A stretch of 64,000 nucleotides of DNA from Squalus acanthias. Taxonomy: Eukaryota. Made by a program: the position numbers and the translations under genes. The notes beneath the pieces were generated by a model. The model was not told the DNA's origin, did not search any database, and was given only the letters and a program-made list of their open reading frames with translations. Numbering within the stretch: the first letter of the stretch is position 1; every line of letters begins with the position of its first letter. Shown here one piece after another: positions 1 to 64,000 of the stretch. The stretch covers positions 118,484,001 to 118,548,000 of the forward strand of contig CM059431.1 of assembly GCA_030390025.1 (NCBI GenBank). The letters are read 5' to 3'.

Positions 1-277
1 AATGCCTTCTGAAAATCTAAATGCACCACATCCACTGGTTCCCCCTTATCTAGTCTGCTAGTTACAACCTCAAAAAATTCTAACAGATTTGTCAAACACG
101 ATTTCCCTTTCATAAATCCGTGTTGACTCTGCCCAATCCTATTATTATTTTCTAAGTGTCCTGTTACCACGTCCTTAATAATAGATTCGAGCATTTTCCC
201 TATTACTGATGTCAGGCTAACTGGTCTGTAGTTCCCCATTTTCTCTCTCCCTCCTTTCTTAAATAGTGGGGTTACAT
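1..277 (-). mobile_element. CR1 LINE fragment (RT region), runs off window start
   Basis: Reverse strand encodes NYRPVSLTSV..GK, QHGFMKGKSCLTNLLEFFE, VDVVHLDFQKA; same motifs as the CR1 ORF at 44354. Confidence 0.9.
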
Positions 278-389
278 GCTGTTTGTTGTTATTGCACCTG
301 TGAACTACCTTTTAATGGCTAAGTACCTGGATTCCTAAATTCGTTTTTCATCCAGCCTCCTAGTACTTCCCCATTTAGACTGTATTCTT

Positions 390-1080
390 ATCTGACATTC
401 TTATGTTCAGAATGTATTATCTCACACTTTGTTGCATTAGGCTGCTTCTGCCATTGTTCTCCCCACTGCAATTTTCCACTTGCTTCTACACAATTTACCA
501 TACTTCCCAGCTTAATATCATCTTCAAATTTGTATATATTCCGCTCTCTTCCCAGCAAGAACTGGCATCCCAGCACTGATCCCTGGAGAACACCAATGTA
601 AGAATGCTCCTGTTATCCCAACTCACTGCCTGCTCCCTCCCAACCAAAATCTCCTATCCTTGCCATGAGGCAGCCTTCAATTCTATGTGATTAATTTCTG
701 TTACTAATTTCTTCTACAAAACTTTTTATTACCATTTGAAGATCCATCTACATGAAATTAATTGATGCTTTTTGGTTTACCCCTTCCTCCGCTTCTGAAT
801 AAATATGTAATCCTTATTGCTTTCCAATAATCCATCATTATCCCCAAATCCAGCAAATTTTGAAAGATTTTAGCTAACACACCCCAATTTCCTCACCTAT
901 TTCTTTTAATTACATCTGGGCCTGGAAATTGGTTTGGCTTCAATACAATTAGTTTAGCAATTACAATGTTCTTCTGCTTATACTAATTCATGTAAATGTA
1001 TCTTTGTCAATAATCCCTAATCTTTCCTGTACCTCGGGTATCATATTCTTCTTTTCCACTGTGAAGACCAAAGCAAAGAA
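390..1080 (-). mobile_element. Old, highly degraded CR1-group LINE fragment
   Basis: ORF 388-576 has KFEDDIKLG and KCEIIH, matching CR1 KFADDTKLG and KCEVIH; degenerate flanks. Confidence 0.55.
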
Positions 1081-1340
1081 TTAAGCTAAGAGCTTCACTA
1101 TGATCACACCCAAATCACCGCTAGCCACTGTTTTAATGAGCTGACCCATGGACAAGCCCATTATACAATTCTAACACTGGAATATTGAGCCTCAATCAGT
1201 GTTGATGATCTGCGTTCTCAAAGAGCTCCATTAAGAGAAGCAAAAGTGTCAGAAAAGTGAAAGAAGTTATAGAGAGAGAAAACAGCCAGAATGAGAGCAA
1301 CAGTACAAAGGGGAGCAGGTTGTTTTTATTTGCATAGGTA

Positions 1341-1485
1341 TAGAAACATAGAAACATAGAAGATAGGAGCAGGAGTAGGCCATTCGGCCCCTTGAGCCTG
1401 CTCCGCCATTCGATGAGATCATGGCTGATCATCCAAACTCAGTACCCTATCCCTGCCTTCTCCCCATATCCCTTGATACCTTTAA
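1341..1485 (-). mobile_element. CR1 3' end with octamer tail
   Basis: tagaaacatagaaacatagaagataggagcaggagtaggccattcggcccc is the reverse complement of the CR1 3'UTR seen at 30530-30629 and 46076-46173. Confidence 0.9.
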
Positions 1486-2214
1486 TAGAAACATAGAAGA
1501 TAATCTAAGAGTTATATTTGCAGCAGCGAATATTACAGCATGAACAGTAAACCATTGCTGGAATCACCATACTGTATAATATACATTTTGTCCCACTCCA
1601 TAAAATAAAATCTTTCTGTTCTATGTATAGCCGCACGTGGAATATTGAAAATTTTATGGTACAAATCAGAAAACCATTTGAAAGGTATTTCTGAGTGGAT
1701 TTTATTCAGAAGTATCAGCCAATGTCAGCACTGACTGAAGTAGTAGCGTTCAGGGCTTGATTTTAACAGCCCTGAGGAGGCGGGTTTGGAGGCGTCTCAG
1801 CTGCTAAAATCGGAAAAAATGGCTTCAGAGAAACAACCCGCCTCCATCCCGCCCCCACACGATTTTCGTGAGTGTCTGTTCAGCTGCTCCCAAACTGACC
1901 CGACCCCAACTGGTGGGACAGGTAGTTAGGGCAGTTAAGAGCCTATTAACTGTCTTGATAATTCTATTTTAACAGAGGTTTCTCATTTTCGTGCCTCTGG
2001 CTCCTGTTTCCCGTCGTGTCAAAAAACAGTCCTGCTGCAAGGAGTCGAGTTGGTGGAGAACATGATCTGTAGTCATTATTGGTGCAGAACTTTAAAAGCG
2101 CTCCTGTGACATGGCTGGCATTCAACTGCAACAACTTTGTTGTTGGAGGTTTGGGATAAGATTTTGCAAATCTACTGACCTTGTGACTGGTCCAGTTTGT
2201 GAAGGAATAAGCCA

Positions 2215-3280
2215 TATAAACTTTTTAGAAAATACACTATCTTATGAAAGGATTCTGGCCTTGTTGAGGTAAGACAGTTGTTGACTCTGAATAAATAACC
2301 TTATTAAAACAGAAGAATGGGTCGCTCCAAATGGGTGGCCTTGTTGGAACAGAACAATGGTCAACCCTGGATAAATGATCTTGATTATTCCTCTTAAAGA
2401 TGACACATGAGATAAGGGACATTTGCCCTTCACACCTTCTGTATGGTGAACCCAGAACACCTGGAGATGCAGCAAATTCTAGAATATTACAAGCTGATGT
2501 GGCAGTAAGAATTGCAGAAGTCAGCAGAAAGATGAATAGTGATAATTAACTTGGATCAGCAGAAACCTTAAGAAATACAACTGAAAAAGGGTATAAATAT
2601 TGAAGTCTCAAATGAGATAGCAGAATCGTTTTAATCGGGCAAGGCGATTCGCGACTACAGAGGCCGCTCTGTAGTCTTTCACTCTTTGTACCTCGGAGAT
2701 TGAAGCTAATTTGATATTGATGTATATCCTGTATAGAAAATTTTAAGAACTGTAATACCGTAGCAAAGTTAAGATTTAAAAGTAAGATTCTCTGTTAAAA
2801 ATAAGACAGTATTTTTTCTCTTTTTAGAACTGTTAACGTTGCGATTGACTGATTCACCAACTGTAAATTTCATGTCGGTTCTTTTAATAAATCTCTATAT
2901 ATTTTTAGAATTGTCTCATATAAGTCTTCTGTATCAATAACTCGTGAACCCAATCTCTGTACACTCTTTGGTGGAGAGGTACATTTCTGAGGAGAGATCT
3001 CCGGACCCTCATAATATCTGAGATGTTACAGTCCAGCTAAACTTATTAAAAGTGCTATCTGGAGGACGGTAACATTCTTGGGTTGCTCCTTTCCTTTAGG
3101 GAGAGATAGCCCGGACCTTTAGACCCATTTAAACGTCTTTAGGATTCAGCTACCTCAAACTTTAGTTGAAAGTGAACATCTGAGAAATACGCCTGATCCG
3201 GGATAGCCCCAAAGGGGATAGGACAAGTAAATATCCTTTCAAGCTGACACACATCTGCTGTTTGAACTGATTGGAATAAT
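2215..3280 (+). mobile_element. Possible LTR plus leader fragment nested in the Harbinger element
   Basis: TATAAA near 2593, AATAAA near 2886, TGTACA ending 2963, then TGGTGGAGA (2969-2977, short tRNA-Ala-like PBS); no TSD or second LTR seen. Confidence 0.3.
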
Positions 3281-3289
3281 TTCAGGCCA

Positions 3290-3583
3290 CTTTGAGTGTG
3301 CGCTTGCAAGCTTCTTGCCTCAATTGAAATCTATAACAATGGGATAGGAACCATTTACATCCTCTCATCCTGGTCATCAGATACGGAGGAAGAGCAGCGC
3401 GGCTTTGTGTTGCCGGATGAACAAGTGGCTCAGCACACAGCCTCCTTGGAGGAAGCTGAAGAGGACGAGGAAGAGGACGGGGAGTGACGACTTGCGGGGC
3501 CGGATGTGGCCAATCTAGCAGCAGGCGACCACATTGCTGGCCGTCAGGCAAGGGATGCACTCATCCATGCCAGATTTGCGTAA
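3290..3583 (+). pseudogene. Harbinger transposase C-terminal remnant
   Basis: Acidic tract EEAEEDEEED followed by ARDALIHARFA*, homologous to [14 protein letters not shown] at 61808. Confidence 0.75.
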
Positions 3584-3769
3584 TCTTATGCTTCAACCAC
3601 AGGTGGCTGGCACATGGAGATGAATATAAGTCCGACATTCTCAAAACCCCAGGCATCATCTGTCCAATAAATGGTGGTTTGCACTCAGTGTCACCACCAA
3701 CATTCTACATGGAAATCACCCTGAGCCCTCACTCTTGAACTTCCATTTCCCAGAACACAGAGGCCACAC

Positions 3770-4000
3770 TTTAGGTGATCTCAGCAGATCATTAAACCTT
3801 TTTCCACACTGAACCCATGCGCGCCTGCACACAGACCTCGAGCTCACCTCCTCAGCAATTTGCAGCCAAGCTGCCTTGGTTTGCTGAGGAGGCCTCCTCC
3901 TTCCGTTTCCAGGGAAGAGGAGCTCCTGATGTCCTCTAACTCCCTCAACAAGAGCACGGAGAGAGCACTCATTGAACCTGGGTGCAGCCTTAGTTATTGG
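3770..4000 (-). pseudogene. Harbinger Myb/SANT-like DNA-binding protein, exon 1 remnant
   Basis: APRFNECSLRALVEGV..TKAAWLQIAEEV..WVQCGKRFNDL, a Myb_DNA-bind_5/NAIF1-type pattern; paralogous to 59645-59884. Confidence 0.85.
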
Positions 4001-4744
4001 GGCTGCTGTTCCTGCAGCAACCAGCACCTTGAAGAGAAAAAAGCATTAATATCACTAAACCAATGATTGGAACAAATCTGGCATCTTTTTCATTTCATAG
4101 TCAGATAATAAATTGATATATAAAAAAATCGTACATATCTTTCTGGAATAATATGACCAGCAATTTCATTCATTAAATTTTGTTCAGAACAGACGCTTTC
4201 TATATAATATAACACCAATCCATCCCATTGACAGTTTTCCCAAAGGGGACATGGCCCCTTTAAATTTTCATCCCAACAACCCGTCATTAGACGCGAGAAA
4301 CTGACAGCCTCCAAGTAATTGCCTGGAGGGACCCGCACGTCGGCCGTAACGAGGCCAATCAAACCAAAACTGGAAGTGCTGGGAGGCGGCAGCCAGGAGC
4401 GGGTCGGAAAGCCTCCGAGCAGCGGACCCGCACTTAACCCGCCTCCATTAGTAAAATCGGGGCCTAAGTGTTTGAATCTCAGACTAACATGCAGAGGTCT
4501 TTTTATGGACTACATGTCAATTTTTTTAAGTGTTCTTCAATTGTGCAGTAATATTTCAAGGGTGTCCTTGACAGCTTTGAAACAATGTAGTATCAGGATA
4601 GTAACTTTCAACTTTGTTTTGAACATGACAGACAAAGAACTCTGAAAAGAGGCGACGAGCAATTCACCTGCACATTGGACTATTCCCACTCCAGTATACA
4701 AAAATAATCCTTTTTTCAGTTTCCTAGTAGATCTCCTTTTCAGA

Positions 4745-5759
4745 CTGGAGGAAGGTATACAGTGGTGTTTCCCAGGGGTCGGTACTAGTATCATTGCTTT
4801 TCTTGATATAGATTAATGACTTGGACTTGGGTGTACAGGGCACAATTTCAAAATTTGCAGATGACACAAAACTTGGAAGTATGGTGAACAGTGAGGAGGA
4901 TAGTGATAGACTTCAAGAACACATAGACAGACTGGTGAAATGAGCAGACACGTGGCAGATGAAATAAAGTGCGAAGTGATACATTTTGGTAGGAAGGAGA
5001 GGCAATATAAACAAAAGGGTACAATCCTAAAGGGGGTGCATGAACAGATAGACGGGGGGCTTTATGTGCACAAATCGTTGAAGGTGGCAGGGCAGGTTGA
5101 GAAAGCGGTTAAAAAAGCATACGGGATCCTGGGCTTCATAAATAGAAGCATAAAGTACAAAAGCAAGGAAGTTATGATGAACCTTCATAAAACACTGGTT
5201 CGGCCTCAACTGGAGTATTGTGTCCAATTCTGGGCACTGCACTTTAGGAAGGATGTGAAGGCCTTAGAGAGGATGCAGAAAAGGTTTACGAGAATGATTC
5301 TAGGGATGAAGGACTTCAGTTACGTGGACAGACTAGAGAAGCTGGGGTTGTTCTCCTTCGAGAAGAGAAGGTTGAGAGGAGATTTGATAGAGGTGTTCAA
5401 AATCATGAGGGGTCTAGACAGAGTAGATAGAGAGAAACTGTTCCCATTGGCAGAAGGGTCGAGAACCAGAGGGCACACATTTAAGGTGATTGGCTAAAGA
5501 ACCAAAGGCGACATGAGGAAAAACTTTTTATGCAGCAAGTGGTTAGGATCTGGAATGCACTGCCTGAAAGGATGGTGGAGGCAGACTCATTTGTGGCTTT
5601 CAAAAGGGAATTGGATAAGTACCTGAAGGAAAAAAAATTGCAGGGCTACGGGGAAAGGGCAGGGGAGTGAGTCTAGCTGAAGTCGTCTTGCAGAGAGCCG
5701 GCACGGGCCGAATGGCCTCCTTCTGTGCTGTAACCATTCTATGATTCTATGATTCTATG
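4745..5759 (+). mobile_element. CR1 LINE, 5'-truncated
   Basis: [32 protein letters not shown]; (ATTCTATG)n tail. Confidence 0.95.
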
Positions 5760-5829
5760 GGTAGTCTGGGACTTGGAACATAGTTTTTGATGTATAGCGC
5801 AATTACAAAGCAACCTAAATATGACAACA

Positions 5830-5960
5830 CAAAAGCAAAATGCGGATGCTGGAAATCTGAAATAAAAACAGAAAATGCTGGAAATACTTAGCAGGTCAGG
5901 CAGCATCTGTGGAGAGAGAAACAGAGTTAGTGTTTCAGATCAATGACCTTTCGTCTGAAT
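5830..5960 (-). mobile_element. Penelope-like pseudo-LTR fragment with degenerate hammerhead core
   Basis: gcggatgctggaaatctg..aaatgctggaaata..cagcagg resembles 55947-56008; minus strand reads CAGACGA-AAGGTC-ATT-GATCT-GAAAC. Confidence 0.65.
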
Positions 5961-6362
5961 ATGATAACAGTTTGCCCATTGCAGTAGCATAGCAAATTTA
6001 CTGAAGCAATATATCAAAACTGACAGGAGGCAAAAATATTACTGACAATTAAAGATACAGGACTTAACATAGGAACATAGGAACACAGGAACAGGAGTAG
6101 GCCACTCAGCCCCTCGAGCTTGTTCCGCTATTCAATAAGATCACGGCTGATCTGCGATCTAACTCCATATACTCGCCTTTGGCCCATATCCCTTAATTTC
6201 TTTGGTTAACAAAAAAGCTATCCATCTCCGTGTTAAAATTAACAATTGATCTAGCATCAATTGCCGTTTGCGGAAGAGAGTTCCAAATGTCTACCACCCT
6301 TTGTGTGTAGAAATGTTTCCTAATTTCATTCCTGAACGGTCTGGCTCTAACTTTTAGACTAT

Positions 6363-7128
6363 GGGCTAGAAATTCCGTAGCGCCTGTTTGGGGCGATATC
6401 TTTTGAAATCTCGGAAAAGTATCGCCAGGCGATAGTCGTTTTCTGGTCCTGGGAAATTGAGCTTTAGCGCTCCAAGAGTGAAGTGGAGCACTAAATCAAG
6501 CGCTAACCACTTCGCTTAGGGCGCTAAAGTGCGAGAGCGGGTCGATAGCGGCAGAGCACTGAACAATGTGGAGAGAAAAGATACCAGCATCGGAGGCTGC
6601 TTCCCTTGCTTAAAGGGAAGAGCCAATGATGGTGCACAACATACTTCTGCTCAGTTTCGTGTTGCCAGGCGACCTGCGTGACTGCCATTACAGCCCCAAA
6701 CACTCTCAGAGAGTGAGGTCTTGGACATCTCGCAGCAATAAAGCATTGAAAACTTTCAGCAGGCACCAGACTGGTGCAAAGAATAAAGTTTGGCCTACGT
6801 GAAAACCACTGCCTTTAATTAGCGCGCCCCAAGCGGCCAGCTGAGGTGACAACGCCTCCTCTTCCTGCCGTTGCTGATGCCCAGTGATACAGCAGGGGGC
6901 GGGAGGCAATTTCTCATCTGGGGCGGTAACGGGGCGCTGCGCACTTTATGACGTCACGATCTGCGAGGTGCTATAGGGCGAGGCGGTAAGTGTTAGCGCC
7001 AGCGCTAAACCGGTAGGAAAGTTCATGGGCGTTGCTGAATTAGCCGCGCCCGGTCGCTAACCCCTTAGCACCCCGTTACCGACCCACCGGTGCTAACGGG
7101 AGGCGCAAAGCAGCTGAATTTCTCTCCC
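6363..7128. mobile_element. Harbinger-type MITE
   Basis: TIRs GGGCTAGAAATTC and GAATTTCTCTCCC; TSD TAT (6360-6362, 7129-7131); removal restores CR1 ttttagactatgcccc. Confidence 0.9.
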
Positions 7129-8199
7129 TATGCCCCCTAGTCCTAGACTCCCCAACCAGCAGAAATAGTTTCTCTATATCTACCCTATCTGTTCCCCTTA
7201 ATATCCTGAAAACTTTGATCAGATCACCCCTGAACCTTCTAAATTCTAGGGAATCCAACCCTAATTTGGTCATCTCTGCTCGTAACTTAACCCTTGAAGT
7301 CCGGGTATCATTCTGGTAAACCTACGCTGCACTCCCTCCAAGGCCAATATATCCTTCCTAAGGTGTGATGCCCAGAACTGCTCACAGTACTCCAGGTGTG
7401 GTCTAACCAGGGTTTTGTACAGCTGCAGCATAACTTCTGCCCCCTTGTACTCGAGTCCTCTAGATATAAAGGCCAGCATTCCATTAGCCTTTTTGATTAT
7501 TTTCTGTAACTGTTCATGATAATTTAATGATCTATGTTCCTGAACCCCAAAGTCTCTTTGGACCTGCACTGTTTTTAGCTTTTTACCATTTAGAAAGTAC
7601 CCTGTTCTATCCTTTTTAGGTCCAAAGTGGATGGCCTTGCATTTGCTTACATTGAAATCCATTTGTCACAGTTTTGCCCATTCACTTAATCTATCAATAT
7701 CCCTTTGTCATTTTATGCTTTCATCTACACTGCCTGCAATGCTGCTTATCTTTGTGTCATCGTCAAATTTGGATATATGACTTTCTATGCCATCATCTAA
7801 GTCGTTAATAAATATTGTGAATAGCTGAGGCCCCAACACAGATCCCTGCAGGACATCACTAGTCACATCCTGCCAATTAGAGTAACTGCCCATTATCCCT
7901 ACTCTCTGTCTCCTGCTGCTCAGCCAATTTCCTAACCAGGTCAATAATTTGCCCTGAACTCCACTGGCTTCTACCTTAGATAACAGTCTCTTATGTGAGA
8001 CTTTATTAAATGCCTTCTGGAAGTCCATATAAATAACATCCATAGTCAGTCCCCTGTCCACGACTTTAGTCACCACCTCAAAAAATTCAATCAGGATGGT
8101 CAGGCATGACCTACCTTTTACAAATCCATGCTGGCTCTCTCTGATCAACTGAAAATTTTCGAGGCGTTCAATCACCCTATCCTTAATTATAGACTCGAG

Positions 8200-9908
8200 G
8201 GCCGCGATTTCGCCTTCCGAGGGCAGCCAGGGTCGGTGGCAGAGTGCAACCCCGCTGCTGGCTCCATCCCTCTCTGTGAAAAGACTTTTACGCTGATTGG
8301 GCTTGTTAAGCCCGCCCAGCGCATTTCCCAGCCAATTGAAGGAATCGGGTCTGATGACGTCACTTGATGACGCGTCATCAGCCAGTTTCCTTAAAGGGAC
8401 CACGCACAAATTGTTTTTGAAAGTTGTGCTGTCAGTGTTCTGCAGCATTGAAGTGCTGCAAACAGTGACAATCACTGCACAGTGGTTCACGGCTGCACCC
8501 AGGCTCTCCCATGACTCCCTCCATATGCTTATGGAGGGAGCCACAGCATGCAGGGAGGTTCTCTTCCCTTCCCATGGACAGAAGAGACCTCCCCAGGAGA
8601 CCAACGCAGCCTGGTTGCACATTGCACAGGAGGACACAAGCAGGGATGTCGTCAGGAGGACCAGGCTGCAGTGGCACAAACCTTTCAATGATCTCAGTAG
8701 ATCACAAAACATTACTGCAAAGCCACACTCAACCTCATCCTGCTGTGCCACTCATCATATCCCCGCCACTCATCATATCCCCTCACTCTGCCTTCCCTAC
8801 CCTATTCCTGCACATCCTTACTCACACCAAATTACCTTACACCTCCACCCATCCCTCTTTCTCTACATTATCACATCCCCATCTCGCTAGCCACCCCTCA
8901 CACTCACCCTAGTCCAATCATACCAACTAACAACACACAAGGGTAGGCACTTGGTGTTTTAGCCAATGTTCATGTGAAGTTTCTGTTAATGTACTGTCAA
9001 ACATTGAAATCTTTATTTTCAACACTTTGCGTTCAGATTTGTGTGCAGCTTTGGAAGTGTCTTAATGAGTTGCAGTGAATGGTTAAACATAACGGTACCC
9101 CCCCACCCGCAATGGTGATGAGTGTGAAAGGAATGGCTTGGGCATAGTAGGGATGCTTTATGGTATTGTTGTGGGGTAGTGCCAACCTTGCGCATCATGT
9201 GGCAGTCAAGGTTTACAGCGTCAAGTGAAGTAAATCTGGCCATGTTGAGGCCAGGCCTGGCATTCCGGGCAGCAATGTGGTCGGGTGCTGATACCCTCTG
9301 TCCTGTGCAGCACCAGCTGATTGCGGAGAAGGTTGGTGTTGTTGGTGCTGCTGATGTGCTTGGTGCTGCTGGTGTTGGGGCTGATTGTGGTGAGATTCTG
9401 AGGACTAAGGTGAAATTTTTTCAAGGGCACCGATGCTGATGGATTAGATGGCAGGTGAGGTTGAGATGATAGAAGTGATCTGTCAATGGTGTGAGAGGTT
9501 ACTCCAATGAGGTGACACTGGATAGAGTGTTTGCTCCAAGCACTTGCAAGCAGCATAAAGCTCAATCTGTCTTCCAAATGCAGTAAACAACAGCTTCTAA
9601 CCTCGCAAAGTGAAGACCTATGAAATGGGAGCTTTTACAGATCATTTGCCGCTGTCAAGTAAAGAAATCATCCCATGCTGACACAATACCCGACCTCCTT
9701 ACCTGACGTCATCCCCGAGCAGCGGGAAAGCCGTTGGCAAACTCTAAAAATCTAAAGATAAGCATAAAATACTAGTTAATTGCCTCTTAACAATCCTTTT
9801 AATGATGTAAATTGCCTTTCCCGCCGGTTGGTGTTGGGTCTATTCAGCAATGACAGACCCGACATATGGGAGACTAGCATGGAGGCGGGTTGACAGCAGG
9901 GTTCCCCC
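8200..9908. mobile_element. Harbinger internal-deletion derivative (Myb exon 1 on +, transposase 5' part on -)
   Basis: Left end GGCCGCGATTTCGCC resembles 59364; [22 protein letters not shown] at about 8490-8705; 9170-9800 resembles 62780-63430; right TIR missing; CR1 resumes at 9909. Confidence 0.85.
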
Positions 9909-11570
9909 TAGCAATTTCCCCACAACAGATGTTAGGCTAACTTGTCTATAATTCCCTCGTTTCCCTCTCTCACCATTCTTAAAAAGTGGAGTGACATGTG
10001 CAATTTTCCAATCTAAAGGGACGGTCCCTGAATCTAGAAAGCTTTGGAAGATTATAGTTAGGGCATCTGCAATGTGCTCACCTACTTCCTTTAAAACCCT
10101 GGGATGGAAACCATCTGGCCCTGGTGATTTGTCACTCTTTAATGCCATTATTTTCTATATTACTGTTACTTTACCTACGTTAATTTTATTGGGTCCCTGT
10201 TCCCGATTTAATATTAGTTTCTTTGGGATTTCCGGCATGCTATCCTCTTCTTCTACTGTAAATACTGACTCAAAGTAATTAGTCAACATGTCTGCCATTT
10301 CCCCATTATCATTGACAATATCACCACTTTCAGTTTTTAAGGGACCAACATTGTTCCTGACCACCCTCTTTTTCCAAATGTAACTTTAAAAATTATTTGT
10401 ATTGATTTTGATACCCTTTAAAGTTTCTTTTTATACTCCCTTTTTGTAGCTCTTACTATTTGTTTTGTGATCCTTTGCTGTTCTTTGTATCACATACCTT
10501 ACTGACAATTAAAGATACAGGGCTTAAAGTTATAACATTTTTAGTGATAATTATCTACCACTTTGCAATTTTTTTCACCCTGTTACTTCCCATGATGATT
10601 CGTAGTTCTTGCTGAAGCGGTCATTGGCGTGGCATTGCACCAAGGAGATTTTCCCACTGTCGAGTCTCCAGTAATCAGCAGCCTGAATAGGTTGGCTGCA
10701 GTGTCAGTCAGCTCGGATCGAGGTGGCTTGTAAGCATTTCCCTCTGACTCCAGCAGAAACCACCATCCCCTTCAATGACACACAAAAACCCCACATTTCA
10801 AGCAACACCTTTAGCTCAGCAATTTAATATGTACAAAATGTTGAAAATATTAAATCCTTTTTATTTTTTTCCCTCCATAAGCTCATGCAGTTATTTGTAA
10901 ACATACCGCTTGGTTGTTACAAGCTATGTGTTGTTACAGTGCACTCTGGGAATTGTAGTTCTAGTGGACAGAGGCGAAAACAAAAATTCCTAGGATGCAT
11001 CTGTCTCACGCACAGGATTTTTCAACAGAAGCTACAACCCACTATCTCAGCTGAGGAATCTAAATGCTGGGAATTGAGCAAATCTCTTGTCCTATACCCC
11101 TGAGAGGAGGCAAGTCTCTTGGGTGGAAATTTCTTGAATGCATTTCCAATTTACAATGGCTATCTTTATGTACAAGTCTTCTGGGGCTAAAGACCTTCCT
11201 CTCGAACTTCTATAATTTTAATACAAGATTTTTTTTTTTGCTCATCAAGGTGAGGTTGTTAATGCTGGAAAATAGAATTCTTCCCAATTTCAGGCACCTG
11301 TGGTGTCAGCATCAAACATTCCTCGGCCTGGTATAACACAGCCAGACACAAAGTAAAGCTCATTTACTCTGCCTGAAAGGAGCCAATGGCAAATAATAAA
11401 TTAATGGCTGTAGTGACTTTTACTGCAGCAGGTAGTAGCATGCTTCCCCTAGACGTAGCTTGCAGGTCATCTTACTGTATGCAAAACAAGTCAGTCACTG
11501 CCTCTCTGGTGAAGATTAGCTTCTGCATATATTTCTTTTCTGTTAACCATTTGCCTTGGCCTGTATATTC

Positions 11571-12021
11571 AGGAAAGAAAGGGAGAAAGAAAGAAAGAGA
11601 GAAAGAAAGAAAGAAAGAGAGAAAGAAAGAAAGAAAGAAAGAAAGAGAGAAAGAAAGAAAGAGAGGAAGAAAGAAAGAGGAAAGAGAGGAAGAAAGAAAG
11701 AGAGAAAGAAAGAAAGAGAGGAAGAAAGAAAGAGAGGAAGAAAGAAGAAAGAGAGGAAGAAAGAAGAAAGAGAGGAAGAAAGAAAGAGAGGAAAGAGAGG
11801 AAAGAGAAGAAAGAAAGAGAGAAAGAAAGTGAGAAAGAAAGAAAGAGAGGAAGAAAGAAAGAGAGGAAGAAAGAAAGAGAGGAAGAAAGAGAGAAAGAAA
11901 GAAAGAGGAAGAAAGAGGAAAGAGAGGAAGAGAGGAAGAAAGAAAGAGAGAAAGAAAGAGAGAAAGAAAGAGAGGAAGAAAGAAAGAGAGGAAGAAAGAG
12001 AGGAAGAAAGAGAGGAAGAAA
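11571..12021. repeat. Polypurine GA-rich microsatellite (GAAA/GAGAAA/GAGGAA units)
   Basis: About 450 bp of almost pure A/G, directly continuous with the tail of the adjacent SINE. Confidence 0.98.
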
Positions 12022-12315
12022 GACTTGCATTGATATGGAGCCTTTCATGTCCTCAGGACGTCCCAAAGTGCTTCACAGCCAATTAAGTACTTTTGATGTG
12101 TTGTCACTGTTGTAATGTAGGAAACACGGCAGCCAATTGTGCACAGCAAGCTCCCACAAGCAGCAAAATAATGATGACCAGATAATCTGGTTTTTTTTTG
12201 TGATATTGATTGAAGATAAATATTGGCCAGGACACTGGGGATAACTCCTCTGCTTTTCTTTGAAAAAGTACCATGGTATCTTTTACATCCACCTGAGAGA
12301 GCAGACGAGGTCTTT
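12017..12315 (-). mobile_element. DeuSINE (SacSINE1-like), 5'-truncated
   Basis: Minus strand ctctcaggtggatgtaaaagataccatgg..ccagtgtcctggccaatatttatc is a Deu-domain core; similar to 31996-32417. Confidence 0.85.
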
Positions 12316-12859
12316 GGGTACATACAGTCTTCTTCTGATGTCCTGTATTTAGACAAGCATCACTTTATTCCTCATTTTTCTCTAATTATGTAAAGCAAAG
12401 TGCAAAGGACTAGGAAGCTTGCAAAAATGGCCAGCCCAAAATCCCTCCTACAAACAGGGTTTCTGCTTATCTATCAAAGAAGTTACTACTTTGAGAAGGA
12501 AATGTCCATATTGACTTCTCACAATTGGCTCTTGACTAATCTAGCTAGTTCTTATTGCTCTTTTAAATTGGGCATTAGTTAGTAGGGAGTCTTGAAGATT
12601 TCCCCCTTCCTTACAATCCATTCCTTTGAGGGGGAGGAGCAACCTCTGACCCCTTACTCAAATTCAATTCACTGTTCCGGTGTTCCAATTCTGCTCCGCC
12701 TGGGGTATCCTCTGTTTCTTCTATCTTTCCTGATGTTACCCTGCCTGGGGTCTCCTCTACATTGCTTCGGATCTTCTCTTTCGGTGTGCTCAATTAATTT
12801 GTTAGTGCTGGTTAGTCATAGGCATGAGTATACAATTGGCTTATGTATCAAAGTCTTAC

Positions 12860-13280
12860 TACATAGTGTATACATATATCAAATACACTATCATTACAAG
12901 TTGGAAACTACCAGAGCGTGTGAAATAATACGAACCTAAGGGTGTGCTGATGTATTAAGCCCAATATCCCCACCAGTGTGAGTTGTCCTCTATCCTGTAA
13001 ATTTCAATATCCATTCTCAAGTTTTGTCTTGCTCCAAAACATAAAAATGCTTTAGGGAGGAGTTCAGTCACATCACGAGCTCACTGAAAACCTCAGACAA
13101 CAGGGGAATGTCGTACCCGAATTGTGCCACATAATTGTGCAGCTCCTACTTAAGTATCTCATTTACTGTCAGTTTCACTTGAGCATAGGTTTTGATGCTG
13201 AGTAAAACATGTTGGTTGATGGACAGGTCCTGTTAGACCCGTAAAGCATGGTAGTTGCGGTAGTAGAGCCCAAGGGGTTA
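12860..13280 (-). pseudogene. env: env C-terminal (heptad repeat / transmembrane) remnant
   Basis: Manual translation across stops and frameshifts: QVKLTVNEILK*ELHNYVAQFGYDIP..KHFYVLEQ..EDNSHWW..DIGLNTSAHP*VRIISHALVV/FQLVMIVYLI, aligning with the env at 33962-34330. Confidence 0.75.
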
Positions 13281-14584
13281 ATTTATCAAATCATAATTTC
13301 CTTCTGTCACTGTGGGGAAATATTAACTTAAAATTAAGAAACTTAAATTTAATAATGTCCAATATCTTTAAATTTCATACTAAAGTTGTTGCTTGCTGAA
13401 CCTAAACAGCTGTCAGTTGAAAGAGGTTAACTCCTTTGCAGGTTTTTAAGAAGGTGGAGCAAAACATTGTCAGGCGCACGCAATTGCGTCACTTCATGTA
13501 AATTTAAAAAAAAACTTTCTGATCGAAAAAGACGGTTGTGTTTTCACACTTTAACTAAACATGAACAGAACATGATAAAACACAACAAAATAGCACATGC
13601 ATGCAGAAAACAGTAAAGTACATCATATTTCTTATTGTCCTTTCTTCAGATGCCTTTCCAAAATACTGTAAAAACATTGAATATAACTGGAGAAAAATTA
13701 GTTTTTCACATTTAAGAAAATCAAATCAAACTGCTTTGGAAGATTGCACCATAGCAACCGTGACTCCAAGGTTAAATCTTAGACTGAAACTTAATCTTTT
13801 GTTAAACAAACTTTTTGTTGTTCTGCTCAGTTTTTACACACCAGCTTAACTTAAATTGTAGTTCAAAGTTTTTTTTTCCAATTCTTGGGGCACAATCTTA
13901 TTCGCACATTCTTAAAACTTCCAAAATCCAAGACAAGACAAAAGTTTTAAACGCTTTTAACACAGAGAAGTGGGTCGAGCTAAAACACACATAGCAGAAT
14001 CTTTCTTTTAAAGACAGACTTTTCAGACAAAAGAAATACTGTAACTTCTTAAACATTCTGTCAGGAAAACTTTCACACTTTAACACACATTTTCATACAA
14101 ACTGAAACTCCAGCATTCCTTAACGTTCCTTTCACTCAGCAAATCTTGCGTTTTATTTGTCTCGGCACAGACGTTAATAACTTCCATGTCGGTAAAACTT
14201 TACATTTCTCTTTTTTTCCCCTCTTTTTAATTCGGCGTCTCAGCAGCTTTTCCTGGCTTTCCAAATGACTGTTTTTTTCCCTTCTTTGCTGAGTTTTCAG
14301 ATTGGTTAGCCTGCAAATTAGATCTTTTTCCTCTCTATCTCCCCTCCCCCCCCACCCCCCTCCCCTCCTGCACTTTATGCTTCACCTCCTTCAGGCTATC
14401 TATCAACTGTTCCCGGTGAATGCCAACGCCATTGTATTTCTGGTTTTACCTTTCAACACGCTCTTTACCGCTCCCTTCTTTCAGAGAGAAAAAAAAACTA
14501 TACTCAGTCTAAGCAACAATCACGTGCGTTTGACCGAGTCCCTCCGGTCCCCCCGACTGGAACCTTACAACTCCTAACTCTGTG

Positions 14585-14602
14585 ATCTCAATTCTGACAC
14601 CA
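14585..14602 (-). promoter_or_regulatory. Primer binding site, tRNA-Leu type
   Basis: TGGTGTCAGAATTGAGAT versus the Leu PBS TGGTGTCAGAAGTGGGAT (16/18), 1 nt from the LTR end. Confidence 0.8.
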
Positions 14603-14603
14603 C

Positions 14604-15374
14604 TGTAAGATTAGGATCACCGGCCACACATAGATTACCCAAAGGGTTTTAGCAGTTGCAAGGCTTTTATTAAAGAGCTACAGTTTTAAAGCATAATCAG
14701 ATATTACATATGGTATAAGCTGAGTATAATAGACATACAACCCGTGACTGTAGAGAGCGATCTATGACTCCTGAATTGGAATGCCACAGGTGGGGAGGCA
14801 GTACGGTGGTCTCGGATTGGGTGAAATCCTGCAGTTTGCTGCAGCGGTCACATCCGTTGGGTCATCTCTCGAGCTGTTAGAGGTGTTAGGCCGTCAGCCA
14901 CCTCAGAGGCTAAACTTGACCAAGGTGTTAGGCCGTAGCCACCTCGGGGAAGCCTTCGCCCCTAACTGCCTGATTTCCTCTCTCGGTCGTCTATATTTAT
15001 AGTTATTTCGGTGGGCTGGTAATCACCTGGTGTCAATCATTTGATCCCCCATCCTATTGTCCAATTGTGAAGCGGGCAGGCATCCCTCGCCGTCCCTTTC
15101 TGCATGACTGACGAGGCCGCCCTCTTATCTTTCTGAGGAATGTTTTGTTATGTTTCTTTAAGGACATTTTATGACTTTTCGGCTCCATTTTTGTCTATTA
15201 TCCCACCACCTTGTGTTGTTTTGCATTTTACGATTCCCTTATCACTTCTATTTGTCTTTTGATGCTTGATATTCGACCTTGTTGGCATTTCTGCTATCTG
15301 TTCCTGGCTGCATGTTGTCAGTCTCTGTTCTAAGAATTAAAACCCATCTTTGAATCTAACAACTATTTCTTACA
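14604..15374 (-). repeat. LTR (771 bp)
   Basis: TGTAAGA..TCTTACA inverted termini; minus-strand TATAAA near 15000 and AATAAA near 14670; adjacent PBS. Confidence 0.85.
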
Positions 15375-16044
15375 GGGTGATGATTGGGAGAACCCCTGAA
15401 CGTATACATCTAACGTATACATTTATTGTAGCAATGACTTTCATTTTATCAGGTTAAAAACAGGGTTTGTGTTCCACCACAAAACATAGCACATACTGTC
15501 ACTGCAACAATATACTTACAAATACATATTTTGTATGATCGCATTTTGCAAGTAGACCACAAGCCCAAGAGGAGAAAGCTAGTCCTATAAAGAAGGAAAG
15601 AGTTTGCTCATTAAGTATTCCTGCCCATTATAACATCTTAAGCTTCCTACAGACAAATCATTAGCTGACAGGATGCAGAGTTTTACACTACTGAGGACAA
15701 TTTGTCACCTTGTAAAGAGAGTTGGCTGATTATGAATGGTGTGTTTGTGTTCCTGTAAATAATAACACCTAGTCTGACTACTGCAACAAACATTAACAGT
15801 TAAATCAGACTGCCCTCCTTCCCCCAAATCAGAGAAAGCTTTTTATCTGTGCTAATTCTCTCAGCTGAAATGTTTCAGGTCACCTGTTTTGAACTTGGCA
15901 ATATAGCAGGCCCATCTTCAACTTGGTTGACCTTCCTGTTTACATAGAATTACATAGAAATGTCAACATAGAAACAGTCTGCTTGGTCCAACCAGTCTGT
16001 GTTGGTGTTTATCCCCCACACGAACAGTAGTCCTAATAGTCCTA

Positions 16045-16396
16045 GGTGGGCAGAGGAAACGCTTCAAGGACACCCTCAAAGCCTCCTTGAAAAAGTGCAA
16101 CATCCCACCGACACCTGGGAATCCCTGGCCCAAGACCGTACAAAGTGGAGGAAAAGCATCCGGGAAGGCGCCGAATACCTCGAGTCTCTTCGCCGGGAGC
16201 AAGCAGAAGCCAAGCGCAAATAGCGGAAGGAGCGCATGTCAACCCAAGCACCTCACCCACCCGCCCCTTCAACCACCGTCTGCCCCACCTGTGACAGAGA
16301 CTGTAGGTCCCACATTGGACTCATCAGTCACCTGAGAACTCATTTTTAATGTGGAAGCAAGTCATCCTCGGTTCCGAGGGACTGCCTAAGAAGAAG
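16045..16396 (+). mobile_element. RTE-clade LINE 3' end
   Basis: GGQRKRFKDTLKASLKKC..WESLAQDRTKWR..C-x2-C..IGLISHLRTH; tail (AAG)n; TSD AGTCCTAAT at 16029-16037 and 16397-16405. Confidence 0.85.
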
Positions 16397-17011
16397 AGTC
16401 CTAATCTTACATGCTTGCCCTGTTCCCATATCCCTTTATTCCCCTTTCATTCAATCACCTTTCTAACCTATTCTTAGAAGTTGATATGCTCTTTGTTTCA
16501 ATCACTAACTTCAGTAGTGCATACCACAGCTTCACAACCATCTGTATAAAAAGTTTCTCCTGCTCTCTGTCCTAAATTTGATCATTTAATTTTATATCTT
16601 CAATCTCGACCCCTCTTGAAAGAGTCTGTTTCTATCTACCCTGTCTCATCCCTTTATCATTAAAATCTCCTCTATCAAAACACCCTGTAATCTCCTCTGT
16701 TTTAATTGAAGCAGCCTTCAGTTTTTCAAGTCTTTCTTTGCATTTGTATCTCCTCATACCAGGCAGCATTGTAGTGAATCTGTGCTGCACCCTCTATTGC
16801 CTCAACATCCTTCGTATAGTGTACAGCCTAAAACTGCACACACTACTCTAGCTGTGGTCTTACTAAGATTCACCATTATATCTTGACTTTTATGTCCTAT
16901 ACCTCCAGCCATATAACCCAATATTCCATTAGCTGTTTCTGATGTCTTGTGAACCCAAGCCCCTGAATCTCTTTGTCGTTCGACATCACCCAGCTTTCCC
17001 CTATTCAAACT

Positions 17012-17434
17012 TGAAGTAAGCCCCCAAAGTGCGGACCAAGTGATATACAAGGTCGACGCTACTGGCTTGTTGAAAGAAAGACAGACCAAGTAATTGAAGT
17101 CACAATGGTTTATTCAGGCCTGGGGAGAACCTCTTAAGTCGCTGCGTAAGTCCAACTCCGCCGAGCTAATCAAAGCACACATATTTATACAAACATTTCT
17201 GCCTTACCGTTACGGAGATCCAATTAATTTTAAAAGTTACACATTACTCATTACCTGAGGGTGGCTGTTTATACAAAGATAACACATAATTTACACACAA
17301 TGCTGTCCTAGCCCGTGATGTGGTTTCAAGAACTGCGTTCCGTTTTCTGTTAATCTCGTTATAGGCCTGCTTTTCTGCAAATGAGTCGTGCCCGTCTTGC
17401 CCTGGTTATGTCCAATTTTTAATATCTTACTTCA
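17012..17434 (-). mobile_element. Solo LTR (423 bp)
   Basis: TGAAGTAAG..CTTACTTCA inverted termini; 5-bp TSD AAACT (17007-17011, 17435-17439); minus-strand TATAAA and AATAAA. Confidence 0.85.
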
Positions 17435-17809
17435 AAACTGTAATTATTATTATTAACAAAATGTAACGCTTCACATTTACTGACATTTAATTCCATCTGC
17501 CAGTATTTTTCCCATCTTATAAATATTTCTTTGTAGCTTCTTTGGTCCTTGGATTTATTCGCTATACCTTCTATTTTTTAGTATCATCTGCAAACTTTGG
17601 ATCTCGCTCCCTCTTGGTCTATGTCCAAATCATTGATGCAACAGTGAACAGAAGTGTCCCAGAACACTGTGGAACACCGGTATCTACTTACAACCACTCT
17701 GAGAAACTGCCCTTGGAGTTTTTCAGCTGTACAGAGTGAAGATCAGGTACATACAAAATAAAGTGCTACAGAGACAATGGTGGGAGAGTGTGATTATTTT
17801 CAGTGCAGT

Positions 17810-18090
17810 CATTTATATAAGCAAATGTGGAAGCTATTTTGCGCACATCAAGCTCCTACAAACAGCAATGAGACACCATTTGATCTGTTTGTTGATGGTG
17901 TTAGGTGAAGTAGGAATGTTGGCTAGGACACTTTAGAACTCCTTGCTCTTCTTTGAAATATGGAATATTTAATTTTCACCTGAACAAGCAGCTGAAGCTT
18001 CAGTTTAATATTTAGTCTGAAGGATGAAACCTTTGACAGTACTCATGAAGTGGACTTCAAGTCCCAACCTTCTGACTCAGAGGTGAAAGT
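17810..18090 (-). mobile_element. Degraded DeuSINE-like element
   Basis: Patchy similarity to 31996-32417; ttctgactcagaggtga corresponds to the tRNA-derived head seen near 53240. Confidence 0.55.
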
Positions 18091-18602
18091 GCAATCAACT
18101 TGGCCAAACTCAAGCATACAGGTGGTGAGCCGAGTAGGAATATTGCTACAGATGATGCCAAGACATAGGGGTCCAAAATTCAAGATACAAGAGAGGCTAC
18201 TAGGAAAAATAAGAGGGACAATTATCAAGGAGGCATTTAGAGACCCTGCAGCAATGAAATGAGTATGCAGCTTCCAGAAGTACCATGTGTGCAGCAGGAT
18301 AGGAACAAGTGGGTGGTTTTCTACTGACCAGCACGTCCCTTACCAACATACGCCTCTGCGTCGTGAATGTGAAGGCAGAAGCTCTCAAAAGAATGCAGCC
18401 CTCCTCTCCCCACCAGAGTCAGATAGCCTCTGGGTCTGTGCTCTATGTCTGCAATGTAGAGGTAGGCAGCTGGTGGAATCATAAACAAGTCTTTGGGAGA
18501 CATCGCAAGAATCCACCATATCTAATCCTCCTTTGTCATCAATTGGGATTTATATACAAGAAAGAAGATGGCACACTAGTACACAAAGCACAGTGATGCA
18601 TG

Positions 18603-19040
18603 AGAGATTGAGTAGATTGGGCCTATACTCTCTGGAGTTTACAAGAATGAGAGGTGATCTCATTGAAACATATAAAATCTGAGGGAGATTGACAGGGTAG
18701 ATGCTGAGAGGTTGTTTCCCCTGGCTGGAGAGTCTAGAACTAGGGGGCACAGTCTCAAGATAAGGGGTCGGCCATTTAGGACTGAGATGAGGAGGAATTT
18801 ATTCACTCAGAGGGTTGTGAATCTTTGGAATTCTCTACCCCAAAGAGCTGTGAATGCTCAGTCGTTGATTATATTCAAGGCGGAGATAGATAGATTTTTG
18901 GACTCTAGGGGAATCAAGGAATATGGAGGTTGGGCGGGAAAGTGGAGTTGAGTTTGAAGATCAGCCATGATCTTATTGAATGGTGGAGCAGGCTCGAGGG
19001 GCCGTATGGACTACTCCTGTTCCTAATTCTTATGTTCTTA
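18603..19040 (+). mobile_element. CR1 3' fragment
   Basis: FPLAGESRTRGHSLKIRG..QRVVNLWNSLPQ; 3'UTR and TTCTTATG tail. Confidence 0.95.
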
Positions 19041-19188
19041 TACTGCACACAACACTCTTTACAATAATAAAAAACGAACATGCAACCTGAAAGGGTTGCA
19101 GTCAAAAATGTTTTAGTACAATTTTCTTTAAGAATTCTGCTTTATGCCAAAAAAAAGAGAGCAGCTGGGTATCTTTTGTGGCAAAGTT

Positions 19189-22100
19189 CATAGAATCATA
19201 GAATCATAGAAGATAGGAGCAGGAGTAGGCCATTCGCCCCTCTAGCCCTGCTCCGCCATTCAATGCGATCATGGTTGATCATCCAAATTCAGTACCCTGT
19301 ACCTGCTTTCTCCCCATATCCCTTGATCCCCTTAGCCTTAAGAAATATATCTAACTCCTTCTTGAATATATTTAATGAATTGGCCTCTACTGCCTTCTGT
19401 GGCAGAGAATTCCACAGGTTCACCACTCTCTGGGTGAAGAAATTCCTCCTCATTTCTGACCTAAATGGCTTACCCCTTATCCTTAGACTGTGACCCCTGG
19501 TTCTGGACTCCCCGACCATCGGGAACATCCTTCCTGCATCTAGTTTGTCCTGTCATGTCAGAATTTTATAAGTTTCAATGAGATCCCCTCTCATTCTTCT
19601 AAACTCCAGCGAGTATAAGCCCAATCGACCCAATCTCTCTTCATACGTCATTCCTGCCATCCCAGGTATCAGCCTTGTGAATCTTCGCTGAACTCCTTCC
19701 ATGGCAAGAACATCCTTCCTCAGATAAGGCGACCAAAACTGCACACATTACTCAAGGTGTGGTCTCACCAAGGCCCTGTACAACTGCAGCAAGACATCCT
19801 TGTTCCTGTACTCAAACCCTCTCGCTATGAAGGCCAACATACCATTTGCCTTCTTAACCGTCTGCTGCACCTGCATGCTTACCTTCAGCGACTGGTGCAC
19901 AAGGACACCCAGGTCTTGTTGCACTTCCCCTTCTCCCAATCTATTGCCATTCAGATAATAATCTGTCTTTCTGTTTTTGACACCAAAGTGGATAACCTCG
20001 CATTTATCCACGTTATATTGCATCTGCCACGCTTCTGCCCAATCACCCAACCTATCCATATCATCCTGGAGTTTCTCGGCATCCTCCTCGCACTACACAC
20101 GCCCACCCAGTTTTGTGTCGTCTGCAAACTTGGAGATAGTACATCCAGTTCCCTTGTCTAGATCATTAATATATATTGTGAATAGCTGGGGTCCAAGGAC
20201 CGATCCCTGAGGTATCCCACTAGTCACCCTGCCTGCCACTCGGAAAAAGACCCGTTTATTCCAACTCTTTGCTTTCTGTCTGCCAACCAGTTCTCTATCC
20301 AAGTCAATACCTTGCCCCCAATCCCATGTGCCTTAACTTTACACGCTAATCTCTTATGCGGGACCTTATCAAAAGCCTTTTGGAATTCCAAATACACCAC
20401 ATCCACTAGTTCTCCCTTATCTATTTTACCAGTTACATCCTCAAAAAATTCCAGTAGATTAGTCAAGCATGATTTACCTTTTGTAAATCCATGTTGACTT
20501 TGTCCGATCCCGTCACTGTTTTCCAAGTGCTCAGCTATTACATCTTTTATAATGGACTCTAGCATTTCCCCCACTAACGATGTGTAAAGTTTCGCAATTA
20601 TCGCGATTCGAAATAACGAGATAAAAGCAGATTCGTTTGATCAGTTTATTTAAACGAAATGCTGTCATGATTAAACAGGACACAGAAGCCTGTAAAATGG
20701 CCGCCGCGCATCGTGGCAGAAGTTTCCAGAAGTACAGTGGGCAGACAAGATGGCGTTCGAATAAACATTTTCGATAAGCACTGATAAAGACAGGATGCAA
20801 CCTGTTTGCATTTGTGACAATAGCAAAAGATATGAGTGCTGGAATCGTTTTCCATGCACAAGTAAGGACCATTGTACTGGGCAATCGAAGGCCCATCCAG
20901 ACACATCAATACGCAAATACCCCCACGGCTCTACAATGAGAGAGCCATTCTCGGGTGATTAAACAAGTATTCGGGGGCCCCCAAAACCCAGCCAGGGAGG
21001 CTCCGAGCCGGTTCAACAATGGGGAAAACATTAACGGGTAGTTAGCCAGTCTCAGGTGCTACCGAAACCCGTTAAAGACAAGAATCACCCCATGCTGGGA
21101 GTTTTGAGCGCCAATATTTCACAAATGACAAACATTAAGATTTGAGCGGGAGATAAGGGAACACAGCACTATAACTATAGACAACAAATGTCCACCGCTC
21201 TCTTACTCCCTTGATTCGATTCTTATTCGCTTGATTCGTGCTCTTGTTTCTCTGGACTATTGACTCTGGACTTTTAGCCGCACTGGACAGTTATTCGAAT
21301 GTTGGGTGGAGCTCAAATGGGACGAGCCGCCTCGACGGAGGGCGAGTCACCGGGTGCACCATCCCGAGTGTCGGTAAATGGTGTTTTGGACCCGAAGGCC
21401 CGAAGAGACGAGACGAGATGAGATGAGAAGAGAAGAAGAAGAATCCACGTGCCGCCGCGGTCAGTAAACCCCGACCGCGCCGAATTTATACGAACTCTAT
21501 CGGTTACTGCACGAACTGGTCATAGACTCTTCCTCGAATTTTATCGACAACCGGTGTCGATACAGGAAGACTCTTCTTTGAGTTCTACAAACGGGCCCGA
21601 GCACTGTCGAGTTCTTCATGACAACGGGGAGCCCAGCCTGCTTGCAGCAGCAGCGAAGATAAACAAGTGGGGTACAGAGACCCCTCCAAACACGTGACAG
21701 TCAGGCGCTGCAGCGAAACGAGCCGAGCGCCTCACTTTAAAATTCTCCGAAGTATCACGAGTGGTGAGCATGTTTCCTGATCCTACAAATCTAGATGTAG
21801 TGTAGGTATTGAGAGGGGAGGGTGGTTTTATTAAGGATAAAATATAATGTGTTCCCCTTTTTACGATGTGCCGTGCGTTCTTCATTACCATAGACCAAGC
21901 TTTATGAATGTATGTATACTTGTACTATCATTAATTTGTGCCTATGACATGTACTTCATGATTTTGGACGCTATGCAATAAAGATTTCCATTTCGTACTA
22001 TTCAACCGGGTCTATTTGAGTTTTTCTCTGCATTACTGCTCTCGCACCTAAGTCCAGTGTTAGAACCGTAAGGGCGAGTGGGTCGAACCACTCACAGGTG

Positions 22101-23712
22101 CTTATTGCAACAAGGCTGGCCGGAGACCAGAGCAAGCAATAGTATTAGGCAACGAAGGCCTAACCCCACACCAGCACCGTCTGCGATACAAGCACGACAC
22201 AACCCCTTACAGATGTCAGGCTTACCGGTCTGTAATTCCCCATTTTCTCTCTACCACCCTTTTTGAATAGTGGGGTAACATTAGCTACCCTCCAATCCAT
22301 GGGTACTGTTCCAGATTCCATCGAATGTTGGAAGATGATCAGCAATGCATCTACTATTTCTAGGGCCACTTCCTTAAGTACCCTAGGATGTAGATTATCA
22401 GGCCCTGGGGATTTATCGGCCTTCAATCCCTTCAATTTCCCTAACACCATTTCCCTACAAATACTGATTTCTTTCAGTTCCTCCCTTTCATCAGACCCTA
22501 TGTTCCCCAACATCTCTGGGAGGTTATTTGTGTCCTCCTTTGTGAAGACAGAACCAAATATGTATTTAATTGGTCTGCCATTTCTTTGTTCCCCATTATA
22601 CGTGCCCCTGATTCTGACTGCAAGGGATCTATGCTTGATTTCACTAATCTTTTTCTCTTCACATATCTATAAAAGCTTTTACAGTCAGTTTTTATGTTCC
22701 CTTCAAGCTTACTCTTGTATTTTATTTTCCCCTTCTTAATTAATCCCTTTGTCCTCCTTTGTTGAATCTTAAACTGCTCCCAATCCTCAGGGTTACTGCT
22801 TTTTCTGGCCAATTTATATGCCCTCTCCTTGGATCTTATGCTATCCCTAATTTCCCTTGTTAGCCACGGTTGAGTCACCCTTTTTGTTTTATTCTTATGC
22901 CAAACTGGGATAAACAAATTCTGTAGTTCGTCCATGCGGTCTTTGAATGTTTGCCATTGCCTATCCACCGTCAACCCTTTGAGTGACATTCCCCAATCAA
23001 TCCTACCCAACTCGCATCTCATACCATCGTAGCTTCCTTTATTTAAATTCAGGACCCTAGTCTCTGAGTCAACTACTTCACTCTCCATCCTAATGAAGAA
23101 TTCTATCATATTATGATCGCTCCAACCCAAGGGGCCTCGCACAACTAGATTGCTAATTAATCCTTTCTCATTGCATAATACCCAGTCTAAGATGGCCTGA
23201 TCTCTGGTTGATTCCTCAACATATTGGTCCAGGAAGCCATCCCGTAAACACTCCAGGAATTCCTCCTCCATAGTATTGTTACTAATTTGGTTAGCCCAAT
23301 CTATATGTAGATTAAAGTCACCCATGATGACTGCTGTGCCCTTATTGCACGCTTCTCTAATTTCCCTTTTAATGCCATCCCCAACCTCCGCATTACTGTT
23401 TGGAGGTCTATATATCACTTCCACTAACGTTTTCTTCCCCTTGTTATTTCTCAGTTCAACCCATACAGATTCCACATCATCAGAGCTAATATCCTTCCTT
23501 TCAATTGTGTTAATCCCCTCTTTAACCAGCAATGCTACCCCACCTCCCTTTCCTTTTTGCCTATCTTTCCTGAATATTGAGTACCCCTGGATGTTGAGTT
23601 CCCAGCCTTGGCCACCCTGCAGCCATGTTTCGGTAATCCTAATCAAATCATTTTCGTTTACCTCTATTTGCGCAGCTAATTCATCCACCTTGTTCCGAGT
23701 GCTCCTTGCATT
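19189..23712 (-). mobile_element. CR1 LINE with nearly the whole ORF2 (APE endonuclease + RT), frameshifted and split by a solo LTR
   Basis: 22498-23688 ITETWL/KGGGVAL/YRPP/MGDFN/SDHN; 22160-22513, 20224-20574, 20093-20302, 19748-20059, 19553-19744 and 19289-19528 are colinear; (ATTCTATG)n tail. Confidence 0.97.
20583..22211 (+). mobile_element. Long solo LTR-like insertion (1629 bp)
   Basis: TGTAA..TTACA termini; 4-bp TSD GATG (20579-20582, 22212-22215); removal restores the CR1 sequence; AATAAA near 21978; CpG-rich. Confidence 0.85.
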
Positions 23713-23799
23713 AATCCCATCCTAATGGCAGAAAGAGCCCTGTGCAAACCTTTACCACTTTGGGAAATGACTACAATAATACAGAAGGTTCATGTTTCT

Positions 23800-24650
23800 C
23801 TCATCCTCTTACTGGGGCCTGGCTTGTTATAACTCCTTTTCTGCAATCATATTCTTCAGAGTCTTTCAATGGCAATATTCTGCAGCATGCAACAATTATT
23901 TTGTCAATTTGTTCCAGGTCATGATGTACCCAAGAGTGGTCCAGTCATCAGAAATGTTTAAACAAGCCAAGGTCTTTTCTAATATATGTGTTCCATTATA
24001 AGCCCTTTCTTGAAGTTCCTGGGTGTTCTGCAAAGGTGACAGCAGGCATTTTTGGAAGGAGTAACCAATGTCTTCATTGTGCAACAGTTGGAATTAATCT
24101 GCTACTCAAACAATTGGAGAACTCTTTCCATCAAGATTTGTACTTTGTGAAGACTTCATGGAAAAAAAAGCATTCATTTTATATAATATTTTGCTGGTCC
24201 TGTTAGTAAAAAGGAGCGCATTGTCTACAAATGCATGAGCAGTGACATGAATGTAATTACTGATGCCTTGTACTCGGGAATAAACACAGGACTGAAACAA
24301 ATTGGGTCTAGTCTTCAGCTGGTGCTGCACAACAGTATTGGACATTATGTTTGAAGATGAATGGCAAATGAGTGTTTCTGCTACTTTTCTGTACAGAAGT
24401 GAAGTCCATTCTAACTGGTGGCTCCTGAGGGTGCCTGAAAGAATCCAGTTGTGTCGATGTTTCGTACATGAGGAGCTGCTTTTTGGCTGCAGGTCTGCTC
24501 CAGGACCAAAGACAGATCAGAGCTGGTGTTTCTCTGTATATACTGTTCTTTGCTAAGGTCGAGCAGGTAGATCTCCAACATTCTGTTACCTCAAGTTGCA
24601 GCAAGTCCTAAAGGCCCCAGGCCATTGTCTCCTGATAGCCCTGCTCATTT
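23800..24650 (-). pseudogene. Ancient degraded Harbinger (HARBI1-like) transposase
   Basis: Fragments RVQGISNYIHV (cf. VQGxIDCTH), DIGY..LLSPLQN..ERAYN.H, DKIIVACC..NIA; no TIRs found. Confidence 0.6.
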
Positions 24651-26023
24651 TCCTTTAAAATATCTAACAAAAAAAGACTTGTGCTTCTGTAGAATGGTCA
24701 GTCTAAAGGAAAATGATCGAGATACCTAAAGGCCCATGATTCAAATTAAACAGCTAGGCCAATTAAGCACTGAAATCACAAAACCTACCAGAGTATAGTA
24801 CCACCAACACCTTGGCCATGGCAACAGGCCATTTTACTTAGAAAATAGTATTCCTTCAACTAAAAGGAAGCAAATCTTCCATTAAAAAAAGGATAAACAA
24901 ATCCACAATTTATTAAATCAGTGATCAAAAAAATCAAATTTGAAATTGGAAACTGTGGATAACTGATTCCTTATGAGAGAGTTATTTAATTGGCACCACT
25001 GTATGGTTTGTTTTTGGTGTCTGGCAGTTTTGGGCTCTTCTAAACTGGTTTCCTGTTCACTGGCTTTAATAAAGAAATCTGGGACTGATTTAATCAGGAA
25101 GGAGGCTAACAGGCCCAGGCACAGACAGTTATCAGTCAAAAGGTGCGTACAATAGGGGGAACTGAATAATCAGATTATAGGCATGGCGGAACAAACATCA
25201 GACAGATAGCTCAACTTGAGTGGAATGGATGGGACAACTGTCCAGAAAGTTGCAGCATATTCCCTTTGAACTAGGGATCAGCTGTACACATGGAAAGAAA
25301 GTTTCAGCCTATCCCTTTCTGACTAAGGTGCATGGTATACACATGAAAGAGAGGTAAAGATTATAAAGATTATATTAATCAGGTGGAATCCAGGGTAGAG
25401 AGAGAAGACGACTAAGGAACGTAATTACCCGAGGTTTTGAGTTCTACTTCCCAGACAAGGTCGTATAAATGCTTTGCTGATAAAATGTCACTGATACGCA
25501 CAAATTCATCAGTTTTATAATAATCTCACTTCGCTATGACTTATTGCTAACCATCAGGTCGAATCAAAGATGTATCTTTATGATCCTATATTAATGGCAG
25601 TTTTATTTTAAGTGAATGGCAACCTTTACAATCGAAAAACTTTGTCTTTAGGATTTCTGGCTGTGTAGAGAATCTGAATTTGGGTTTAACAATGATCTCA
25701 AATTGCAATACTGCTACTAGAATTTACAGAAAATTCCCACTATGTCCTCTATCTAGAAAGGTAAGAGGAAATGTCTATCACAGATTAAGGACTCGATAGG
25801 CTAAAACAATTAATGAGATTTAGTTACAAATGCAACTAGAATTAAGAGAATGCAAGCTAGCTGGGTGTTATGATCGTTGGCCATCTCTTCTTCAGCAGTT
25901 AGAATGGTCCCTAGAAATCAAACTAAGTCCAACACACTGCCAAAGTGAATAAGAACACTATTGTTTTCATGTAGTTTGGTAATAGGATGTTGTCTTGAAG
26001 CAAATCCATCAGGTAAGAACATT

Positions 26024-26778
26024 GGGCCGTATATTCCGATCCCTATGGGTGTGTACGTGCTGTGTACGCACCCGTAGGGACATCGGAAATGCTGGTTTCA
26101 GGCATGCACAGTGCACGCGCTGAAAACCGGCATTTCCGATCTGTCAAGAATGCTCTTGACAAATCAGACACCTGCCCTGGAGAAGGGCCTCCGCGGGCAG
26201 AGAGTTCCGCTTTCTGGAGACCCTCCACCCGCAGAAAACCATTAGAATTCTTACGCCTGGTAAAAGCAGGCGTAAGGCCTGCTTTTACCAGGATAAGAGT
26301 TGAAAAATTTAAAACAAAAAGGTTTTTTCACTCATTTATCATTTAAAAATACTTTTAAAAAAAGGTAAGCTTATTTTTAGCCCCGTAAAAAACTTTAATT
26401 ATTTTTTCAAAAAATTAAATTTGTTTAAAATATTTAATTTATTGTAATTTCAAATAATTTTAAAAAGGTGATTTAAAAAAAAAATATTTAATGTTTTACA
26501 GTGTTTTTGGGGTGATCTCCATTCATATATTTGACAGGTCTATCCGTCAAGTGTATGAAGGGAGATTCCCTTCATCTATTGGCTCCCCATGGCCCACGAT
26601 CCCAGGGACGCTTGCAAACTTCCTGCGCCTCTGAGATACGTGGGCCCTGCACACTTGGAGTTTGGAGATGCCCAGGATCGGAAGTGTAGGCGCCTCAGGA
26701 GCCCTCAGATAAGTTCGTAGATTTTTCCAGATCGGAGGCCTCTGCACGCAGGAGGCCTCCAATCGGAAAATACGGCCC
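26024..26778. mobile_element. Harbinger-type MITE, complete
   Basis: 17-bp TIRs GGGCCGTATATTCCGAT and ATCGGAAAATACGGCCC; TSD ATT; AT-rich core. Confidence 0.92.
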
Positions 26779-29700
26779 ATTATGTGATAAACATGAGTAT
26801 TACTCATGGAGCTTTTTTGTCTGAATAACCTTCAGAATCCAGTAAGAAGTCAAGGATTTACAGACAAATCTGATTTTAATCAGCTTAATTTCTTTGATAA
26901 TATCTTTAAACTATGCCTGGTTTCCTTCTTCAAACTACAGTGGAGTAAAGCCTTGAAGCTTAGGACAATCTACGGCCATTTTCATCCATACAAGTTAGCC
27001 ACAGGAAAACAACATGTTTGAGTCTGATGTTACACAGTGATGAAATTGACATAAACGGTCCCCGCTTCTGAATTGGGAACATGTTACAGATTTCATTGTA
27101 TTAACAGAGCACCTGCTACTGTATTTACAATTGGTATTTTAATCCAATGAAAATGCCTTTTACGCTATAGGCCAAGTCTTAGGAGATCGGCCTAAGAAGA
27201 CCACTCTCCTGAATTTACATTGTATTCATTACACTAGTCTGCCTCTGAACCAGTGGTAAGGTGTGTTCCAAGCGGATGTACAAAGTGGTCATGACAAATT
27301 TGCCATTTGCATGTGCCAAGGTAATAGTGTGATGTAATCAGTAATTGATGGCATCACGATGCACAAAAGATTCACTGCAACAAAATAGGAGTTCAGTCAC
27401 ACGATGATGATGTGTATGCGATGATGTCATGATATTCGCAGAGGCATTCCGAAAATGGTTCTGGACCATGTTGTTGGTGGTGCAGTGTGTTTAGTGGCCA
27501 GAGTTAGACCAGTGCCAGGCACTAAAACCCAGCAAAATAAAAACAGGTCTTCCTGGCTACTGGTCTAATAAAATCCGACAGTTTTACCTTCACCCGATTC
27601 CCAGCTGTGGGAGACACAGTTATGGGAAGCAGAAGCTGAAGACCGATATAAAAATGATGATGTAGTTCACAAGGAAAAACAAGGCAAATAAACGCTTTTG
27701 AAATGAAAGAAAGAGCCAAGCCAATTTTTAAAACACTAGCTTGGGAAAGATAATGCTGTTTTATTCCACTGCCAGCTGAAAATAAAGCAGCACAAGTTTT
27801 ACCGTTTGTGACAGTAACTCGTTTAATCCTATCATTCTTCTTCAAATGTTTTTATGTGATTCATGTGTAAACAAATTGGAGAAAGCAGCAAAACCTAAAG
27901 ATCAGAACGCCAGCACATTATTTGGTCAACCTACAACTACAGGTGTTACATTAAATAGTGGTAAACTGTGGTACCGTCCACTTTGCCATGTGGGAGCATA
28001 ATTTATCAGGGGGAGTTGGAATGTTTCAGCTGGAACTCAGTCACTGCAGCATTGGTGCAAAACCAACGTTAGGGGAATACCTTAATGTCTAAAGATACAT
28101 CATTAGCTAAAAGTATGATTCCCCAGAAATCCATATAATATCTGATATGAAAAATATTCAAAGTTCAAAATTGGTACAATTTAATAAGAAAACATATTGG
28201 CATCATTAAAGGGGCTCCATTTCGTCTGAATTATATCATTAAAATATACCTCTAGGACTCTTATGTCTGTTCTGGGAACTTTTTAGAAATTCAATTCAGC
28301 AGATAGCTCATAAATCTAAAATGCTATTCACCCTCTTCCCCGTTATTGTTTAATTTCAAAATGCAATTAACAATAGTCATCTGTTCATCATAAATTAGAC
28401 AGCTTGGCCAATCTACATGTGTCTCTTAGTGCATTGTGTCTCTTACACAATAACACAAATCAAAGATGTACACTGCAAATTTTCACAAAAGGAAGATTTA
28501 AAGGGCATTTACAGGGAGACACCGTGTGAAGTTAAATTCCGTTACAGTGTAATGTGAGGTTTGAAAAATGCTCAGGTGGGCTATTACATTTTCTCCACAT
28601 TTGAAAAACTTACTGAAGAATTGCTTTAATGTGATAAACATGTAGATACTCTTGCCCACACTCCCAAAGCATTTTAATATTCAGCAGTCGGGAAGTTTAG
28701 CATGCACAGAGATCTTTTCTAGCAGAGAGAGTGGGATTGTCAGCCTACGGTGTCACGTGGGTCTTGCCAGTTGTATGTCGTGCTCTACGGCTAACAAATG
28801 AAATTCTTAATATCACAGTAAAATAATATATGACAAAGTGTTGAAGCTTGTAAAGTTTCAAATCAGATCTTCGAGAATGATGAGTTAAGCACTCAGCAGT
28901 TGAGCAGCAGCTGCTGAAAGCAAGCCTAGATCTTTACAATCCAAAACCTGCATCTTTTGTGTTTTATGCCTTTGGGATTAACAATGACTCCACTTAGAAA
29001 AATATGCTGCCTGGTTTAATGTAACACCACACCATGCTACCAGTCTCACACCATGCTGCCAAACTGTTTCTAAAATAGCAGATATTACATAGAGACCAGC
29101 AGTTTACTAACTAATACAATTAATATGGTTATTTATAATATGAAACACCAAAATTTGGCAATTACCTTTCAGAAGAACATCATTGGATGGAATATAAAGG
29201 TTTCCGACATGACTTGAACAATGTTCTGTTTCTAAACAGTGACTTCAGCCGATCTCATCTTCTCATAAACATTTTCAACAGCACACTTTGTAAAGCATCA
29301 CTGGAGCAAAGAGCAAAACAGAATCTTTTCCTTGATCAATTATTAGGATTGCAGTCTTGTTTCAAACTAGCATTTAACCAGTTTGAAGTCAACCCGACAA
29401 TTCTGCGAACCCCCTTTGAAATGAGTTTTTCCAGACACACCTACACACGTACAATTGACAATGGAGAAACTGGTAACTCAGCATAATGATACATATCCCA
29501 GAAGATAAAAACATTTTGCATAACAATGTCATAGACAAATTCTATACAATCAAATGAACTACTTCACATCAAAGGAGCCAAGCAATGAATTAAAAGTAGG
29601 AATTAAACCCATTTGATGCTTCAATCAAGGACATAATCTAATCGTTAAGTAAAGGAACAAGCAATTCACATCTTATAATATCACTCCCCCCGCCCCTTCT

Positions 29701-29785
29701 TTCCACAGATTAGTTTTCCTGATGGGTGTTTCAAATGGAACCCCTGTGTTTCAAACTTATGTATCATTCTTTTTGCAACAAAGTA

Positions 29786-29840
29786 CATAAGAACATAAAT
29801 AGGAGCAGGAGTAGCCCATATGGCCCCTCGAGCCCGCTCC
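29786..29840 (-). mobile_element. Very short CR1 3' tail fragment
   Basis: acataagaacataaataggagcaggagtagcccatatggcccctcgagcc. Confidence 0.75.
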
Positions 29841-30249
29841 TTTTTGTAGAATAATTTGCTGTTCCCTTCTTCTGTAACACGTGTATGGAAATAATCCAAT
29901 GTAGCAACATTGCCACTATTTGAATGCAGCGAGACCAGGAGACTGTGGTCTTAAGATACTGTTCCTGTAAATATGTTTAGAGTTTTCTGCATGCTTACAC
30001 AGCACTGATTCAGCTAATTTCCAATCAATAAGTATAGTGATGTACTATGAACATTAATAGACATCTTATTTCAGAAACTGTCAATATTTTATAGTAGTTA
30101 TTTTAAAGCAGAATATATAATTTAGGGGCGTGCCCTTAACAATCAGTATCTGACAATGTATCAATTAGGAAGTCAACTAGGCCCAGACTGCATAAGCCAG
30201 AAGTCTGCAAGATGTAGTTTGTAAGCTAGAAGGAGCTTTTAACAGGATG

Positions 30250-30629
30250 TTAAAATTCTAACAGGACTAGACAGACTAGATGCAGGAAGGATGTTCCCGA
30301 TGGCGGGGGAGTCCAGAACCAGAGGTCACAGTCTAAGGATAAGGGGTAAGCCATTTAGGACTGAGATGAGGAGGAATTTCTTCACCCAGAGAGTGGTGAA
30401 CCTGTGGAATTCTCTACCACAGAAGACAGTTGAGGCCAATTCATTAAATATATTCAAGAAGGAGTTAGATATATTTCTTAAGGCTAAAGGGATCAAGGGA
30501 TATGGGGAGAAAGCAGGGACAGGGTACTGAATTTGGATGATCAGCCATGATCTCATTAAATGGTGGAACAGGCTCGCGGGGCCGAATGGCCTACTCCTGC
30601 TCCTATCTTCTATGCTTCTATGCTTCTAT
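30250..30629 (+). mobile_element. CR1 3' fragment
   Basis: ORF 30291-30530 nearly identical to 19289-19528; (CTTCTATG)n tail. Confidence 0.95.
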
Positions 30630-31995
30630 GGAATCCATTACTTGATTTGTTTTTTTTTAAACTTGATTGTGATTGAGTTATCATTCAAGTTGGGATTTTA
30701 TTAAACACTAAAACAAGTTTTTGGGTTACTGCACATATATAGGGGGTTAAATTGGATAACCCCCAAAAATGGGCGCAGAGATCACAATGTGTGATTAACC
30801 CGAGCCCGTTGATTGCAATGCAGGCAGGATGCTAACTTCATGCTGCCTGCTCATTTCCATGATTGCTGCATGCAGCCAGCGCTCCCCACGCTGTTCATTG
30901 GCTGCACGCATCAGCAGGGGGCCCAATATCGTGAGTGCCTAGCACTACTTAAAGTTAGCCTGCACCTCTTAAAGGGCAGGTGTATTGTGGCTGCTGAGAT
31001 CATTCTGAATATTGTGCTGTGGAAGAATCAACAATGGCTGACCATGGGAGAGAGCGTGCACCAAGGTTTTCGGATGCTGTACTGGAGGTATTAGTAGAAG
31101 AGGTGGAAAGAAGGAGAGATGTCCTGTATCCCGACGGGGGCTGGAGGCCCTCCAGACACATCCTCAGAAAGCAGTGGTAAGAGATAGCGGTGGAGGTCAA
31201 TGCCAGGCGCGTTGCCCCAAGGACCAGAATACAGTGCAGGAAGAAGTTTAACGATCTCACAAGAGTTGTCAAGGTCAGTAAGTTCATCTTCAAATGCCAT
31301 ATCCTACCAACTGCACCACTAGCCTTATCCACTTCTCAATTCACTACACACCCATCACTCACCTACCAACAATCTCTATCAATCAGGACTCATACCTAAC
31401 ATTCACATGCTTTACCTGACCCTCACACACTTAGCACTGTTGCAAGCCTCGCACCCACATCTCACAGCTTGCGCACACTAGCAGCTATTCAAACATGATA
31501 GTCACATCAGCACAACTCACTGACACACTTCCCTCTTTCTTGCAGGAGAAGGTGACACACAACAGCAGGCAGCAAGAATTAATGGGAGGGGGACAAGCGC
31601 GCCTGCATGTTTTGACCCCCAAGGAGGAGACTGCACTGGCCATTATGGGAAGGGTCTTTGGTGAGGCCGTGACCACTGGGGGGGCTGACGCGATTGAAGA
31701 TGAGGATATCCGCATAACTAATCCTCCTTCTCTCATCCCACTTCTCCCTCATCCCTCAATCTGACTTACAAAATGCAGATGGTGCGATTATACACTAGTA
31801 ACCTTCTCCTCTCCCCTCACCACAACCCAACGCTTGTCTCTTTTTTATTTCAGATACTCAAGAACTGGAACCTGCCCAGGCAGTCGAAGAAAAACAAAAA
31901 GAAAGTGAAGATGAAGGGACACTATCACTCGATTTCACAGTCGCAGCCACCAGTTCAGATACTGAAAATATGCGTATTTTAGAGGATAGGATTGA

Positions 31996-32417
31996 AAGAA
32001 AGAAAGACTTGCATTTATATAGCGCCTTTCACAACCTCACAATGTCCCAAAGCACTTTACAGCCAATGAAGTACTTTTGAAGTGTAGTCACTGTTGTAAT
32101 GTTGGAAACACGGCAGCCAATTGCACACGCAAGCTCCCACAAACAATAATGTGATAATGACCAGATAATCTGTTTTCAGTGATGTTGATTGAGGGATAAA
32201 TATGGGCTCGGACAATGAGGAGAACTCCCCTGCTCTTCTTCGAAATATTGCCATGGGATTTTTTACATCCGCCTGAGAGAGCAGACATTGCTTTAACATC
32301 TCATCTGAAAAACGGCACCTCCGACAGTGCAGCACTCCCTCAGCATTGCACTGGAGTTTCAGCCTAGATTATTGTGCTCAAGTCTCTGGAGTGGGAACTA
32401 TCCACTGAGCCACAGCT
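31996..32417 (-). mobile_element. DeuSINE (SacSINE1-like), near full length
   Basis: tRNA-like head AGCTGTGGCTCAGTGG, Deu core, (TTTC)n tail; TSD ATTGA at 31991-31995 and 32421-32425. Confidence 0.88.
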
Positions 32418-32746
32418 TATATTGAGGCAGGATTTGCACCTGATGGGACACCGGGCACAAATACGCTGCAGCCAGGACTGGGGGAAAGGATAGCGCAGGT
32501 GCCAGCTTGCCAGAGGGCGAAGTCACACACTAGGTCTGCTGCACAGGACTCAGATGAGGACTTCGATGGGCCATGCTACAGAAGAAGGCTGATGGGTGTA
32601 TACATCAAAATGCTTGGTGCATTGGGAAGCCTGAAGGAAAGCCTGCATTCAATGTCAAGGAGCATGGAGGTGTCTGGCACCAACTTGGCACAGGGATTTG
32701 CGCAGAGCTTGAAACACTTCCTTTCCAACATGGAACGTGTGGCCAC

Positions 32747-33280
32747 TGTAAGAAATTCTGATTGTCTGACAGTTTATAGAGTTCAGACCCATGGAACAGA
32801 CAACACAAAACCCAATGAATCTGTGAAACTTTTTTAATTAAATATCAACAAGAGGTTACAAGTAATTACCAGAATACAAACTGTACTCAATTCATGTACT
32901 TATTACAAGCAAGCATCTAAAATCATTTACTTTAAGCTCAGGTGATTATAAGCACCACATACGTACTAACACCAGATGAGAGGTCAATTCAACGATGACT
33001 AGACATATGACTTTAACTGGCAACTGACCAGGTCACCATCGACTATAGCCCCGAATGTCAGCCTACAACATCCCTTTTACCCCAAAACTTGGCAACTCGC
33101 CCACAGCATTCGTGTCCCAAACTGTGTTGATAATGTTGTTTTCCTCTCTTTCTCTCTCTCTTCCTATCTGTTTTGACGCTTAGTTAACCAAGGCCAGACA
33201 TTCAAGGATTGGAGAGAGTCGTTGTTTTTCACATCTGCAGGGTTCTTGACTCGTGGTTCTCACAGAATTTTCAAGATCTT
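32747..33280 (-). repeat. 3' LTR (U3 start deleted)
   Basis: Direct repeat of 39035-39561, roughly 95% identical by eye. Confidence 0.95.
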
Positions 33281-33294
33281 GGAATTTTCAAGAT

Positions 33295-33960
33295 CGTATT
33301 TTCCGATCCCTACGAGTGTGTATGAGGTGTGTGCACACCCGTAAGGACCTCGCAAATGCCGGTTTCAGGCATGCGAAGTGCATGCGCTGAAAACCGGCAT
33401 TTCCGATCTGTCAAGAATCCTCTTGACAGATCGGACGCCTGCCCTTGAGAAGGGCCTCTGCGGGCGATAGTTCCACTTTCTGCAGAACCTCCGCCCGCTG
33501 AAATCACTTAAACATCTTGCGCCTGGTAAAAGCAGGCATAAGGCCTGCTTTTACCAGCATAAGAGTTTAAAAAAGTTAAAAAAAAATGTTTTCACTCATT
33601 TACAATTTAAAAATACTTTTAAAAAAGGTAAGTTTATTTTTAGCCCCGTAAAAAACTTTAATTTTTTTTCAAAAATTAAATTTTTGTTCATAATATTTAA
33701 TTTAATGTAATTTTAACTAATTTTAAAAATGTGATTTCAAAAAAAAAATTATTTAATGTTTTGATGTGTTTTTTCATTGATCTCCATTCATACTTTTAAC
33801 GGGTCTAAGCTGAGAGACCTGTCAAAAGTATGAAGGGGGATTCCCTTCTTCCATTGGCTCCCCATGGCCCACGTGATCCCAGGGACGCTTGCAAACTGCA
33901 TGGGCCCCTGGGATACCTGGGCCCTGCGCATTTCATCGTGGAGAGGCCCAGGAGCGGAAA
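33295..33960. mobile_element. Harbinger-type MITE, truncated
   Basis: Colinear with 26028 to about 26685; lacks the first 4 TIR bases and the right end. Confidence 0.88.
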
Positions 33961-33961
33961 T

Positions 33962-35670
33962 GCTTGTGGCGTCTGTTGATTTGACAAGTTATTATCAATA
34001 AGTATAAAACAATCACCAACTGAACAATGACTAAAACATGGGAGGTCATTCTTATCCAGGGGTGAACCTCGATATTCATACCGATATCCCACCAAGATGA
34101 ATCATCCCCAATCTTAGATATTTCTTTGCGCAGATTCTGTTTTTTCTGGGCCAAGGTATAAAAGTGCTTTTGAGACTGACTAACTCATTTCATTAACTCT
34201 ACCAGGTGTTCTGGTAGAGGTGGAATGTCACAGCTGAATTGAGTCACATACTGGTATAATTGCTCTTTTAATTCATCTTCTACAGCGATATCTACTTGCC
34301 TATGTGAATAAATGCTGAATAAAACCCGCGCTCCAAGTCTTACAAGTTGGACTGGGGTAAACCAAATAGTTCCCGCCGCAATGGGATAAGTCAGGTTGTT
34401 ACCATACTGGTATTCCCGGTGTATGGTGGTGACACCCTCGGAACGCAGATTGTACGGGGAAAAGCTGTCCTGCAACCACTTTCATGATGCAGTTCCATTC
34501 TATCCCATCCCAATCAAATCTATTAACAAGGGAGGTTCCGGTATTAAAAACAATGGCTGCATCATTTATCAGACCCCGTCGTGTTCTGATATGGTCCCCT
34601 TTAACCCTGTACCTGACATTGTTTCCTTCAGTGATCTCAGTATTTTCCCCAAAGTTATTGTTAAATCCATTACCATCTCCTGAGCCCTTGCGATATAACG
34701 GTTCTAATTCTGATTCTGCCAGTGTTATGCTGGCCCTTTCCCAAAATCCTTCTATTAATTCCCATTCCATTCTCCCATATAACCGCGCTGTTTCTAGTTC
34801 GCACCAGTTCGGTATTCCCACCTCGGTCAGATTCAATATCACAGGTACCACTTCATGATGCACATTATGGTACAATACCATCCGAGTTGGGATTACCATG
34901 AACCCAGTTGTCGGCCCCGGAGAGTGTTTGGGACAGACAACCCGGTTTCCTGTTGTTCTTCCCGTGGTTGTGTTTTATTCATGGGGGGGAGTTTAGGACG
35001 GACTTTCAATTCCACCGTGTGTATTCCGGTTTTACATTCCTAACATGATAATGTGGGCAACCCTCTGAACCCCTACACGGCCTTCCCTCCCTGTCCATGG
35101 ACCATTGCTAGGGACCCCTGTCATCTATTCCATACACTTAGATACGTTTCCCGCCTATCCAGTGGACGGGAGCTCCACAGAGCGGCTCTGCGGATATAAA
35201 ATTATGGTTAGATAGCGTTTCCGAAGGGTTTATGCATCCATAGATTCCCTCATGCTCCTGCCACCATCGTGGCCAACACAACAGAGTGTCTCCCACTGCT
35301 TGGGATTGGGTCGGGCTTCCTACATTTCCCCGAGGGTTCCCTATCTGATAATGCCTTGAATGGTTACCTGGTTCTGCTTGTAAAAACCACACCCTTGGCC
35401 CGGTGGGGCGATCTTTGCATTTTATGCAGACCCTCCCTACCTTCCTGGATCTCATAAGTGGTAACCCATACTGTCCCTGAATACACGGTTTCACAATCAC
35501 CCTTGATGTACTGGAGGGTAATGTTTCCAGTGGTGTCTCCGGGGCAACTGCAATCGAACTATTATAGGGAAAATAGTTAGTGTTGGTCCAGTATGCCGAA
35601 TAGGCTGACAGGATACTTTGAGATAGAGCAGAATCCCGATCATTGGCCAGAATAATTCCTTCATTTTATA
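33962..35670 (-). pseudogene. env: env-like class I fusion glycoprotein, disrupted
   Basis: ORF pieces 35138-35500, 34399-34899, 34185-34475 and 33933-34154; furin-like RTRR then GLINDAAIVFNTGTSLVN; SSWWDIG; TM segment VLVIVQLVIVLYLLII followed by basic residues; lies between integrase and 3' LTR. Confidence 0.8.
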
Positions 35671-36059
35671 CAGTTCAGCCTCTCAATACTGATGTATTTT
35701 TAAAACAAAACAAAACGGGACTTCCCACTTTTCTTTTTCTGCATCGGGGAATTTTCGACTCCTACCACTGATGATACCTCAAGGGTGTCTTTTTATTTCA
35801 TTTACTACGTCGTGGGGTAGGAGGGGTCTGTTGGATTTGTCTGCGGACAGGAGGTGGTTCCGAGCCTGGGGATGAGGAGGTTTCTACAGCTCCCATGTCC
35901 TGTCCACCTTCATTTGGATCATACTGTACCTGTGGAGGCACCACTTCAGGCAAGGGCGCCTCATTGGGTGGGAGTGTCCCATTAGGCGCCCCTTCATCAT
36001 CATCTCACTGGAGAGGATAAATCCAGCTCACCATGCTCAATCTTGGCTTGTTGTCTTCT

Positions 36060-36812
36060 TGACCTGCTTGTGGGCTGAAAAAGCTTCATCTGGTTAATAT
36101 GAAATCATTTGATTTCCTCAGGTAACTGAACAACTTTTACCATAGGACAAGCTTTGTCAATAATGTTATACGGGCCCTTGTAGAGGGGTTCAAAATCTCC
36201 TACCCTCGCATAGTTTCGTACCATTACCTGGCTCTCTACTTCCCATTCCTGGGGTTTACTCAGAGCCAGGTGTAGTCGGTTGCGTTGGTGTGCCTTCCCA
36301 ATGTTGTGCGCGGCCCTCAAGTTCAGTTCTTTTAAAGTTCCCCACAGGTCACTCAGCAATTTGTCCCGAGTCACCTCCTTAATTTGTTTATCAGTCAGAG
36401 TGGGGACCAACAGGTGTGTAGGGGTTTGGATGGGTCTCCCCGTTACCAATTCATGAGGGGAATGACCCGTTCCATTGGATCTGTTACTACGTATCCTCAT
36501 TAGGATTAGGGAAATTACCTCATCCCACTTAGTGTGATATTCGTTTAATTCCTTTTGCAGGGTCAACTTCGATGTATGGTTCATTCTTTCCACAATTCCC
36601 GATGACTGCGGGTTGTGGGTCACATGCCATTTCCCTTCAATTCCAAGCAATTTCAGAGTGGCTTGCATTACCTGACCTGTAAAATAATTTCCCTGGCCTG
36701 ACTCTACCATGTGAGGAAGTCCCCATCTGGAGAATACCTCTCTAACTAGGGTCTTGGCCATCCATGAGGCTGTGGCTGACTTGCACGGGAAGACTTCTAC
36801 CCACCTGGTAAT
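36060..36812 (-). pseudogene. pol: Integrase core plus GPY/F C-terminal remnant
   Basis: TRWVEVFP..FSRWGLP..ESGQG (for SDQG)..PQSSGIVER..SPHELVTGRP..YKGPY; N-terminal HHCC domain absent. Confidence 0.92.
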
Positions 36813-38310
36813 CTTGCACCATCAACACCCATCTGGCTCCCTGCTTAACAGAAAAAACAGACAATCCATTGTGGTTTGCCTACGAGCCCAATGGATTAAT
36901 TCGTCAATTCCTGATTCTCTTGTCACTGTGGAGAAATATTCACTTAAAATTAAGAAGATTAAATTTAATAATGTCCAATATCTTTAAATTTCATTCAGTT
37001 GTTGTGTGGTGAAAAGCAGCTGTGAGCGGAAAGGGTTAACTCCTTTGCCAGTTTGTAAGAAGGCGGAACAAATTGTCAGACGCACGCAATTGCGTCACTT
37101 CGCGTAAATCTTAAAAAAACTTTCCCGATCGAAAAAGACAGTTTGGTTTTCACAATTTAACAGGTTAGTTAACATTTTTCAAAAGAAGACAAACCCAGAT
37201 ACCATCAATCAGTGTCAACTTGTGTCACACAGCCTCTCGCAGCTTTCAGGTAAATTTAAAACAAAATCTTTGTGCCTTTAAAATTAGTAACACCACTACA
37301 AACATTTTGTGAAACAACTCCACACACAACAATAGCATTTCTACTGTTTTCCACTGGTCACACATACTTGAAATTAGTCAGAAGTTTCAAAAATACCAAT
37401 TGTTGATGTGATTGCCTCATGTCCGGAACTAAAGGCTTTCACACAATTTGCACCAACCAGAATTTCACCGTGGCCACAATAAAAGTCTGGTTTAAACAAA
37501 TTAATTAACCTCAATAACTCCAATTCAATTCAAACCGATATCTTAAACTAACCAGTACCGCTTGAAAAGAAAGGGAGAAGCTTGCCTCAGCTTGTAGTTT
37601 CAAAACATTCATACAAGTTTTTTTCAGACATCACTTCAGACAGAACTTTTCCTTTTCTCCTTTCTTTATTTCACCATAGGCTACTTGTCAAAAACTTAGA
37701 AAGTGGGCGTCTTGGATTTGCAGTAACCAAATTAAGAAGACAGTGCTTTGTAAACGTTCAAATTGATTTAAAATAAAATCAAACAATTGCTATTTTTTTA
37801 AATCCAATTAAAACAAAATACTTTCAGAAAGTCCAAATTAATTTCTACCAGACACGATTAGAAACCATGGCAACCGAAACTTCAAGGCTGAAGCTTATCT
37901 TTTGTAAAACAAACTGCCTCTGATTTACAGTTTGCTGTACAAGCTGTCCCAGTCAAAATATATCCAGAGCAGTGTCTTTAACTTAAAAATGCAAATCACA
38001 AAGTTTCTCTCACTTCTAGGTGCACAATCTTAAATTGAAATGAACATATTTAACACATCCATACTCTTAAAACTTCCAACATCCAACAAAGGATTAAACG
38101 GCTTTAGCTCCATGCACAGAAAAGTGGGTGGAGCTAAAACAAACACAACAGACACTTTCTTTCAAAAACAGACTTTCAGACAAAAGGAATACTGTAACTT
38201 CTTAAAATTCATAGTCAGGAAAACGTCCACACTTTAACACACACTTTCACAAAAACTGAAATTCCAGCATCCTTTAAGGTTCCTTTCAGTCAGCAAATCT
38301 TGTGTTTTAT

Positions 38311-63050: not shown

Positions 63051-63619
63051 CTGATGTAAGAGATGGCAGGTGACGGAGAGATGACGGAAGCAAATCTGTC
63101 AATGGTGGGAGAGGTTGTTCCAATGAGGTGGCACTGGATAGAGAGTTGGCTCAAAACACTTGCAAGCTGCACAAATATATGTCTTCCAAATGCAGTAACC
63201 AACAGTTTCTGAGCTCTTAAAGTGAACAGCTACAACATGGTATCCTTTATACAACTTCTGCAGCTGTCAGGCAATCAGATAATTCAACGCAGACTCAACT
63301 CAGGACATGCTGAGCTGACGTGTTCCCCGAGCAGCAGGTAACCCATGGGGGAGCACGTAAAATTGAAATGTAGGCTTAAAATAACAGTTAATTGGATGTT
63401 AACAACCCATGTAATGATGTGAATTGCCTCCCCCGTCGGGTTCCCTACCCGCTGTCAATCTTTGCTATTTTGACAGCTGACCCGCCTCCAAACCTGCCCT
63501 CTGAGCGCCGGCAAAATTCAGCCCTTAGAATTCCAATGAGACACTCTATGGAATCAGATTTCCATGGCATTTTGTTTTTAATCCCAATCATTTCAATTTT
63601 ATTTTAAATTTTTCACATT

Positions 63620-64000
63620 GGCCCAGAAATTCGGCTCCCTGGCTTCCCGCGGGTGCAAGGATCCCGCGCGCACCTACCTACCGCGCCTGCCGTTGACCTC
63701 TGGGCCCACGGGGACTTCGGCTCCTGGGCCTCCCCCAACTGCCAGCGCGCAGTGCTTGTATATCCCAGGGGCGTAGTTTGTGCGATGCATCCCCTGGGAT
63801 CACGTGGGCCATGGAGAGCCAATGGCAGCAGACCATCTTTCATTCATAGATTTGACAGGACCTGTCAAATCTATGAATTGAAATCGGCCCCAAAACAACA
63901 CCTAAACTTCAAATAATTTTTTTTTTTAAACCATCACATTTTTAAAATAACTATAAGTTAAATAATTTAACTACTTTAAACAAAAATTTAAATTTTTTAA
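63620..64000. mobile_element. Harbinger-type MITE related to 26024-26778, runs off window end
   Basis: Starts GGCCCAGAAATTC after ATT; 63790-63960 resembles the reverse complement of 26440-26610. Confidence 0.75.

What the first reader, a model, noticed from the sequence alone, without database searches (positions are those of the whole stretch)
13300..14345. Shared non-coding module replaces gag-pol in two different LTR elements
13300-13550 is clearly colinear with 36918-37160, and 13740-14345 with about 37850-38480. The block is AT-rich and has no credible ORF. In both elements it starts at the end of the coiled-coil ORF and occupies the place of PR/RT/RH. It is then joined to an IN fragment in one element and directly to the env C-terminus in the other. 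It is alignable as DNA while the env remnants align mainly as protein. Inference: a non-autonomous, ETn-like family defined by a cis-acting cassette (packaging, export or internal promoter) that may move between helper lineages.
Basis: partly seen in the sequence, partly recalled or inferred. Interest (0 to 1): 0.75.

Follow-up and report, generated by a model that had tools for sequence, protein, structure and literature searches.

The report
Non-coding cassette shared by shark retroelements
Two dead, distantly related retrovirus-like elements in a shark-type genome carry nearly the same 1-1.6 kb stretch of non-coding DNA where their capsid and enzyme genes should be, most likely because one picked it up from an abundant helper-dependent family by recombination, a known way for retroviruses to turn into hitchhikers; whether the stretch has a job of its own is not shown.

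Summary
On the minus strand, A (13266-14343) and B (36884-38486) share two colinear blocks at 85-86% identity. Their env remnants are 60% identical with saturated third positions, their primer sites differ and their LTRs do not align. The block is non-coding: no codon periodicity, no excess open frame, no match to related shark Gag or Pol.

Corrections: its first ~150 nt are the tail of the Gag coiled coil; it stands in for capsid, nucleocapsid, PR, RT, RH and the front of IN; A lacks ~500 nt that B has; only B is a proven provirus (LTR pair, 4-bp TSD), A has one unmatched LTR.

Public contigs of four runs show summed depth 3-6 times higher over the cassette than over B's backbone, and bridge both of B's junctions. 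Best reading: a recKoRV/ETn-type recombinant, with a cassette from an abundant non-autonomous family captured into a recently coding backbone. A cis function is unproven: there is no conserved RNA fold, only two acceptor-like sites and one motif cluster. The scan's index showed no look-alike on other DNA. Known kind, new member.

The parts
13266..14343 (-). Shared cassette, copy A (short form): gag coiled-coil tail plus U-rich non-coding tract
36884..38486 (-). Shared cassette, copy B (long form; 37162-37821 has no alignable counterpart in A)
14186..14343 (-). Gag coiled-coil tail inside the cassette of A (matches residues 175-222 of B's ORF, frame broken once)
   Evidence: tblastn E 2e-9
13266..13555 (-). 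3' block of A: motif cluster with 12-bp palindrome (13478-13489), 36-nt run identical to B (13343-13378), two splice-acceptor-like sites (about 13410 and 13310)
   Evidence: acceptor score is a crude one of my own
36884..37161 (-). 3' block of B: same motif cluster (37081-37101), identical run (36959-36994), acceptor-like sites (about 37020 and 36926); highest contig depth of the internal region
14604..15374 (-). LTR-like stretch of A (TG...CA ends, TATA-like and AATAAA signals seen by eye); no partner in the window
14585..14602 (-). Primer binding site of A, tRNA-Leu-like (assignment recalled, from no call)
   Evidence: one search shows the site; differs from B's
12897..13232 (-). env C-terminal remnant of A (ectodomain end and membrane anchor; 5 stops in 112 codons)
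12320..12615 (-). Possible start of a second, unrelated LTR after a purine-rich stretch; no similarity to A's 5' LTR
   Evidence: uncertain
39035..39696 (-). 5' LTR of B (662 bp), followed outside by the 4-bp target duplication at 39697-39700
39011..39028 (-). Primer binding site of B, tRNA-Lys type, 6 nt from the LTR
   Evidence: same site named Lys-tRNA PBS in PMC3854779
38311..38994 (-). Coiled-coil ORF of B = N-terminal half of Gag, 227 codons, one in-frame stop near 38705, ends before the capsid
36069..36812 (-). Integrase remnant of B, lacking the zinc-binding domain and the first catalytic strand
33954..35700 (-). env remnant of B (signal-peptide-like start, RxRR site, membrane anchor; several stops and frameshifts)
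   Evidence: anatomy read by eye, no family hit
33295..33962 (.). MITE-like insertion (84% to 26028-26686) that separates env from the 3' LTR; the first ~130 bp of that LTR are missing beside it
32747..33280 (-). 3' LTR of B (truncated), 94% identical to the 5' LTR (K2P 0.064); target duplication at 32743-32746

Best explanation
The block is a non-coding cassette belonging to an abundant group of helper-dependent LTR elements of cartilaginous fish, and it has moved between deeply diverged retroviral lineages by recombination. Shown: it is non-coding, it sits in the capsid-to-RNase H slot in both elements, and it is far more alike between A and B than their env, LTR or primer site. Inferred: RNAs of a coding-competent provirus and of a cassette-bearing element were packaged together, and reverse transcriptase switched template near the end of the gag coiled coil and again just before the IN core, giving B (own LTR, gag-N, IN remnant and env; foreign middle). 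B-type recombinants then multiplied with Gag and Pol supplied in trans. A looks like the older, more reduced kind that could be the donor type. Most likely job of the cassette, if it has one (my odds about 0.45 that it is selected): control of transcription or splicing through its 3' block (motif cluster, two acceptor-like sites), not a folded packaging or export signal.
For: Cassette 743 of 872 columns identical against 176 of 294 in env and 38 of 111 at env third positions (Fisher p 2e-18 and 8e-29). Similarity stops abruptly at A14343/B38486; nothing significant upstream. LTRs unalignable, primer sites differ. No 3-nt periodicity of substitutions in 4 of 4 cassette segments (p 0.34-0.68) while env shows it (0 of 2000 permutations); breaks needed to thread a frame equal shuffles in the cassette (16 vs 16.9; 9 vs 10.6) but not in gag-N, IN, env (1 vs 7.1, 2 vs 7.1, 7 vs 15.7). 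No match of the capsid half of shark Gag P0002 or of 5 of 5 Pol relatives. In one search median summed contig depth over the cassette is 3.1, 6.3, 5.8 and 4.2 times that of B's backbone in 4 of 4 runs; X18 record 20 bridges the gag/cassette joint, X6 record 27 the cassette/IN joint (32 letters on the cassette side), and X6 record 28 follows B's gag-N and leaves it at 38492, within 6 nt of where A-B similarity begins. Loose ends at 36959, 36994, 37017, 38309 and 36921 carry A-like letters.
Against: Only two full copies could be read; no genome was held. Contig depth is by the tool's own statement no copy number, and the contig evidence for each joint is one record. A has no LTR pair or TSD, so its cassette-env joint may be a later deletion or a chimera of two elements. 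No helper with B's or A's LTR was found; the nearest Pol relatives are 58-61% identical. The four variants I checked match A's letter but could equally be B's private changes. Signs of function are weak: the palindrome appears in 43-44% of shuffles, the 36-nt identical run is about what 86% identity gives, CpG o/e is high in B's 3' block (1.09) but not A's (0.62), acceptor-like sites are common in U-rich DNA, and no fold is conserved.
Confidence: 0.62

Rival explanations
1. Same recombination history, but the cassette is passive filler: it spread only because it rode in an abundant non-autonomous RNA and keeps the genome a packageable length; none of its sequence is selected.
For: No conserved fold; length varies (A lacks ~500 nt; contigs skip 36986-37285, 37570-38075 and others); pairwise conservation is no patchier than chance allows; A-B divergence (0.16-0.17) is close to that between B and other copies of its own backbone (about 11-17% in the longest records).
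Against: Depth peaks fall on short islands (about 36957, 37102, 37473-37500, 37897) in runs of 3 organism labels, as expected if short motifs are kept; but assembly and the 80% filter can make such peaks.
Confidence: 0.35
2. The cassette-bearing core is the stable lineage and it is the ends that were swapped: one non-autonomous ancestor picked up new LTR, primer site, gag-N and env from successive helpers. Same process, opposite bookkeeping.
Against: B's gag-N, IN and env are all nearly open, which fits one recently coding backbone with one foreign middle better than several separate captures.
Confidence: 0.2
3. The tract is a native non-coding spacer of autonomous helpers (coiled-coil ORF, spacer, spliced downstream genes, loosely as foamy viruses splice pol), and A and B are plain deletion derivatives.
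For: Two acceptor-like sites at its 3' end; IN is closest to foamy virus IN among solved structures.
Against: The only relative of the ORF continues straight into a capsid-like region and zinc knuckle (P0002); published lokiretrovirus coiled coils are fused to Gag in 20 of 20 listed headers; would not explain 85% identity beside saturated env.
Confidence: 0.08
4. The tract is very old, fully decayed gag or pol.
For: It occupies that slot and begins in frame with the gag tail.
Against: No periodicity, no open-frame excess; no hit from P0002 or P0004-P0008 better than E 0.02 in a 1.4-kb subject, and that one on the wrong strand; U 35% on the sense strand against 20-24% in the coding remnants.
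Confidence: 0.06
5. An independent repeat inserted twice, or gene conversion between the two loci after integration.
For: The two copies are only 24 kb apart; high depth could come from copies outside LTR elements.
Against: No TSD within 5 nt of either edge and no terminal inverted repeat (8 of 25 matches); same orientation and same slot twice; it includes a gag tail; B's joints recur in contigs of other runs; A-B divergence (0.16) exceeds B's LTR-LTR divergence (0.064), so conversion after B inserted is unlikely.
Confidence: 0.07

Closest known systems
recKoRV and PhER of koala (PMC5696478, passages read)
   Same: Backbone with LTR, leader and truncated 5' gag plus truncated 3' env; middle replaced by sequence from an abundant endogenous retroelement with no coding capacity, a primer site and an env-like remnant; multiplied without its own enzymes. 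B resembles recKoRV, A resembles PhER.
   Different: recKoRV takes 4.9 kb of PhER including its LTR; here the foreign piece is 1.6 kb, wholly internal, starts with a gag tail, and B keeps an IN remnant and most of env. Different virus group, older (LTRs 6% apart), and seen in several organism labels.
Mouse ETn / MusD (PMC6466679, PMC3854779, PMC12283350: passages read)
   Same: LTR element without enzymes that depends on a coding relative; B even has the same Lys primer site. That ETn's middle is non-retroviral sequence is recalled, not read.
   Different: ETn has no coding capacity and shares its LTR with its helper; B keeps long, nearly open gag-N, IN and env pieces; no helper was identified here; the cassette is shared across unrelated LTRs.
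Harlequin and the MER4I group of human class I ERVs (PMC4724089, PMC5753468: passages read)
   Same: Reiterated mosaics in which internal pieces of one family sit between the LTRs of another, ascribed to co-packaging and polymerase jumps, moved by 'midwife' helpers.
   Different: Gamma/epsilon-like mammalian elements; that MER4I-group internals are AT-rich and non-coding is my recollection and was not in the passages found.
BHIKHARI (Bik-1, Bik-2) of zebrafish and lokiretroviruses (10.1101/2024.03.25.586437 passages; PMC7947760 passages, section 5 and supplement search)
   Same: Gag with an N-terminal coiled coil; helper Pol with two RNase H domains; non-autonomous derivatives.
   Different: Bik keeps the whole Gag with capsid and has no pol or env; here Gag stops before the capsid. 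The screen found lokiretroviruses in 0 of 5 listed chondrichthyan genomes.
SPRE (PMC8579622, abstract and outline only) and modular non-autonomous LTR families of sugar beet (10.64898/2026.03.01.708851, passages)
   Same: Precedents for a cis RNA element shared by different ERV families, and for internal modules shared across non-autonomous families by template switching.
   Different: SPRE is short, lies with env and has been tested; no sequence comparison with it was made. The plant cases are Gypsy/Copia-type and carry no env.

Membership tests
recKoRV-type recombinant non-autonomous ERV | Ends (LTR, leader, 5' gag, 3' genes) from a recently coding virus | tested here: met
   B: LTR pair with TSD, gag-N 1 break in 227 codons, IN 2, env 7, all below 200 of 200 shuffles
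recKoRV-type recombinant non-autonomous ERV | Middle replaced by sequence of a more abundant non-coding retroelement | tested here: inconclusive
   Non-coding and shared with A; depth 3-6 times backbone, but depth is no copy number and the donor family was not assembled
recKoRV-type recombinant non-autonomous ERV | Same joints at several independent loci | tested here: inconclusive
   One contig record bridges each of B's two joints in other runs; flanks unknown
recKoRV-type recombinant non-autonomous ERV | Donor's LTR carried in the captured piece | tested here: not met
   No third LTR in B; A's LTR matches nothing in the window
ETn-like (non-coding partner of a MusD-like helper) | Two LTRs and a primer site | tested here: met
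   Met for B; A has a primer site and one unmatched LTR
ETn-like (non-coding partner of a MusD-like helper) | No coding capacity in the internal region | tested here: not met
   B keeps about 3.1 kb of nearly open gag-N, IN and env; A comes close to meeting it
ETn-like (non-coding partner of a MusD-like helper) | Coding helper that shares the LTR and mobilises it in trans | not testable with these tools
   No genome held; nearest Pol relatives 58-61% identical
Lokiretrovirus | RT groups as sister to sampled retroviruses | not testable with these tools
   Neither element has RT; no lokiretrovirus reference could be brought into the tools
Lokiretrovirus | Pol with tether plus RNase H | tested here: met
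   Met in the nearest full Pol relative P0006 (Pfam RT_RNaseH and RNase_H), not in the elements themselves; true of retroviruses in general
Lokiretrovirus | Coiled coil ('Smc') at the front of Gag | tested here: met
   P0002 model: helices 43-294 at pLDDT about 70-86, then low-confidence helical bundle and zinc knuckle; also true of foamy Gag
Lokiretrovirus | Env similar to paramyxo/pneumovirus F (PF00523) with RxKR site | tested here: inconclusive
   RxRR site seen; 0 of 3 env fragments hit PF00523, none in PDB or Atlas; fragments are broken
Structured cis RNA element (packaging or export type) | Stable fold conserved between copies | tested here: not met
   3' blocks z 0.56 and 0.08 with different folds; 0 of 26 windows in A below z -0.6; 4 of 40 in B at or below -2.5, none kept in A; no Rfam hit
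Structured cis RNA element (packaging or export type) | Covariation across many copies | not testable with these tools
   Only two readable copies

The most novel reading that the evidence does not exclude
The cassette is a selected, portable 'hitchhiker module': captured near the coiled-coil/capsid boundary, it turns any provirus of this fish retrovirus group into an efficient helper-dependent element, by leaving a capsid-less coiled-coil Gag that ties its own RNA to helper particles in cis and by adding an internal enhancer or promoter and splice acceptors. It has swept through several LTR lineages and several shark species, reaching far more copies than any one backbone.
Probability: 0.2. 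Interest if true: 0.72.

Novelty: new member of a known kind. Interest (0 to 1): 0.4.

Why it matters
Why some non-coding ERV derivatives (ETn, PhER, MER4I-type) outnumber their helpers, and what their foreign middles do, is still open. A cassette with sharp edges that recurs in unrelated LTR backbones across several fish species would be a natural experiment: many independent captures, with islands that can be ranked for constraint and tested in simple reporters. It also matters for repeat annotation, since such elements have no RT and are missed by RT-based ERV screens. As it stands the pattern is of a known kind and the function is unproven.

Tried and rejected
Whole-genome search: no genome held. 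Rfam at gathering score: 0 hits in the window. Word-indexed protein search with the coiled-coil ORF (0 of 1227 candidates) and with an env piece (0 of 560): weak blanks. ESM Atlas and PDB with the env piece: nothing. IN against viral contigs: 8 pattern matches, 0 confirmed. The 21-nt motif in metagenome contigs gave 3 loci of 62% GC that match only over 24 nt: chance; 0 in viral contigs. Global MAFFT of the two elements misaligned the 3' block and was dropped for local alignments. Homology of A's leader to B's gag upstream of the breakpoint: not significant (p 0.07-0.56). Search for A's second LTR in 10150-12615, 15375-16040 and the whole window: none. Run search listed no holder on record as RNA; X16 and X18 are only guessed to be RNA, so the very high depth of X16 on the 3' block is not taken as expression; none of the 15 joints shown (281 not shown) lies at an acceptor-like site. 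The bacterial promoter scan and ARAGORN are uninformative here. A fold search on the P0002 model was not run because the capsid-like part has pLDDT under 50. Earlier-findings look-ups by place and sequence found no look-alike.

Full report
OBSERVATION. Self-BLAST of the window and local alignment confirm two colinear blocks shared by a left element A and a right element B, both on the minus strand: A14343-13711 with B38486-37822 (504 of 594 ungapped columns, K2P 0.17) and A13555-13266 with B37161-36884 (239 of 278, K2P 0.16). Between them A has about 155 nt and B about 660 nt that do not align. The tract is 33-35% GC and 35% U on the sense strand, against 20-24% U in the coding remnants. No third copy lies in the window.

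ANATOMY OF B. B is a real provirus. Its 5' LTR is 39035-39696 and its 3' LTR 32747-33280, 94% identical (K2P 0.064), with a 4-bp target duplication; it interrupts an ORF of another repeat whose two halves flank it ('Harbinger-like' is my recollection). A MITE-like insert (33295-33962) sits where the start of the 3' LTR is missing; one X1 contig joins 39629 to 33970, as expected if env normally runs into that LTR start. The primer site is the Lys type (same site in PMC3854779). The coiled-coil ORF (38994-38311, one in-frame stop) has one relative among 1.84 billion representatives: P0002, a 492-aa catshark protein (E 3e-9) with a long coiled coil, a low-confidence helical bundle, a zinc knuckle (Pfam E 4e-5) and Gag-like Atlas neighbours (top score 0.91, a lead only). 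B's ORF is therefore the front half of Gag and ends about where the capsid would begin (boundary inferred from a weak alignment, E 0.17). IN homology starts at 36812 and lacks the zinc-binding domain and first catalytic strand; relatives are shark proteins at 58-60% and an unnamed full Pol at 61% with two RNase H domains; the best solved match is foamy virus IN (E 5e-11). The host is thus a cartilaginous fish by inference.

ANATOMY OF A. A has an LTR-like stretch (14604-15374), a different primer site (Leu-like, recalled), a 240-nt leader with no significant likeness to B's gag, the cassette, and about 110 codons of env C-terminus with 5 stops. No partner LTR and no TSD were found. A TGTAAG after a purine-rich stretch at 12615 may start another LTR, but it is unrelated to the first. 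Since a fresh insertion has identical LTRs, A is either truncated or a later chimera, and its cassette-env joint cannot be taken as a family trait.

IS THE BLOCK DECAYED GAG OR POL? Not by any test I could run. Substitutions between A and B show no 3-nt periodicity in 4 of 4 segments (p 0.34-0.68), as in LTR and MITE controls, whereas env does (0 of 2000 permutations). The fewest breaks needed to thread a frame equal dinucleotide shuffles in the cassette (B 16 vs 16.9, A 9 vs 10.6) but are far lower in B's gag-N, IN and env (1 vs 7.1, 2 vs 7.1, 7 vs 15.7; 0 of 200 shuffles each). The capsid half of P0002 and 5 of 5 Pol relatives find nothing in it. The exception is the first ~150 nt, which are the gag coiled-coil tail, shared by both. 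These tests used single copies; a much older, erased coding origin is not excluded.

DID IT MOVE? The cassette is 85% identical (743 of 872) while env is 60%, with 38 of 111 third positions and 3 of 10 four-fold sites identical, LTRs are unalignable and primer sites differ. Part of the 0.16-0.17 is post-insertion decay (about 0.03 on B's side from its LTRs), so the two cassettes were close when active. Selection alone is unlikely to hold 870 nt of unstructured U-rich sequence at that level while env saturates; recombination is the simpler reading. The edges carry no TSD or inverted repeat.

BEYOND THE WINDOW. No genome was held. 20 of 21 listed runs, 7 organism labels and 9 studies, hold some words of B's 36800-39050 (share 0.05-0.38); I laid 4 of them (3 organism labels) on 33970-40600 at 80% likeness. 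All are contigs, and the tool warns that depth is no copy number. With that caution: all four cover B's gag-N, IN, env and LTR with diverged copies, so B's backbone is a family; median summed depth over 7 cassette bins is 3.1, 6.3, 5.8 and 4.2 times the median of 14 backbone bins, with peaks near 36957, 37102, 37473-37500 and 37897. One cassette bin (37522-37743) sits at backbone level, and one B-only bin (37300-37521) is high, so A is a short variant and the cassette is a mosaic of islands. X18 record 20 bridges the gag/cassette joint and X6 record 27 the cassette/IN joint; X6 record 28 follows B's gag-N and departs at 38492, 6 nt from the start of A-B similarity, as a cassette-free relative would. 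Several loose ends carry A-like letters; one 137-nt loose end in X16 at 36959 resembles neither copy, hinting at further neighbours. Each joint rests on one record, and most rows of the tables were not shown.

FUNCTION. No fold is conserved: the 3' blocks score z 0.56 and 0.08 with different structures; B has strong local hairpins near 38200-38080 and 37520-37400 that A lacks; Rfam finds nothing. The 5' leaders, where packaging signals usually lie (general knowledge), are not shared. What is shared in the 3' block is a 21-nt identical motif with a 12-bp palindrome (it resembles CRE/CEBP and XRE sites, recalled), a 36-nt identical run, and two acceptor-like sites that rank 1 and 2 of 53 in A and 1 and 8 of 150 in B by a crude score. 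None of these exceeds chance convincingly. If the cassette is selected (about 0.45), transcription or splicing control is my best guess; a capsid-less coiled-coil Gag acting in cis, by analogy to the IAP 1-delta-1 fusion protein (PMC6466679 passage), is a further untested idea.

COMPARISON AND NOVELTY. The closest described case is recKoRV, in which a truncated gag and env flank a middle taken from the abundant non-coding element PhER (PMC5696478 passages); ETn/MusD, Harlequin/MER4I and modular plant non-autonomous families are further precedents. Nine paper searches showed no description of this cassette or of such recombinants in sharks; subscription journals, Repbase/Dfam entries and bioRxiv supplements were not searchable, so it may already be catalogued. 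Verdict: real, correctly seen, very probably a recombination-borne cassette of non-autonomous ERVs; a new member of a known kind, with function unproven. Interest 0.4.

Noticed in passing
window 35650-35200 (-): The front of B's env has a Cys, Trp and 'EGIYGC'-type spacing that looks like the Ig-like head that earlier notes describe for envelopes in this genome; it is broken by frameshifts and Pfam gave no Ig hit.
   Followed up: partly
window 32400-32746 and 39697-40600: B is inserted in an ORF of a very high-copy repeat (Harbinger-like by recollection); the reading continues across the target duplication and contig depth there is the highest of the laid stretch.
   Followed up: partly
window 33262-33295: A 14-nt direct duplication lies at the broken end of B's 3' LTR next to the MITE-like insert; the loss of the LTR start may be an adjacent deletion linked to that insert.
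   Followed up: no
window 39029-39034: B's primer site is 6 nt from the LTR end, A's 1 nt.
   Followed up: no
window about 17010-17430 (-): Looks like a solo LTR of a third family (TATA-like and AATAAA signals in the same order as in A's LTR); no match elsewhere in the window.
   Followed up: partly
window 36863-36897 and 38080-38150 (-): B-specific hairpins: a 9-bp inverted repeat straddling the cassette's 3' edge and a 10-bp stem in the 5' block (z -5.4); neither is kept in A.
   Followed up: partly
window 37445-37502: Imperfect palindrome in the B-only middle, inside a region of high contig depth in X1 and X6, so probably part of the common long form of the cassette.
   Followed up: partly
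window 11570-12320 (-): SINE with a greatly expanded CTTT-type tail; further copies at 31981-32400, 43046-43123, 53264-54370.
   Followed up: no
window 48669-50088 and 55658-56941: Two inverted duplications of 250-350 bp at 82-90% identity.
   Followed up: no
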